IMG/VR virus record: IMGVR_UViG_3300035156_000063
From: a virus
Strand: one strand, 5' to 3'
DNA length: 51,865 nucleotides
A program made the translations under genes and the position numbers. Below are positions 1 through 51,865 of the stretch, piece after piece. The number at the start of each line of letters is the position of its first letter. Within the stretch, counting starts at the first letter, position 1. The notes beneath the pieces are model-generated. The model ran no database searches, was not told the DNA's origin, and saw only the letters and a program-made list of their open reading frames with translations.

Positions 1-127
1 GAACGTAGCGTTACGCTCTCGTTTGATTGAAGTGAGGAACCTGCGTTTCGATGAGTAGACCAGATTGAATCGGTATCCATCATCATGCAGGAAGACAGCG
101 TCAATAGCCATGATTGTACAACTTGCA
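1..127. repeat. Terminal overlap copy 1, identical to 51739-51865 (assembly closure or part of a terminal redundancy)
   Basis: Direct comparison of the two window ends shows 127/127 identity. The unique genome length is therefore 51738 bp. Confidence 0.97.
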
Positions 128-349
128 CCAGAAATCAAAACCCTGTGGGCTGTCTTGCCACACAAAAGAACCTTTCAAGGTAATCTTGGAGACCCCATTA
201 TCAAGAACCATAACTTCTGGTCCTATTTCCCGATACACCCTGTTCAACTCTTTTAGAAGTTGACTTGGGGTGATCTTGTCACGGACACGTTCAACTACAT
301 CCTTGTACAGATCGCTTTGCTTTACTGGTGTTGCTTTGAGGCGGGTCAT
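101..349 (-). CDS. Hypothetical protein, 82 aa
   Basis: ORF preceded by AAAGGAGAGCTATC-ATG, an initiation region shared with other leftward genes. Its stop overlaps the ATG of the next gene (the 60-aa ORF that crosses the window junction). Confidence 0.6.
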   Translation of the reverse strand: MTRLKATPVKQSDLYKDVVERVRDKITPSQLLKELNRVYREIGPEVMVLDNGVSKITLKGSFVWQDSPQGFDFWCKLYNHGY

Positions 350-368
350 GATAGCTCTCCTTTGGAGG

Positions 369-397
369 TTGACACCTGTATTGAAATCTCCTACATT
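369..397 (+). promoter_or_regulatory. Candidate sigma70-type promoter for 439-915 (TTGACA, 17-nt spacer, TACATT)
   Basis: TTGACA at 369-374, a 17-nt spacer, then TACATT at 392-397, about 40 nt upstream of the ATG at 439. The same bases read on the minus strand give TAATGTAGG (see motif finding), so the strand assignment is ambiguous. Confidence 0.4.
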
Positions 398-403
398 AGA
401 CGT

Positions 404-417
404 ACAGCATGTGCTGT
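404..417. promoter_or_regulatory. Perfect 14-bp palindrome ACAGCATGTGCTGT, candidate operator in a divergent control region
   Basis: The sequence is self-complementary. It lies between divergent genes (349<- and ->439), immediately downstream of the candidate -10. Confidence 0.45.
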
Positions 418-438
418 GTCACCTAATCGGAGATTGTT

Positions 439-915
439 ATGGCTAAGAAACCAGTTGTTGATCAAGACACCCTGTTGTCCGTGTTGAAGAAGCAAGGCGT
501 GGAGCTGTTTCACCAGCGCTCGGGCTTGCCATTAAATCAAGCACAACGTAACCTTGAAGGCCGCACCGAATACGTTAACGACAGCTCCCTCAAAGCGTTC
601 GTAGCCACGATACACAGTGTCTACGTTCTCAATGAGGGGTTGGTACTAGGCTTTGTCGAAAGCGTGCAGAAGGGGCCTTCCAAGGAGTCAGGGAGGGTGT
701 ATCGACCTGTCTTCTTCGACATCTTCGGGAACATCATCTACCGCACCGAACTTGAAGACAGCTACGAAACGCTCAGCAAAGCGCAAGTTGAATTCTTCAA
801 TAAAGCGGAAGACATTGATGCTGTCGCATCGACCCTTGAAGGGATCGAAAAGAAGTATGATGTATTAGAGAAACAACTGAAAGACTGGAAGAAATTCATG
901 GACACACTGGCCTAA
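439..915 (+). CDS. Hypothetical protein, 158 aa; the only rightward gene in this region
   Basis: ORF with a GGAG Shine-Dalgarno (cGGAGattgttATG), followed by a rho-independent terminator. Confidence 0.7.
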   Translation: MAKKPVVDQDTLLSVLKKQGVELFHQRSGLPLNQAQRNLEGRTEYVNDSSLKAFVATIHSVYVLNEGLVLGFVESVQKGPSKESGRVYRPVFFDIFGNIIYRTELEDSYETLSKAQVEFFNKAEDIDAVASTLEGIEKKYDVLEKQLKDWKKFMDTLA

Positions 916-935
916 CCTCTTCCCACATAATATCA

Positions 936-961
936 AGGGCGCTTTCGAGTGCCCTTTTTTA
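936..961 (+). terminator. Rho-independent terminator after 439-915
   Basis: A 7-bp stem (AGGGCGC/GTGCCCT with one G-U pair), a 6-nt loop, then a TTTTTTATT tract. Confidence 0.7.
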
Positions 962-1073
962 TTATGCGAGGGACAGTTTGCTATGTTCCATCCAGTATTT
1001 GGCACGCAGTGCCATCACTTTGATTCGTGTTTCGTATTTCGGGTAAAACAGGTGAATGAGTTCGTACACCATG

Positions 1074-1358
1074 TTACATCACACCTTGTGCTTGGAGGTC
1101 TTTGAACGTACGGAACGACAGATGGGCCGACCAGCCTTTTGCTTGGTCATGCGTCAGCTTCGGTGCGTTCTGTGCTGCCTTGATGATAGCGCTGCCCATA
1201 CGGGAGAAGCGAACAGCATCAGGGAAGGAGGTGGACAGGAATGCCGTCCGCATGGCGTTGTCCGTCGAGCCACCGATTGGTGCAGCATGACGCTTCACCA
1301 GCTTGCTGTTACGACGCTGGCCTTTGGAGATGTATTTAGCGCGGGATGCCTTAGCCAT
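1074..1358 (-). CDS. Hypothetical basic protein, 94 aa
   Basis: ORF preceded by AAAGGAACTATC-ATG. The N-terminus is Lys/Arg-rich. Confidence 0.6.
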   Translation of the reverse strand: MAKASRAKYISKGQRRNSKLVKRHAAPIGGSTDNAMRTAFLSTSFPDAVRFSRMGSAIIKAAQNAPKLTHDQAKGWSAHLSFRTFKDLQAQGVM

Positions 1359-1537
1359 GATAGTTCCTTTAGTGTTGGTGAGGGCTTACGTCCCCGATCC
1401 TTCGCATCAAAGTGCGATCCATCGAAAGATGCCTCGTTGCCGGATCAAAGTGTCCGAGGTAGGGTAATAGCTCAGTTCTATTCCCTATCCCTGAAACTTT
1501 GTCTACGTAGACGATGTAACTGTCTTCTGGTTGACCA

Positions 1538-1711
1538 CTACTGCGTTTGCTGGTTCATACGCTCACGCTTCCCCTTCTTCGTTGAATCGACCCAATGGCG
1601 TTTCCGCACCAGCCAATCCAAGAATAATACTAAACCGCCTCCTACCATCAGCAACAGCGACAATGTGGTAAGAGTGATGGCAATACCAACCCACATCTCC
1701 AATCCGCTCAT
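1538..1711 (-). CDS. Small membrane protein, about 57 aa (MSGLEMWVGIAITLTTLSLLLMVGGGLVLF...)
   Basis: The tracked ORF is 1538-1723. The ATG at 1711 overlaps the TGA of the upstream 44-aa ORF (ATGA coupling). The protein has one clear hydrophobic helix followed by a basic tail. Confidence 0.5.
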   Translation of the reverse strand: MSGLEMWVGIAITLTTLSLLLMVGGGLVLFLDWLVRKRHWVDSTKKGKRERMNQQTQ

Positions 1712-1842
1712 GCCTCCACCCACTTACCAGTGAGTACAAACATAGCCAGATAGAGAGGGAATCCCTTACCGAGCAAGTATTTAGCTGCTGGTTTGGTTCC
1801 GTATTGTCTTTGAATCTTCTTTGCCATAGTGCTGTGTGCCAT
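1708..1842 (-). CDS. Small hypothetical protein, 44 aa (MAHSTMAKKIQRQYGTKPAAKYLLGKGFPLYLAMFVLTGKWVEA); below the ORF-track cutoff
   Basis: Hand translation. Preceded by TTAGGAGCTATC-ATG, and its stop overlaps the next start. Confidence 0.45.
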   Translation of the reverse strand: MAHSTMAKKIQRQYGTKPAAKYLLGKGFPLYLAMFVLTGKWVEA

Positions 1843-1943
1843 GATAGCTCCTAATTGGTGGAGGTGACGGGACTACATAGTTACCCGCAATAAGCCATGG
1901 TGTCTAGCCTATTAGTAGATGTGCTACACCCCCGTTGATCGTA

Positions 1944-2507
1944 TTAAACCAGCGCTGGGATGAAAGGCTTTTCAGCCGCTGTTTCCTTGCCTGATACCTT
2001 GTCCATCAAGGCCAACAAGGTATCCAGCTTGAGGCCAGCTTCCATCATGGTTTCCAAAACCGTAAGCTGGTCAATTTGGTTATCAGTTGCCTTCTTGAGG
2101 GTGGCTTCCAGATTCTTCTTGAGGCGAGCCAGATCGAATTCTTTAGGTTCGATTTCTACTTCTCGCGCTGCCCAGCTCCAGATGTTATTATTGACGTCTT
2201 CGAGGAAGGCCAAGGAGGCTTCCAACGCCTTGTCGTAGTTCTTCTTGTCCTTGGTGGCAAACACCCCATCCTTGCCCAGCTTGAAGCCGCTGAAGGCTTG
2301 GAAGAACAGGATGGCAACCTTGCGGTTCACCGGAGTGAGCACGGCAACCACACGGTTGATGTAGCCGATGTCTTGTGTTTCATGGTGTGCAGCCAGCACT
2401 TCCCGGCTGAGGGTCAGCAGGACGGCCTTGGTGATCTTCTCAGCGTCTTGCAGCTTGATGATAGCGGCGTCGAATGATTTGTTGAACTCTTGTTTGTTAA
2501 AGGACAT
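1944..2507 (-). CDS. Hypothetical early protein, about 187 aa (start moved to MSFNKQEF)
   Basis: The tracked ORF is 1944-2564. The internal ATG at 2507 has ACGGAGTACATC upstream and sits directly after the stop of the 41-aa ORF. Confidence 0.7.
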   Translation of the reverse strand: MSFNKQEFNKSFDAAIIKLQDAEKITKAVLLTLSREVLAAHHETQDIGYINRVVAVLTPVNRKVAILFFQAFSGFKLGKDGVFATKDKKNYDKALEASLAFLEDVNNNIWSWAAREVEIEPKEFDLARLKKNLEATLKKATDNQIDQLTVLETMMEAGLKLDTLLALMDKVSGKETAAEKPFIPALV

Positions 2508-2518
2508 GATGTACTCCG

Positions 2519-2644
2519 TTAGATGTAGTGGATGTAAGAGAGAAGGGTTCTGGCGGTATGCCATTCTTCCCGGTTGATTGCACCTTTGCTATACATGTCA
2601 TAAAGCTCAAGTAAGGCATAGGTGTACTGCATACAAGTGAACAT
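2519..2644 (-). CDS. Small hypothetical protein, 41 aa (MFTCMQYTYALLELYDMYSKGAINREEWHTARTLLSYIHYI); first gene of the leftward early block
   Basis: Hand translation. It has a strong SD (CAAGGAGAGCTTA-ATG). Its 5' UTR is homologous to the UTR of the 1842 gene. Confidence 0.4.
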   Translation of the reverse strand: MFTCMQYTYALLELYDMYSKGAINREEWHTARTLLSYIHYI

Positions 2645-3736
2645 TAAGCTCTCCTTGATTGGTGGACTAGACCGGATTCGCACCGGCAGTGGGGCGGCTG
2701 CTTTATCCCCAGAAGAATTACGTGTCTGACACTACTATCTCTAGCCCGTTGACTGGGTATTCAGAAGGGCACTAGCTATGCTGGAAGCGAGGTTGGTTAC
2801 CGCCTTGACTTACAAGCTAATTACCCTTGTGAATACCGCATCCTATTAGTCTTCTACATCCAAGGTACTGACAAATCGTGATAGCTCGCTAGCTGTATGT
2901 GTGCTGCCTTGTTCACACAAAGGGAGCTGGTTTGCTATTAGGATTTGTACTCGACGGGATACGTATGATCGAAGAACAGGATGCAGTTTAGGTTGTTAAA
3001 GAATTTGATACCAAGCTGTAATTATCCATGTCAGTTGTAGACATGTGTCCGCTAACCATCGCTTCCCCTTGTGTCACATACACACACTCAAACACCATGC
3101 CACATGATGGAGACTGGCATGCGATGGCATAAGACAAGGCTTATGTTATTCCATCACTACCAGCACGACACATCATGTATTGATGTAAGGCTAGTGTGTA
3201 TCAAGGTTTGGCTACTGATAGCTCACTTGATATCTAAATTGTTAAAGAGGTAGTTCACACATCACGACGTTGTGTCGCTTATGTTTGGTCCTAACCATGC
3301 TCTGTTAGGCTTCCGGTATTACGTGATAGCTGTTCTGGCTTACGTTCATCTGTCTGCCCCTTGGGACTAAACACTTACTTGCCTAACCATAGATGCCAGT
3401 ATCGCATACTCTTTTGATCCTTGTCAACCCCTTATTTGTCCTGAGTCAATCTACATACAACAGGATGATAGCTCAGACACATACAGCATGCCCTCACATA
3501 TACATAAGAGGTTGGCTAGTTTAAGGAGCATTCAACATGAGGGGTTATCCTCTTCTCACTAAGCGTTGTGTCGGTGAGAGATTCCATTGTGCCTATGTAT
3601 TTGATCTGACGCAAGCATTATTTTGATCTGTGTCAATGATGCCACATCACATCCTCATCTCTATATGTATGTGCGCACGCATGTATACGCGATTAGCACA
3701 TCCCACATGATAGTGTCAACATATATCTTCCAACAC

Positions 3737-3758
3737 TTATCCACAAGGGTTATCCACA
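3737..3758 (+). promoter_or_regulatory. Two perfect direct DnaA boxes (TTATCCACA at 3737-3745 and 3750-3758)
   Basis: Both are exact matches to the 9-mer DnaA-box consensus TTATCCACA, starting 13 bp apart, inside the ORF-free region. Confidence 0.6.
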
Positions 3759-3919
3759 TGCCATTTAAAAGGCATTAGAGGCATCTACAAGGCACGCAAG
3801 GACGAGGATGAAGCAGCACCTTAGAAATAAATGGTGAGCTTGGAGACCCCTTAGAAGCCTTCCAATTGGATGAACATTTAGACAAGATAAGCTATAAGAC
3901 CTGCCTATTTATTAATCAA

Positions 3920-4002
3920 GTCTTATAGAAGACATGTCATTGGTCTTATAGAAGAGTGGAACAGGGTCTTATATAAGAGTTGTTGTAGGTCTTGTATAAG
4001 AC
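3920..4002. repeat. Four iterons with exact 23-bp phasing; 14-bp core GTCTT(A/G)TA(G/T)AAGA(C/G)
   Basis: Cores start at 3920, 3943, 3966 and 3989. The arms GTCTT/AAGAC are inverted repeats, and the 9-bp spacers are not conserved. A half-site TATAAGAC lies at 3893-3900. Confidence 0.85.
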
Positions 4003-4561
4003 TAGTAATGATAGCGCTAACAAGGGGTATTGCCGAAGGCGTTCATAGTAGATAGTTAACGTCGCTGCGCGACATGCATGCTAGGCATAGCGCCTGTAGG
4101 TACAGCAGGTGTGACACAAAGCATATGCTTGGCATGTATTGAGCATGGATGAATGTTAGGGAGCAAGTACATTGCACCGATCTATATAAGTTAGTATGCA
4201 CTTACATAATGCATGGCATATTGTGTGCTATTAGCAAGAAGCATGCCATGTCACTCTTCGCATAACCAGCATTATGTCAAATGCTCATATGGGTAGATGG
4301 AGGATCGAGCAAGGGGTAGGCAGGGGGTTCGATGATGTACTACTGTGTGCATTGCCCCTCAAAAATATCTCACAAAAATTATGCACATCCAAGGGTATGC
4401 CTCGGTATATGCTTGGATGGATACAAATATGCTTATACGTGTGCTTGCACACAAGAGCATTACGTCTTACGTAAGTAGGACAATTGTCCCGCAGGGACGT
4501 AACACAATGAATATACGTAGTATCTGTACGTATAGGGCGACATAACAAACCTAGGAACTAA

Positions 4562-7500
4562 ATGAAACTTGATTTAACAGATACCGCAGGCGGTTACGAC
4601 ATTAGCAGCATTAATAGCAACTTCACTAAGATTGAACAGGAGTTGCAGACTAAGGTGCTATATCGGAATAATCCAGTAGGGGAACCTAATACGATGGAAG
4701 GTGTTCTAGACATGAACAATCACTCCATCATCAATGTAGGTAATATGCAGGGAGGCACACTGGTAGGAGGTACAGCAGAATCTACCAGCTCCTTCCCATT
4801 TGGTCCCATCACTGCTACTAACGTACAAGATGCAATGGAGCAGATTAATGCCCGCATCATTGAAGGAGGGGGTACTGGTGGTACGCCATCTGGTGTGTTC
4901 ACCTTTAATAGCCGTACAGGGGATGTCCTTCTTACTAGTGGGGATGTGGTTACAGCTCTGGGCTTTACACCATCAGCAGGAGGAGGGGGAGGTTCAACAT
5001 CTGCCAATAGCGTATTGAATGTAGCAGCCCTCAGGACAGCTCCATCAGTAGGTGGCACTCAGATCATGACCCGAGGCTATTACACGGCTAGGGATGGTGG
5101 AGCAGCCACTTACTACCTCGATACTACGGATACTACCTCACCAGACAATGGTGGTGACGTCATCGTAGCAAGTGATGGTGGACGATGGAAGCTTGCTAAG
5201 GGAGTGGCTTACAGTGCACGTCAGTTTGGTGCACGAGGTAATAGCACCCTGTCCAGCCCCGGAGCAGATGACACAGTTGCCCTACAGCGCTTTGTTAACT
5301 TCCTTGGCACTGGTGGCTACAAGGGATACATTCCAGGCGGGCGCTATCGTATCACCAAGCGTATTAACATCGCTGACAACTGTTCTCTGTATGGAGATGG
5401 GTGGAAAGACATCCGAGACATCACAGGGTACAACACTCGTAACTGGGCACAGAGCAAAGTATACGGCACCATCATCTATTCCGACTATGTAGATACTGGT
5501 CCAGATACGGCAGTTACTTTCTACATCGAAGGTAATAGCTGCATCATTGAGGATATGGAGTTTGAGACGTTGCAGCCATTGCCGGGACCGGGATGGACTT
5601 GTAATAACACCCCTACCGCAATTTGGTGCTTCCGTGGCGAATACGCTGAACAGGGCGGTAATGGTCTGCTCCTGCGTAACATCATGATCCGTAATTACAA
5701 GAACGGTATTAAGATGATTGGCGCTGCTCGTGCCACCATTGATGGTCTGTTTGGTGAATGCTTCCATAACTTCGTTGACATCACTGCCAACTACGATGTG
5801 GTTCGTATTAACAACGTACACATCAACTTTCCGTTCTACTCTGGTAATTCAGAAGTGATTAAGTACCTCGGGGCCAACTCTGTTGGTATTACATTTGGGC
5901 GTGTAGACAACCCTGTGTGGTCCAACATCTTCATCTTCTACGCTCGTATCGCTATGAAGTTCTATACGGATACGACGCCTACAGGAGGCTTTGAAGGGGG
6001 TGTAACCCAGCGACTACAGATTACCAACCTCGGTATCGATCTGTGTAATGTGGGCTTCTACGCATCAGATGCTATTAGGCTGTCTCTTGCCAACTTCTAT
6101 GTACTGTGTCGCAATGACCCCACTGAGTCGTTTAACAGCACCAGTCGTTGTATTCACAATGCAGGTGTTCTTGGTGGCGGATACGTACCAATTAGTATGA
6201 ACTTGGTCAATGGAGACTTCCAAGGATCGGCTCTCGAATGTATGCGGTTTGACGTGCCGGGAGTAGTTAACCTGAGTAACGTAGTTATCCGTACCTTCAA
6301 TCTGGCTGGTACTGGTGCTCCTGCAATCTCGGTTGGTAATGGTGTTAAGGTGTTTGCTGCTAACGTAGCTCTGGAAGAGCCTAATTCGGCCCCTCTGTTC
6401 CAAGTGTTCGGCACTGGTACTTACAGCGACGCCCACTCGGGAAGTACCGGAGGAACTGGTTCTGGTGTGAGTTCGTTCAACACTCGCAGTGGCGCTGTTA
6501 CTCTTACTGGTACGGACATCGTCAATGCCATTGCAACGACTACGGTTCCTATTAACACCCCAAGCACTTTTAGGGCGACTAACAAAACCTTCCCGACTAC
6601 CGGAACTGGAACTGAGATTAGCTATGATCCTAACTTTTCCTCCGGATATCTGCTTGCATATGATCGAGGTACTAATACGTACAAAGACATGGCAATCAGT
6701 GGTAGGAACCTTACGTTCCAGTCTGGCACTGCTGGGGCTAACCAAGGCTCTTTTGACATCAATGGTAGATTCCTTCTGGGCTATGCTACAAGTATTGGTA
6801 GCCATAAGCTTCAAGTGGATGGTGAAGGATTCTTCTCAGGAGCGCTGTATGCCCTGACTCCTCCAACTAACACTACTGGTACTCGGGTAGCCACTTGTGA
6901 CTACGTGATTGCTAAGGTTGGTTCGGGAGGTGGGGGAGGGGGTGTTACTTCGTTTAATGGAAGAGCTGGTGCAGTAACTCTTACCAATACAGACGTTAAT
7001 GCCGCTTATGGAGCACAGCCCACTTTTACTGGATATCCGGCTATTCAAACAAGCATTGAGGGATTTGGAACTATTAGATCAACCAATACTAGCATTCCAT
7101 CGTCTGGTACTGGCATCGAGATTAGTTACAACTCCAGCCTTGTAGTGGGGTTCCTTACTTGCTATGACCGAAGCGCTGGTCAATATCGAGACTTGGGGAT
7201 CGCAGGTAGGAATGTAACCTTCCAATCTGGTAACGGGGCTAATGCGGCATCGTTTGATCAGAATGGCTCTTTGCTCATTGGTTATCCTAGCACTAATGGA
7301 AGTGGCTACAAGCTTCAAGTTAATAGCCAAATCTATGCGACGTCGGCATCCATTGCTACTTCGGACCGTAGCGTAAAAGAGAACATCTCTCCACTGAAGT
7401 CTGGACTGAAGGAGGTGATGAAACTAAAACCTGTGACCTATACGTTCGTAGAACATAAGGTTCACAACTTCCCTAAAGGTACACAAGTCGGATTTATCGC

Positions 7501-7669
7501 ACAAGATATTGAGAAGCTATTAGCTAAAGAAGGTTACAAGGATGGTATTGTAGCCTCCAATGATGATGGCCTCAAGGGCTTGGCAGAGGTTAAACTTGTT
7601 CCTTTGCTGGTACGCGCCCTGCAAGAGCTTAACGATAAATTTGAGGCTTATGTAAAACTTCACCCATGA
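4562..7669 (+). CDS. Tailspike/tail fibre, 1035 aa: shared N-terminal anchor, pectate-lyase-like beta-helix, duplicated distal modules, C-terminal S74-type intramolecular chaperone
   Basis: - The N-terminus is paralogous to that of 27483-29435.
- FGARGN..DDTVALQ resembles the start of a pectate-lyase-3-type beta-helix.
- There are three F-N-x-R-x-G-x-V-x-LT motifs.
- The C-terminal SDRSVKENI...GFIAQDIEKL fits the Ser-Lys autoprocessing chaperone domain. Confidence 0.85.
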   Translation: MKLDLTDTAGGYDISSINSNFTKIEQELQTKVLYRNNPVGEPNTMEGVLDMNNHSIINVGNMQGGTLVGGTAESTSSFPFGPITATNVQDAMEQINARIIEGGGTGGTPSGVFTFNSRTGDVLLTSGDVVTALGFTPSAGGGGGSTSANSVLNVAALRTAPSVGGTQIMTRGYYTARDGGAATYYLDTTDTTSPDNGGDVIVASDGGRWKLAKGVAYSARQFGARGNSTLSSPGADDTVALQRFVNFLGTGGYKGYIPGGRYRITKRINIADNCSLYGDGWKDIRDITGYNTRNWAQSKVYGTIIYSDYVDTGPDTAVTFYIEGNSCIIEDMEFETLQPLPGPGWTCNNTPTAIWCFRGEYAEQGGNGLLLRNIMIRNYKNGIKMIGAARATIDGLFGECFHNFVDITANYDVVRINNVHINFPFYSGNSEVIKYLGANSVGITFGRVDNPVWSNIFIFYARIAMKFYTDTTPTGGFEGGVTQRLQITNLGIDLCNVGFYASDAIRLSLANFYVLCRNDPTESFNSTSRCIHNAGVLGGGYVPISMNLVNGDFQGSALECMRFDVPGVVNLSNVVIRTFNLAGTGAPAISVGNGVKVFAANVALEEPNSAPLFQVFGTGTYSDAHSGSTGGTGSGVSSFNTRSGAVTLTGTDIVNAIATTTVPINTPSTFRATNKTFPTTGTGTEISYDPNFSSGYLLAYDRGTNTYKDMAISGRNLTFQSGTAGANQGSFDINGRFLLGYATSIGSHKLQVDGEGFFSGALYALTPPTNTTGTRVATCDYVIAKVGSGGGGGGVTSFNGRAGAVTLTNTDVNAAYGAQPTFTGYPAIQTSIEGFGTIRSTNTSIPSSGTGIEISYNSSLVVGFLTCYDRSAGQYRDLGIAGRNVTFQSGNGANAASFDQNGSLLIGYPSTNGSGYKLQVNSQIYATSASIATSDRSVKENISPLKSGLKEVMKLKPVTYTFVEHKVHNFPKGTQVGFIAQDIEKLLAKEGYKDGIVASNDDGLKGLAEVKLVPLLVRALQELNDKFEAYVKLHP

Positions 7670-7872
7670 GTATTGCAAACGAAATTGCAGAGCAATTCAG
7701 CAGCCCAAGCCCGGTAGTAACTACGGGTTTGGCTGTATCAACCGCTAACATTGTGGTGGCTAATTTGCCCTTAATCGTAAACGTGGTAACTGTCATCTAT
7801 CTAGTGCTGGCTAGCTCGCACAAGGCATGGCAAATGTATAGAGAATGGAAAACTAATGCACCCAGCGAATAA
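7666..7872 (+). CDS. Holin (pinholin-like), 68 aa
   Basis: Two hydrophobic helices and a charged C-terminus. It lies immediately upstream of the SAR endolysin and overlaps it. Confidence 0.6.
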   Translation: MSIANEIAEQFSSPSPVVTTGLAVSTANIVVANLPLIVNVVTVIYLVLASSHKAWQMYREWKTNAPSE

Positions 7873-8320
7873 AGTATTGCTTGGTGTCCTGTCTGCCGGT
7901 GTAATTGGAGGCGCTGCATTGTGGGAAGGTGACAAGAGAGACCCTTACGAGGATATCGTAGGGGTTCTCACAGTGTGTTACGGATACACAGGTAAGGACA
8001 TTGTACGCAACAAGACTTATACGAAAGCAGAATGTGATTCGCTCCTTAAGAAAGAGCTTATTGTCAGCCAAACGGCTGTGATCAGGTGCACCCATGTCCC
8101 GCTATCACAGAATCAGTTTGACGCTTTCACACTGTTTACCTACAACGTGGGAACAACTGCATACTGTAATTCCAGCCTAGTAAAGAAACTTAACAAAGGG
8201 GACTACTACGGAGCATGTGATGGGCTTAAAGCTTGGTCATATGCCGGTGGTAAGTATGTACGAGGACTGAACAACAGGCGTCTCTATGAGCGTCAGATGT
8301 GCCTAGGACAGCTTAAATGA
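7856..8320 (+). CDS. SAR endolysin, T4-lysozyme-like (GH24)
   Basis: Gly/Ala-rich weakly hydrophobic N-terminus (LLGVLSAGVIGGAALW). This is followed by E-x8-D-x5-T (EGDKRDPYEDIVGVLT), the GH24 catalytic spacing. Confidence 0.85.
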   Translation: MHPANKVLLGVLSAGVIGGAALWEGDKRDPYEDIVGVLTVCYGYTGKDIVRNKTYTKAECDSLLKKELIVSQTAVIRCTHVPLSQNQFDAFTLFTYNVGTTAYCNSSLVKKLNKGDYYGACDGLKAWSYAGGKYVRGLNNRRLYERQMCLGQLK

Positions 8321-8808
8321 CTAAAGTGAACCCATACCCCTTACTATTCATTCTAATCGCTCTGGTGATCAATTACGTGGTCCACAGAGGCATTGTGAAG
8401 GTGGAAGTAAATAAAGCAGTGACAAGCGCTCAAACAACTATGAGGGTATTACATCAGGATGAACTTCTGGCTGCCTCTATTAACTCTCGTAAGAAAGAGC
8501 AAGAGATTGAAATACAATTCAAGAAAAGGGATGCTCTCAAAGATGGCCAACTTAAAACTCTTAACACTCAGCTTGCTACTGCTCTTAGTGAGTTGCACAA
8601 GCGCCCCTCCCGTGCCAGTACCCCAAACCCTACCCAGGTTACCTCAGTTACAGCCTCCTGCACAGGAACCCAGCTTTTTAAAGAGGATGGACAGTTTCTT
8701 GCAAGGGAAGCTGCCAGAGGGGACAAAGTAATCATTGAACGCGATTACTACTATCAACAGTATGAAGAAGCTAGGAAGATGTTAAATGAATATTCGAATT
8801 CCCACTAG
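8317..8808 (+). CDS. Rz: i-spanin (Rz-like)
   Basis: N-terminal TM helix (YPLLFILIALVINYVV) and a coiled-coil-like periplasmic part. It contains an embedded +1-frame lipoprotein ORF. Confidence 0.7.
   Translation: MTKVNPYPLLFILIALVINYVVHRGIVKVEVNKAVTSAQTTMRVLHQDELLAASINSRKKEQEIEIQFKKRDALKDGQLKTLNTQLATALSELHKRPSRASTPNPTQVTSVTASCTGTQLFKEDGQFLAREAARGDKVIIERDYYYQQYEEARKMLNEYSNSH
8531..8731 (+). CDS. Rz1: o-spanin (Rz1-like) embedded in the i-spanin gene
   Basis: The start is at 8531 or 8543. Signal sequence LLTLSLLLLLVSC with an L-V-S-C lipobox, and a Pro-rich mature part (TSAPPVPVPQTLPRLPQLQPP). Confidence 0.7.
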   Translation: MLSKMANLKLLTLSLLLLLVSCTSAPPVPVPQTLPRLPQLQPPAQEPSFLKRMDSFLQGKLPEGTK

Positions 8809-9301
8809 AGCACAAATGCAGGATTCCACGGGACGGCCTCTGACACAGGGGCTGTTTCTCGAAGTGGGATACGGAGAGTCGGCTGTCTATACGCTTAAGG
8901 AACAGGATCACGAGCTTAATGACAAGCGCTACCTATCCCTTAAGCGTCTTTATCTTGAATGTGCTGATCCAACGGAGTATGAATTTGCAACCACCTATCT
9001 CTTAGGTTGGAAACATTGGCTTCGTCTATGTGAGAATAAGATGCTAAGGGCCCACATTGATGAATGGCGTGATGAGCTTGAGATTAAACTTCGTTCAGCA
9101 GCCATCAAACACATCCTAGAAACGTCTACCGGGCCCATGGCTAATGTCCAATCGGCTAAGTGGGTGGCAGATAGGGGTTGGGCTGTTAGGGGCGCTGGAA
9201 GGCCATCTAAGGCGGATGTAGAGCGTGAGAAGAAGATTCAAGCAGGTATGGTTGGCGAGTATGATGCTGACATTCTGCGTCTTGTAAAGAAAGAAGGATA
9301 A
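8786..9301 (+). CDS. Putative small terminase subunit, 171 aa
   Basis: Called on position only: it lies directly upstream of the large terminase. No motif recognised. Confidence 0.35.
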   Translation: MNIRIPTRAQMQDSTGRPLTQGLFLEVGYGESAVYTLKEQDHELNDKRYLSLKRLYLECADPTEYEFATTYLLGWKHWLRLCENKMLRAHIDEWRDELEIKLRSAAIKHILETSTGPMANVQSAKWVADRGWAVRGAGRPSKADVEREKKIQAGMVGEYDADILRLVKKEG

Positions 9302-10909
9302 ATGGAAGACCAATGGCTAGTTGAAGCGAGGAAGAAACTAGAGAAGATGCCCGAAGAGGCTAAGCAACTCAGAGAAGCAGCGAAGAATGATCTCTACTTG
9401 TTTGCAAAACTAGTCAATCCCGGCTACATGTATGGAGACATCCATAAAGAAATCTTTAAATGGATGGAGGAATATGCCTTGTTTGGTCAAGGTAATTCCC
9501 AAATTAGTAACAAACTCATTATGCTGCCACGAGCACACCTAAAGAGTCACATGGTGGCAACTTGGGCCACTTGGATTATCACTCGCCACCCTGAGGTAAC
9601 AATTCTCTATGTATCGGCCACAGCATCGCTGTCAATCGCTCAGCTTTACGCGATTAAAAACATCCTCACCAGCGCTGCATATTCACGATATTTCCCAGAA
9701 TATGTCCACCCTCAAGAGGGAAAGCGTGAGAAGTGGTCTCAAGATGCCATTAGTATCGATCATCCCAACAGAAAGAAAGAGGGCGTTCGAGATGCTACGA
9801 TTGCAACTGCTGGCCTCACTACAAACACTACCGGATGGCACGCAGATATTCTCATCCCAGATGACTTGGTAGTACCAGAAAATGCATACACAGAGGATGG
9901 ACGAGACAGTGTCATGAAGAAGAGTTCTCAGTTCACCTCTATCTTGAATGCTGGTGGTTTCACAATGGCTTGTGGCACTCGCTATCATCCGTCAGACATC
10001 TATGCCGATTGGAAGGTTCAAGAATATGACCTGTACAACGATGAAGGGGATGTTATTGACCGAGTGCCCGTGTGGGAGATTAGAGAATACGCAGTGGAGA
10101 AGGATGGCAACTTCATCTGGCCCAAGACTATGCGCCCTAGTGACAAGAAATTCTTTGGGTTTGACCAGCAGGTTTTAGCCAAGATTAGAGCACAGTACGG
10201 AGACCGTACCCAGTTCTTTGCCCAATACTACAACGATCCTAATGACCCAGGAAGTAACCGAATTGATAGGAATAAGTTCCAATATTATGACAAAAAATGG
10301 CTGGTTCAAGAAAACGGTAATTGGTATTACAAGAAAAGTAAACTCAACGTCTACGCTGCCATGGATTTTGCGTTTACGCTCTCTCGCAAATCAGACAGCA
10401 GTGCTATTGTTGTTGTTGGTATTTGCTCTGATGGGTTTATTTATGTACTAGACATGGACTGGTTTAAGACTGACAAGATTGGGGAATACTTCAATCGTGT
10501 CTCTGCTATGCATAGTAAATGGGAGTTCAAGAAGCTCCGTGCTGAGGTTTCTGTTGCTCAGGGCCTAATTGTACGTGACCTTAAGGATCAGATGCGTAGA
10601 GAGGGTCTAAGCCTGTCTATTGACGAATATCGCCCTAACAAGAGCGAGGGTAACAAACAAGAGCGTATTGCGGCTGCATTGGAGCACAAATACGACAACA
10701 TGACTATCTGGCATTACAAGGGCGGATACACAGACATCTTGGAAGAAGAACTCATTCAAGCACGTCCTGCCCATGACGACTTAAAGGATGCACTGGCATC
10801 TGTTGTTGAAATTGCTATTAAGCCTAAGACCAACAGAAGCTTCAAGGGATTCAATGCTGATCCTGTCCAATACTCTTCCCGCTTTGGCGGGGTAGCTTTT
10901 AGAAACTAA
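9302..10909 (+). CDS. terL: Terminase large subunit
   Basis: Walker-A-like LPRAHLKSH, Walker-B-like ADILIPDDLV, a C-terminal nuclease-like half, and a position upstream of the portal gene. Confidence 0.8.
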   Translation: MEDQWLVEARKKLEKMPEEAKQLREAAKNDLYLFAKLVNPGYMYGDIHKEIFKWMEEYALFGQGNSQISNKLIMLPRAHLKSHMVATWATWIITRHPEVTILYVSATASLSIAQLYAIKNILTSAAYSRYFPEYVHPQEGKREKWSQDAISIDHPNRKKEGVRDATIATAGLTTNTTGWHADILIPDDLVVPENAYTEDGRDSVMKKSSQFTSILNAGGFTMACGTRYHPSDIYADWKVQEYDLYNDEGDVIDRVPVWEIREYAVEKDGNFIWPKTMRPSDKKFFGFDQQVLAKIRAQYGDRTQFFAQYYNDPNDPGSNRIDRNKFQYYDKKWLVQENGNWYYKKSKLNVYAAMDFAFTLSRKSDSSAIVVVGICSDGFIYVLDMDWFKTDKIGEYFNRVSAMHSKWEFKKLRAEVSVAQGLIVRDLKDQMRREGLSLSIDEYRPNKSEGNKQERIAAALEHKYDNMTIWHYKGGYTDILEEELIQARPAHDDLKDALASVVEIAIKPKTNRSFKGFNADPVQYSSRFGGVAFRN

Positions 10910-10920
10910 TAAGGAAACAC

Positions 10921-12672
10921 ATGGCAAAGAAGCCTTTAGAAGTAGGTGCTGCATTCGGACGTGATGGGCTGGCTAAGTACATTGCAATCACATGGCACAA
11001 CTATAACAGTCAGCGATTCCAACAGATCGCACAGTGGAAAGAACTTCGTAACTACATCTTCGCTACTGATACGACTACGACCACCAATCGGTCCCTCCCT
11101 TGGAAGAACTCTACTACCCTTCCTAAGCTATGTCAGATTAGGGATAACCTCCATTCCAACTACATTAGCGCATTGTTCCCTAATGATGATTGGCTTAAGT
11201 GGGAAGGCTACTCCCAGAATGACTCTACGAAGCAGAAGAAGAAAGCTATTGAAGCCTACATGTCCAACAAGACACGAGAAGGCCACTTCAGGACCGAAAC
11301 TAGCAAACTGCTGTATGACTATATTGATTATGGTAATTGCTTCTCTACGGTCGATTTTGAGGCTTCCTACATCGAGAATGACAAAGGAGAGAAAGTAGTT
11401 GACTTCATTGGCCCTCGTGAGCGTCGTATCAGCCCTCTGGATATTGTATTTAATCCTCTGGCTAATAGTTTTAAGGATAGCTTCAAGATTATTCGTAGCC
11501 TGAAGACTATTGGTGAACTCCGAATCATGGCACAGAATGAGCCAGAGAATGCTTATCTAGAGAAGGCCCTTAAGAAGCGTGACACAATGATTGCGCATAT
11601 GAATGCCTATGGTCTTGAGGAGAGTGACAAGAGCGAAGGGCTGATGCTGGATGGCTTTGGAAACTACAGCGAGTATCTGCAATCGGGATATGTCGAGGTG
11701 TTGGAGTTCTGGGGCGACATTAGCGATCAGGATAAAGGAACTGTAGATTGTGGACGTGTAGTTACTATCATCGACAGGATGTATGTAATCCGCAATAAGC
11801 CTATTCCTAGCTGGTCTGGGAGCGCTCCAATCTTTCACTGTGGGTGGCGTACCCGCCCTGACAATCTGTGGGCTATGGGGCCTCTGGAGAACCTTGTGGG
11901 CATGCAGTATCGAATTGACCACCTTGAGAATCTTAAGGCAGATGCAATGGACTTGGCTGTCTTGCCGCCTCTGCTTATCAAAGGGGAAGTGGAAGAGTTT
12001 AAGTATGGACCCGGTGTGGAGATTCACATCGATGAGAACGGAGATGTCGTAGAACTTGCTAAGAATGTTCAATGGGTTATCCAGAGCGATAACGCAATCA
12101 ACATCCTTGAGCAACGTATGGAGATGTATGCTGGTGCTCCTCGGGAAGCAATGGGTATTCGATCTGCTGGTGAGAAGACAGCATTTGAGGTTCAACAACT
12201 TCAGAATGCTGCTGGACGTATCTTCCAAGAGAAAGTGTCTACGTTTGAGATTGAGATGCTTGAGAAGACCCTGAATGCTATGTTTGAAGTTGCTAAGCGT
12301 AACATGGACAGGGACGATGTGATTCGTGTGATTGATGATGACTTGGGTGTTCAACAGTTTATGTCGATTACTAAAGAGGACATCACGGCTTCTGGTAAGC
12401 TCCGTCCTATTGGAGCACGCCACTTTGCCGCTCAATCCCAGCTCTTGCAGAATCTGACAGGAATCTTTAACTCTCCTATTCTTCAAGTTGTATCTCCGCA
12501 CCTCAGCGGTAAGAATCTGGCTAAACTCTTGGAAGACGTCATGGGCCTTGGTCGGTATTCGTTGTTTGCCCCTAATGCCTCTATCTCGGAACAGCAGGAG
12601 ACTCAGCGTATGGTCAATCAAGCACAAGAGGATTTGACTGTTGAACAAAGTATGACACAAGACCCTATCTAA
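10921..12672 (+). CDS. Portal protein, 583 aa
   Basis: Called on size and position between terL and the scaffold/capsid genes. No diagnostic motif verified. Confidence 0.7.
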   Translation: MAKKPLEVGAAFGRDGLAKYIAITWHNYNSQRFQQIAQWKELRNYIFATDTTTTTNRSLPWKNSTTLPKLCQIRDNLHSNYISALFPNDDWLKWEGYSQNDSTKQKKKAIEAYMSNKTREGHFRTETSKLLYDYIDYGNCFSTVDFEASYIENDKGEKVVDFIGPRERRISPLDIVFNPLANSFKDSFKIIRSLKTIGELRIMAQNEPENAYLEKALKKRDTMIAHMNAYGLEESDKSEGLMLDGFGNYSEYLQSGYVEVLEFWGDISDQDKGTVDCGRVVTIIDRMYVIRNKPIPSWSGSAPIFHCGWRTRPDNLWAMGPLENLVGMQYRIDHLENLKADAMDLAVLPPLLIKGEVEEFKYGPGVEIHIDENGDVVELAKNVQWVIQSDNAINILEQRMEMYAGAPREAMGIRSAGEKTAFEVQQLQNAAGRIFQEKVSTFEIEMLEKTLNAMFEVAKRNMDRDDVIRVIDDDLGVQQFMSITKEDITASGKLRPIGARHFAAQSQLLQNLTGIFNSPILQVVSPHLSGKNLAKLLEDVMGLGRYSLFAPNASISEQQETQRMVNQAQEDLTVEQSMTQDPI

Positions 12673-12923
12673 TGAAAACAGTATGGACTAAAGGACTTAC
12701 CCCACAACAGGCCCTTGCTTGTCGTGGGGACTTCGTAGGAGCAGCACCCTTCCGGGACCGTCTAACAACGCTTCTGGAAGCTAAAGCTAACGAGAAAAGA
12801 AAGGCTACCCGTAGTGGAAACGCCTATGATAATCCTAATTGGGCTCTTGTACAAGCAGACGCTATTGGGTACGAAAAGGCCCTATATGAGGTAATTTCAC
12901 TTATTTCACAAGAAAATGTATAG
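12672..12923 (+). CDS. Hypothetical protein, 83 aa
   Basis: ORF whose start overlaps the portal stop (TAATG). Confidence 0.55.
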   Translation: MKTVWTKGLTPQQALACRGDFVGAAPFRDRLTTLLEAKANEKRKATRSGNAYDNPNWALVQADAIGYEKALYEVISLISQENV

Positions 12924-12970
12924 TTTAGACGAAATTTCCGATATTAGTATATACTAAGGATATAGTAAGT
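12914..12970 (+). promoter_or_regulatory. Conserved intergenic element, copy A (AAATGTATAGTTT..AAATTTCCGATA..CTAAG..GTAAG)
   Basis: Aligns by eye with 51545-51592 in the same orientation. The 13-mer AAATGTATAGTTT is shared exactly. Confidence 0.6.
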
Positions 12971-13073
12971 ATATAAGAATTACTAACTAACTATAATACT
13001 ACTAACAAATACAAATACTAATACTGACTATTCCTATATTTATAATTATATAGAGATAGTCTTTGACCTTCAT

Positions 13074-13144
13074 GCGTTCCTAGTTTAATGGTAGAACCCC
13101 TTCCTTCCAAGTAGGTGGTGAGAGTTCGATTCTCTCGGTACGCT
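13074..13144 (+). tRNA. tRNA-Gly (anticodon UCC)
   Basis: - Hand-folded cloverleaf: acceptor GCGTTCC/GGTACGC with one U-U mismatch.
- D stem GTTT/GAAC.
- Anticodon stem CCTTC/GTAGG with one mismatch, loop CTTCCAA.
- T arm GAGAG-TTCGATT-CTCTC.
- No encoded CCA. Confidence 0.65.
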
Positions 13145-13227
13145 CTTCTAATACGTAATACAGGGAAATCCCTTAATTGGGGAACGTTCAATACGTTCGT
13201 TACGTTCAATTCATATAAAGGATACTA

Positions 13228-14058
13228 ATGGCAGACCAGCCTAGTATTTTCGGTAATACCCCTAATACGGATACCAATCCAAATCCCGCTGGTAGCAATC
13301 CAGCACCTGCTCCTCAAGATGACGTAGCTACCCTGCTAAGCGCCATTAAGAATGAGCGAGGAGAGCCTAAGTATAGTGACCTTAATACGGCCCTACGAGC
13401 CCTTCAAGCGTCTCAAGAGTTTATCCCTAGCCTGAAGTCTCAATATGAGACAGAGAAGGCGGAAGCTCAAAGGCTACGTGAAGAAGTGTCTCGTTTGCGT
13501 ACGATTGAGGAAACGGTAGCGGCTCTCAGCCAAAGGCAGCCAGAAGCTCCTGGAACACCACCAGCAGTAGGCTTGACTGAAGGTCAAATTGCTGAACTAG
13601 TGAATCGTACTCTTACGCAAAAAGAACGTGAAACTGTACAACAGACTAACATTCAAACCGTTGTCTCTTCCCTCCAGCAATCTTTCGGTGCTGATGCAGA
13701 GAAGAAGTACAACGCTAAAGCGCAAGAATTAGGAATGACGATGGAAGAGATGAACACTCTTGCTTCTAAATCCCCTAAGGCGGTTCTTTCGATGCTTGGC
13801 GTATCTGGGCAACCTGCTCCTAAGCAGACTACCTTTGCCACCCAAAGCTCTGTCAACACATCGGCTTTTCAGCCACAACCAGAGAGTTATGTAGGACGTA
13901 ATCCAAATCCCACCCTAATCGGGGCTACGAGCCAAGACCTTCATCAAGAAAGCCAATTGGCTAAGAAGATGGTTGATGAACTCCACGCACAAGGTATGAG
14001 TGTATACGATCTTACAGACCCTAAAGTCTACTTCAAACATTTCAGGAATAACAAATAA
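13228..14058 (+). CDS. Putative scaffolding protein, 276 aa
   Basis: It lies between the portal and capsid genes. The N-terminus is low-complexity and the body is charged and helical-looking. Confidence 0.55.
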   Translation: MADQPSIFGNTPNTDTNPNPAGSNPAPAPQDDVATLLSAIKNERGEPKYSDLNTALRALQASQEFIPSLKSQYETEKAEAQRLREEVSRLRTIEETVAALSQRQPEAPGTPPAVGLTEGQIAELVNRTLTQKERETVQQTNIQTVVSSLQQSFGADAEKKYNAKAQELGMTMEEMNTLASKSPKAVLSMLGVSGQPAPKQTTFATQSSVNTSAFQPQPESYVGRNPNPTLIGATSQDLHQESQLAKKMVDELHAQGMSVYDLTDPKVYFKHFRNNK

Positions 14059-14999
14059 TGGCACAAAACCGCCCTAATACCTCTGCTTTCATCGAAAGCG
14101 AGCAGTATTCTTCGTTCATTCTCCGTAACCTGCATGATGGTATGCTTCCAGGAGCAATGTTCCGTAACGTATCGGACTTCGGTTCGGGTAATACGCTGCA
14201 CATCAAAACCATTGGCACTGTAACCATTCAGGATGGTGCTGAAGAAGTTCCATTCGATTACACGCCAATTGAATCGGGTGAAGTTACCCTGACCATCACT
14301 GACTATGTTGGCGATGCTTGGTACGTCACTGACGAACTGCGTGAGGATGGTACTCAAATTGAAGCTCTGATGTCTGCTCGTGCAAGCGAATCGACTCGTG
14401 CTATTCAAGAGACCTTTGAATCGCGCTTCCTGCGTAAGGCTAATAGCTCGCAGATCAATGCCAACCCTAACACGGTTAATGGCTTCCCACACCGGATTGC
14501 ATCGACTGCACCAAACAATGTCTTCACCCTTGATCTTCTGATTAAGATGAAGCTGGCGTTTGACAAGGCCAATGTACCTATGGCTGGCCGTATCGCAATT
14601 CTCGATCCTGTTGCTGCTGCCACTCTGGACGGTCTGGTATCGATTGGTCGTGATGTAACCCCATTCGGTCAGAAGATTCTGGAGAACGGCTTTGACCGCG
14701 ATCACCAGTTCCTGATGAACTTCTATGGCTGGACTATCATCACCTCGAACCGTCTGCCTACTGGCACGTTCTCGGATGGCACCACCACTGTTACTAATGG
14801 TGTGGCTAACATCTTCATGAGCGTAGCTGACGATAACACCAAGCCAATCATGGCTGCATGGCGTCGTATGCCTAAAGTAGAGGGCGAACGTAATAAAGAC
14901 CTGCGTCGTGACGAATTCGTTACTTCGGCTCGCTGGGGCTTTGGTACGCAACGTGTTGACACCCTGGGTGTTGTCATTACCTCCGCTGTCAACTCTTAA
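14058..14999 (+). CDS. Major capsid protein, 313 aa
   Basis: Position after the scaffold gene, size, and a strong terminator two genes downstream. No motif verified. Confidence 0.7.
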   Translation: MAQNRPNTSAFIESEQYSSFILRNLHDGMLPGAMFRNVSDFGSGNTLHIKTIGTVTIQDGAEEVPFDYTPIESGEVTLTITDYVGDAWYVTDELREDGTQIEALMSARASESTRAIQETFESRFLRKANSSQINANPNTVNGFPHRIASTAPNNVFTLDLLIKMKLAFDKANVPMAGRIAILDPVAAATLDGLVSIGRDVTPFGQKILENGFDRDHQFLMNFYGWTIITSNRLPTGTFSDGTTTVTNGVANIFMSVADDNTKPIMAAWRRMPKVEGERNKDLRRDEFVTSARWGFGTQRVDTLGVVITSAVNS

Positions 15000-15012
15000 T
15001 AAGGAATAGAAT

Positions 15013-15498
15013 ATGCCGTTTCAAAATCAAGCAGGTCTTGGTGTTAACAACTTCTACGGTGCCCGAGATGTGGGCACTAGTGTAGGAGTTGAACAATCCT
15101 CGGATGGTATCCATCAGCTCTCGATTGCCTTCACTGGTGACTCGCTGCAAGATGCCTATATGCCCCCATACTTCATTCTGAAGGGTGCGCTGTTTAAGCG
15201 TGCTGTTCTTCGAGTGGATGAGGCATTCAATATTACCGGTACTAATCCAACCATCATCTTCGGATCGACGGGTTCGGAAGCTACCAATGGCTTTGTGCTG
15301 TCGGAAGCTGAGCTGGAAACTGTAGGCACTAAAACTCCTGCTTCGGTAGGTGTTGGTACTTGGGCGCAAACCTCTTCGACTGGTGTTCTCGCCAATGCGA
15401 AGGTGGGGCGTGTTCTTGGTGGTACTACTCCAGTTGTTGTTAAGGGCCAAGGAAAAGCAACTCTGATTCTTGAGTTCTTCTACAAAACTAAAGTGTAA
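15013..15498 (+). CDS. Hypothetical virion protein, 161 aa (possible capsid accessory/decoration protein)
   Basis: It lies immediately after the capsid gene and before the terminator. Confidence 0.5.
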   Translation: MPFQNQAGLGVNNFYGARDVGTSVGVEQSSDGIHQLSIAFTGDSLQDAYMPPYFILKGALFKRAVLRVDEAFNITGTNPTIIFGSTGSEATNGFVLSEAELETVGTKTPASVGVGTWAQTSSTGVLANAKVGRVLGGTTPVVVKGQGKATLILEFFYKTKV

Positions 15499-15505
15499 TT
15501 TCTTA

Positions 15506-15542
15506 AAGGGAGGGGATTGTAAAATGTCCCTTCCCTTTTTTT
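15506..15542 (+). terminator. Strong rho-independent terminator after the capsid genes
   Basis: An 11-bp stem (AAGGGAGGGGA/TCCCTTCCCTT with one G-U pair), a 10-nt loop, then a T7 tract. Confidence 0.8.
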
Positions 15543-15563
15543 ATTTAAAATTTAGGAATACAC

Positions 15564-16319
15564 ATGAAGTACACCTTGCTAGAAATGGTGCAGGACATTC
15601 TCAATGATTTAGATTCAGATGAGGTGAACAGCATCAACGACACTGTTGAAAGCCAACAGGTTGCACAGATTATCAAGACCAGCTTCTATGAACAAATCGC
15701 TAATAGAAACTGGCCCCATCTCCGTAAGCTTATTCAGCTTGAGAGCTTGGGAGACGTAACAAAGCCTAACTACCTCAAGATTCCTAAGGGGATGAAAGAA
15801 CTAATCTCTCTGCGCTATGATGTGCATGACGTAGATCAGCTCTCTTATCGGATGAATGAATTGAAATACAAAGAGCCAGAGGCCTTCCTTCGTAACGGAT
15901 ATGGTCGAACCATTAATAGCCCTGACATTATTCAGGTGAGAGACTTTAGTGGTTCCATCCTCCACATCCGTAATGATCGTGCTCCTAACTATTGGACCTC
16001 GTTCGATGACAAGCACATTGTCACTGATTCTTATGATGCTGGGGTAGACGATACGCTACAGAAAAGTAAGACACAGTGCATGGCATACATTGAGCCGAAA
16101 TGGGTTCATATGGACAGTGCTATTCCTGATCTGCCTGATGAGGCGTTCCCCGGATTGCTGGAAGAGGCTAAGAGTACCGCCTTTCTTGTATTGAAGCAGA
16201 TGGCTAACCAGAAGGCAGAACAAAAGGCCGCTAGGCAATCGAGATGGCTGTCGAGGAAGGCATGGACAGTTAAGGGTGGCATCCAATATGAAAACTACGG
16301 ACGTAAGGGAAGACGATGA
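15564..16319 (+). CDS. Head-tail adaptor / tail tubular protein A-like, 251 aa
   Basis: Called on position and size in a T7-like order (capsid, small tube protein, large tube protein). Confidence 0.4.
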   Translation: MKYTLLEMVQDILNDLDSDEVNSINDTVESQQVAQIIKTSFYEQIANRNWPHLRKLIQLESLGDVTKPNYLKIPKGMKELISLRYDVHDVDQLSYRMNELKYKEPEAFLRNGYGRTINSPDIIQVRDFSGSILHIRNDRAPNYWTSFDDKHIVTDSYDAGVDDTLQKSKTQCMAYIEPKWVHMDSAIPDLPDEAFPGLLEEAKSTAFLVLKQMANQKAEQKAARQSRWLSRKAWTVKGGIQYENYGRKGRR

Positions 16320-16501
16320 TTGTAAGTTATAACGGCTACGATATTAAGCCAGCACGAGAAGTACCAACCAGTTACATCATTGTAACGTCAGGCAAGGGAG
16401 GGAAGATTCCTAATATCCTGTCTGGTCTGTACACCACACCCACTTACGCTAAAGAAGCTGTAGACAAGTATCTAGAGACTAAGCCGAAGAAGGAAGAATA
16501 A
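16316..16501 (+). CDS. Hypothetical protein, 61 aa
   Basis: ORF overlapping both neighbours (ATGA and TAATG). Confidence 0.5.
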   Translation: MIVSYNGYDIKPAREVPTSYIIVTSGKGGKIPNILSGLYTTPTYAKEAVDKYLETKPKKEE

Positions 16502-18720
16502 TGGCGAAAGAAGGCTCTCGGGCAGAGATTAATACCTTCATCCAAGGACTAATTACAGAAGCGAGCCCTCTTAATTTTCCACCTAATGCTTCCAAGGATG
16601 AAGAGAACTTTGAATTGTTCCGGGATGGAACAAGGAAGCGTAGGCTAGGTTTAGACCTAGAAAAGGATGCTATTTATCTCAGCACCGGTATTGAAGACGC
16701 TGAGGATTTAAAAACTAAAGGACGTGCAGTATTCAAATGGGAAGCTGTGGCGGGTGATCCTAATAGAGAGTTTCTAGTAATCCAGTTCAATGGAATCCTC
16801 TATTTCTATGATTTGAATTCTGAAGAGAGCATGGGAAATTCGTTTAAAGGGGCTTGGGGAGGATTTGGACCAGCTCTTAATGGTAAATGTAATTTCGCAT
16901 CTCTGGAAGGCAATCTGGTTGTTACGTTTGGTGCCATGTTCATCGGAATTCTTCAATATCTTGCCGCCAGTAACACATTCTCTCAAAAGGTATTGCCTCT
17001 CTTGGTGAGAGATTTCTGGGGTGTTGAGGTCAAAACATTCGGGCCTGATTTCACTAAGTATGAAACTGATCCCCACTACCGAGGACTGATTGCTGGTGAA
17101 CAGCTATACAATCTTCGTAATCAGGGATGGGCCAGACCTAAGATTTTCTATGATGGTACAGATGATCCCCTCAAGTCTTACTTTGCATTCTATGGTAAAT
17201 ATCCATCTAATGCAGAAGTGGTTTGGACTGCCATGCAATATCAGCCAGTGCAAGCCAATGAAACCCCCTACGAGCGTATCTATGTAGAGCTTTACGCTCA
17301 ATACCTTGATGCCTCTGCATACGCCCCTAAAGGGTTCTTTATCATTGACGCTCTGAATCGAGGTTCGTCAAGACGAGAAGAGATGGACAAAAATGATGCG
17401 AATAGCCTTCCTATTGTCAATCTCAAATTCCCAGATCAAGCAGATAGGCTAAGGGACGATACCACTTTTGGTGGCGTAGCTCTTGTAGCTGAATTTGCAG
17501 GCCGTGCATTCTATGCGGGTTTTGGTGGGGAGGTAGGTAATGGCGATTCTCATAGTCCTAATATGTCCAATTACATTCTCTTTTCTCGTCTGGTAAGGAA
17601 TGTAAACGATATCAACAAGTGTTATCAGGAAGGAGATCCAACCTCCCGAGAAGGCTCTGACATCGTAGATAGCGATGGCGGTTATCTTCGTATCTCAGGA
17701 GCACAGAAGATCATCGGGCTTGAGAACATGGGAAGTAATCTTGTTGTCTTTGCAGACAATGGGGTATGGGCAGTTAGTGGAGGCTCTGAATATGGATTCA
17801 CTGCTACCAACTACAAAGTAACCAAGATCAGTTCTTATGGGGCTGTTAGTCATCGTAGCATTGTTAACTATGGTGGTGTTATGATGTATTGGGGAGAGGA
17901 TGCTATTTATAGGGTTGACCCTGATAAGTTTGCAGTTCTCAAGGTGGAGAGTATGACGCAAGTTACCATCCAGCGCTTCTATGATCAAATTCCTTTCGAG
18001 AGTAAGGAATCCGCTGAGGGTGTTTACGATGAAGATAACAAGCGGGTTGTGTGGCTGTATAAGGAGGGTAATTCATTCACTCCTGGATCAACCACTAAAG
18101 AACTCGTCTTCGATACCACTATCGGATGCTTCTATGTGAAGAAAATTTACAACACAGACAAAGCAGAAGCCATTCTTCCTTTTTATCGTAATACTGAGAT
18201 TTACTATTTAGCTATCACAAATCCTAGCTATCTGGATCATCCGGGGGCCCTAACATTTGCCACTTATAACAATCCTAGGTTCAAGGATTGGGAGAAGATT
18301 GATGGTGCAGGTGTGGATGCGAAAGCGTACATGCTAACCGGCTCACAGATTGCTGCTGATTCCGCAGTGGTTAAACAGATTCCATATCTGGTTATGCACT
18401 TTAGGAAGACAGAGTTTGAGACTGATGATAAAGGTGTTCCTAAGAATCAATCGGGATGTCTGTTCAGAACTCAGTGGGATTGGGCTACTGGGGAGCAGAG
18501 TAATAAATTCAGCGCTCTCTCTCAAGCCTATAAGTATCGTCGTATGTATCATGCTGATTTGCCTAATACCAAATACGACAATGGCTTTGAGACCGTAACA
18601 AGCAAGAATAAGATCAGAGGGAGAGGACGTTCCTTTGCTCTCTATCTCGAAACAGAACCCTTGAAGGATTGTAATATCTTGGGTTGGAACTTAACCATCA
18701 ATGGGAACGCACTTGCCTAA
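16501..18720 (+). CDS. Tail tubular protein B / nozzle-like, 739 aa
   Basis: Called on size and position in a podovirus-like structural module. Confidence 0.5.
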   Translation: MAKEGSRAEINTFIQGLITEASPLNFPPNASKDEENFELFRDGTRKRRLGLDLEKDAIYLSTGIEDAEDLKTKGRAVFKWEAVAGDPNREFLVIQFNGILYFYDLNSEESMGNSFKGAWGGFGPALNGKCNFASLEGNLVVTFGAMFIGILQYLAASNTFSQKVLPLLVRDFWGVEVKTFGPDFTKYETDPHYRGLIAGEQLYNLRNQGWARPKIFYDGTDDPLKSYFAFYGKYPSNAEVVWTAMQYQPVQANETPYERIYVELYAQYLDASAYAPKGFFIIDALNRGSSRREEMDKNDANSLPIVNLKFPDQADRLRDDTTFGGVALVAEFAGRAFYAGFGGEVGNGDSHSPNMSNYILFSRLVRNVNDINKCYQEGDPTSREGSDIVDSDGGYLRISGAQKIIGLENMGSNLVVFADNGVWAVSGGSEYGFTATNYKVTKISSYGAVSHRSIVNYGGVMMYWGEDAIYRVDPDKFAVLKVESMTQVTIQRFYDQIPFESKESAEGVYDEDNKRVVWLYKEGNSFTPGSTTKELVFDTTIGCFYVKKIYNTDKAEAILPFYRNTEIYYLAITNPSYLDHPGALTFATYNNPRFKDWEKIDGAGVDAKAYMLTGSQIAADSAVVKQIPYLVMHFRKTEFETDDKGVPKNQSGCLFRTQWDWATGEQSNKFSALSQAYKYRRMYHADLPNTKYDNGFETVTSKNKIRGRGRSFALYLETEPLKDCNILGWNLTINGNALA

Positions 18721-19171
18721 GATTACAGTAGAACTACTAACGGAGGAAGATGCAGAGTGGGCAGCCAGAGTAGCGGCTGCTCGCATGATTGCTGAAGAAG
18801 TAGGACGTCCTGAACTTGTTAATTACGACAATCTGGACCTAATTACTTCAACAGTCATCTCGACTGGCACAGCATTGATTGCTAAAGTTGATGGAGTGCG
18901 TGCCGGAGTTGTTGGTGGTTTTCTTGGGCCTAATGTGTTCAATTACAACTTCACAACTCTTACAGAGGTTATCTGGTATGTCCTACCTGAGTATAGAAAT
19001 ACAAGGGTAGGGCTTCTCCTTCTTAAAGAATTCATGGAGCTCGGAGAGGAAGTAGCAGATGAAACGATGTTCTGCCTCCTTCATTCAAGCCCTGTGAAGA
19101 TTCAAACTCTTGAGAAGAGAGGATTTCAGCTCTGCGAGTTCAATTTTAGAAAACAGAATGGGGTAATTTAA
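18701..19171 (+). CDS. GNAT-like acetyltransferase-fold protein, 156 aa, within the virion module
   Basis: The YRNTRVGLLLLKEF segment resembles the GNAT acetyl-CoA-binding motif. Overall length fits a single GNAT domain. Confidence 0.4.
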   Translation: MGTHLPKITVELLTEEDAEWAARVAAARMIAEEVGRPELVNYDNLDLITSTVISTGTALIAKVDGVRAGVVGGFLGPNVFNYNFTTLTEVIWYVLPEYRNTRVGLLLLKEFMELGEEVADETMFCLLHSSPVKIQTLEKRGFQLCEFNFRKQNGVI

Positions 19172-19660
19172 ATGGGTATTGCAAGCGCAATCATTGCTGC
19201 TGTCGGTGCCGTAGCTTCCTATGTCTCAAGCGAGAGGGGGCGAAAGAAGGCTGACAAGGCTTATGCTTCGGCCGCTAATGAGGCTAGACAGGCGAGAGCA
19301 GAGGATCAAGCCCTTAATGCTCAGAAGGCGGCACAGGAACGCCGTAGACAGGCCAGAGAAGAACGCATAATGCGTGGTAGGTTGATGCAACAGGCAGAGA
19401 ACAACGGTGTAGAGAGTAGTTCGGGAGAGTCGGGTGCAGTGGCAGGTTTGGCTACACAGCTAGGAGCTAACATTGGATTTAATCTAGGACAGATTGCAGG
19501 TGCTGGACGTATGAGCCAGAACATGCAAAACGCTGCGGATTACAACTTCGCTGCACAGAAAGCATTGTCTCATGCTCAGGGCGTGTCTGGTGGCTTTACG
19601 CTAGCCAGTAACATCTTTAGTAGCATGGGGTCCGCTGCTGGCTCTGGTGGTGGTAAATAA
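19172..19660 (+). CDS. Putative internal virion protein, 162 aa
   Basis: N-terminal hydrophobic segment, Gly/Ala/Ser-rich low complexity, and a position before the giant protein. Confidence 0.45.
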   Translation: MGIASAIIAAVGAVASYVSSERGRKKADKAYASAANEARQARAEDQALNAQKAAQERRRQAREERIMRGRLMQQAENNGVESSSGESGAVAGLATQLGANIGFNLGQIAGAGRMSQNMQNAADYNFAAQKALSHAQGVSGGFTLASNIFSSMGSAAGSGGGK

Positions 19661-19675
19661 CATAAAAGGAAACAC

Positions 19676-22600
19676 ATGGACATTCTTGAAGAAAGCTTTG
19701 GGACAACTATGGAACCTGTTGAGTCCCTAGAGAATATGGTGGAGGTTCGTCCTGCTCCTACCTCTGGCTTCCCTCCTAATTCCGTTCGCAACAGAGCTGC
19801 CACCACTGCCATCTTGACGAGTGAGCCAGAGGAAATGGTAGAAAGATACCGCCTGATGATGCAGGAAGCTAGTGAAGGACAGGATGTAACGCATCAACAA
19901 GCAATGCAAGCAATTGCAGATCGCAATAAATCAGGCAGTATGAAACACGTAATTGGAATCCTTGGGGACCAGAACATCCCCTTGGACCAAAAGCGTAAGC
20001 TGATGAACTTCGTACAGACTACGGATTTCAAAGCCGAACCAGCCGTTGTTCTCCAATCCCAAGCCCTTGCTGCTGATAATAAAGGGGAAGACTTCCGGGG
20101 GGAAGCCGCTCGTATTAGCACTGCGGATGTAATGGGAGAGATGCAAGAGGAGCGTGAGAATCGTCAGAAGCTGATGAATGGCTTCATGGCCACTCTTCCT
20201 AGTGCTAATGCAGGTTTGATTGGAGATATGGCTGCTGCGGAGGTACTGCCCTTCGGACGTAATGCTATTGCGGCTAATGTCGCTAAGAGTGTTAATGAGA
20301 AGGCAGGTACTCCTACAGGCTTGGGTTCTTGGATTAAAAACTTCCTACTGCCGGGATCGACCAAGGCAGACCTTCAGGCAAAGCTGTTGTCTATTCCTCC
20401 TGAGAAGAGAGCTGAATATACTAAGAGCCTGCTTGGCGGTATTAAAGACAGCGCCAGTGTGTTCCATAACGAGAATTACTACGCTCAGTATTCGACAGCA
20501 GTGAACATCTTGGATCAGCCACAACACAGCAATGGGCAAATCTGGACAGAAAATATGATGACTGTCTTGGATGCTTTCTGGGTTGGTAGTGAAATCCGAG
20601 CAGCCAAGATCGGTATTGGTGGTGGTCTTAAGGCAGCCGAATTTGCTAATGCTACACAGAGCGCTAAGCAATCTGAAATGCTTCGTCTTGGATATGATGC
20701 CCCTGCGTCTGCTAAGGCACCAGCAGCAGGTAAGGATGCTCTCGACGAGATTATCAGCCGTAGCGCTAAATCCCCAATGCCTTCTAAGGAAGCAGCTAAT
20801 GTACAAAAACAGATTTCAAAGCTGGAAGCAGAGAGGGCTAGCCTATTAGGGGATGCAGGTAATTTAGCTGGTAAGGGAGATGTGGCATCTATGAGTGATG
20901 AGCTTAAAGCGCTCAATGCTAATAGGCCAGACTCTAGCGAGGCAGCTATTAACGCCTTGGCTAAAGAACTACAGGCTTCTAAGAAGTTGAAATATCAGGA
21001 TGCTAAAAAAGAAGCCAGCCGACAAATCCAAGATCAAGTTGTGGAGTTCGAGGGTAGGGTTGGTCATATTACTCAGCAAATTAGTGTTAACCGTACTTCA
21101 GCTACTGTAAGCCAAAGACTGGACGTGTTGGACAAGCAGATTGAAAATCTTAAGAAAGGTGCTGTTGCCTCTCCGGGGTTGAAGAATCCAATTGCTGAAT
21201 CCCTTGAGCGTATCAAGCTTAACTCTGTTGTACGTAGGGAGCATCCTGCTTCCCCTTACAGCATTGTGGAACAGGTGAATCCTGCTCAGGCCCGTTCTAT
21301 GCATCAGGCTATCTTGTCGGGATCGGATGAAGTGGCAGAAGCCCTCACCGGGATGAATCGGGAACAAGCACTGGCTAATAACATCTATCCGCAGGTTGGT
21401 GCGGAAAGCGGAAATGTTCTTAACAAAGTTAATCAGGAAGTGGTTGAGGCTTTGCAAAATACTGGGGCCACTCGATATACGGCCCAAGAGTTTGAGCAGA
21501 CAGTTGCTAATACGAAGAGGGATTTTCGTAATGCCACAGGATTAGAGATTAACGATTCTATGACCACGTTCCGAGTGAATGGGGATCATATTGCTATTGA
21601 TGCTCACTATTCTACGGCTGGAGGTTCTTTTGATAATGCAACAGCGGCACGAGAGCAGGCTAAATATGCCCTCCGAGGCTATGGCATTCGTGATGATGAG
21701 ATTGTCATTATGAAGAAGAAAGGATTGGACTACGTTCCTTACAATGATGGACCTGCTCCAGGATTTGTGAGAATGTACCATGGTGGTGCAAAGCCCGATG
21801 GTGCAAGATTTGTTTCTCCTGACTTTAAATATGCTAAAGAGTATGCTGAGAAATCAGGAAGTGCAGTACATTATGTTGACATTCCAGAAGGCCATTCTAA
21901 GCTTACTAAAGCTTTTGATGATTCCGGAACCAGTGTAAAGGCTCCCTATAACTCTTTTGAGGTTGATGAGGAACTCGCTAAAGGGTTTAAAGAATATGGT
22001 GTGTCTGAGCCTGGGGACTACATTGTCAAGGTTAAGACTAACCATGCTATCACAGACGGTCAGGTTGAAGAATGGAATCCTCTCAGTGTCAAGAGAAACT
22101 TTGTAGATCGTATTGGACAACTGACCAGTGAGAAGTACGGAAGTATGTCCGGTAATCTTTTTGATCCGGGTAGCATGCTACACCCTACTCTGACAGGCAG
22201 CGCCTCTACTGCTACAGACCAAGCTATTAATTTTGAGAACGTTCTTCTCAAGCCTATTAAGGAACTGCGTACTGAGTTTGCTTCCTTTGGCAGTGAAAGA
22301 ATGACCAAGCTGAATGAATACATTGTTGAGGCAAACGTAAAAGGAATGAAGCATGATCCTTTACAACTGGCCGCTCGTGGATTCAATCCTCAAGAGATTC
22401 AGAGCTTGAAGAAGTGGAATGACATCTGGGATGGTCACTACTATCTGGAAAACTATGACTTGGTTCGCACTCTGAATTCTCAAGGGTTCCAAGTGTTGGA
22501 GGCTAATGGGACTAAGATGTTTGGCCGTAACGTAAGCAAGAATCAGAATATCGGAAAGGTTTATGACCCTGCGATTGATGATGTTGCTGTCCTGACTAAA

Positions 22601-25060
22601 TCTGAGATGGATGACCTCTACAACAAAGGAGGCAGCTATGCTGTTCTTCGTAGACCGGTTGACATCAATGGCACTATGGTTGAACACATGATTGTTCGTA
22701 ACACCCCTACGGAATATCTTCGTAAGGTTAGGGATACGGATGCTGTTCTCAACTATCGTGAAGGCTACTACACGGTTAATTACAAAGCTCCTAAGTTCAT
22801 TGACGAACTACATACAGATGCGAGTGGCAAGGTTACTCGTAAGACTGTAGCAGTGGCTGGCAATACCGCAGACGCAGATATGTTCGTTAAGAGTCAAACC
22901 CAAGCATCTGGTATTCGTCATGAGATTCGTGAAGACACTAGAGGATTTAAGAAGGATGGAGATGGCTATTGGGATTTGAATGAAGCCAGTGGTCGTATTG
23001 CCCAGAGACGTCGTGGGAAACCCCTTACAGAGGCTACAGGTGTTAATCAGCTTGGTGGTGGTAGCTTTGTAGAAAATCCTATGGAAAGTGCTGTGAGGGC
23101 TGCTAAGAGCCTTGCTGGCCGTTCTGTTAGCCGTCCTGTGTTGGAGACAGCCAAGAAGCGCTTCATGGAGCAATATGGAGATATGCTTCCTCCTAACGGT
23201 ATGGGTGGTAAAGACTATCCTAAGAACATTTCTGAGATTGTTGACCACGTAAGTCATACTAGCAGCCAAGTAGCTGATGCTCGTACCACTTACGGATACA
23301 TCGAGTTCTTAGAGAATGGCTATATCAACATGGCAGATGAGGCATTCAAGGCAGGTATGAATGTTATTGCTGACACGCTTGGTAAGTTCCATCTGTCTAC
23401 CGGAGAGCGTGCTGCTCGTGCTGTAGGTGATCTTGCTCCTACTAACGTGGGCAAGGCCACTGTATTCCAAGCATACATTGCGATGTCTAATCCAATTCGT
23501 CAATGGATTGTGCAGAGCCACCAAGCAGGCCGCATGGTTGCTTACAACCCTAAAGGTGTTCTGAATGGCGGCTGGGCTTCTCGTATGTCTGGTTATTTGC
23601 AAGTGAGTGCGGGTATTGGTCAGCCAAGCAAGGCTGCTAAAGACTTCCATAAGTTTGTAACCGACAGCGGAATGGTTGCTGGTGTTGACCGTAACAGCTT
23701 GGTTCGTGGACTTGGATTGTCTATGGCGGATAGTTCTTCGGGAGTTAAACGAGCGGCTGGTAGTGTGATGTCTGTTCCACAAACTATCGGCTTTGATATT
23801 GGTGAGAAGGTTAATATGATGGGACACTTGGCTGCTGTCCATGAGAAATATACTCGCAAGGGTATTGACCTTATGAATAAAACCAATCGTGACCTTGCAT
23901 ACACCGAAGCTCGTGCACTCAGCTATGACTTGAATAAAGCTGGAGAACTCACTTACACGCAATCAACCATGGCAATGGCTGTTCAGTTCTTGCAGATGCC
24001 ACACAAGGCTATTCTTCAAGCTACCAATCGCAAGCTCCCTTTGAGTGTACGTATGCGTTTGATGGGCTGGGATATGCTGATGTGGGGTGCCCCTGTAGGT
24101 GTTGTGTCTTCTATGATGACTGCTGCGGGTGCTGACGGAGGTGACATTCTTCCTGATGATCCAGAACATCGTGAGATGTTTGTAGACGGAATGGAAGCAT
24201 GGGCACTTAATAAAGCAATCAACGATTTGGACGACAGCGATGAAGAAACTCGTATTGACTTTAGTGCTTTGGCTCCTAATGCTATGGATGGATGGGCGAG
24301 AATGTACACGGCGCTCCTTGATGATGGTTTCATGGGCATGGTTGCTGCTTCTCCTGCTGGTCAGTTGTTCGCAGTGGATGGGACCAATAACAGTCGGAGA
24401 AACGGTCGTATCCCCACGGCCATGAAAACCATGGGGCGCTATTTCAATGTGATTGATGAGATTGATCCTAACAATCCAACAGAGTTCGGTACGGTCTTGA
24501 ATGATGTAGCCAAGATTACCTCTGGATGGACTGCTGCTGACAATGCACTAATCATGCTTGAAACTCGTAAGAAGATGGACGGTCAAGGGGTTACAGTGGA
24601 TTCTAGTGTTACCACTCCTGAGATTGCAGCCGCCTTCTTGGGCTTTGGTACTAAGAGCACCAAGGAACTCTATGAGATTAGCAAGAGCCGCACCGCTGCT
24701 AAGAAACAGCATGACGAGGAAGTGATGCGTAAGTATCGTGACATTGTCTCTTATTACAAGCAAGAGCTGGGGAAAGACAATCCAGATGTGGAACACATCC
24801 AGAAAGTTACCAGCATGCTTATGCGTACCTTTGACGAACCGTATGATCGTAACCTTGTTCAACAACAATGGAAACGTGATCTGGAAGGCAAAGAACAAGC
24901 ACTGTTGGAGATGATGTTCAAGCACACTACCATGCCAAGCCGTAAGAGCATGGAAGATGACATCCGCAAGATGCCTGTCAGCGACAATGTAAAGAACCAG
25001 ATGATGGAACGTTACAGAAGCGTTAATCAGATTCGAGAAAACAATAAAGAAGAGGAATAA
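19676..25060 (+). CDS. Giant internal virion / ejection protein, 1794 aa
   Basis: The largest ORF, at the position equivalent to T7 gp15/gp16. The central segment MYHGG...FKYAKEYA... weakly resembles an ADP-ribosyltransferase core (see finding). Confidence 0.6.
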   Translation: MDILEESFGTTMEPVESLENMVEVRPAPTSGFPPNSVRNRAATTAILTSEPEEMVERYRLMMQEASEGQDVTHQQAMQAIADRNKSGSMKHVIGILGDQNIPLDQKRKLMNFVQTTDFKAEPAVVLQSQALAADNKGEDFRGEAARISTADVMGEMQEERENRQKLMNGFMATLPSANAGLIGDMAAAEVLPFGRNAIAANVAKSVNEKAGTPTGLGSWIKNFLLPGSTKADLQAKLLSIPPEKRAEYTKSLLGGIKDSASVFHNENYYAQYSTAVNILDQPQHSNGQIWTENMMTVLDAFWVGSEIRAAKIGIGGGLKAAEFANATQSAKQSEMLRLGYDAPASAKAPAAGKDALDEIISRSAKSPMPSKEAANVQKQISKLEAERASLLGDAGNLAGKGDVASMSDELKALNANRPDSSEAAINALAKELQASKKLKYQDAKKEASRQIQDQVVEFEGRVGHITQQISVNRTSATVSQRLDVLDKQIENLKKGAVASPGLKNPIAESLERIKLNSVVRREHPASPYSIVEQVNPAQARSMHQAILSGSDEVAEALTGMNREQALANNIYPQVGAESGNVLNKVNQEVVEALQNTGATRYTAQEFEQTVANTKRDFRNATGLEINDSMTTFRVNGDHIAIDAHYSTAGGSFDNATAAREQAKYALRGYGIRDDEIVIMKKKGLDYVPYNDGPAPGFVRMYHGGAKPDGARFVSPDFKYAKEYAEKSGSAVHYVDIPEGHSKLTKAFDDSGTSVKAPYNSFEVDEELAKGFKEYGVSEPGDYIVKVKTNHAITDGQVEEWNPLSVKRNFVDRIGQLTSEKYGSMSGNLFDPGSMLHPTLTGSASTATDQAINFENVLLKPIKELRTEFASFGSERMTKLNEYIVEANVKGMKHDPLQLAARGFNPQEIQSLKKWNDIWDGHYYLENYDLVRTLNSQGFQVLEANGTKMFGRNVSKNQNIGKVYDPAIDDVAVLTKSEMDDLYNKGGSYAVLRRPVDINGTMVEHMIVRNTPTEYLRKVRDTDAVLNYREGYYTVNYKAPKFIDELHTDASGKVTRKTVAVAGNTADADMFVKSQTQASGIRHEIREDTRGFKKDGDGYWDLNEASGRIAQRRRGKPLTEATGVNQLGGGSFVENPMESAVRAAKSLAGRSVSRPVLETAKKRFMEQYGDMLPPNGMGGKDYPKNISEIVDHVSHTSSQVADARTTYGYIEFLENGYINMADEAFKAGMNVIADTLGKFHLSTGERAARAVGDLAPTNVGKATVFQAYIAMSNPIRQWIVQSHQAGRMVAYNPKGVLNGGWASRMSGYLQVSAGIGQPSKAAKDFHKFVTDSGMVAGVDRNSLVRGLGLSMADSSSGVKRAAGSVMSVPQTIGFDIGEKVNMMGHLAAVHEKYTRKGIDLMNKTNRDLAYTEARALSYDLNKAGELTYTQSTMAMAVQFLQMPHKAILQATNRKLPLSVRMRLMGWDMLMWGAPVGVVSSMMTAAGADGGDILPDDPEHREMFVDGMEAWALNKAINDLDDSDEETRIDFSALAPNAMDGWARMYTALLDDGFMGMVAASPAGQLFAVDGTNNSRRNGRIPTAMKTMGRYFNVIDEIDPNNPTEFGTVLNDVAKITSGWTAADNALIMLETRKKMDGQGVTVDSSVTTPEIAAAFLGFGTKSTKELYEISKSRTAAKKQHDEEVMRKYRDIVSYYKQELGKDNPDVEHIQKVTSMLMRTFDEPYDRNLVQQQWKRDLEGKEQALLEMMFKHTTMPSRKSMEDDIRKMPVSDNVKNQMMERYRSVNQIRENNKEEE

Positions 25061-25062
25061 TT

Positions 25063-26865
25063 TTGGCTGATTTCAATGTCAATCTTTCGGGGCCACAGGC
25101 AGCAGGGGCAGAAACAGTTGCCCCTGTTCAGCAACAAACTGCTGGTCCTATGAACTTTGATGGGCTTAACCGAGCTGTTGATCTTATTGGTAAAGCTTTC
25201 AGGGATAAGAGTAAGGACGATGCTGCGGCACGTAGGAATGCAGTTGTGGGGGAATACATCAATAATGAGAAGGTATACACTGATGCGCTAACTAGCGGTC
25301 AGTGGAATGCTGCTCAAGTGGGAACAGCTTCTCGTGCCAACTACACTAAACTCTTGGCTTCCTATCCAGAATATGCGACTGAACTGGTTGAGGCCAAGAA
25401 GGCAGTGTATGACGGTACGGAAGTGGGAGAGGCACAGAAACAAGTAGATCGGGACATTGCTCTTAGAGAAAGCGCTAAGAAGAATGCTTCCGATGAAGGC
25501 TACGTGTTCTATTCGGGGATGGGAAAGGATGCTGAGGATAAAACCTTGGATGCCTACAACTATGCCAAGCGCCTCAAACAAGAAACGGAAGCAGGTTATA
25601 AACGCGACGAACAAGAACGTGCTCAGAATGCAGAACAGCGTGCTCAGACCAATCATGTTCAATCGGTCACGGACTACCAGAGGAAGGAAGATGCTAAGCA
25701 GGGATTGGTAACCATCGCAGATAAGAACTTTGATGCTTTAGGTTCACAGGTCACAGACCTGATGGGCAATACCACAATGCCTTTCGAACAGAAGGTTATG
25801 CTCATTGATGCCAATGCCAATCGTATTAAGCAAGGGCTTCAAGCTGTAGCTGCTGCTAATCCCGAGATGGCCGCCCCTTGGCAACGTCTGGTTGATGACA
25901 TCCATGCTAATGCAGTTAAGATGATGGACCCTAAAGCCAAGGTTGAAGGGGAGGCTTCTAGGCTGAAAGCTGAATTCGATTCTATTATGTATCGAGCTAA
26001 GATTTCTGCTGTAGCTGATCCCGCATTGCGAACCGCTGTCGTGGGAACAGACCTCTTCAAAGACCCTGCTCTCATTCAGCTCACTGCCTCTCCTAAGATC
26101 ATCTCTTGGTTAGCACAGGCAGGTCTGGGAGGAACCTCAACCCCTGCTGCTCCTATTGTCGGCACCCCGGATGAGAAGGGTGCGCTAAAGGGTCTTAAAG
26201 GAGCTATTAGCAATCTTAATAATGGCAAGGTGACCGATAAGGCCAAAGCCACTCAGGAGGCTATTAACGCTACCAACGAGGTGATGCGGCAGACTAGTAA
26301 GATGGACGGAAGCATTAGCCCTGCTGCTCTTAAAGAACTTAGCTCTTTCTATAGCTCTACGGAGTTTGGTACACTAGCAGCTTCGGGAAAAGTGGACATG
26401 CCTACCATGCAGAATGCAAAGCAGGTATTCCAAGTGTCTTATGAACCATCTGTGAAGACGGCTATCATGCAGCGTCTAGAAGAGCCAATCACGAGAAGTG
26501 TAGGACGTGATGGTGGCAACAGAGGACAGCCACAACAGAAGATGATTGACACTGTTGATATCGTATTCTCAGGTAGCCAAGTGTCCTTCAAAGATAAGCC
26601 CGGCTCTAGCCAAACAATTGGAAGCAGCTTTACGCGCAGTGGTCTTGATGCGGCAGCAGCAGGTCTTAACACCCTAGTTCACATGGGGGCGCATATGGAA
26701 GGAACTACAGATTACGGTAAATATTGGGAGTCTAATAAGCATTTGCTTCTTCCTGCTGTTTTCCCTGACCCCAAGAAACTTAAGGTTGGAGACGTGGTGG
26801 ACGGATACAAATACACAGGAGGCGCATATGGCGACCGAAGCAACTGGCAGCGACAAGACAAGTGA
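25063..26865 (+). CDS. Putative internal virion protein, 600 aa (TTG start)
   Basis: ORF directly following the giant protein. The tracked start at 25063 is TTG. Confidence 0.55.
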   Translation: MADFNVNLSGPQAAGAETVAPVQQQTAGPMNFDGLNRAVDLIGKAFRDKSKDDAAARRNAVVGEYINNEKVYTDALTSGQWNAAQVGTASRANYTKLLASYPEYATELVEAKKAVYDGTEVGEAQKQVDRDIALRESAKKNASDEGYVFYSGMGKDAEDKTLDAYNYAKRLKQETEAGYKRDEQERAQNAEQRAQTNHVQSVTDYQRKEDAKQGLVTIADKNFDALGSQVTDLMGNTTMPFEQKVMLIDANANRIKQGLQAVAAANPEMAAPWQRLVDDIHANAVKMMDPKAKVEGEASRLKAEFDSIMYRAKISAVADPALRTAVVGTDLFKDPALIQLTASPKIISWLAQAGLGGTSTPAAPIVGTPDEKGALKGLKGAISNLNNGKVTDKAKATQEAINATNEVMRQTSKMDGSISPAALKELSSFYSSTEFGTLAASGKVDMPTMQNAKQVFQVSYEPSVKTAIMQRLEEPITRSVGRDGGNRGQPQQKMIDTVDIVFSGSQVSFKDKPGSSQTIGSSFTRSGLDAAAAGLNTLVHMGAHMEGTTDYGKYWESNKHLLLPAVFPDPKKLKVGDVVDGYKYTGGAYGDRSNWQRQDK

Positions 26866-27214
26866 ACCATGGACCAAGAGCTGGAATGAAGCACCAGCTC
26901 CCACTCCTAAACAAGAAGAGCCTGTACAAGCCCCTCAGAAGGCCTCAGGAGGCCCTTGGGAGCGATCTTGGGCCGCTCCCCCACAAGTGGCTAAACGAAG
27001 CCCTGTAGCCGCTCCTAGCAAGCCTGTGGATGTGGTTCCAAGTGAGGGGTGGGCGAGTGTGAATGCCAAGTATAAAGCAGGACAAGCCAACAGGGATCAG
27101 GTACAGCTTGACACCCTGAGGGCAGAACTCTCTAAAGAATCTGATAAGACGAACAGAGAGCGGATTACCCGAGAGATTGGCCGTGTAGAGCAAACTATTA
27201 AGAAGGGTGCGTAA
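26828..27214 (+). CDS. Hypothetical Pro/Lys-rich protein, about 128 aa
   Basis: The tracked ORF is 26786-27214. The ATG at 26828 has an AGGAGG SD 5 nt upstream. Confidence 0.5.
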   Translation: MATEATGSDKTSEPWTKSWNEAPAPTPKQEEPVQAPQKASGGPWERSWAAPPQVAKRSPVAAPSKPVDVVPSEGWASVNAKYKAGQANRDQVQLDTLRAELSKESDKTNRERITREIGRVEQTIKKGA

Positions 27215-27486
27215 TGCCTAAAAAGGGAGAGTTCAAGAAGGGAGCTACCGCTGATTCGATTCGACAGCGGAAGTATAACTCCTCGGAGGAACAGAAGACA
27301 AGACGTGCTCAGCGTAATGCAGCACGCAGTAAGATGGCTAAGGCTGGGAAGGTACACAAGGGGGACGGTAAAGACGTAGATCATAAGAATATGAATACGG
27401 CTAACAACTCAACTAAGAATCTTCAGGTTATGTCCAAGTCGGCTAATAGAGCTAAGAACAAACCACACCTCAAAGGAAAGAAATGA
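27214..27486 (+). CDS. Small, very basic HNH-like protein, 90 aa
   Basis: DVDHKNMNTANNSTKNLQVMSKSANRAKN resembles a Cys-less H-N-N nuclease core. ATGA/TAATG overlaps on both sides. Confidence 0.4.
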   Translation: MPKKGEFKKGATADSIRQRKYNSSEEQKTRRAQRNAARSKMAKAGKVHKGDGKDVDHKNMNTANNSTKNLQVMSKSANRAKNKPHLKGKK

Positions 27487-29435
27487 AGATTCCACTTAAT
27501 GACATTCAGAGTAAATATAACACCACTCTGATTAACAACAACTTTGACAGGATTCAAGAGGAGTTCCAGAATAAGGTGTTGTACCGTCAGAATCCTACCG
27601 GAGAACCTAATTCGATGGAGAATGCTATTGATATGAATAGCAATCGAATCTTGAATCTCCCTGCCCCTCTTAGTCAACAAGAGCCATTGCGGCTACTAGA
27701 CCTGATTAATATTCAGGTCTTGTTCAAAGGAGATAAAGGAGACCCCGGTACTACGGGACCACAAGGCAGCCCAGGACCAGCAGGGGCCGCAGGAGCACCC
27801 GGCGCGGCTGGTGCACAGGGTCCAGCAGGCCCACAAGGACCAGCGGGTGTTGATACCTTCACGCAAACTGGTACAGGCGCTGTAACTGTTCAAGCGCAAG
27901 AGAAGCTTAAAGAACGAGTGACCATTCAAGACTTCATGACTACGGCAATGAAGAACGATGTGGTTGCGGGAACTGCTCTTGTTAGCATCGACACTGCGCT
28001 TACTGCGGCTCTTGCCACTGGCAAGCCTGTATTCATTCCTAAAGGGCTTGGTTGGAAATATAGAATCGGTTCTACCGTATTCATTCCATCAGGAGCGAGG
28101 CTGTATTCAGATGGCGCTTTGCTTACGCTAGCTAATGGTGTCAATAACCATATGCTTCGATTTGCTAATGGTGCTGATGACGCAGAGATTAGAGGGTTGA
28201 AGTTGGACGGTAACAAGGCTAACAACACTGGCGGGCATGGAATTGCTAGTGGTGGGACTGGCCTTACTAATTCCCGTGTTATGGATTGTATGGTATTCAA
28301 TACTGGTTCTAGCGGAATCTATTTCGGGGGTTCCACGCTAACTGGCATCATGTGTAAAAACAACTACACATACAACAATGCCACTTCGGGAATCACTGCT
28401 GACAATCTGATTACTGAGTTCGCCTTCAATGACAATATGTCTTGGAACAATGGAACCCATGGAGTTGGTATTATCGGAACTGCTAATAACGGAACCATTA
28501 ATAACAACACTTGTTGGAACAACGGCCAAGGCGACCCTAACGCAGATAACATCACTGCCTACACTGCTCAACATGACAATCTCACCTTTAGTGGCAACAA
28601 CTGCTACGGAGGCGGTAATAATGGATTGCACGTAGGAGGCTCCCGACTCACCGTCACTGGTAACAATATTTATGGGGCCTCTAAGCATGGGATTGTTGTT
28701 CGTCCTAATACTGGTGTGTGCAATGCCTGTACTGTGACTGGTAATGGAAGCTACGGGAATGGGCTGAGTGGATACTGGTTTGATTCCTGTGTTAACTTAA
28801 CCGTTACTGGCAATACTTCCCAAGGGAATGTCGGACACGGATTTACCACGGACAGTTGCACCTTTGCTGCATTTGCCGGTAATATTGGCAAGGACAATAC
28901 GCAGTCGGGATATAAGAACGAGACTGCTAGTAGCTTCATGACTTTCGGTACTAACGTCATGACTGGTAATGCTGTGTCAGGGATGATCTTTAATAACGTC
29001 ACCGACAGTGTTATTATGGGTAACAACTCTTCGCTCAATACCGGCTGGGGGATTCGAGGTGGTGGTACGGAAGCACGTAACATGGTGGTAAACAACCTAG
29101 TCACAGGAAACACCCTTGGGCAGATTGAAGCTATGAACGTATTCACACGAATTCAGGGTAATCGTACTGGACTTACTAGGACCATTGTTTCAAATGCCAC
29201 TCTCACCCTCCCTGTGGATGGAGAATACTTCTTCGTAACAGGAACTACCAACATCACTTCCATCACTCCTTCATGGCCAGACCGAAGAGTGACTATGCAA
29301 TTCTCTGATCCCCTAACTGTTGTTGAGGGTAATAATCTGAGGATGGCAGGGGATTTCATTACCACCTTCACGGATACAATCACCCTGATTAGCGACGGTG
29401 CTAACTGGATTGAGACCTCCCGTAGTAATAACTAA
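27483..29435 (+). CDS. Tailspike with collagen-like stalk and right-handed beta-helix, 650 aa
   Basis: - The N-terminus is paralogous to that of 4562-7669.
- There are 13 consecutive G-X-Y triplets (GDKGDPGTTGPQGSPGPAGAAGAPGAAGAQGPAGPQGPAG).
- The body has repetitive N/G-rich beta-helix-like turns (NN..G..). Confidence 0.8.
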   Translation: MKIPLNDIQSKYNTTLINNNFDRIQEEFQNKVLYRQNPTGEPNSMENAIDMNSNRILNLPAPLSQQEPLRLLDLINIQVLFKGDKGDPGTTGPQGSPGPAGAAGAPGAAGAQGPAGPQGPAGVDTFTQTGTGAVTVQAQEKLKERVTIQDFMTTAMKNDVVAGTALVSIDTALTAALATGKPVFIPKGLGWKYRIGSTVFIPSGARLYSDGALLTLANGVNNHMLRFANGADDAEIRGLKLDGNKANNTGGHGIASGGTGLTNSRVMDCMVFNTGSSGIYFGGSTLTGIMCKNNYTYNNATSGITADNLITEFAFNDNMSWNNGTHGVGIIGTANNGTINNNTCWNNGQGDPNADNITAYTAQHDNLTFSGNNCYGGGNNGLHVGGSRLTVTGNNIYGASKHGIVVRPNTGVCNACTVTGNGSYGNGLSGYWFDSCVNLTVTGNTSQGNVGHGFTTDSCTFAAFAGNIGKDNTQSGYKNETASSFMTFGTNVMTGNAVSGMIFNNVTDSVIMGNNSSLNTGWGIRGGGTEARNMVVNNLVTGNTLGQIEAMNVFTRIQGNRTGLTRTIVSNATLTLPVDGEYFFVTGTTNITSITPSWPDRRVTMQFSDPLTVVEGNNLRMAGDFITTFTDTITLISDGANWIETSRSNN

Positions 29436-29446
29436 ATAGGAACATA

Positions 29447-31066
29447 ATGGCAATTCAAGATTTAGAAAAGCAATACCTCTCCCAAACTGGATTCACTGGG
29501 GCTAATCAGGACAAGCTGCGACAGCTCTTTGCAAGTGGGGGTCCGGGGGGTACTCCGTTCTCCACTTCTAGTCTCCGTACAGAGGCTTTAAGTAGATTCT
29601 ATGGGGTTAGTGGTACAGGAGGAATCTTACAAACCACTGGTCATTCAAGTTCTAAATGGACTATGAGTGTTAAGATGGAAATGGAAGCCCCCTTTAATGC
29701 AGTAAGACTGTTGCGCATTAATCGATCAGCTACCAGCATTCTTAACGGATCGAGGGCACTAGTTGGGGTCACTGAGTCTAATGATTTCGCAATTGCCAAC
29801 GGACTTACCCTCAGCCAGAATCTCTCCTTGCCTGTGTATAGTGTAGGGGGCACACCCACTGCTTACAATCAGCTGGCACCTGCCGGAACGGTTAATGGAT
29901 TCCAACCAGTGTCTTGGCCGGGTGTAGAAATTGTATCCCTAGCCAACACTGGTACTGTAGCCACTATGGTGACTAAGAAACCTCATGGACTTGTAACAGG
30001 AAACACTATTACCATTCGAGGTACTGATGTTACTGTGTTCAATGTTACTGCGGCTGCTATTACCTTGGTGGATAGCCTTAGTTTCACATTCCCCATTGCT
30101 AGTGATCCCGCAACCGCTGTTAAAACTCTTGGTTCCTATTCCGCTAACGCAACTGGAGTGGACAAGACTAATGTGGACCAGACTTACGTCATCTCTAACA
30201 AGGTGGCTCTGAAGAGCAGAGAAAGCCGTTTAGACGGTGGTACAAGGCCGCTGTTGGTCTATCGCTTCTATCAGGATGGTACGGCTGCCGGATTTCCTTT
30301 CGTGGGCCTACAGGGCGCTACAAGGCTTCCTACGGATGCTATGAGGGGCCGCACTATTCAGGTAGGCGCCGCACTAGAGGATGGTGTTGGAAACTTTGGA
30401 TGGAACTTTGGCCTCGACAATGTCCTTATGGATGTATTCCCAATTGTCTCTTACAACGTTCCAGTATTAAGTGTTTGGGATGTGGGGGATTCAACCCATC
30501 AGAACGATGGGCTGGTAACAGATAAGGTTTCTTCGTGGGTGTATAGAGCATGCATGTCGGTATCAACCCCTCAAAGACCTGTTATTCCTTGCAATTTTGG
30601 GGCTTCCTCGCAAACTTCTGCTACCTATTGGGCACAGGCTAAGAATGCTCTGGCTGCTGGTGTACCTCCTCCTTCGATTTTGATTGTTGGGGTGGATAGT
30701 GTAAATGATGGTGGGGTTACGGATGCTACTGTCCAGAATGCATTTGCTCTTGCAACTGACGTGATGGCAACAGCACAGAAATATGGTATCCCAGAAGTTA
30801 TTTTTACCAATCGTATGCCTTCAAATTCGCTTAACACTGCACAGTATGCCGCAAAGCTTAAACAGGAACAGCAGATTTCTGATTTGGCTAATTCGTACAG
30901 TGTTAAGTGTATTTTCTTAGGCGGTATGGGGGACGGGGCAAACCCTGAGAGATGGATTCCTGCCCTTAACTATGCAACCGACGGTGTGCACCCTAACGAG
31001 TTGGCTATTGAAACCGTCTTGACACCGCAATTAATTAACATCTTTAAAACTAGGTTTGGATTGTAA
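29447..31066 (+). CDS. SGNH/GDSL-family esterase-like tail protein, 539 aa
   Basis: Block I-like VWDVGDSTHQNDG (G-D-S) and block V-like DGVHPN (D-x-x-H) in the C-terminal half. It is the last gene of the late operon. Confidence 0.6.
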   Translation: MAIQDLEKQYLSQTGFTGANQDKLRQLFASGGPGGTPFSTSSLRTEALSRFYGVSGTGGILQTTGHSSSKWTMSVKMEMEAPFNAVRLLRINRSATSILNGSRALVGVTESNDFAIANGLTLSQNLSLPVYSVGGTPTAYNQLAPAGTVNGFQPVSWPGVEIVSLANTGTVATMVTKKPHGLVTGNTITIRGTDVTVFNVTAAAITLVDSLSFTFPIASDPATAVKTLGSYSANATGVDKTNVDQTYVISNKVALKSRESRLDGGTRPLLVYRFYQDGTAAGFPFVGLQGATRLPTDAMRGRTIQVGAALEDGVGNFGWNFGLDNVLMDVFPIVSYNVPVLSVWDVGDSTHQNDGLVTDKVSSWVYRACMSVSTPQRPVIPCNFGASSQTSATYWAQAKNALAAGVPPPSILIVGVDSVNDGGVTDATVQNAFALATDVMATAQKYGIPEVIFTNRMPSNSLNTAQYAAKLKQEQQISDLANSYSVKCIFLGGMGDGANPERWIPALNYATDGVHPNELAIETVLTPQLINIFKTRFGL

Positions 31067-31094
31067 CACTCAGAATAGAGTGAGTAAGGAGAGA

Positions 31095-31129
31095 GCCACT
31101 AAGGAGAAATCCCTAGTGGCTTTTTTTTT
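31095..31129 (+). terminator. Rho-independent terminator ending the late operon
   Basis: Stem GCCACTAAGG/CCCTAGTGGC with one mismatch, a 6-nt loop, then T9. Confidence 0.8.
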
Positions 31130-31131
31130 GT

Positions 31132-31347
31132 TTAATCGCAGCGCTTAGCTTGGAAGCCCGGATCATTGTTAATCTTGTAGCCTACTAGCGGGACTAGTAC
31201 GCCATTCTCAATGCTATCCCCAATCTCGGGAATCTTATTGGCTAAGAACACCACTACGTGATTTCCAGCATTGTCTGAATATCGGTAGAGGTAGGAGTTG
31301 GTAGTTCCTGGGATTTTAGCACACCCTGCTTCAATTGAAATTGCCAT
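31132..31347 (-). CDS. Hypothetical protein, 71 aa; last gene of the leftward block
   Basis: ORF with AAAGGAACTA-ATG. Confidence 0.55.
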   Translation of the reverse strand: MAISIEAGCAKIPGTTNSYLYRYSDNAGNHVVVFLANKIPEIGDSIENGVLVPLVGYKINNDPGFQAKRCD

Positions 31348-31415
31348 TAGTTCCTTTCATCGGCATCTGTACATTTTAGGGACCACCTTAGTGATCCCCT
31401 TCTTTAGCATCCTAA

Positions 31416-33413
31416 TCACCGGATTGGGCAAGCTCCTCCTGCACATTCATCCTCCAATTCTGCATTAATGTCATTAGCCTTGTTAAGCTCAATAGGCTGA
31501 ATGATCGCCATATAAGCATCGTATGCTTCCTTAGTCACTACTTCCTGTGGGAGGTAGAGATATCCCAAATCCTTAGCCGTCTTAGTTGGATCAGTACGGA
31601 ACAGGAAAGATACCCCGACATAATTATCCCAATTATCAAGCAGCCAATCAATGATAGCTGGCACTTCATCAACGCTATAGCTGATAGTCGCAGAGACATT
31701 TTGCTGACACCAGTTAATCATCAACATCTTGTAGCGCTCAAGCTGACTAACTGCGCTCTCAAGGTTGACATCCATCCCATTTACTTTTTCGAAGGGAACA
31801 TCCGCCCAGCAAACCGGGAAAGTAATGAGGACCGCTTCGGGGTCACTTGGGTTGTCGATAACCTTATATCCTGCTGCTCTACAAAGAGGAACAAGGGGGT
31901 CATGTTTACCGAAGTTGACATTGTTGAAGATGTATCGACCGAGGGGCTTGTGTACTCCCTCCGTAGTGTCCATGACCTTTGATAGGGTTCCTGAGGGCTT
32001 GATAGTAGTAACGTTCTTTGGACGAGGAAGCCCAAGTTCGTCAGCCATTGAATAAGCTCCGCTGGTAGCAGTTCGTTGCAACTCGGAGTAATCGTATGCG
32101 CCCAAATCCGGCCGTCGGACAATACCAGTAAGTCCCACCCCACACAGACGCAGGAAGCTGTTGTTAAGGTGCCATGCCTCTTGCAAGACACCATCAATGA
32201 GATTAACACAGGTTTGTCTGTAGTTAGCCCTTGCAGCAATGTGAATAGCTCTTCGCAACCCTGCGGAATCACCTTTGAACTTTGCAACGTCTACCTCCGT
32301 TAGGTTACAGAATGATTTGTTGCCAAGAAGGATTTCAGCGCAAGGATTGACTCCCTTAAACCATGGGGCTCTTTTCGTGGCCGCCTGTCCATTGATGAAG
32401 CCGGGTTCTGATCCTCCAGACTCCACCATAAGGTCGAATATAGCTTTAAGAGCATCTCTGCTTGGCTTCTGCTTAAAGAGGAGGGAATTATTACTTTGTG
32501 CTCGTTGTACATTATCTTCCCACCAGTTTCGTTTGGCTACTGCGAATTCTTCCCATTCATCTTCTCCATACTCAAAGAGTGCAATTTCAGCACTACGACG
32601 AGAGCTAAGGACAGTCCCAAGCCAGTTAACAAGATCAAGAATATCGATCCGAGTAAGGAGGCTACCAGAACGACGATTAAGGATTTGAATGATGTTAGTA
32701 TAAGCAGTAGCAAGGCTAGCATCACCAGAACTAATCCAACCATATCCTTTTAACCTTTCACCTGCTGGTCTAATCTGGGAGAAATCGAGTACAAGTTTAT
32801 GGGCGGGAAACTTATGAGAGACCAGTTTACCAATGCTCTTTGACCATGCTTCTGCACTGTCTCCGACCTGAATAGTCCAGACACCATCGACAAAGGTTTC
32901 GGTATTATCTTGCTTTCCATTCTTGTCTGTTCTTTCTGAACGAATGATTTCAATTTCTTGGATGGGCTTTTGGAATCCAGTGAGCTGCCCCACAATTGGA
33001 CGGAAGCCCACTCCACATCCTTGCATGAGCAACCACAGGACATCCACAACATCATGGATAGTTTCGACATTGGTGAATGAACAATTGAATTGCGAAGCTT
33101 CTCGACGCTTAGCAACCTCTGTACCTCCGAGCCAGAGAGTACGACCGGACATAAGTACCTTACGTTCCAACATGAGCTTTCTAAGCTCTGCCAATTCTTG
33201 TTCTCGAATGGCGATGTCGTCATATTTCTGTACCTTAGTTTCTGCTCGATCCCACAGCCACTCTTGATGTCCGATTACACGATCAACAGTTTGTTCAAAG
33301 GTTTCAAACACCTTACCCTGCTCGTCAAGAGGGCGATTGTAAGTACGACGAGTAATAAGCTGACTGCGCAGCGATGGTTGTTTTGTCATTAGTTCCTTAT
33401 CGATTGTCGCCAC
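31416..33413 (-). CDS. nrdJ: Ribonucleotide reductase, probably class II (adenosylcobalamin-dependent)
   Basis: NPCAEI active-site loop, TIKPSGTLS, and a C-terminal Cys pair (ECAGGACPIR). No NrdB-like small subunit is found anywhere in the genome. Confidence 0.7.
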   Translation of the reverse strand: MATIDKELMTKQPSLRSQLITRRTYNRPLDEQGKVFETFEQTVDRVIGHQEWLWDRAETKVQKYDDIAIREQELAELRKLMLERKVLMSGRTLWLGGTEVAKRREASQFNCSFTNVETIHDVVDVLWLLMQGCGVGFRPIVGQLTGFQKPIQEIEIIRSERTDKNGKQDNTETFVDGVWTIQVGDSAEAWSKSIGKLVSHKFPAHKLVLDFSQIRPAGERLKGYGWISSGDASLATAYTNIIQILNRRSGSLLTRIDILDLVNWLGTVLSSRRSAEIALFEYGEDEWEEFAVAKRNWWEDNVQRAQSNNSLLFKQKPSRDALKAIFDLMVESGGSEPGFINGQAATKRAPWFKGVNPCAEILLGNKSFCNLTEVDVAKFKGDSAGLRRAIHIAARANYRQTCVNLIDGVLQEAWHLNNSFLRLCGVGLTGIVRRPDLGAYDYSELQRTATSGAYSMADELGLPRPKNVTTIKPSGTLSKVMDTTEGVHKPLGRYIFNNVNFGKHDPLVPLCRAAGYKVIDNPSDPEAVLITFPVCWADVPFEKVNGMDVNLESAVSQLERYKMLMINWCQQNVSATISYSVDEVPAIIDWLLDNWDNYVGVSFLFRTDPTKTAKDLGYLYLPQEVVTKEAYDAYMAIIQPIELNKANDINAELEDECAGGACPIR

Positions 33414-33729
33414 TACCAGCGATTACATTCCGTTGTTTCCGGTCGGTGAGTTTCTTAATATTGTCATAAGCAATGTCAGCCAGACTATAGTCCAATGCTG
33501 CTGCCATATTAGCGACATACCACAGTACATCCCCCAACTCTTTAGCAGTTTCATGTCTGTCAAACTTCCCATCACGAATCTTCTTCTTAATCTTCTCAGC
33601 CACCTCCCCAGCCTCTCCACAGAGGCCAAGGGAGAGATAGGAGAGTTCTGAATTACTTCCCGTTGCCACTTCGGGATAAATAGCAAACATCTCTGCTTCT
33701 ACTTGGTAGTCATCCAGATCGTAATGCAT
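33397..33729 (-). CDS. mazG: MazG-like nucleoside triphosphate pyrophosphohydrolase, 110 aa
   Basis: GEAGEVAEKIKK (E-x-x-E) and ELGDVLWY motifs of all-alpha NTP pyrophosphatases. Confidence 0.8.
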   Translation of the reverse strand: MHYDLDDYQVEAEMFAIYPEVATGSNSELSYLSLGLCGEAGEVAEKIKKKIRDGKFDRHETAKELGDVLWYVANMAAALDYSLADIAYDNIKKLTDRKQRNVIAGSGDNR

Positions 33730-34472
33730 TAGTTGGCCCTCACAATGTTGTTCTTAACAGCTACGTTCTGCTTACCACGACTCCATGTGCCACAGTCTTT
33801 GCACTGATAGCGCTGATACTTACCTACGGCAGTGAAAGAGAAGCCCCGCCTTTCCAGATGAAGGCCACCGCAATTAGGACAGCCGTCCGGCACCCCATTG
33901 AACAGGCCAACGTTAGGGTGATTAGGAATCCAAGGAAGAATTTTGTCATACAGACGTTCTGTGACGATAACATCTTCCACATTGTATTCCTCCATCATCT
34001 CCCAGCTTGCAGGATCGTTCTGCATACAGCCAATCCACATATCAAAGCCTGCATGTTTCAGCTTTCCTCCACAACCCAAAGCTCGGGCGACATAATCAAG
34101 CTTATTATGTGGGAACTTGAATTGCTGTCGTACAATTGGAAGCAAGTCAATCTGCTTATATCCTGCTGGTGGTTTCCAGCCCATTAGAATGAATTCCCGG
34201 TTCAAAGTAGGAATATCAAATTTCTTACCATTGTAATGAACTACAATATCCGCTTCCGTAAGAAGGTTATAAACACCATACAGCATCTCTTCTTTGGTGT
34301 TGGTGTTCAGAGATTGGCACACCACAGCAACTCCCCCTGCCCACTTAGCCGCATAGGACAGAATATATCCCGGCTTGATGATTTGATTCATTGCTACATT
34401 CTGATCCCACACACCCCATACGTAAGCAGAGGTAGGAGCTGTTTCGATGTCAAGAATTAGGATTTTGGTCAT
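33729..34472 (-). CDS. DnaQ/RNase-H-fold 3'-5' exonuclease with C-terminal zinc ribbon (start moved to MTKILILDIETAP)
   Basis: LILDIETAP ExoI-type motif and a C-terminal CPNCGG...CKDCGTW. The tracked ORF extends to 34511 but then overlaps a protein-like 50-aa ORF. Confidence 0.65.
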   Translation of the reverse strand: MTKILILDIETAPTSAYVWGVWDQNVAMNQIIKPGYILSYAAKWAGGVAVVCQSLNTNTKEEMLYGVYNLLTEADIVVHYNGKKFDIPTLNREFILMGWKPPAGYKQIDLLPIVRQQFKFPHNKLDYVARALGCGGKLKHAGFDMWIGCMQNDPASWEMMEEYNVEDVIVTERLYDKILPWIPNHPNVGLFNGVPDGCPNCGGLHLERRGFSFTAVGKYQRYQCKDCGTWSRGKQNVAVKNNIVRAN

Positions 34473-34602
34473 TACGTCTTTCATTAAGATAATTGGCAAA
34501 CAACAGGGCATCTTTTTCCGTCATAAAATCATCTACGAAGACACCGACAGCATCGAAAACTCCAAACCTAATTCCATTCGGCATTACATGGAATGGCTTC
34601 AT
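34450..34602 (-). CDS. Small hypothetical protein, 50 aa (MKPFHVMPNGIRFGVFDAVGVFVDDFMTEKDALLFANYLNERRNDQNPNS)
   Basis: Hand translation. It starts one codon after the stop of the 42-aa ORF. It shares a DA..ANYL.E motif with that ORF. Confidence 0.45.
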   Translation of the reverse strand: MKPFHVMPNGIRFGVFDAVGVFVDDFMTEKDALLFANYLNERRNDQNPNS

Positions 34603-34731
34603 TTATTTTTCAATAAGATAATTGGCATATGCATCATAAAAAGTCCAGAAACTATTTACATGGTTTCCATCTTGATCGACAACTTCAACATATCGATCAT
34701 GCTCTATAATGTAATATTTGGTCTTCTTCAT
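34603..34731 (-). CDS. Small hypothetical protein, 42 aa (MKKTKYYIIEHDRYVEVVDQDGNHVNSFWTFYDAYANYLIEK)
   Basis: Hand translation. ATGA overlap with the ThyX stop. Paralogous C-terminus with the next ORF. Confidence 0.45.
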   Translation of the reverse strand: MKKTKYYIIEHDRYVEVVDQDGNHVNSFWTFYDAYANYLIEK

Positions 34732-35402
34732 TTATTTTCCAATAGTGCAGCAAGGGATACGGGGAACAGAGGGAGAGCTTGAGCGTAGATTAGATTAGCT
34801 ACATCCCTGCTCTCCTTCTGTGTGTGAGGATCAAGTCGCAGCTTAAGCATGTCAGCAAAGGCCCCTAAAGTACCAGACCAAATCCATTCGGTCATCATGT
34901 TGGCAGGGAGTACCATACGTGCCTGTTCAGGGCACATCTTATGTTCTAGATACCAATGATATAGATTAAGGGATGCTCGGCAATGGGCCTTCATGTCGTG
35001 GCTGTAATAGTCAGGGAAAGGTTCGTCTGAACTTCCTTGCTTTACATTATCCGCTTTAGCCCTAAATACATCGGGGATAAAGAACTCAGGCTCAGAATCT
35101 ACATAGCGCCTACTCACTTCATTCCAAGGCATAAACTTGTGCTTAACAAGCTGCCTAGCGACGAAGATGGGAGCTTTGACACGGAAGCTCAGGAAGGCAT
35201 GGTTGAATGGGGAGAAGTGTTTATGCTTGGCAAGGTAGGTGATTAGCTTTGCATCTGGTGTAGAGAGCATCTTATCTTCAGGATCATCTGAGAATTGTAC
35301 ATACCCGCTCTCCTTCTCAAAGCTCACTCGTGCTGCATTTACCACAGTCAGATCGTCACCGTAATGACCAATCAAGGTTGCTTGAATATGGGCTGTCCTC
35401 AT
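34728..35402 (-). CDS. thyX: ThyX-like flavin-dependent thymidylate synthase family protein, with a variant signature
   Basis: The overall pattern (..HFSPFNHAFLSFRV..ARQLVKHKFMPWNEVSRRYV..) aligns to the ThyX core. The canonical RHRxxS reads KHKxxP here. Confidence 0.65.
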   Translation of the reverse strand: MRTAHIQATLIGHYGDDLTVVNAARVSFEKESGYVQFSDDPEDKMLSTPDAKLITYLAKHKHFSPFNHAFLSFRVKAPIFVARQLVKHKFMPWNEVSRRYVDSEPEFFIPDVFRAKADNVKQGSSDEPFPDYYSHDMKAHCRASLNLYHWYLEHKMCPEQARMVLPANMMTEWIWSGTLGAFADMLKLRLDPHTQKESRDVANLIYAQALPLFPVSLAALLENK

Positions 35403-35602
35403 TCGTACACATCACCCATTTCAGCATTTTCCTGATTAAACATCTCTCTGGCGTCATCATAACCAATCCAATTATCTACCCCACATGCTGCCAAGCAGAG
35501 AAGGAAACTACTGTCTTCAAGAAGATCTAAATACTCTTCTCTTGTAATTGTCACGGTATCTTCAGAATTCAAAACGTAGTCCGATCTTTTTGTTATGTGC
35601 AA
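35399..35602 (-). CDS. Hypothetical acidic protein, 67 aa
   Basis: ORF with ATGA overlap to the downstream ThyX gene. Confidence 0.5.
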   Translation of the reverse strand: MHITKRSDYVLNSEDTVTITREEYLDLLEDSSFLLCLAACGVDNWIGYDDAREMFNQENAEMGDVYE

Positions 35603-35930
35603 TTACAGCAAGCTGCAATGCAAGGGTTGTATATTGAAACCCCCTCCGATACTCTGGAGGGAGCTTGTAAGCAATAGCCGTATGAATTAGCCCTGCCGAC
35701 AGGAAGTAATTACGAATGCGAGGATCACTAGGGCTACGACCGAGTAGAGGATTTGTTTCGTGTGCCCACGGGTGATTTTTGATGTCTTTTGTTTGAGCTT
35801 GGTCAAGGTAGAACGTACCGAGGACAGCAGCTTGTCGAATTGTGTCATTTGTGGTCCAATCATTAGCAAGGGAAATGGGGGTCAGTGTAACTAGAGGTAT
35901 CGTGAGTAACAGCTTTGGAATTACGTTCAT
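35562..35930 (-). CDS. Small exported protein, about 122 aa (start moved to MNVIPKLLLTIPLVTLTPISLA)
   Basis: Signal-peptide-like N-terminus with a SLA-ND cleavage-like site. The C-terminus ends GLRFEF. The tracked ORF is 35562-36047. Confidence 0.45.
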   Translation of the reverse strand: MNVIPKLLLTIPLVTLTPISLANDWTTNDTIRQAAVLGTFYLDQAQTKDIKNHPWAHETNPLLGRSPSDPRIRNYFLSAGLIHTAIAYKLPPEYRRGFQYTTLALQLAVIAHNKKIGLRFEF

Positions 35931-36132
35931 AGATTGCCTGTCGAAGGTAGACACAGAGGTCAAGAGCTTCCTCATAGGCGTCTTGTAGGACATCTCGTCC
36001 ATTAAAGGGTTGTAAGGGGGTTCCGTACTTGTTAGTACCGAACTCATTACGCTTTGTCATGTCCTGCTTAACAAGCTCCCATACCGCAGGGAGCGTGTTG
36101 TGTACAGGCTTAGGTTGGTTATCAAACTCCAT
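35863..36132 (-). CDS. Small all-alpha NTP-pyrophosphatase-like protein, 89 aa
   Basis: DVLQDAYEEALDLCVYLRQAIYE resembles the acidic helix pair of MazG/dimeric-dUTPase-like folds. This is a weak, by-eye call. Confidence 0.35.
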   Translation of the reverse strand: MEFDNQPKPVHNTLPAVWELVKQDMTKRNEFGTNKYGTPLQPFNGRDVLQDAYEEALDLCVYLRQAIYERNSKAVTHDTSSYTDPHFPC

Positions 36133-36380
36133 CAGCTTAGGGCAAAGCCACGTTGTTGCATGCCCAGCTTGAATGCTTCCTTTACATCGTTCCGTTCATC
36201 CTCTGGAATAAGGCCGAAGTAGCCTAGGATGATGCCCGATCCTTTGGCCGTGATAGCTTTGTTGCGAGTGTTGTCTTCAGCAATATTACACAGGACTACA
36301 GCACGATTACGAGTACGCAGCTCCTTGTCTTTGATATCGTTAAACAGTGAGAAACCCTTGAACATGTCTTTATTTAGCAT
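36132..36380 (-). CDS. Hypothetical protein, about 82 aa (start moved to MLNKDMFKG)
   Basis: The tracked ORF is 36132-36536 and overlaps the HNH gene. The ATG at 36380 overlaps the HNH stop by only 11 nt. Confidence 0.5.
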   Translation of the reverse strand: MLNKDMFKGFSLFNDIKDKELRTRNRAVVLCNIAEDNTRNKAITAKGSGIILGYFGLIPEDERNDVKEAFKLGMQQRGFALS

Positions 36381-36774
36381 TAGCTTTTCTTTCTTTCGCA
36401 ATCTGCTTCTCAGCAGTGGATTTAATTTCATGGCAAGGCTTACACAGCACTTGCAGATTCTCTTGTTCACAAAACAGGTTGTCAATGAAGCTGTCCCAAG
36501 AGACAAAGCCCACAGAGGGGTCAATGACTGCTTCATAGTGATCTACTTGAACATCCTTGGCGGGATGTGGAACTAGGCAAGCGCTGCATGTATAATGCTT
36601 GGCAAGCCTTCCTGTCTTAATATTCGTACGCTGTCCAACACAGGCTTCGTTCAATGCTCGGAACTTAGGGGGCCAGCGCCTACTAGCAGCCCTCAGAGCA
36701 CTCTTGACGAAGGAATTGAACCTCGCTTGGGTCCAATCCCCTCCATTAAACTCACGCCCCACCGATACCTTCAA
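36370..36774 (-). CDS. HNH endonuclease, 134 aa
   Basis: CSAC...VDHYEAV...NLQVLCKPCHEIK, i.e. a CxxC/H-N-H/CxxCH pattern. Confidence 0.8.
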   Translation of the reverse strand: MKVSVGREFNGGDWTQARFNSFVKSALRAASRRWPPKFRALNEACVGQRTNIKTGRLAKHYTCSACLVPHPAKDVQVDHYEAVIDPSVGFVSWDSFIDNLFCEQENLQVLCKPCHEIKSTAEKQIAKERKANAK

Positions 36775-37576
36775 TCATAGGCAGTTCCCATAAGATTGGA
36801 GAGCCATCTTCATTCAGCCCTCTTGTCATGTGTAATAATCTTCCTTGTTCAAGAAGCTCTTCCTCTGCACGATCTCCGAATGCAACCTTATAAGCCGCAA
36901 GCACTGATTTGAATGCTTCCTCCTCAGTCTTCGATCCTTCAAGTATTTGATACGCTTTAACTGGTCCACATCCTTCGAGTCCCGGAATAGAGTCAACCCG
37001 GTCACCTGTAAGACATTGGCTAAAGAAGAAGAGTGGACCATAACCTTCGACTTTCTTACGGTTAGCAGATAATGTGATCCGTCCAGGCGCTTCAACGTAC
37101 AGTGGCCCAAATTGCGGCTGATTTCCAAGTTCCCATCCATAGTGCCAGCCAGCCACCTGTCGGAGGTCTTTATCTCTTGTGCAGATAATGGTTTGATCAG
37201 TCGCTTTTGTTTGTTCAATTGCCATGAGGTCGTCAGCCTCCAGCCCTTCGGTGAGCCGATAATCATATTTTCCTTTGATGTAAGCTAGGACATTCTTATA
37301 ATGATATGGCTTCTTGCCACGCCCATCCTTGTAGGGCTGCCTCTTTGCTAGTCCATATCGGAAGTTTGTTTTCCCGGTAAGAAATAGGATTGGAGGCATA
37401 GTAGCGTCGACAATAGCACACGTATTAGCAATACGATTGTCAAGAAGATCGGCAACCCTATCGAAAGGAGGAGGAAAGGCGTCAACATCGATGCCATGGT
37501 TCTCCCCCTTCCACGCAGTTTCCGCTGCGAAGCCACATTCATATACTAAGACGTCGGCGTCAATTAGTGGCTGCAT
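36752..37576 (-). CDS. 5'-3' exonuclease / flap endonuclease (PIN plus H3TH)
   Basis: Acidic N-terminal PIN-like start (IDADVLVYE) and H3TH-like LTGDRVDSIPGLEGCGPVKAYQIL. Confidence 0.8.
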   Translation of the reverse strand: MQPLIDADVLVYECGFAAETAWKGENHGIDVDAFPPPFDRVADLLDNRIANTCAIVDATMPPILFLTGKTNFRYGLAKRQPYKDGRGKKPYHYKNVLAYIKGKYDYRLTEGLEADDLMAIEQTKATDQTIICTRDKDLRQVAGWHYGWELGNQPQFGPLYVEAPGRITLSANRKKVEGYGPLFFFSQCLTGDRVDSIPGLEGCGPVKAYQILEGSKTEEEAFKSVLAAYKVAFGDRAEEELLEQGRLLHMTRGLNEDGSPILWELPMIEGIGGA

Positions 37577-38283
37577 TAATACGGATTGTCATCATCCGAA
37601 TCATCCGTATCGTCAGCAGGTTCAACGGGCTTACGATCCTTCTTGACTGGCTTCTCTTTCTTATCTTCTTTAGGAGCTTTCTCAATCAAAGCTTCCAGAG
37701 GCGAGCCAGCGTAGTTTAGATTACCCATAATTTTCTTACGAATCCATTCAGGCAGAGAATTAAACACTTCCATGTCTGGATTGTCTAAGTCGAACACCTT
37801 AGAACCATTCTGGAGAGGGGGGCATGCAGCAGCATCTTTAGGGCGCATGGCACCAATGTTAGCCACATTGTCGTATACCTTGTCTCCAACCTTGTTCTGA
37901 ACCATCGTGATGTTAATTGGCATGTCTACACATTTACTCCAATCCCCATCAAAGGCTTCCGTAGGATCGAATGCGAGATATCGTTTAGTGCTCTTAGCCA
38001 GATCGGCCTTCAGGTTATGAAGGGGGAAGGTTTCGCTAACCCAACGCGGCTTATCCTCCACATCATTACCCTCTTCGTCTTTCATGAATTCGTCAACAAG
38101 CTCGTACGTCAGCATGATTTCCTGTGCTGGCGGTTTGTCTTTACCTTGGAAAGCTCTTTGGGCTTGGAGACCCATGTCCAGCAATTGGACCAGACGAGCG
38201 GGATATACACCCGGTTCGATGTTCGGTTGTTCAACACGATTGCCACCACCATTGCCTTGTACTTTTTTAGCGTTAATACCCAT
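37576..38283 (-). CDS. T7 gp2.5-like single-stranded DNA-binding protein, 235 aa
   Basis: Size, position between the nuclease and polymerase genes, and a strongly acidic C-terminal tail (ADDTDDSDDDNPY). Confidence 0.6.
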   Translation of the reverse strand: MGINAKKVQGNGGGNRVEQPNIEPGVYPARLVQLLDMGLQAQRAFQGKDKPPAQEIMLTYELVDEFMKDEEGNDVEDKPRWVSETFPLHNLKADLAKSTKRYLAFDPTEAFDGDWSKCVDMPINITMVQNKVGDKVYDNVANIGAMRPKDAAACPPLQNGSKVFDLDNPDMEVFNSLPEWIRKKIMGNLNYAGSPLEALIEKAPKEDKKEKPVKKDRKPVEPADDTDDSDDDNPY

Positions 38284-38303
38284 GTATTTGATTTCCTTTT
38301 AGA

Positions 38304-38483
38304 TTAGTAATATTTACGAACGTAGGTCACAACCGGAACCATTTGATATCCCGGTGGGGCACCACGCGGTACAGTTTGGTTGACATGGAACATTTTATCT
38401 CCGTACTCGTTACGAATGCCAGAGAACTGACCCTGTTCAACTACTCGACCAAGTCGTTTCCAACCATTGAATGTGTTATACAT
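38304..38483 (-). CDS. Small hypothetical protein, 59 aa (MYNTFNGWKRLGRVVEQGQFSG...); one residue below the ORF-track cutoff
   Basis: Hand translation, with an AAGG SD. The F-x-G-W-K-x-L-G-R-x-V-x-x-G pattern resembles ArdC-N-like ssDNA-binding motifs (weak). Confidence 0.45.
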   Translation of the reverse strand: MYNTFNGWKRLGRVVEQGQFSGIRNEYGDKMFHVNQTVPRGAPPGYQMVPVVTYVRKYY

Positions 38484-38497
38484 ATGCTTGCCTTATA

Positions 38498-38704
38498 TTA
38501 GCTAAGAAGGGATTTAAGCTTAACCGAGATGGAGGCAGCATTATCAATTTCTTGCTGATTCTCGCCGTTAGTCGCCTCAAGTGTTTGAATGATTTTGGTA
38601 TTCGTATCAATCTCTTTTTGTCGCTCGTTCATAACCTCCTCAAGATCAGAGATGGTTTTAGTGAACGTTGCCATAATAGATTCTACTGTTTTAGATTTAA
38701 ACAT
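38498..38704 (-). CDS. Small coiled-coil protein, about 68 aa (start moved to MFKSKTVES)
   Basis: The ATG at 38704 is preceded by TAAGGAAGTC. The tracked ORF is 38498-38761. Confidence 0.5.
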   Translation of the reverse strand: MFKSKTVESIMATFTKTISDLEEVMNERQKEIDTNTKIIQTLEATNGENQQEIDNAASISVKLKSLLS

Positions 38705-38711
38705 GACTTCC

Positions 38712-38891
38712 TTATTTAGATTTATCAGACAACATAATTTCCAGCAAAGCTTTAGCTTCACGCAGCTTCAGGGTGTCCTCGTCAAATGTGCGACGGGCCT
38801 CAGATGCGGCATAAAAGGAAGCTTCTTGCTTAAACGCGAGAACATTCACAAAGTCCTCTTGTTTACTAATTTGTGCATCAGTGAATTGCAT
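38712..38891 (-). CDS. Small hypothetical protein, about 59 aa (MQFTDAQISKQEDF...)
   Basis: The ATG at 38891 overlaps the polymerase 3' end by 14 nt. The tracked ORF 38712-39071 otherwise runs antisense-frame through the polymerase gene. Confidence 0.45.
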   Translation of the reverse strand: MQFTDAQISKQEDFVNVLAFKQEASFYAASEARRTFDEDTLKLREAKALLEIMLSDKSK

Positions 38892-40758
38892 ACCAATCCC
38901 TTCCGATTTTTCCTTGTCCAAGGTGGGGACAAGAGATTTTGTAATAGTTCCCAGCCCAAGCAATAGCGTTTTCAGCAATGGTTCGAACATCTTCTGCAAT
39001 TTCCTCTCTGCATTCGCAGGTATATTCATCGTGATACCAACACACGATTCCGTAGTCTTCTCCCCACACATACTTACGATCCATGTCTTTGCAGAACTTG
39101 TTGTAAGCTGCCGTCATCATAATAGCTTCATCAGATTGAAGGAGGTATACCAAGATTTGATGTTCACTTCCCACTTTAATTGGACGTCCGTCTAGTCCAG
39201 TGATCGTGCCATCGTAATATTCCATGCGGTTAAACTTCTTGTTGTAACGCTGTTTAGCTGTCTTACGCCATTCCTTGGTTAGGAAGTCGAGGAGCGCTTT
39301 GAGAGCCGGTAAGCCATCAAGGAAGTCAGCTTTAAGTTTCTTCCCTCGTTGTGCAGTTCCTTTAACGATTTTGCCAACCTTAGCATCTCCTGCGCCGAAC
39401 AAGAATCCGTAGAAGAATGTCTTCGCATCATCTCTGTTATCAAGTCCAGCCGCTCGCATATTGACGCTATGGATGTCTGTTCCATCTTCTTTCTTTCCGT
39501 TCAGTACGTTGTCAGTATAAACAGGATCGTTCATACGTCCACATAACATCCTAACCTGACATGCATCAGAGTCAGTTCCTACAAGAACAAAGCCCGGTTT
39601 AGCGATGAAGATTTTCCTCATCTGCTTACCATAGAAGCTTTTAGCTTGCGGGATGTTTACTATGTTTCTGTGGGTTGCTCTCCCTGTAACCGCAAGAGTG
39701 TTAACCGACGATGCAATTCTTCCGTCTGGTCGTACAAGCTTTTCAAGTCCTTCGATAACGCTTCTACGATGTCTGCACTGTACACGTTTAGCGACGAGCT
39801 TTCCCATCTTACCATCGACACCCTCAAACGGATCATCCTTGCTAAGTTTCGGGCTTGTACGGTCTCCATCATCATTGTAGTTCCATTCTGCGGGTTCCCA
39901 GCCTTGTTTAAGAAGGTAATCCTTAGTCTCTTCCCCGCTGTTTAGGTCTGTGTACCGGAAATCAATCCGACTAAAAGGGCCAACAACGGGATGGCGATCA
40001 GGGTCGAGACCAGTAATAGCATACCAATCGAGAACACTTTGAGAATACTTTCCGCTCTTGAGGAACGGTTTCGATACGTGTTTGTATTGTCCGGCGGTTT
40101 TCTGTTCATTGATTTCTAAGATAAGAGGAAGTCGAGGAGTGATTACAGAATCAATCCGTCTAATCCAGTTGGTGAGTTGGGAAATACAAAACTTCATATG
40201 GTCTTGATCTACAAGCCAACCATATGCTTCTTGCTTTTGGAGGTTTTCAAACAGCTTAAAGGACAGCAGAAATGCATCTTTCCACTTACCTCCTTTGCTT
40301 TCCTTTAGAAGCTCCTCATAGACAAGCTCAAGGATTTCTACGTCTTCAGTGCACCTATGAAGCATATCGTCTGAGAAGTTTTCCCAGTCGTCATGCTCAG
40401 GTTTACCTCTTCCCACCCGATAACCCCATGCCTCAATCGAGTGCGGCGCTTTCTTGTTAGGACAATTAAAAGGGGAGATACGCTTCGGATTGACCAGCCT
40501 CGACATAACAAGCGTGTCAACCTTTTTTCCGGGATAGGTATATCCATAGAGCTTCTTTAAAAGAGGGAGGTCATAGCCAAGAGCATTGTGCATGATGAGA
40601 ACATCCACCGTATCCATAAACTCTAGCATTTCCTTCATTTGGTGAGGGCGAAACTTAGTGATTTCCTTGGTGTCTTTGTCTTTGAACACTCCGCAATGTG
40701 CCTTGGTTGCGTTGTGTAGAAATCCATTAGCCTCCAAGTCTGCGAAGCACACCCTCAT
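38878..40758 (-). CDS. Family-A DNA polymerase with N-terminal 3'-5' exonuclease domain, 626 aa
   Basis: - ExoI: FADLEANGF.
- Motif A-like: VGTDSDACQVRML.
- Motif B-like: RDDAKTFFYGFLFGAG.
- Motif C-like: WYHDEY. Confidence 0.9.
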   Translation of the reverse strand: MRVCFADLEANGFLHNATKAHCGVFKDKDTKEITKFRPHQMKEMLEFMDTVDVLIMHNALGYDLPLLKKLYGYTYPGKKVDTLVMSRLVNPKRISPFNCPNKKAPHSIEAWGYRVGRGKPEHDDWENFSDDMLHRCTEDVEILELVYEELLKESKGGKWKDAFLLSFKLFENLQKQEAYGWLVDQDHMKFCISQLTNWIRRIDSVITPRLPLILEINEQKTAGQYKHVSKPFLKSGKYSQSVLDWYAITGLDPDRHPVVGPFSRIDFRYTDLNSGEETKDYLLKQGWEPAEWNYNDDGDRTSPKLSKDDPFEGVDGKMGKLVAKRVQCRHRRSVIEGLEKLVRPDGRIASSVNTLAVTGRATHRNIVNIPQAKSFYGKQMRKIFIAKPGFVLVGTDSDACQVRMLCGRMNDPVYTDNVLNGKKEDGTDIHSVNMRAAGLDNRDDAKTFFYGFLFGAGDAKVGKIVKGTAQRGKKLKADFLDGLPALKALLDFLTKEWRKTAKQRYNKKFNRMEYYDGTITGLDGRPIKVGSEHQILVYLLQSDEAIMMTAAYNKFCKDMDRKYVWGEDYGIVCWYHDEYTCECREEIAEDVRTIAENAIAWAGNYYKISCPHLGQGKIGRDWYAIH

Positions 40759-40976
40759 TCTTCGGGATACTCTCTAATCATCTCAAGAATTGTTAGTGCC
40801 TTGCTTTGGCATTCCCGATTGAGGCGTTCACATCGAGCTTCTAGCTCTTTGACAATACGCTCATGGTCTTCATAAAGAACAAATCCACCATAAGGATGTT
40901 TCCCCCCTTGAATAACAACCCTCTCTTCCTCATTAACAGGAGGGGGTTGAAAACGATACCGCTTAATCTGTTCCAT
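40755..40976 (-). CDS. Hypothetical protein, 73 aa
   Basis: ORF overlapping both neighbours. Confidence 0.55.
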   Translation of the reverse strand: MEQIKRYRFQPPPVNEEERVVIQGGKHPYGGFVLYEDHERIVKELEARCERLNRECQSKALTILEMIREYPEE

Positions 40977-41433
40977 AAATCTCCTTCAATTCCTCACGAA
41001 ACCTACGAATGATTTGGTGGCAGTTGGAATACGTATATTCCGTAAGCTCTGACACCTCCTTAGCTGTGTATCCTTGGTTGAAATGATAGTGCAGAACATC
41101 CTTGGAGACAGGGCTTTTAGTGTCAATCAACACACCAATCTCTGCGACCATCTGCTCACTAAACTGATTGCAAATGGTTCCCTCTTGCTCCTCTTCTTCG
41201 AAGGAGACCGCAATATGCCCCTTCTCCAAGTTCTTCTGCTCTTTGAGACAGTTGTTGAGGATGCGCTTCAACCAAACATCAAAGGGGAATTTAGGATCAT
41301 AGCTCTTATAATATTTAAGAGCACGAGCATATGCTTCCTGAACCACATCCTCAGCCGCATCCCCAGCACGAAATGACATGCGCTTGACCAGATTAAAATG
41401 ATTCTTACGGTAATGCTCTTCAATTAATACCAT
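40963..41433 (-). CDS. ECF-like (group 4) sigma factor, 156 aa
   Basis: Region-2-like AEDVVQEAYARALKYY...FDVWLKRILNNCLKEQ and region-4 HTH-like YTAKEVSELTEYTYSNCHQIIRRFREEL. Confidence 0.75.
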   Translation of the reverse strand: MVLIEEHYRKNHFNLVKRMSFRAGDAAEDVVQEAYARALKYYKSYDPKFPFDVWLKRILNNCLKEQKNLEKGHIAVSFEEEEQEGTICNQFSEQMVAEIGVLIDTKSPVSKDVLHYHFNQGYTAKEVSELTEYTYSNCHQIIRRFREELKEIYGTD

Positions 41434-41576
41434 TGCTTGCGCTCCACTTTGGTAATTCGGTTGTATCTCAATTCAAAGGCATCCCGAAAGTAGTTCAGCG
41501 CCCCATAGGAATCCTCCGCCATAACTTCTTCAATTTTCACAAAGTCATTATGATCCAAATACCACACATCCCACAT
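41424..41576 (-). CDS. Small hypothetical protein, 50 aa (MWDVWYLDHNDFVKIEEVMAEDSYGALNYFRDAFELRYNRITKVERKQWY)
   Basis: Hand translation. AGGAGATATGT-ATG SD, and the stop overlaps the sigma-factor start. Confidence 0.45.
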   Translation of the reverse strand: MWDVWYLDHNDFVKIEEVMAEDSYGALNYFRDAFELRYNRITKVERKQWY

Positions 41577-41622
41577 ACATATCTCCTAGAGGGACTCCCT
41601 AATATCTAGAAAGTCACCATTT

Positions 41623-43014
41623 CTATACAATTTCGTTAAACAAACCTGTCTTATTGTCCCAATACAGCTTGTATCGACCTACTTCTCCGAACTCTCGGTC
41701 TTCGAGCAGCACGAGGGTTCGCATGTTACGCTCTTCGGGAGTGAGATTTGAATCTCGATTTCCTTCCAAACCAAGCATGTAATTACAAGATCGAGCCATA
41801 GCACGACTGCCAGCAAACTGACTACTAAGAACTTCTCCGCCACGCTCGTGGGGTGGACCACCATCGGGATTGCGAAGATGGCAAAAGATGAATATGACCA
41901 CGTTAAGATCAAGGGCCATAGCCGCCAACTCCTGCGCAATCTCTTGAAGCTTTGTATTCGCATCTGCTGCATTCATCCCGTTAGTGAGGTTGGTGATTGG
42001 GTCAATGATGATAGCCTTACATCCATCCAGTGCAGCCTCTCGGATGTCTGTCTTCAAACTCTCCCAACCCATATGCTGGTACAGGTTAAGCATGAAGAGG
42101 TGGTCCTGAAGAACTTCACCAGCAGCGTCATACGCATCAACATCAAACTCTTTGGTTGGATCATGGAAGAACTTACCAGTGAGCTTACCAGCCACCAGCT
42201 TGTACGTTTTGTTGTTAGATTCTTCTGGCTTAGCCAAGAAAACCTTCCAACCATGCTCCTTAATGAAGTGAGCGGCTAAGGTATTAACCACCTCACTCTT
42301 CCCTTGCTTCTGCCCAGCACCAATGTAGATGGTCTCACCTAAGCGGATGCCTCGTGTAGCCTCTGTAACGTGCCGCCAAGGCCATGAAACGCCATAGACA
42401 GCCGGAACCTTAGCCTGTTCATGCAAATCGTTCCCAGACACGATACGGCTGTTCTTAGGCTTCTTAGCATTGAACTGAATTGCGTTGTAAGCTGCCTTAC
42501 TTCGCCCTTCCATGAGACATTCATTCACATCCTTAGCAGGTAATGCAGCTACGACAGCGTCAGGGATGACAAGCATCACTTCTTCTGCTGCTTTCTTACC
42601 AGCCTTATCCATATCAAATACCAGCACAACCTCTTTGAAGTGTGCCCTTATGGATTTAAGATGCTTAGTAAGATCACGAGAAGCACTGCCAGCACCATGA
42701 GGCAGGGATACAACAGCAGGGTTAAAATCCGCATATTGTGTTCCTTTGTTATGATCTTTGAAGATTTGGTAAAGAGAGATAGCATCAATCTCCCCTTCTG
42801 TGATGAACAGCTTCTTACCACCCGCCTCAATAGCCTGCTGCCAGCCGAACAAATCTACGTCCTTCTGGTCACCAACAGACCACATCCGCTTGTTTTCGAT
42901 AAGCCTAACCTTATACCCAACAAGCGCACCTTCCCGATAATAGGGGTAATAATGGAGAGAGGGTGTTTCACCATCTACTTCTGAGACGCCAATCTTGACA
43001 CCGAAGTATTCCAA
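41623..43014 (-). CDS. T7 gp4-like primase-helicase (TOPRIM plus DnaB-family helicase); tracked start is TTG, true start uncertain
   Basis: - TOPRIM: ITEGEIDA and FDMDKAGKKAAEE.
- Walker A: GAGQKQGKSE.
- Walker B-like: AIIIDPITN.
- The frame stays open for 83 more codons upstream (see finding). Confidence 0.85.
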   Translation of the reverse strand: MEYFGVKIGVSEVDGETPSLHYYPYYREGALVGYKVRLIENKRMWSVGDQKDVDLFGWQQAIEAGGKKLFITEGEIDAISLYQIFKDHNKGTQYADFNPAVVSLPHGAGSASRDLTKHLKSIRAHFKEVVLVFDMDKAGKKAAEEVMLVIPDAVVAALPAKDVNECLMEGRSKAAYNAIQFNAKKPKNSRIVSGNDLHEQAKVPAVYGVSWPWRHVTEATRGIRLGETIYIGAGQKQGKSEVVNTLAAHFIKEHGWKVFLAKPEESNNKTYKLVAGKLTGKFFHDPTKEFDVDAYDAAGEVLQDHLFMLNLYQHMGWESLKTDIREAALDGCKAIIIDPITNLTNGMNAADANTKLQEIAQELAAMALDLNVVIFIFCHLRNPDGGPPHERGGEVLSSQFAGSRAMARSCNYMLGLEGNRDSNLTPEERNMRTLVLLEDREFGEVGRYKLYWDNKTGLFNEIV

Positions 43015-43253
43015 CGAATCCTTACGCAGCTTTCTGTCTGGCAGGGCTACAGCTTGGTAGTCATTGATTTCAGCAATCTCTTGCTCAATCTGAGCCTTAC
43101 TTTTCCTGATTGGTACAGGTTTGTAGTCCTTGGGCTTGTCGTGATAGGGATCGGGAATGTACTTGCCTGTGGCGAAGTCAAACCCATCGTACGTACCATC
43201 GTCCTTAAGAAATACCTGAATTGAACCAATCTTCTCTACGCAAACGCCTATGG

Positions 43254-43508
43254 TTATTCCTCCTCATCTTCTTCTTGATCCTCCAACAGCTCCCCAATAC
43301 CTAATGATTCGGGAGTTGCCTCTTCTGGGATATTGAGAGTGGTGTAGCTGAACCCGTCCCCATCCACCCCTACCGAGTCGTAGTCGAGTTCCCCGTTATT
43401 ATCACGCTCTTGTTGTTTAGCGATCCATTCACTGCTCATGCTGAATTGAAGATAATTACTACCGTCACCAGCATTGCAGATCAAGACATACAGAGGTTTA
43501 GTTTTCAT
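43254..43508 (-). CDS. Hypothetical protein with acidic tail, 84 aa
   Basis: ORF with the C-terminus ELLEDQEEDEEE. Confidence 0.55.
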   Translation of the reverse strand: MKTKPLYVLICNAGDGSNYLQFSMSSEWIAKQQERDNNGELDYDSVGVDGDGFSYTTLNIPEEATPESLGIGELLEDQEEDEEE

Positions 43509-43738
43509 TCTTTATCTTTCAATTGTTCGTAAACACGAAATTCGTATTGGGGCCAGAAAGGCTTCCAATAAGACATCAATTCTTCTAAAGCTTCGTCTTT
43601 GGTTGGGAACATCCTACTGCACCACCTCCAACCTACAGGATACTGAAAAACCTCAACACCCCATCCCAGATGATTAACAGCCTTAAGACGCTCAGGCTGC
43701 GTAGCATCCCAATCATCAATGTCCGTTTGTGAAATCAT
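43505..43738 (-). CDS. Hypothetical protein, 77 aa
   Basis: ORF with ATGA overlap to the downstream gene. Confidence 0.55.
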   Translation of the reverse strand: MISQTDIDDWDATQPERLKAVNHLGWGVEVFQYPVGWRWCSRMFPTKDEALEELMSYWKPFWPQYEFRVYEQLKDKE

Positions 43739-43916
43739 CTGCTGCCTCCACTACAAGATTGAGAACAAGTTCTCGAAGCTCCATGGAGCCCCATACGATA
43801 TTGCCGAACTTGGCGTTCTGTCCCACGATTTCCATTACATCTTCAATGCCTTGACAGTATGCTTCATACTCTTTAGTACGAGTGCGCTTGAGGAAACCAG
43901 TTGGTTCAAAGCTCAT
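43716..43916 (-). CDS. Hypothetical protein, about 66 aa (start moved to MSFEPTGF)
   Basis: The ATG at 43916 overlaps the ATP-grasp stop by 11 nt. The tracked ORF is 43716-43967. Confidence 0.5.
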   Translation of the reverse strand: MSFEPTGFLKRTRTKEYEAYCQGIEDVMEIVGQNAKFGNIVWGSMELRELVLNLVVEAADDFTNGH

Positions 43917-44643
43917 AGAGTTTAAATTGTTCCACGTATTTGTCCAGCGTTGTACCTGCGAGACCACAGGCGGTGTTCACTTCTAATACGTAATACTGAT
44001 GGTCGGTGCCATAGATGATGTCTACAGCCCCAAAATCGAGCCCTAGAGCATTGATAGCGGCAATTGATTGCTGCTTGGCTTCCTCGTCAATTTCGATGTT
44101 TTGATTGGCGTAAATGAAACCACCAGCAAGGTTACGTACTTGCCAGTTGACTTCTTCATCTGGCACTTCCATCTTACGCGCCTTCCGTTGTACGAAGAAC
44201 ACTTCGTTATGCATAACATGGACACGATACTCCTGGGTTTTCTTGATGTATTGGGTGTAGAGGGGGGCATTAACCAGCTCTTCGACAGTGTTGGCAATTA
44301 CAATTCCCTCCCCGCTGTGACCATTAAGCTTAGTGCGGCATACCACAGGGCCCTTGTCTAATATCACTTGGGCCCCGGCTCTCAATTCCGTAAACACGGG
44401 GATATTAACCCCTGCGTCGTCCATCATCTCAAAAGCAGTGAGCTTATTAACCGCATTTCGAATCGCATCTGGTCGGTTGAGAAGAACTTCGTAACCAATC
44501 CTCCTATTAATTTGGGAACAACCCCAGTTAATCAGAATATCAGTTATTAGGAATTTACCTTCCGTCTTGAGAAGCTTTACCCTCAAGCCATCAGCAAGCG
44601 CCCTTGCAGAGGCGCTGTGCATGTTATAAGGATAGATTTTCAT
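43906..44643 (-). CDS. ATP-grasp ligase (RimK-like), 245 aa
   Basis: KLNGHSGEGIVI (K..GS.G.G) and YVLEVNTACGL (E-x-N Mg/ATP site), with a size typical of a minimal ATP-grasp. Confidence 0.75.
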   Translation of the reverse strand: MKIYPYNMHSASARALADGLRVKLLKTEGKFLITDILINWGCSQINRRIGYEVLLNRPDAIRNAVNKLTAFEMMDDAGVNIPVFTELRAGAQVILDKGPVVCRTKLNGHSGEGIVIANTVEELVNAPLYTQYIKKTQEYRVHVMHNEVFFVQRKARKMEVPDEEVNWQVRNLAGGFIYANQNIEIDEEAKQQSIAAINALGLDFGAVDIIYGTDHQYYVLEVNTACGLAGTTLDKYVEQFKLYEL

Positions 44644-45710
44644 AATTGCTGTGGCTCATTATTTACGATCCATTGGGGAATTGGATTCTCACCCACAGGG
44701 TGCCTAAAAGGACGATTAGGAGGTTTAGGCAAAAGGCCCGCATCCATCATCACTTGCTGAATCAGCGCTGAATCTTTACGACGCCCTTGCCATCCATGTC
44801 CTTGTTCCCATTGATACCATCGCGTTTCATGACGAATAATCTGTCCGTGCTTTGGATTTTTAGGAATGTCCCCATCAATGATGGGCTTGAGCACTAGCGG
44901 TTTCACCTCTTCAGGAGTCCGATAGGAATGGGGAAGGTCCAGAGAGATGGAGTAACTGCTGGTGATATCCTTAGCCACCTTAGGATACATCAGAGGCTCT
45001 GCAAGCTCTTCGAGAACATGGCGCATGAAACCAACAGCGCCCTTAGCTTCGATGATAGCCAAGACATGCTTTGGAGATGGTTGTTGCATTGCGAAGGTGC
45101 GAATCTTACCAAGGATTTTAGTCCAAGTGTGAAGCACCTCTACATCCATGTTGCCCCGCATTCCACGGAATTCAATACTTCCGTACTTGTTAAGGGCGGC
45201 CATGTTGATTGCCGAATACCGCATGTTGTCACCAGCGTTTTGATAGCCGTATTCATTCTTGAACATCTCGCCCAATACCTGCAACATACCTTCTGCATCA
45301 CGAAGGCGCAGGCAGAAACGATTGCCCTTACGAGCCTTGCCGCAATAGGTCATCAGCGGCTCTTCCAACAACAAGTAGGTGTATACCATGTTGAGGATTT
45401 GGGGCATCGTCAGCTCTTGTACATTCACATGGACATGAACACTGGTACGGTAGCTGAAATCGAATTCCGCATTAGGAAGGCTTTTGACAAGCATTTGGAG
45501 GGCAGGGAGCACCTCTTCTTCCATCACTGGGGCCTTCATGACGAATTCAGCACGGCTCGTAGGGAACTCACCACGAAGACTCCCATCATCTTCAGTACGC
45601 CAATACTGATTAGTAACCTTTTTCATCCCTTGACCTTCGGCTTCGATTTCGATGCCGAACAGGCCGGGGATTGGGTTATTAAGACCCGCTAATTGGAAGA
45701 ATTTTTTCAT
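44640..45710 (-). CDS. Amidoligase (glutamine-synthetase-fold carboxylate-amine ligase), 356 aa
   Basis: GIEIEAEG, TEDDGSL, SVHVHVN and GSIEFRGMRG occur in the order I recall for the 'Amidoligase_2' family. Confidence 0.7.
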   Translation of the reverse strand: MKKFFQLAGLNNPIPGLFGIEIEAEGQGMKKVTNQYWRTEDDGSLRGEFPTSRAEFVMKAPVMEEEVLPALQMLVKSLPNAEFDFSYRTSVHVHVNVQELTMPQILNMVYTYLLLEEPLMTYCGKARKGNRFCLRLRDAEGMLQVLGEMFKNEYGYQNAGDNMRYSAINMAALNKYGSIEFRGMRGNMDVEVLHTWTKILGKIRTFAMQQPSPKHVLAIIEAKGAVGFMRHVLEELAEPLMYPKVAKDITSSYSISLDLPHSYRTPEEVKPLVLKPIIDGDIPKNPKHGQIIRHETRWYQWEQGHGWQGRRKDSALIQQVMMDAGLLPKPPNRPFRHPVGENPIPQWIVNNEPQQL

Positions 45711-46299
45711 AGTTGTTCATCAGAAGGGTTGTGAGGTGGGTAAAGGCGGGGTGGAACTCAATGGCATCTGGGCTTTTTGCGTTAAGCTTAACCATACCGA
45801 CATGCTGAGTTTTGTAAAACACATTGCCACGGTTGTCCACTGCGAACTGCCGATCAAAAGCCATAGCAGACACACCAGATTGTACTTCTTGCAGTGCTTC
45901 TTCGAAGCTTGGGTATTTTCCCATGATGCAGTCGCCAAGTTCGATGCAATCCAGCTCTTTAACCTTGGTCATGGCTTGCATGGCCCCACGAGGATATGGC
46001 AGCTCGGGGAGAGTTGCAACATTTAAGTTTTCCTTGCTCAAACCTGTCTTATAGCGCCGAATTGGGTTACGAGTCAGGTAAAGGCAAGAGCCTTGAATAT
46101 TAATGAAGCCCAGACGCTGCATTGGGGCGGTCCAGTTGTCTTCATCGATCTTGATGCGTGATTCCCGCTGAGTAAGCAGGTTCCTTACCAAGGCCGTGCA
46201 ATCCCGGCTGATGTGGATGATGTTGTACGGCTTGTTCTTGTACATGCTCACCGTGTTGTCGAACATCTGGCACAGGTCATCATGCGATGCTTTAGGCAT
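45679..46299 (-). CDS. Hypothetical protein, 206 aa, within the ligase island
   Basis: ORF overlapping both neighbours. No motif recognised. Confidence 0.6.
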   Translation of the reverse strand: MPKASHDDLCQMFDNTVSMYKNKPYNIIHISRDCTALVRNLLTQRESRIKIDEDNWTAPMQRLGFINIQGSCLYLTRNPIRRYKTGLSKENLNVATLPELPYPRGAMQAMTKVKELDCIELGDCIMGKYPSFEEALQEVQSGVSAMAFDRQFAVDNRGNVFYKTQHVGMVKLNAKSPDAIEFHPAFTHLTTLLMNNYEKILPISGS

Positions 46300-47083
46300 T
46301 TGGCAGCTCCAGTTTTTCTTTTTTGATGATAGCCATAGCGGCTTTCAGATCGCTTGTGTTGATGATGTTTTGGATGTCGCCATACTTGGCGGCCAGAGAT
46401 TCACCTTCCATCAGACGCTCGACGCCACGCTTTGCTACACGAAACACCCACTTAATCAACTCAGGGCTATTCAACCATGCGTTACTGAGGGTGCGATATT
46501 CCACACCATAGCTCTTGTAACGGCATGCACCGGCACGTCCATACATCTCACGGCGGCGGGTGTCTTGGTCGTAAACGAGGCTAGGAAGCCCCAGGAAGAA
46601 GTCCATCTGCTTGACCACTGCTGATGCACGATTGATGTGATTGACGTCGCTGGGGTCTTCTCCGTTCGTCCAGCCGATATGTACGTGGCCGCTTGCCGTA
46701 CGCATCGGTCGCTCACCATCCGGGCGAGGGTTAATATCGAGCGTGTAAGCGTTGAAGTCTGGCTCACAGCCCAATTCCAATGCTTCCTTAGGTTGGCTTT
46801 GCAAATACTCCAACGAGAAGTCGGCCACCGGAGTAGCAACAACTTCATAGGTTGGCACCATGGAGCACATGATGTCGTACACCGTCTGCACATTCAACAG
46901 GAATTCAGCTTCCGTTGCAGCAGGGTCGATGTTGAATTCAAGCGCCATACCGTCCACTTGGACAGCGCCACGAGATACTTTCTGAGGGTTCTTCTTATCC
47001 CCTTGGATAAGATTATGGGCAGAGCGGAAGATACCGTTCTGTTTGACGAACACTTCAGGGTCACAGCCGATAAGGATAGACAT
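46292..47083 (-). CDS. phiEco32-type COOH-NH2 ligase (GCS/GS superfamily), 263 aa
   Basis: IGCDPEVFV, ASGHVHIGW and YGVEYRTLSNAW are the Glu/His/Arg pattern of carboxylate-amine ligases. It resembles the phage 'COOH-NH2_lig' family as I recall it. Confidence 0.65.
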   Translation of the reverse strand: MSILIGCDPEVFVKQNGIFRSAHNLIQGDKKNPQKVSRGAVQVDGMALEFNIDPAATEAEFLLNVQTVYDIMCSMVPTYEVVATPVADFSLEYLQSQPKEALELGCEPDFNAYTLDINPRPDGERPMRTASGHVHIGWTNGEDPSDVNHINRASAVVKQMDFFLGLPSLVYDQDTRRREMYGRAGACRYKSYGVEYRTLSNAWLNSPELIKWVFRVAKRGVERLMEGESLAAKYGDIQNIINTSDLKAAMAIIKKEKLELPNA

Positions 47084-47101
47084 TGTAATTCTCCTAGTTA
47101 G

Positions 47102-48442
47102 TTAGCAAAGATTAACGTATTTCAAAACTTCTTCATCTTTAGAGCAGGAAGGGCAAATGCACTCCCCACCAGTTGTCCAGCGATTGCCACCAGCGAATTC
47201 CAAAGGCTGGCTGCAATAATCACAGGTCGAATACTGCTTATGGAACTCAGATTCCGTAATCAGCTTGCCAGCAGGCCCCATGATAGTTTCATCCAGCTCA
47301 GGCAAGATGAGGGCCACCTTGGAGGGATTGACCACATAGTAGCCGCGACCTGCAATGGAGTTGCCAGCATTCCAACCACAGATATCGGCGGTAATCTCTT
47401 CGCCAATCATTTCCCACAACATGCTCTTATCTTCGGCATACAGACGAATCTCGAAGGCTTCATTCGAAGCATCGAAACAGGAGATGTAGGAGTATTTCAT
47501 GTGGTCTTTGTTAGCGCTCAGAAGCTCCAGAGTACGGTCTTTGGCGTTAATGTACGAAGCATCGTAACAAGGGCGCGCCCCGGCGATGCTTGGTTCGAGC
47601 TTTTTTTGTGTGGCTACCGCCGGTTCCTCCTTCTTCAAGGTGATAGCGCAGACATTGTTAGCAGCAGGACGAGTGACATGCACCTTCTTCTGAGGGTCCC
47701 AGTAGGTGTTATTGTTCACAGGAGGTGCTGGAGGCAAAACATACGTACCTGGAGCTTTACGAGCAATTGGCTTGGAAAGCTTTCCATCTTTGCCAATGCT
47801 GATAGTTACATGGGTGTCTTCTGGGAGGATTTCGACATTCGTGTAGTCGATCCCAGCACGGCCCAATGCTGCATGCAACATCCAGTATTCGGATGCCCAG
47901 AAGATCACTTTCTCATCTTTGCTCATTGCGTAGAAGAGGGTGCGTTCCTTATTACGCAGGAGGTTCAAGCTCTCCATTTGCTTGTCCCACCACACCAGTG
48001 CCCATGCACCGTCCATGGTCGCCAGCAGGTCATGGAGACCGTGCAAATGCATGTGGTGATACAGGTTCTCGCTGTCCACCGTGAACTGATTGGCATCGGC
48101 CAGCTTCCATTTGTTCTTAAGGGTGCCATTGTGCACGCCTACGAAGCTGTCGTTCTCGAAAGGGTGTGCCGTAACACGGCTTACCGCCCCCGAGGTGGCG
48201 TATCGATTGTGACCGATGATGCAGCGGTGGGTTCCTTGCAGAGCCTTGTCATAGCTCTTGTGGTCGAACAGTTGGAAAGGATCGCCGACTTGCTTGGCAA
48301 TCTTCACATTGTTCGTAGCCCGAGGCACGACAGCGATACCTGTGCTGTCTTCACCACGAATGCAGTCCAACACCAACAACGTACGCAACACTTTTTCATG
48401 CTGCGCTGTTACTTCACCTGCCATACCGACGATACCGCACAT
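47102..48442 (-). CDS. Class-II (Ntn) glutamine amidotransferase domain fused to an unknown ~230-aa C-terminal region ending in a zinc ribbon, 446 aa
   Basis: MCGIVG (Cys2 nucleophile), GHNRYATSG, HNGTLKN and DSE. The C-terminus reads CDYCSQ...CICPSC. Confidence 0.8.
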   Translation of the reverse strand: MCGIVGMAGEVTAQHEKVLRTLLVLDCIRGEDSTGIAVVPRATNNVKIAKQVGDPFQLFDHKSYDKALQGTHRCIIGHNRYATSGAVSRVTAHPFENDSFVGVHNGTLKNKWKLADANQFTVDSENLYHHMHLHGLHDLLATMDGAWALVWWDKQMESLNLLRNKERTLFYAMSKDEKVIFWASEYWMLHAALGRAGIDYTNVEILPEDTHVTISIGKDGKLSKPIARKAPGTYVLPPAPPVNNNTYWDPQKKVHVTRPAANNVCAITLKKEEPAVATQKKLEPSIAGARPCYDASYINAKDRTLELLSANKDHMKYSYISCFDASNEAFEIRLYAEDKSMLWEMIGEEITADICGWNAGNSIAGRGYYVVNPSKVALILPELDETIMGPAGKLITESEFHKQYSTCDYCSQPLEFAGGNRWTTGGECICPSCSKDEEVLKYVNLC

Positions 48443-48469
48443 ATTGAGTCCTTGTTATCTAGATTTGGG

Positions 48470-48545
48470 TGCTAGTGGTGAGAATCGAACTCACACATTT
48501 CCCGGTCTTTTAGGCCAGAGCCTCTACCTGTTCGGCCACACTAGC
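48470..48545 (-). tRNA. tRNA-like gene with type-II-style D arm and aberrant anticodon arm (anticodon reads AAA in a 7-nt loop, or a 9-nt loop)
   Basis: - Perfect acceptor stem GCTAGTG/CACTAGC.
- D arm GCC-GAACAGGTAGA-GGC.
- T arm GTGAG-TTCGATT-CTCAC.
- Anticodon stem CTGGC/ACCGG with a C-A mismatch, loop CTAAAAG.
- 7-nt variable region. Confidence 0.55.
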
Positions 48546-48551
48546 TTTGAT

Positions 48552-48628
48552 TGGTCTCACCTACTGGATTTGAACCAGTGACCCACAGCTTAGAAGGCTG
48601 TTGCTCTATCCATCTGAGCTAAGGTGAG
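48552..48628 (-). tRNA. tRNA-Arg (anticodon UCU), CCA encoded
   Basis: - Acceptor stem CTCACCT/AGGTGAG.
- D arm GCTC-AGATGGATA-GAGC.
- Anticodon arm ACAGC-CTTCTAA-GCTGT.
- T arm ACTGG-TTCAAAT-CCAGT.
- 3' end ACCA. Confidence 0.85.
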
Positions 48629-48637
48629 GAATTTGTA

Positions 48638-49336
48638 TTACAGGTATTGCTTAATCTTCTTCAAGACACCGTGAGTCAAAATAGCCCCCGTATTAGCCTC
48701 TAGGAAGCGGTAGGATCCATCTTCTGCCACAAGGACATCAAACCCTACATAGTCGATGTCGAGAGCCTTAGCGGCCGTGATAGCGTCTGCTGCCACTTGT
48801 CCTTTGCAGACCGAGAAGGTGATGGGAACAAATTCCCAAGAGCCTAACTGGTCCACCTTCTTATAGACCGCCACTACTTTTTCGCAGAATACAACCACAC
48901 GAAGCTCTCTCACATGTGGAAAGTATTCTGTGAACAAGGCACCTTCTGGACAAGGGTTGCCCGAACCATCTTTTGGATACCAGTAATCCAAGTCCTTAGC
49001 TTGCGCACCATCCACTTCCTTGCGGACCACAACAGTCTCCCAATCCTTAGGAATGAGACGCTTGTTAGTTACGTAAGCTACCGTGGGCACACCAGCCTTC
49101 TTGAATACCTCGTACGTAGCCACTTTATTGATGCACGTCGCCACGGATTTGCTCTTGTTAATGACATTTTTAGCAACAATCTTTCGATTGCAACCGTAGT
49201 TAAATACGCCAAGGTATTCACTGAAGTCTCTCTTGTTCTCTTTGAAGGGGTTGCAGACATCCCAACCCATCTCTTGTGCGAGGTATTCAGCACTTTCTTT
49301 TGAGATGGTGGGGTGAATTACACAAATGTTAGCCAT
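48638..49336 (-). CDS. Second ATP-grasp ligase, 232 aa
   Basis: YRFLEANTGAIL (E-x-N) and ALDIDYVGFDVLV, with size and architecture like 43906-44643. Confidence 0.65.
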   Translation of the reverse strand: MANICVIHPTISKESAEYLAQEMGWDVCNPFKENKRDFSEYLGVFNYGCNRKIVAKNVINKSKSVATCINKVATYEVFKKAGVPTVAYVTNKRLIPKDWETVVVRKEVDGAQAKDLDYWYPKDGSGNPCPEGALFTEYFPHVRELRVVVFCEKVVAVYKKVDQLGSWEFVPITFSVCKGQVAADAITAAKALDIDYVGFDVLVAEDGSYRFLEANTGAILTHGVLKKIKQYL

Positions 49337-49344
49337 GATAGTTC

Positions 49345-49716
49345 CTAACGAGGCCGGAAACTCTTGATGTTATCCGGATGGAACTTACGCTGCGCCTTAG
49401 GCTTGGTGTAGATGTACATACGGCACATGTACATGTCATGAATCGAGCCGCCTTCTACCACTTTGAATGTGCGAGGGTTTGCCTTGGCATAGGCTTTCCA
49501 TGCATCCCAGCACTCCTCTTCAGCCGTAACACTAAACACCAGAACATCATTATCGCATTTATCACTGGCATGTTTGATGTATGCAGTAATCAGTTCGGGG
49601 GTGTTCATTGTATCGAACACGCTAAAGCGATTGGCAAAACAAGGTAGGTGATCGCTGCTTCTCTTCAAGTCCCACCAATCTTTTTTTACTGCTTTGAGAA
49701 ATTCATGGAGTTTCAT
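49345..49716 (-). CDS. Hypothetical protein, 123 aa, within the ligase island
   Basis: ORF with ATGA-type overlap with the upstream gene. No motif recognised. Confidence 0.6.
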   Translation of the reverse strand: MKLHEFLKAVKKDWWDLKRSSDHLPCFANRFSVFDTMNTPELITAYIKHASDKCDNDVLVFSVTAEEECWDAWKAYAKANPRTFKVVEGGSIHDMYMCRMYIYTKPKAQRKFHPDNIKSFRPR

Positions 49717-50333
49717 TATTGCACCCCAAGGAAACGTTGCAGAAGGCCTTTGAAATAGATCCGCATGCCCTGATATTCAGGGGAGTCGAATTCCGGGTGC
49801 GGCTGGAAGCACAAGCAATTGGTATGCTTGTAGTACACCACTTCGATGTCTTCCTTGCTGATGTCTTTGCGAGCAACACCGATGTCAAACCATTCCCGTT
49901 CACCACCAAGGGCTGCTGTAGCCACCAGAAGGGCCTCAGGAGACGGCATCATCATCTGGTGGTGGGTACTGCTGACGTACACCGTTTCGCCGCTCAAAAC
50001 GTCTGTAATGACGTGAGCACGGGTATGGCGGGTGACATGCTGGTACATACGACCACCAGACATTACATTGAGGAACTGAGCACCCCGGCAAATGCCGACC
50101 ATTGGGATGTCGTTCTTGACAGCGAAGTTGTAATATTTCACCTCTTCTTTGTCACGTTCCGGGCTGTTGCCGGTGAGGGCATGCATGAAGTCACCATACA
50201 GCTCTGGGCTGACGTCTGCACCCCCGGTGAAGATCATCAGGTCCGCTTCTTCGAGCTTGCTCGTGATAGTGTGACCGAGGCTTGCAAACAATTCGTAATA
50301 CTGGTTACTGCCATTGACGATGAATACGTTCAT
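49716..50333 (-). CDS. Class-I glutamine amidotransferase-fold protein / C26 gamma-glutamyl hydrolase-like thiol peptidase, 205 aa
   Basis: Nucleophile elbow VGICRGAQFLNV and a downstream FQPHPEF (His-x-Glu), matching the Cys-His-Glu triad. Confidence 0.75.
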   Translation of the reverse strand: MNVFIVNGSNQYYELFASLGHTITSKLEEADLMIFTGGADVSPELYGDFMHALTGNSPERDKEEVKYYNFAVKNDIPMVGICRGAQFLNVMSGGRMYQHVTRHTRAHVITDVLSGETVYVSSTHHQMMMPSPEALLVATAALGGEREWFDIGVARKDISKEDIEVVYYKHTNCLCFQPHPEFDSPEYQGMRIYFKGLLQRFLGVQ

Positions 50334-51523
50334 TTCTTGTGCTCCTTAATTGCTTGTTGAAGGGATTGTGCATACTTCTTGATGTCTTCTTCAGTGGATT
50401 TTAATGATGCATTCCACCCCGTACCAGTTTGAGTGCCCGGCAAATTCGCGTCAATGAATGTGGTAAATTCAAGACCTTTTGGGAGATTTCTCCCGTAACC
50501 ATCCCCCGCACCTACCGCAGCAGTCACTTCATAGCGCTCAGTGGATTCGTTTGATGGTTTCTTCCCTTTATCCGAGAATCCGTTAGCGAAGAAAGACAGC
50601 AGATCGTCGCTTCCAATGTTCTCTGACAAAGCACGATGACCAGAGGACATATGCTTCCTGATAAAATGGTGGACGCCCTTGGTAACAGTGCAGCAAAGAA
50701 GGTAAGCCACATTGCCGTCATACCCTTGGTCCAATGCCCAGTTGAACATCTCTAATTGTTGTCGATACTCAGTGCCTTCACGGAACACCGTAGCAGCCCC
50801 GATAAGCTGTCCCGGAGTCTTGTTGCAGTCAAGGGACAGGCCATGCTTCCAGGCGTCTTCTACGTCCTTTGTGATGAAGCAGGGGGCATATGGCGATTCA
50901 TTGATCAGCCAGTTAATATACGGTTTCGCCTGCTCTTCCTGACCCTCATGCTGTTTCTGGTAACCACGAGAGCTTATGGCAAATTGCATTCGAGGGATGA
51001 GGGGATCGTTAAAAGAAGCGTAGCATGGAGGGGACATGTAGAAATCGGGATCAACACGACCCTTACGAACAACTGCGAATTGAGTAACTGCCCCATTTCC
51101 GCTGGTCTTGGCTGCCTTCTCATGAAGGGCCATTCGCAGTTGTTCAGCCGTGATAGCTGCTTTCTCTGGTGGAGGAACAGGCACATCAGGAGCAGCTTTA
51201 ACAACTTCAAAGCGCTTCTTACTGAGGCCACCTGTTACACCTTCAACACACAGAAGGTGACCTGTGATACGACGCACCACATAGTCTCGCCCCAACGCTA
51301 AGGCGACCCCCTTTGCATCCGTGCACCGAACCACTGCACCAATGGCAAATTCGAGAGCCAAAGGCTCAAATCGCTCTGTTCTCCAGTAATAATAGCGGTC
51401 CTTATCTGTTCTGAACTTCAAATACTTACCATCACTAATTTTTACAACAGTAACAATCTCCCCCTTAGCAACAACATCTGCGTACGGGTCAGTGCAACGT
51501 ACCTTATCCCCCACTTTAAACAT
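50330..51523 (-). CDS. Hypothetical protein, 397 aa: two N-terminal SH3/KOW-like repeats plus an unknown ~270-aa domain; first gene of the ligase island
   Basis: Internal repeat VGDKVRCTDPYADVVAKGEIVTVV / IGAVVRCTDAKGVALALGRDYVV. The remainder is unrecognised. Confidence 0.6.
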   Translation of the reverse strand: MFKVGDKVRCTDPYADVVAKGEIVTVVKISDGKYLKFRTDKDRYYYWRTERFEPLALEFAIGAVVRCTDAKGVALALGRDYVVRRITGHLLCVEGVTGGLSKKRFEVVKAAPDVPVPPPEKAAITAEQLRMALHEKAAKTSGNGAVTQFAVVRKGRVDPDFYMSPPCYASFNDPLIPRMQFAISSRGYQKQHEGQEEQAKPYINWLINESPYAPCFITKDVEDAWKHGLSLDCNKTPGQLIGAATVFREGTEYRQQLEMFNWALDQGYDGNVAYLLCCTVTKGVHHFIRKHMSSGHRALSENIGSDDLLSFFANGFSDKGKKPSNESTERYEVTAAVGAGDGYGRNLPKGLEFTTFIDANLPGTQTGTGWNASLKSTEEDIKKYAQSLQQAIKEHKK

Positions 51524-51544
51524 TTCTACTCCTATTTATCAAAT

Positions 51545-51592
51545 AAATGTATAGTTTTGGCTTAAATTCCGATACTAAGCTATGTAAGCGTA
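51545..51592 (+). promoter_or_regulatory. Conserved intergenic element, copy B
   Basis: AAATGTATAGTTTTGGCTTAAATTCCGATACTAAGCTATGTAAG aligns with copy A. Confidence 0.6.
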
Positions 51593-51666
51593 AGCGGGCG
51601 CAGCACATAGTATGAATAACTATCTATATACTAACTACAATATACTAACTTACTCCTAATATACTA

Positions 51667-51849
51667 TTACAACCTCCTGTATTCAGGAAGGTTAGAAGGA
51701 CGGATGATATATTGGAGTTCGAAGTCAACAGCTTCGACGAACGTAGCGTTACGCTCTCGTTTGATTGAAGTGAGGAACCTGCGTTTCGATGAGTAGACCA
51801 GATTGAATCGGTATCCATCATCATGCAGGAAGACAGCGTCAATAGCCAT
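51667..51849 (-). CDS. Hypothetical protein, 60 aa; runs through the artificial window junction
   Basis: Its ATG (51849, equivalent to position 111) overlaps the stop of the 101-349 gene. This confirms genome continuity across the window ends. Confidence 0.5.
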   Translation of the reverse strand: MAIDAVFLHDDGYRFNLVYSSKRRFLTSIKRERNATFVEAVDFELQYIIRPSNLPEYRRL

Positions 51850-51865
51850 GATTGTACAACTTGCA
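51739..51865. repeat. Terminal overlap copy 2, identical to 1-127
   Basis: Direct comparison of the two window ends. Confidence 0.97.

What the first reader, a model, noticed from the sequence alone, without database searches (positions are those of the whole stretch)
2645..4561. ~1.9 kb with no credible ORF between the divergent early and late operons
In an otherwise tightly packed genome with many overlapping genes, this stretch has stops in all six frames. The only tracked ORFs (3071-3253, 4274-4548) are His/Cys/Met-rich and have no SD.

The stretch is full of short recurring words:
- GATAGCTC/G at 2880, 3217, 3325 and 3467.
- CTAACCAT at 3052, 3291 and 3383.
- CATGTATTGA at 3174 and 4133.
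- ATATGCTTGG at 4121 and 4407.
- ACACATACAGC on opposite strands at about 2895 and 3477.
- DnaA boxes and iterons (separate findings).

Candidate roles are a replication origin, an array of promoters or operators, the physical genome ends, non-coding RNAs, or decayed early genes. A virulent phage keeping about 4% of its genome non-coding suggests the region is functional.
Basis: seen in the sequence. Interest (0 to 1): 0.7.

Follow-up and report, generated by a model that had tools for sequence, protein, structure and literature searches.

The report
Phage genome-end region, collapsed by assembly
The 1.9 kb gene-free stretch is most likely the region around the physical ends of a T7-related marine-type podophage genome, joined into a circle by the assembler; it carries a predicted terminal repeat, the start signals of the early and late genes and an origin-like module, an arrangement already described for this phage family.

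Summary
Positions 2645-4561 are the only long ORF-free stretch in this roughly 51.7 kb circularly assembled phage genome. It lies between a leftward early gene block and the rightward structural block.

The phage belongs to the Zobellviridae (T7 supergroup, no phage RNA polymerase). In VpV262 and ICBM1 the mapped direct terminal repeats sit in this same inter-module gap, and the record of Pseudomonas phage O4 carries a 74-bp terminal redundancy there.

In those three records the repeat boundary falls in a composite motif. A G-rich box lies inside the repeat, a GTGCAtTGCAC-type palindrome sits at the boundary, and an A/T-rich box lies just outside. The window has this motif once (4311-4382) and a second palindrome copy 180 nt upstream (4167-4178). 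This predicts a terminal repeat at about 4174-4353.

The rest of the gap holds:
- one strong, conserved leftward sigma-70 promoter (3427-3398) with a 745-nt leader;
- a cassette of two DnaA boxes plus four repeats (3737-4002);
- a conserved hairpin-rich late leader.

Decayed genes, recoded genes and Rfam RNAs are not supported. This is a new member of a known kind, of modest interest. The termini and the origin are predictions and have not been shown.

The parts
2645..4561 (.). Whole ORF-free inter-module region. It is interpreted as the collapsed terminal (concatemer-junction) region.
   Evidence: Searches show no credible ORF. Syntenic gaps of 1-2 kb occur in relatives.
2519..2644 (-). First leftward small ORF (41 aa) with a GGAGAG ribosome-binding site. 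It marks the left edge of the gap.
3398..3427 (-). Strong sigma-70-type early promoter: TTGACA, an 18-nt spacer, then TGc-GATACT.
   Evidence: It is the best-scoring promoter in the gap. The -35 box, the extended -10 box and the initial transcribed sequence are conserved in L010 and L011.
2645..3390 (-). Predicted 745-nt untranslated leader of the leftward early transcript. Transcription here is inferred, not shown.
   Evidence: Inference from the promoter position and the absence of ORFs.
3046..3250 (.). Conserved ~200-nt non-coding block, bracketed by TTGTTAAAGA at 2993 and 3239. It is a candidate structured RNA or a cluster of protein-binding sites.
   Evidence: It is 69% identical to L009. 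Profile searches find it also in L057, L060 and L210. Indels are not multiples of three. Covariation is weak, from two effective lineages.
3737..3758 (+). Two perfect DnaA boxes (TTATCCACA) starting 13 nt apart. They are the only perfect boxes in the genome.
   Evidence: The same pair with the same spacing occurs in L010. There is family-wide enrichment at this relative position.
3892..4002 (+). Repeat array. Four 13-14-nt units GTCTTATAGAAGA(C), each close to a palindrome, start at 3920, 3943, 3966 and 3989 (23-nt spacing). An inverted partial copy lies at 3892-3903.
   Evidence: Together with the DnaA boxes it is conserved as a cassette in L010, L144 and L006/L029.
4167..4178 (.). Upstream copy of the palindromic boundary motif, GTACATT|GCACC. 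This is the predicted early-side boundary of the terminal repeat.
   Evidence: CATTGCACCGATC is invariant in the window, L009 and L210. A second copy lies 85-180 nt upstream of the main motif in 14 of 84 family loci, against 0-1 in control windows. The same arrangement occurs in O4 and TC6.
4174..4353 (.). Predicted direct terminal repeat, about 180 bp, present once because the assembly is circular.
   Evidence: Inference from motif homology to mapped or recorded repeats: VpV262 138 bp, ICBM1 172 bp and O4 74 bp. It has not been verified on reads.
4311..4329 (+). G-rich box AAGGGGTAGGCAGGGGGTT, inside the predicted repeat near its late-side end.
   Evidence: Conserved in about 100 distinct viral and metagenome loci. 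It matches in position the conserved G+C-rich 5' end of cobavirus terminal repeats (PMC6775973; ICBM1 sequence).
4347..4358 (.). Main copy of the palindromic motif, GTGCATT|GCCCC. This is the predicted terminase cut site and late-side repeat boundary (4353|4354).
   Evidence: One copy per genome. The mapped or recorded repeat boundaries of VpV262, ICBM1 and O4 fall at the equivalent position.
4360..4382 (+). A/T-rich box CAAAAATATCTCACAAAAATTAT, just outside the predicted repeat and pointing at the late genes. It is a candidate late promoter, a packaging recognition site, or both.
   Evidence: Its invariant positions are conserved across the family. It is unique in the window even with 2 mismatches allowed. 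It is duplicated in tandem in L010 and L020 and on both sides of an inserted endonuclease gene in O4.
4386..4561 (+). Late-operon leader with five inverted repeats or hairpins (4386-4419, 4429-4460, 4464-4481, 4486-4498, 4512-4534). The ribosome-binding site AGGAA lies at 4553-4557.
   Evidence: Predicted RNA energy is -56.6 kcal/mol, z = -3.2. Positions 4483-4545 are almost identical in L009, with the differences in loops.

Best explanation
The gap is the terminal region of a linear Zobellviridae podophage genome. This family belongs to the T7 supergroup and has no phage RNA polymerase. A circular assembly has joined the two ends and collapsed the direct terminal repeat (DTR) into one copy.

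**What the sequence and comparisons show**
- The phage has the family's two-arm gene layout.
- The gap is syntenic with the gap that holds the DTR in VpV262 and ICBM1, and the terminal redundancy of the O4 record.
- The window carries, once per genome, the same composite motif that spans the DTR boundary in those phages: a G-rich box, a palindrome GTGCAtTGCAC and an A/T-rich box. A second palindrome copy lies 180 nt upstream.

**What is inferred**
- Terminase cuts concatemers at the two palindromes, at about 4173|4174 and 4353|4354. This would give virion DNA with a repeat of about 180 bp at each end.
- One end then reads DTR, A/T box, hairpin-rich leader, late genes.
- The other end reads DTR, repeat array, DnaA boxes, the strong leftward sigma-70 promoter (about 950 nt from the end), a 745-nt leader, early genes.
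- By analogy with T7, the early end would enter the cell first, and host RNA polymerase starting at that promoter would express the early genes and perhaps help draw in the DNA.
- The cassette of DnaA boxes and repeats would recruit host DnaA and an unidentified phage DNA-binding protein to start or control replication.
- The A/T box would be the late promoter, possibly read by the phage's own sigma-70-family factor (40963-41433), and/or a terminase recognition site.
For: **Family and layout.** TerL is 68-69% identical to Zobellviridae isolates. Gene order matches Pseudomonas phage O4, including the sigma factor next to the primase/helicase and the amidoligase cluster.

**The ends lie in this gap in relatives.**
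- VpV262 has a terminal repeat annotated at 1-138 and 45874-46012, flanked by 0.9 kb and 0.75-1.05 kb of mostly ORF-free DNA between the early and late arms.
- ICBM1 has a 172-bp DTR with 738 nt of non-coding DNA before its first early gene.
- The literature reports DTRs in VpV262, RIO-1 and ICBM1-3. It also reports an ORF-free region between the modules of SIO1 that is homologous to DTRs, and a conserved G+C-rich 5' end on the DTRs (PMC6775973).

**The boundary lies in the motif.**
- VpV262: GGAGA|CACACCTCGAATATTTCT.
- ICBM1: G-box...GTACAAC|ACACAAAAATATTTACTAACAGAAATTCT.
- O4: a 74-bp terminal redundancy bounded by GTGCAAT|ACACCC and GTGCAT|TGACCC.
- The TC6 record ends fall between its two palindrome copies.
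- The 1.235.O and PS32B.1 records end 102 and 36 nt upstream of the G-box.

**The motif across the family.** It occurs once per genome in 36 held loci, the window included, and in at least 120 metagenome contigs, some of which are chance matches without the G-box. About 100 distinct loci also carry the G-box. A second palindrome lies 85-180 nt upstream in 14 of 84 loci, against 0-1 in control windows. Both predicted boundaries and an internal element are invariant in the window, L009 and L210.

**Other parts.** The early promoter is conserved. Perfect DnaA boxes number 28 where 0.9 are expected upstream of the motif in 101 loci, against 8 (4.6 expected) in the rest of those loci. The DnaA-box and repeat cassette is conserved. 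The late leader is predicted to be structured.
Against: - No reads or virion DNA are available, so the termini and the repeat length in this genome are predictions.
- The early-side boundary rests on a second palindrome copy that only about 17% of family loci show under a strict pattern. The start of the 1.235.O record does not show it.
- O4's 74-bp redundancy is not annotated as a DTR and could in principle be an assembly overlap. Its palindromic boundaries argue against that.
- VpV262's TerL is only 42% identical to the window's, and its A/T box is a weak match.
- No Rep-type initiator was found. The repeat units are themselves palindromic, which suits a dimeric regulator as well as an initiator.
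- Only one strong sigma-70 promoter was found, and such sites are not enriched over coding DNA.
- Nearly half of the gap (2645-3045 and 3430-3730) has no conserved or assigned element.
Confidence: 0.75

Rival explanations
1. The whole stretch is mainly a replication origin. Host DnaA binds the two boxes, a phage initiator binds the repeats, and the flanking DNA serves as unwinding and control sequence.
For: Two perfect DnaA boxes, the only ones in the genome, lie near four regularly spaced repeats. The cassette is conserved in L010, L144 and L006/L029. DnaA boxes are about 30-fold enriched at this relative position across the family. The lowest G+C of the genome is at 3501-4000.
Against: The cassette covers only about 300 of 1917 nt. 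The nearest relative, L009, keeps a 1.8 kb gap with no DnaA boxes and no match to the repeat cassette. No initiator gene was recognised. The best-conserved elements of the gap are the terminal-repeat motif and the leaders, not the cassette.
Confidence: 0.12
2. The conserved motif at 4311-4382 is only the late promoter and its control sites, and the genome is circularly permuted. The gap would then be a purely transcriptional control region between divergent operons.
For: The motif always points at the late genes and lies 35-250 nt upstream of the first one. The A/T box is duplicated in tandem (L010, L020) and flanks an inserted gene in O4, as promoters do. The phage encodes a sigma-70-family factor.
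Against: The mapped or annotated repeat boundaries in VpV262 and ICBM1, and the terminal redundancy in O4, fall at the palindrome. The motif occurs once per genome although the late arm is 26 kb. No sigma homologue was found in VpV262 with a simple two-sequence profile, and the cobavirus paper never mentions a sigma factor, yet both groups have the boxes next to their terminal repeat. A promoter role for the A/T box is compatible with the main explanation and does not replace it.
Confidence: 0.1
3. The stretch encodes one or more non-coding RNAs, for example the conserved 200-nt block at 3046-3250 or the hairpin-rich 4386-4545, that act in host takeover or in regulation.
For: The block at 3046-3250 is conserved in five loci with indels that break reading frames. 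The consensus fold on the minus strand includes some compensatory pairs. A terminator-like hairpin lies at 3265-3277. The late leader folds better than shuffled sequence, z = -3.2.
Against: No Rfam family reaches its threshold, and the weak hits are implausible. The covariation comes from only two effective lineages and the consensus energies are low. Conserved islands could equally be protein-binding sites in DNA. These elements explain only part of the region.
Confidence: 0.15
4. The stretch consists of recently decayed early genes, or of genes read with another genetic code.
For: Some relatives carry small genes in parts of their gaps: an RMF homologue in L009, a 103-aa ORF in L010, ORF9 in L001, and ORFA plus tRNA-Pro in VpV262. 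The word GAGCTATCA forms the ribosome-binding context of two real genes (starts at 349 and 1842) and recurs without a start codon in the gap.
Against: ORF-free gaps of 1-2 kb at this position are the rule across the family. Translated searches find no remnants of the relatives' small ORFs. Reading through any one stop codon gives at most 122 codons. Window-to-L009 indels are not in threes. Pfam finds nothing.
Confidence: 0.03

Closest known systems
Terminal region of Vibrio phage VpV262 (AY095314; Vipivirus, Zobellviridae)
   Same: Early and late arms diverge from about 2 kb of mostly ORF-free DNA that contains the terminal repeat. A G/C-rich box lies inside the repeat, and an A/T-rich ...ACCTCGAATATTTCT... 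box abuts it on the late side. The repeat boundaries are two-fold symmetric.
   Different: TerL is only 42% identical. The repeat is 138 bp, against about 180 bp predicted here. VpV262 has ORFA and a tRNA-Pro on the late side. No sigma factor was detected in it. The core-motif profile gives only a weak match in it (E = 0.25), and the DnaA/iteron block of the window finds nothing there.
Terminal repeats of cobaviruses (Lentibacter phages ICBM1-3 and SIO1; Bischoff et al. 2019, PMC6775973)
   Same: Short DTRs (159-173 bp) lie in an ORF-free region between the two genome arms. They have a conserved G+C-rich 5' end, and the DTR sequence is conserved among related phages. The ICBM1 boundary GTACAAC|ACAC followed by AAAAATATTTACTAACAGAAATTCT aligns with window 4347-4382.
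   Different: This is a different subfamily with 40-kb genomes. The paper never mentions a sigma factor. In ICBM1 the termini were mapped with PacBio reads; here they are only predicted.
Pseudomonas phages O4 and TC6 (Paundecimvirus, Zobellviridae)
   Same: Gene order is the same, including the sigma factor and the amidoligase cluster. The record ends lie in the inter-arm gap. O4 has a 74-bp terminal redundancy bounded by two copies of the palindrome, with the G-box inside and the A/T box outside.
   Different: The gap is shorter (about 0.8 kb) and the repeat is shorter. There are no perfect DnaA boxes in the O4 junction. O4 has an endonuclease gene inserted after the A/T box.
Left end and concatemer junction of phage T7 (from my own knowledge, not checked here)
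   Same: A short DTR is followed by several hundred base pairs of non-coding DNA with host-polymerase early promoters before the first gene. Concatemers are processed at the repeat boundaries.
   Different: In T7 all genes share one orientation, three strong early promoters are present, T7 has its own RNA polymerase, and its origin does not depend on DnaA.
Iteron and DnaA-box origins of plasmids and of phage P1 (oriR) (from my own knowledge, not checked here)
   Same: Paired consensus DnaA boxes lie next to an array of regularly spaced repeats and an A/T-rich stretch.
   Different: No Rep gene was recognised nearby. The repeat units are palindromic rather than asymmetric. The host is a lytic T7-type phage with its own primase/helicase and polymerase.

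Membership tests
Zobellviridae-type terminal region with a short direct terminal repeat | The genome is a Zobellviridae-type podophage with two opposed arms and no phage RNA polymerase. | tested here: met
   TerL, portal, primase/helicase and DNA polymerase were identified, and the layout matches. Gene order matches O4. No RNA polymerase appeared among the ORFs that were scanned; several large late-arm ORFs were not scanned.
Zobellviridae-type terminal region with a short direct terminal repeat | The ORF-free region lies between the starts of the early and late arms, where relatives have their DTR. | tested here: met
   Window layout. VpV262, ICBM1, O4, and the statement about SIO1 in PMC6775973.
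Zobellviridae-type terminal region with a short direct terminal repeat | Sequence homologous to the boundary of mapped DTRs: a G/C-rich box inside, a boundary motif, and an A/T box outside. | tested here: met
   Window 4311-4382 compared with VpV262, ICBM1 and O4. Family alignments.
Zobellviridae-type terminal region with a short direct terminal repeat | The sequence is actually duplicated at both ends of virion DNA (fixed termini, doubled coverage). | not testable with these tools
   Only a circular assembly with a 127-nt overlap is available. There are no reads.
Iteron/DnaA-box replication origin | Clustered consensus DnaA boxes. | tested here: met
   Two perfect boxes at 3737 and 3750, the only perfect ones in the genome. 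Family-wide enrichment.
Iteron/DnaA-box replication origin | An array of at least three regularly spaced direct repeats. | tested here: met
   Four units with 23-nt spacing, conserved in L010, L144 and L029. The units are themselves near-palindromes, which is not typical of iterons.
Iteron/DnaA-box replication origin | A cognate initiator (Rep) gene in the genome, usually adjacent. | tested here: not met
   The flanking small proteins have no Pfam match and only one weak PHROG match, to a family of unknown function. Other early proteins are assigned to other functions. An unrecognised initiator cannot be excluded.
Iteron/DnaA-box replication origin | Replication initiates there. | not testable with these tools
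   This needs marker-frequency, 2D-gel or plasmid-maintenance assays.
Known non-coding RNA family (Rfam) | A match at or above the family's gathering score. | tested here: not met
   Only three tRNAs elsewhere in the window reach threshold. In the gap the best E-values are 0.33-3.8, far below the gathering scores.
Pseudogenised or recoded protein genes | Translated similarity to intact homologues, frame-preserving conservation, or long ORFs under another genetic code. | tested here: not met
Array of host-polymerase early promoters (as T7 A1-A3) | Several strong sigma-70 promoters in one orientation. | tested here: not met
   Only one site scores at least 10, at 3427-3398 on the minus strand. 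The count does not exceed that of coding DNA.

The most novel reading that the evidence does not exclude
Two readings go beyond what I found described for this family.

1. The palindrome pair, G-box and A/T box form a family-wide packaging and late-expression signal. It would allow the physical termini of uncultivated Zobellviridae to be read from sequence alone.
2. A plasmid-like cassette of host DnaA boxes and palindromic repeats is shared by only some relatives and is absent from the closest one, as if it were exchangeable. It sits in the DNA predicted to enter the cell first and would act as a DnaA-dependent origin or control switch in a lytic T7-type phage that carries its own replisome.

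The unexplained excess of alternating purine-pyrimidine sequence in this sub-clade's terminal region could be part of the same function.
Probability: 0.3. Interest if true: 0.55.

Novelty: new member of a known kind. Interest (0 to 1): 0.3.

Why it matters
The result turns a puzzling 4% of the genome into a testable map: predicted termini, cut sites, one early promoter, a late promoter or packaging box, and an origin-like cassette.

For metagenome-derived Zobellviridae, the conserved boundary motif gives a way to place the true genome ends and orient the genomes without reads. At least 120 public contigs match the pattern, and about 100 distinct loci also carry the G-box.

The recurrent DnaA boxes suggest that these polymerase-less T7 relatives use a host initiator. 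That would be of interest for how they start replication, but it has not been shown.

Tried and rejected
- **DNA similarity to isolates.** Megablast and blastn of the region against 50,697 phage records found nothing. The region is too diverged at the DNA level from every isolate, so homology had to be found through flanking proteins and motifs.
- **RNA families.** Rfam searches at gathering and at permissive thresholds gave no credible RNA family.
- **Literature.** Searches for a described non-coding region in Zobellviridae, VpV262, RIO-1 or TC6 gave nothing directly. The cobavirus paper was the useful one.
- **Flanking 206-aa protein as a handle.** It found only one viral locus.
- **Repeat array as terminase small-subunit sites.** TerS identity follows TerL phylogeny and does not track which genomes share the cassette.
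- **Array of promoters.** Rejected.
Only the CTAACCAT copy at 3383 sits at a promoter. The copies at 3052 and 3291 have no promoter upstream (and reading of the sequence).
- **Alternative genetic codes and decayed genes.** Rejected.
- **Contig ends as evidence of termini.** Many contigs end near the motif, but assembly breaks at variable DNA would do the same. This was not used.
- **Sigma factor as a discriminator for the A/T box.** Inconclusive.
Full report
**1. The observation**

The window is a complete, circularly assembled phage genome. Its first 127 bases repeat at the end. Positions 2645-4561 contain no ORF longer than 87 aa in any frame. This is the only stretch of at least 400 nt without an ORF of at least 70 aa.

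The stretch is bounded on the left by a 41-aa minus-strand ORF with a good ribosome-binding site (start at 2644). On the right it is bounded by the 1035-aa tail-fibre gene (start at 4562).

Identical 8-mers recur about twice as often as in shuffles: 87 pairs against 38.8 +/- 7.8. The pseudo-ORFs have no Pfam match. Reading through any one stop codon does not open a long frame.

**2. What genome this is**

PHROG and Pfam scans give a tail fibre, endolysin, large terminase and portal on the plus strand (4562-31066). On the minus strand they give a primase/helicase, DNA polymerase, exonucleases, ribonucleotide reductase, thymidylate synthase, an amidoligase/glutamine-amidotransferase cluster and a sigma-70-family factor (51523-31416).

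TerL is 68-69% identical to Zobellviridae isolates and oyster-metagenome phages. Gene order matches Pseudomonas phage O4. This family belongs to the T7 supergroup but lacks a phage RNA polymerase (PMC6775973).

**3. The gap is a family trait**

ORF-free gaps of 1-2 kb lie between the leftward early genes and the rightward block containing the terminase gene in many relatives. They are seen in PQ867843, in many IMG/VR contigs, and in Vibrio phages 1.235.O and PS32B.1, VpV262, ICBM1 and O4.

Some relatives carry a small gene in part of the gap. L009 has a ribosome-modulation-factor homologue, and VpV262 has ORFA and a tRNA-Pro. The window holds no remnants of these. Indels between the window and its nearest relative L009 are not in threes. 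Gene decay is rejected.

**4. The genome ends lie here in relatives**

The cobavirus paper states that VpV262 and RIO-1 have direct terminal repeats (DTRs) and that ICBM1-3 have 159-173-bp DTRs. It also states that SIO1 has an ORF-free region exactly between its two gene modules that is about 80% identical to those DTRs, and that the 5' ends of the DTRs carry a conserved G+C-rich region.

The VpV262 record annotates a 138-bp repeat at both ends, with 0.9 kb of non-coding DNA before the early genes and 0.75-1.05 kb before the late genes. ICBM1 annotates a 172-bp DTR.

**5. A conserved boundary motif**

Most of the window's gap cannot be aligned to relatives. One block of about 70 nt (4311-4382) is conserved at 75-90% in phages whose TerL is only 67-86% identical. 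Its sequence is:

AAGGGGTAGGCAGGGGGTT, then about 17 nt, then GTGCATTGCCCCT, then CAAAAATATCTCACAAAAATTAT

A degenerate pattern built on its invariant positions occurs exactly once per locus in 36 held loci, the window included. It occurs in at least 120 metagenome contigs; some of these lack the G-box and are chance matches. About 100 distinct loci also carry the G-box.

In the orientation with the late genes to the right:
- The mapped VpV262 repeat ends ...CCCCTATCAAGGGGGAAG...GGAGA|CACACCTCGAATATTTCT.
- The PacBio-mapped ICBM1 repeat ends ...TAGGGGCGGGAAGGGGGGTTAGGGGGTGG...GTACAAC|ACACAAAAATATTTACTAACAGAAATTCT.
- The O4 record has a 74-bp terminal redundancy bounded by GTGCAAT|ACACCC on one side and GTGCAT|TGACCC on the other.
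- The TC6 record ends fall between its two copies.

So the G-box lies inside the repeat, the boundary lies at the centre of the palindrome, and the A/T box lies just outside.

The window has a second palindrome copy, GTACATT|GCACC, at 4167-4178. A second copy 85-180 nt upstream occurs in 14 of 84 family loci, against 0-1 in control windows. CATTGCACCGATC is invariant in the window, L009 and L210.

I therefore predict a DTR of about 180 bp at 4174-4353, collapsed to one copy by the circular assembly. This is an inference from homology. No reads were available.

**6. The early side (2645-4173)**

There is one strong sigma-70 promoter. It points left: TTGACA, 18 nt, TGc-GATACT, at 3427-3398. Its hexamers and its initial transcribed sequence are conserved in L010 and L011.

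A 745-nt ORF-free leader follows. Within it, a 200-nt block (3046-3250) is conserved in five loci. Covariation there is weak, from two effective lineages. It may be a structured RNA or a set of DNA sites, and this is unresolved.

Between the promoter and the predicted repeat lies a cassette of two perfect DnaA boxes and four regularly spaced near-palindromic 13-14-mers. The boxes are the only perfect ones in the genome. The cassette is conserved in L010, L144 and L006/L029 but is absent from L009.

Across 101 family loci, perfect DnaA boxes are about 30-fold enriched in the 2 kb upstream of the motif. There are 28 where 0.9 are expected, against 8 where 4.6 are expected in the rest of those loci.

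No initiator gene was recognised, and TerS similarity does not track the cassette. An origin or DnaA-dependent control element is the likeliest reading, but it is not shown.

**7. The late side (4354-4561)**

The A/T box is unique in the genome even with two mismatches allowed. It is duplicated in tandem in L010 and L020, and on both sides of an inserted endonuclease gene in O4. That behaviour is promoter-like.

The phage encodes a sigma-70-family factor that is conserved in the closer relatives. I found no homologue in VpV262 with a simple profile, and the cobavirus paper never mentions a sigma factor. Whether the box is a sigma-specific late promoter, a terminase recognition site or both remains open.

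The leader that follows has five hairpins or inverted repeats (z = -3.2). It is nearly identical in L009, with the differences falling in loops.

**8. Mechanism proposed**

Steps marked as inference rest on the T7 paradigm, which I recall from memory and did not test here.
- Concatemers are cut at the two palindromes, giving linear DNA with the repeat at both ends.
- Packaging starts next to the A/T box.
- The last-packaged, early end enters the cell first. It presents the DnaA and repeat cassette and the early promoter, about 950 nt from the end, to host proteins.
- Late transcription starts at the A/T box.

**9. Unexplained**

The gap is rich in alternating purine-pyrimidine sequence. 21.7% of its bases lie in alternating runs of at least 6 nt, against 7.6 +/- 1.9% in coding windows. 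The same is true in L009 and L010 but not in VpV262 or ICBM1. This explains the His/Cys/Met-rich pseudo-ORFs and may reflect the many short palindromes. No function is established.

About 0.7 kb (2645-3045 and 3430-3730) has no assigned element.

**10. Verdict**

The finding is real. It is largely explained by biology already described for this family: the ORF-free inter-arm region that holds the DTR. It is a new member of a known kind.

The family-wide cut-site motif and the recurrent DnaA boxes are useful additions that I did not find described in the papers I could search. Interest is modest.

Noticed in passing
window 1-127 and 51739-51865: The first and last 127 bases are identical. The window is a circular assembly whose overlap looks like a k-mer overlap; the unique length is about 51,738 bp and the start point is arbitrary (inside a coding region).
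   Followed up: yes
window 40963-41433 (-): A 156-aa sigma-70-family factor (Pfam Sigma70_r2 above cut-off, weak r4) lies next to the primase/helicase. It is conserved in Pseudomonas PA11/O4/TC6-type phages, CW02, CVT22 and Vibrio 1.235.O. Its promoter specificity is unknown.
   Followed up: partly
window 2645-4561; also L009 833-2644 and L010 4548-6318: There is a strong excess of alternating purine-pyrimidine sequence and of words such as ACACA, CATGC and ATGCCA/TGGCAT in the terminal region of this sub-clade. It is absent from the terminal regions of VpV262 and ICBM1. No explanation was found.
   Followed up: partly
window 51524-51738, tandem repeat at 51617-51650: A second, smaller intergenic region lies upstream of the 397-aa minus-strand gene. 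It has 2.3 copies of a ~14-nt unit (TAACTATCTATATAC-like). It is possibly another promoter or operator region.
   Followed up: no
window 349-439 and ORFs 439-915 (+), 1056-1733 (+): Two plus-strand ORFs with no Pfam or PHROG match are embedded in the otherwise leftward early block. They diverge from the 82-aa minus-strand ORF across a 90-nt spacer that contains a TTGACA.
   Followed up: no
window 48468-48628 (-) and 13074-13145 (+): There are three tRNA genes. Arg(tct) and one that ARAGORN calls Phe with the unusual anticodon AAA sit in the early arm. Gly(tcc) sits in a 556-nt intergenic stretch of the late arm that also has small tandem repeats (12949-13025, 13184-13210).
   Followed up: no
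L009 972-1187 (-): The nearest relative carries a 71-aa ribosome modulation factor homologue (Pfam RMF, 35.6 bits, cut-off 27.9) at the early edge of its gap. The window has no trace of it.
   Followed up: partly
L224/L225 (Pseudomonas phage O4, NC_031274) record 1-700: An endonuclease gene (gp01) is inserted right after the A/T box, and a second copy of the A/T box follows the gene. TC6 lacks the insertion. It looks like a homing-endonuclease cassette that duplicated the box.
   Followed up: partly
The same word recurs four times in the gap without a start codon. The copy at 3217 lies in a conserved island (AGCTATCAGTAG).
   Followed up: partly
window 19676-25060 (+): A 1794-aa late protein matches only a PHROG of unknown function (phrog_18427, E = 7e-245). 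By position it is probably an internal virion or ejection protein.
   Followed up: no

What the first reader, a model, noticed from the sequence alone, without database searches (positions are those of the whole stretch)
3920..4002. Four iterons with exact 23-bp periodicity
The 14-bp cores GTCTTATAGAAGAC, GTCTTATAGAAGAG, GTCTTATATAAGAG and GTCTTGTATAAGAC start at 3920, 3943, 3966 and 3989. Each core has inverted arms GTCTT/AAGA(C/G), and the 9-bp spacers are unrelated. Sites phased about two helical turns apart would place a dimeric binder on one DNA face. This is the classic geometry of origin iterons or cooperative operator arrays. No obvious HTH repressor or initiator was recognised in the genome, so the binding protein is unknown. 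Candidates are the orphan 158-aa, 187-aa and 94-aa early proteins.
Basis: seen in the sequence. Interest (0 to 1): 0.62.

Follow-up and report, generated by a model that had tools for sequence, protein, structure and literature searches.

The report
Phage array of host SdhR operators
The four phased repeats are real, but they match the DNA docking site of a bacterial TCA-cycle regulator (SdhR, GntR/HutC family) rather than sites for an unknown phage protein; the same array, often beside DnaA boxes, recurs in dozens of unrelated uncultured phages, so these phages seem to wire a host metabolic regulator into their control or origin region.

Summary
Observation confirmed. Four 14-bp near-palindromes start at 3920, 3943, 3966 and 3989, with an exact 23-bp period. 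No other site with one mismatch or fewer exists in the window.

The consensus over 55 distinct phage arrays is GTCTTATATAAGAC. This is the published core of the SdhR operator (GntR/HutC family, Betaproteobacteria). In Oxalobacteraceae genomes the same 14-mer sits as single sites between mdh and gntR-sdhC and upstream of isocitrate lyase.

- **Extra half-sites:** many phage spacers carry SdhR's extra half-site (ATAAGA/TCTTAT).
- **No phage binder found:** none of 17 array-bearing viral contigs encodes a GntR protein, and no protein family is universal among 10 complete array genomes.
- **DnaA boxes:** exact boxes are about 460-fold enriched within 400 bp of arrays. The window has two, at 3737 and 3750.
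- **Position:** each complete genome has one array, usually where the two gene arms diverge.

Best reading: tandem host-SdhR operators in a DnaA-box control or origin module. Whether it acts on replication, on transcription or as a decoy is unresolved.

This scan found the same module earlier in another phage (e1-3442896). I saw that note only after reaching this reading.

The parts
3920..4002 (.). Array of four SdhR-type operator cores (3920, 3943, 3966, 3989), 23-bp period
   Evidence: Consensus over 172 phage cores is GTCTTATATAAGAC, with TCTT.TA.AAGA invariant. This equals the SdhR motif core in PMC4494728.
3887..3900 (.). Decayed fifth core (ataagcTATAAGAC), 33 bp upstream of the first core; only the right half-site is kept
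   Evidence: It aligns with an intact GTCTTATATAAGAC in relative L004.
3901..3919 (+). Conserved spacer CTGCCTATTTATTAATCAA. It lies at the most AT-rich 30-mer of the ORF-free stretch and is a near-match to an IHF site (AATCAAGTCTTAT).
   Evidence: 18 of 19 columns are identical with L004. AT scan. The IHF resemblance is by eye, with one mismatch to WATCAANNNNTTR.
3737..3758 (+). Two exact DnaA boxes TTATCCACA (3737-3745, 3750-3758), direct, 13 bp apart
   Evidence: They are the only exact boxes in the window and are conserved exactly in L004. Exact boxes run at 1.52/kb near arrays against 0.003/kb elsewhere in 35 loci.
3795..3812 (+). Conserved block between the DnaA boxes and the array; function unknown
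   Evidence: Alignment A1.
2565..4561 (.). About 2-kb ORF-poor stretch between the leftward 206-aa ORF and the rightward tail-fibre/late operon; it holds the module
   Evidence: Against L004 only the module blocks and 4353-4385 are conserved. The cumulative GC-skew minimum of the genome is at 2277.

Best explanation
The four repeats are tandem high-affinity operators for a host GntR/HutC-family regulator of the SdhR type. SdhR is the predicted repressor of TCA and glyoxylate genes in Burkholderiales-type betaproteobacteria. The repeats are not iterons for a phage-encoded initiator.

Proposed mechanism:
- One SdhR dimer would bind each 14-bp palindrome.
- The strongly preferred 23-bp step would let neighbouring dimers contact each other and build one nucleoprotein complex.
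- This complex sits 165-185 bp from two DnaA boxes, in the genome's only large non-coding stretch, where the replication arm and the structural arm diverge.
- I take the whole as a host-factor docking module that starts or gates phage DNA replication and/or early transcription. It would couple that step to the host's TCA-cycle state through SdhR's unknown ligand.

Shown: the site identity, its conservation, the absence of a conserved phage binder, and the DnaA-box association. Inferred: SdhR binding itself, cooperativity, the betaproteobacterial host, and the origin or gating function.

My odds: host SdhR-type protein as binder about 0.75; origin or replication-gating role about 0.4. The confidence given for this explanation (0.5) is for the statement as a whole.
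For: - **Motif identity:** the published SdhR motif TCTTAT-GTCTTATATAAGAC-ATAAGA (PMC4494728, citing PMID 22505679) has the same 14-bp core as the consensus of 172 cores in 55 distinct phage arrays.
- **Extra half-sites:** 48 of 85 9-bp spacers carry ATAAGA or TCTTAT, against about 1% expected by chance.
- **Host sites:** in Oxalobacteraceae genomes the exact 14-mer lies between mdh and a GntR+UTRA gene followed by sdhC, and upstream of isocitrate lyase.
- **Host distribution:** the exact 14-mer is found in 42/51 genomes of that family, 23/81 of the order and 3/301 of the class. The reversed control gave 1/51 in the family sample and 1/81 in the order sample.
- **No phage GntR:** no match over the Pfam cut-off in 17 array-bearing viral contigs, 12 of them at least 90% complete. 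No SdhR-like frame in the window.
- **No shared phage protein:** no family is universal among 10 complete array genomes with GC 41-62%. Array-adjacent genes are unrelated to each other.
- **Virus enrichment:** 63 IMG/VR stretches against 6 in 596 Gb of bacterial genomes. Two of the six are integrated elements in Oxalobacteraceae.
- **Relatives without the array:** two marine relatives (a Vibrio-phage record and an oyster-metagenome phage record) with about 68% TerL identity have no site at <=2 mismatches.
- **DnaA boxes:** 44 exact boxes near arrays against 1 in the remaining 302 kb.
- **Footprint:** boxes and cores are conserved, and spacers diverged, against the nearest relative.
- **Position:** one array per complete genome. 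It lies within 2 kb of the global GC-skew minimum in 6 of 10 genomes, and within 0.3 kb in three.
Against: - No binding data exist; SdhR itself is only a comparative-genomics prediction.
- Earlier notes of this scan, which I did not check, say other HutC regulators in marine bacteria use the same palindrome. The binder may therefore be an SdhR-like paralogue rather than SdhR.
- The window's own spacers lack the extra half-sites.
- For an origin: there are only two DnaA boxes, no long AT-rich unwinding element (the best 30-mer is 80% AT), and the skew minimum is 1.6 kb away and confounded by divergent transcription.
- 17 of 35 dereplicated arrays have no exact DnaA box within 400 bp.
- In one 112-kb phage the array sits in a convergent gap just after a terminator-like hairpin.
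Confidence: 0.5

Rival explanations
1. Same binder (host SdhR), but the array is purely a transcriptional switch. SdhR bound to four phased operators would repress or insulate the divergent early and late promoters until the host's metabolic signal releases it. DnaA would act here as a co-regulator of transcription, not as an initiator.
For: - The array lies in divergent intergenic regions in most loci.
- Geometry matches lambda OR/OL, palindromes 23-24 bp apart (my knowledge).
- In L010, L039 and L037 a consensus TTGACA-N17-TACAAT promoter lies 150-200 bp to one side and drives the first gene of an arm.
- GntR/HutC proteins are classically repressors.
Against: - No promoter-like site overlaps or abuts the window's array. 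The nearest genes are 560 bp and 1.35 kb away.
- Promoters in relatives are 60-200 bp from the array rather than overlapping it.
- In L033 the array is in a convergent gap, and in L027 a co-directional one.
- The 460-fold DnaA-box enrichment fits an origin better.
Confidence: 0.2
2. Same binder, but the array is a decoy (sponge). As the phage genome replicates, hundreds of consensus SdhR sites, and DnaA boxes, would titrate the host regulators. That would derepress sdh, mdh, aceA and related genes and raise energy and precursor supply. It would be a non-coding counterpart of an auxiliary metabolic gene.
For: - Phage sites are tandem and near-perfect consensus, while host sites are single.
- Unrelated phage lineages have acquired the array, but it has no fixed position relative to any gene.
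- It occurs in convergent and co-directional gaps.
- DnaA-box clusters are known titration devices, such as datA of E. coli (my knowledge).
Against: - There is exactly one array per genome and only 2-6 sites. A sponge could be anywhere and multiple.
- The strict 23-bp phasing and the tight link to DnaA boxes and the arm-divergence point suggest a structured cis-acting complex.
- There are no expression data.
Confidence: 0.12
3. One reading: iterons of a replication origin (or operators) bound by a phage-encoded, as yet unrecognised dimeric protein such as the orphan 158-aa early protein.
For: - The anatomy resembles four dyad-symmetric iterons as in lambda ori.
- DnaA boxes are adjacent.
- Several unannotated small ORFs lie nearby.
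Against: - The same invariant motif occurs in phages that share no candidate protein. The 158-aa ORF has 0/17 homologues, and the neighbouring 206-aa ORF only one, in the closest relative.
- No family is universal in 10 complete genomes.
- Neighbouring genes are unrelated.
- The motif, including its flanking half-sites, equals a host operator.
Confidence: 0.08
4. Packaging recognition site: repeats bound by the small terminase subunit (pac/cos-type).
For: - In two phage groups the array lies 70-750 bp upstream of a terS-like/terL operon.
- Many fragmentary contigs end within 0-400 bp of an array.
- Integrated elements L044 and L045 carry the array upstream of an HNH gene.
Against: - Array-bearing phages have unrelated terS candidates, and their TerL proteins range from 417 to 535 aa with distant similarity at best. 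Yet the motif is invariant.
- In the window the array is 4.9 kb from the terS-position gene.
- The motif is a host operator.
Confidence: 0.04

Closest known systems
SdhR operator of Betaproteobacteria (GntR family, HutC subfamily), predicted by comparative genomics (Suvorova, Ravcheev & Gelfand 2012, PMID 22505679; quoted in PMC4494728)
   Same: The 14-bp core GTCTTATATAAGAC is identical. The extra flanking half-sites TCTTAT/ATAAGA are present in many phage arrays. The same 14-mer is found at mdh/sdhR-sdhC and aceA in Oxalobacteraceae.
   Different: Host sites are single and sit at promoters of metabolic genes. Here 4 (elsewhere 2-6) copies are phased at 23 bp in a phage non-coding region next to DnaA boxes. 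The window's spacers lack the extra half-sites.
Iteron-type origins: lambda ori (four dyad-symmetric O-protein sites) and plasmid oriV (iterons plus DnaA boxes plus AT-rich region)
   Same: Several phased repeats with internal dyad symmetry, DnaA boxes close by, and a single copy per genome.
   Different: No cognate initiator gene in cis or anywhere conserved. The repeat is a host transcription-factor operator. No clear AT-rich unwinding element in the window.
Lambda OR/OL operators (three palindromes 23-24 bp apart between divergent promoters)
   Same: Palindromic sites, about 23-bp spacing, a divergent intergenic position, and probable cooperative dimers.
   Different: No phage repressor gene, and no promoter overlapping the sites in the window.
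Host transcription-factor sites used by phages: LexA boxes in temperate phages, and NtcA sites and pho boxes in cyanophages (my knowledge)
   Same: A phage places operators of a host regulator in its own genome, tying its programme to host physiology.
   Different: Different regulator (a TCA-cycle GntR). The sites form tandem phased arrays rather than single promoter sites. They are coupled to DnaA-box clusters and recur across unrelated lytic phage lineages.
Earlier finding of this scan, e1-3442896: 'Phage DnaA-box and SdhR-operator module' in another freshwater phage (AI note)
   Same: The same combination of SdhR-type operators and DnaA boxes in non-coding phage DNA, said to recur in over a hundred phages.
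   Different: A different genome. That note also names IHF sites. Here IHF-like sites are only about 3-fold enriched, and the window has two DnaA boxes rather than seven.

Membership tests
SdhR-type (GntR/HutC) operator | 14-bp palindromic core GTCTTATATAAGAC | tested here: met
   The window cores differ from it only at positions 6, 9 and 14, which are three of the four variable positions (1, 6, 9, 14) over 172 phage cores. Motif text from PMC4494728.
SdhR-type (GntR/HutC) operator | Additional symmetric half-sites TCTTAT / ATAAGA flanking the core | tested here: not met
   The window spacers atgtcattg, tggaacagg and ttgttgtag lack them. They are present in 48/85 spacers of related arrays.
SdhR-type (GntR/HutC) operator | The same motif lies at TCA-gene promoters next to a GntR+UTRA regulator gene in candidate host genomes | tested here: met
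   L049 and L050 lie between mdh and a GntR+UTRA gene followed by sdhC. L046 and L047 lie upstream of isocitrate lyase. Family 42/51, order 23/81, class 3/301.
SdhR-type (GntR/HutC) operator | Bound by SdhR of the phage's actual host | not testable with these tools
   The host is unknown. 
Iteron-type origin (lambda ori / plasmid oriV) | Three or more phased direct repeats | tested here: met
   Four cores at an exact 23-bp period. 23 bp in 41/66 steps across phages.
Iteron-type origin (lambda ori / plasmid oriV) | Cognate initiator encoded by the element, usually adjacent | tested here: not met
   No Pfam or PHROG initiator in the neighbours. Neighbours are unrelated among loci. No universal family in 10 genomes..
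Iteron-type origin (lambda ori / plasmid oriV) | AT-rich unwinding region next to the repeats | tested here: inconclusive
   Only a roughly 20-30 bp stretch of 80% AT at 3903-3935. Short AT tracts are seen near arrays in other loci by eye.
DnaA-dependent (oriC-type) origin | Cluster of DnaA boxes | tested here: met
   Two exact boxes in the window. Up to seven in relatives, and a 460-fold local enrichment. Two boxes alone is a weak cluster.
DnaA-dependent (oriC-type) origin | GC-skew switch at the site, independent of gene orientation | tested here: inconclusive
   The minimum is 1.6 kb away in the window and 0.1-0.3 kb away in G004, G008 and G012. It coincides with divergent transcription.
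Lambda-type repressor operator array | Sites overlap the promoters they control, and the repressor gene is adjacent | tested here: not met
   No promoter-like site at the array. No HTH or GntR gene in the neighbours.
pac/cos terminase recognition site | Recognised by the phage's own TerS, so the motif should co-vary with the TerS family | tested here: not met
   The motif is invariant across unrelated terS candidates (c0, c20, window 171-aa) and across TerL proteins that range from 417 to 535 aa.

The most novel reading that the evidence does not exclude
The array, together with the neighbouring DnaA boxes, is a non-coding 'auxiliary metabolic element'. It would be a regulator sponge that multiplies with the phage genome and titrates the host TCA repressor SdhR (and DnaA). 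That would derepress succinate dehydrogenase, malate dehydrogenase and the glyoxylate shunt, and disturb host replication control, without the phage encoding any protein for it.
Probability: 0.13. Interest if true: 0.85.

Novelty: new variant of a known kind. Interest (0 to 1): 0.66.

Why it matters
Phages are known to borrow host regulators such as LexA, NtcA, PhoB, DnaA and IHF. I found no description of a phased array of operators for a TCA-cycle GntR regulator next to DnaA boxes, shared by phage lineages with no conserved protein in common; my three full-text searches looked only for the motif string, for SdhR/GntR and for two run accessions.

- It gives a concrete, testable candidate for how uncultured, probably freshwater betaproteobacterial, phages sense or rewire host central metabolism.
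- It offers a sequence signature that predicts the host clade for orphan viral contigs. The exact 14-mer is found in 82% of sampled genomes of one Burkholderiales family and 1% of the class.
- It supplies the first strong independent support for the purely predicted SdhR motif.

Tried and rejected
- **Nucleotide search:** a search of 2600-4600 against GenBank phages found nothing. Rfam and tRNA scans found nothing in the ORF-free stretch.
- **A conserved neighbouring gene as binder:** candidates were GP88-like (PF17338), terS-like c20, the window 206-aa ORF, c0 and c18. Iterated HMM and hhalign show no relation between them. Rejected.
- **A phage GntR:** none found.
- **Sigma-70 tandem promoters:** the 23-bp period equals the -35 to -10 start distance, but the hexamers do not fit by eye, and one search finds no promoter at the array. 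Rejected.
- **Cultured relatives of the other array-bearing groups:** no close isolates, so no hosts.
- **A second palindrome (TAGGGTTTACCCTA):** seen near arrays elsewhere but absent from the window.
- **GC skew as unconfounded origin evidence:** G012 is too weak, and G014 shows a sharp switch of the opposite sign in a 62% GC genome with unreliable ORF calls. Not used.
- **Source paper:** the 2012 SdhR paper (PMC3370838) is not held. I rely on its citation in PMC4494728.

Full report
**1. The observation.** They read GTCTTATAGAAGAC, GTCTTATAGAAGAG, GTCTTATATAAGAG and GTCTTGTATAAGAC, and the three 9-bp spacers are unrelated. The degenerate pattern has no other hit with one mismatch or fewer in 51.9 kb. 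At two mismatches it gives 11 strand-matches against 2.2 expected, and 0 of 100 shuffles reached that number. A decayed fifth copy (3887-3900) lies 33 bp upstream. It is intact in the nearest relative.

**2. Context.**
- The window is a complete, circularly assembled podophage genome of about 51.7 kb, with a 127-bp exact end overlap.
- Its large terminase is 68% identical to those of phage records classed as Zobellviridae, from Vibrio hosts and an oyster metagenome.
- A rightward structural and lysis arm runs from 4562 to 31066.
- A leftward arm (31416-51523) carries a class II ribonucleotide reductase, MazG, ThyX, an exonuclease, family-A polymerase, a sigma-like protein, a primase-helicase and a phiEco32-type ligase island.
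- The array lies in an ORF-poor stretch of about 2 kb (2565-4561) between a leftward 206-aa ORF and the tail-fibre gene.
- The only two exact DnaA boxes of the window (3737, 3750) lie 165-185 bp upstream of the array.

**3. The array is widespread in phages.**
- A two-unit pattern with the 23-bp spacing found 37 IMG/VR contigs. A looser pattern found 63. My calculation expects essentially zero by chance.
- The looser pattern found only 6 records in 596 Gb of bacterial and archaeal genomes. Two of these are look-alikes with a different centre. One is a 6-kb MAG contig. Three are Burkholderiales or Oxalobacteraceae records.
- After dereplication there are 55 distinct arrays with 172 cores and 2-6 copies each. 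Positions TCTT.TA.AAGA are invariant, and all variation falls at positions 1, 6, 9 and 14. The consensus is the perfect palindrome GTCTTATATAAGAC.
- A scan that left the gap free (1-30 bp) shows that 23 bp is the preferred step. It accounts for 41 of 66 steps, followed by 30 bp (7) and 22 bp (6).
- Against the closest relative (L004/G004), the ORF-poor stretch has diverged beyond alignment except for the DnaA-box pair, the cores, the fifth-site/AT-rich block and a short element at 4353-4385. This is a classical footprint of functional sites.

**4. Who binds?**
- I first looked for a conserved neighbour gene. The array-adjacent genes fall into unrelated families: GP88-like PF17338, a terS-like protein, and the window's 206-aa ORF.
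- A full-text search for the core sequence then returned one relevant paper. Suvorova et al. 2015 (PMC4494728) list the motif of SdhR, a HutC-subfamily GntR regulator, as TCTTATGTCTTATATAAGACATAAGA, citing Suvorova et al. 2012. The 14-bp core is identical to the phage consensus.
- Independently, 48 of 85 phage spacers carry the extra flanking half-site (ATAAGA after the core, or TCTTAT before it), against about 1% by chance. The commonest spacer is ATAAGAGTA or its complement. In many arrays the 23-bp unit is therefore core, plus one extra half-site, plus 3 bp.

**5. I tested the host side myself.**
- In the two Oxalobacteraceae genomes reached through the genome hits (one is Sapientia aquatica), the exact 14-mer occurs as single sites in two places. 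One is between malate dehydrogenase and a GntR+UTRA gene followed by sdhC. The other is upstream of isocitrate lyase.
- The exact 14-mer is present in 42 of 51 sampled genomes of that family, 23 of 81 of the order and 3 of 301 of the class. The reversed control gave one genome in the family sample and one in the order sample.

**6. The phages do not bring their own binder.**
- The Pfam GntR model finds nothing over its cut-off in 17 array-bearing viral contigs, 12 of them at least 90% complete. It rings in all 14 control genomes.
- A six-frame search of the window with the host SdhR finds nothing.
- Among ten complete array-bearing genomes (36-112 kb, GC 41-62%) no protein family is universal. 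The most shared are polymerase A (8 of 10), then terminase, primase-helicase and ribonucleotide reductase (7 each).
The neighbouring 206-aa ORF has one only in the closest relative.
- Two marine relatives (a Vibrio-phage record and an oyster-metagenome phage record) with about 68% TerL identity have no site even at two mismatches.
- The simplest reading is that unrelated phages of hosts that possess SdhR have each acquired tandem copies of the host operator.

**7. What is it for?**
- Exact DnaA boxes are enormously enriched next to the arrays. There are 44 within 400 bp of 35 dereplicated arrays (1.52 per kb), against one in the remaining 302 kb. 18 of 35 loci have at least one, and some have seven.
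- Each complete genome has a single array.
- The array usually lies where the two gene arms diverge. In 6 of 10 genomes it is within 2 kb of the global cumulative GC-skew minimum, and within 0.1-0.3 kb in three. That signal is confounded by divergent transcription.
- Two integrated elements in Oxalobacteraceae carry the array. In one of them (L045) it lies downstream of a VapE-like primase/helicase gene. In both it sits beside their own TGTCAACC repeats and an AT-rich tract, which is where satellite origins usually lie.
- These points favour a host-factor-dependent origin or replication-gating module.

**8. Evidence against a canonical origin.**
- The window has only two boxes and no long AT-rich unwinding element.
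- About half of the arrays lack exact boxes within 400 bp.
- One array sits in a convergent gap just after a terminator-like hairpin.
- No sigma-70-like promoter overlaps the window's array, which weakens a simple repressor-operator model.
- A decoy role is not excluded.

**9. Comparison and novelty.** Host operators inside phage genomes are a known kind of device; LexA, NtcA and PhoB sites are examples from my own knowledge. The held literature I searched does not describe a phased multi-copy array of a TCA-cycle GntR operator, joined to DnaA boxes and shared by unrelated lytic phages. I rate it a new variant of a known kind. An earlier follow-up of this scan reached the same reading on another phage (e1-3442896). 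I saw it after deriving the SdhR link, and I treat it as agreement, not as support. Other earlier notes say that HutC regulators of sulfosugar genes in marine bacteria use the same palindrome. I did not check this, so the binder could be an SdhR-like paralogue and the host is not proven to be a betaproteobacterium.

**10. Limits.** There are no binding, expression or replication data. The 2012 source paper for SdhR is not in the held library.

Noticed in passing
window 4353-4385: A 33-bp element (...CAAAAATATCTCACAAAAATTATGCACATCC...) is 91% identical to one in the closest relative, inside otherwise unalignable non-coding DNA. It lies about 180 bp upstream of the tail-fibre gene (about 65-100 bp upstream of the equivalent gene in L004) and is unique in the window. 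It may be a late promoter or leader for the phage sigma factor.
   Followed up: partly
window 2565-4561: About 2 kb without a credible ORF in a tightly packed genome. The closest relative also has an ORF-poor stretch of about 1.7 kb, but the sequence is not conserved outside the DnaA/SdhR blocks. No Rfam or tRNA hit.
   Followed up: partly
L021, L005, L036, L006 (within about 250 bp of their arrays): A second palindrome of the type TAGGGTTTACCCTA recurs near SdhR arrays in several unrelated phage contigs. It may be the site of another (host?) protein. It is absent from the window.
   Followed up: partly
L009, L030, L032, L024, L055, L073, L082, L087 and others: Many fragmentary viral contigs begin or end within 0-400 bp of an array, for example at position 1, 18 or 25. 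This could reflect assembly breaks at near-identical 23-bp units with copy-number variation, or a physical genome end nearby. In five complete contigs flagged as having direct terminal repeats the array is not at a contig end.
   Followed up: partly
L044 (about 2730-2800) and L045 (about 2105-2180), Oxalobacteraceae chromosomes: Integrated satellite-like elements carry a 3-copy SdhR-type array. In L044 the whole 23-bp unit repeats; L045 has two phased copies plus a third about 37 bp upstream. L045 has a VapE-like primase/helicase gene, L044 lies next to prfC, and both have an HNH gene. The array sits beside multiple TGTCAACC repeats and an AT-rich tract, a probable satellite origin.
   Followed up: partly
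L042 7101-7137 (Burkholderiales MAG): Two perfect GTCTTATATAAGAC sites 23 bp apart lie about 30 bp upstream of an H+-pyrophosphatase gene. This is a chromosomal example of the 23-bp tandem arrangement and a possible new SdhR regulon member.
   Followed up: partly
L010, L039, L037 (150-200 bp right of the array): A consensus sigma-70 promoter (TTGACA-N17-TACAAT/TACATAAT) drives a GP88-family (PF17338) gene, the first gene of the arm next to the array. A GP88-like gene also flanks the array in L007, L015 and L021.
   Followed up: no
G014 (86-kb phage, 62% GC), about 82.0-82.5 kb: The GC skew flips sharply from positive to negative exactly at the array and DnaA boxes, while the called genes on both sides are on the same strand. 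The sign is opposite to an origin-type minimum. ORF calls are unreliable at this GC content.
   Followed up: partly
arrays in L079-L092 and others: The main spacings fall on the series 16, 23, 30, 37, 44 bp (23 plus or minus multiples of 7), 50 of 66 steps. This is the period of the TCTTAT half-sites in the extended SdhR motif. A minor class at 39 bp does not fit.
   Followed up: partly
window 1-127 and 51739-51865: An exact 127-bp overlap of the two window ends. This is most likely the k-mer overlap of a circular assembly, so the window start is arbitrary.
   Followed up: yes
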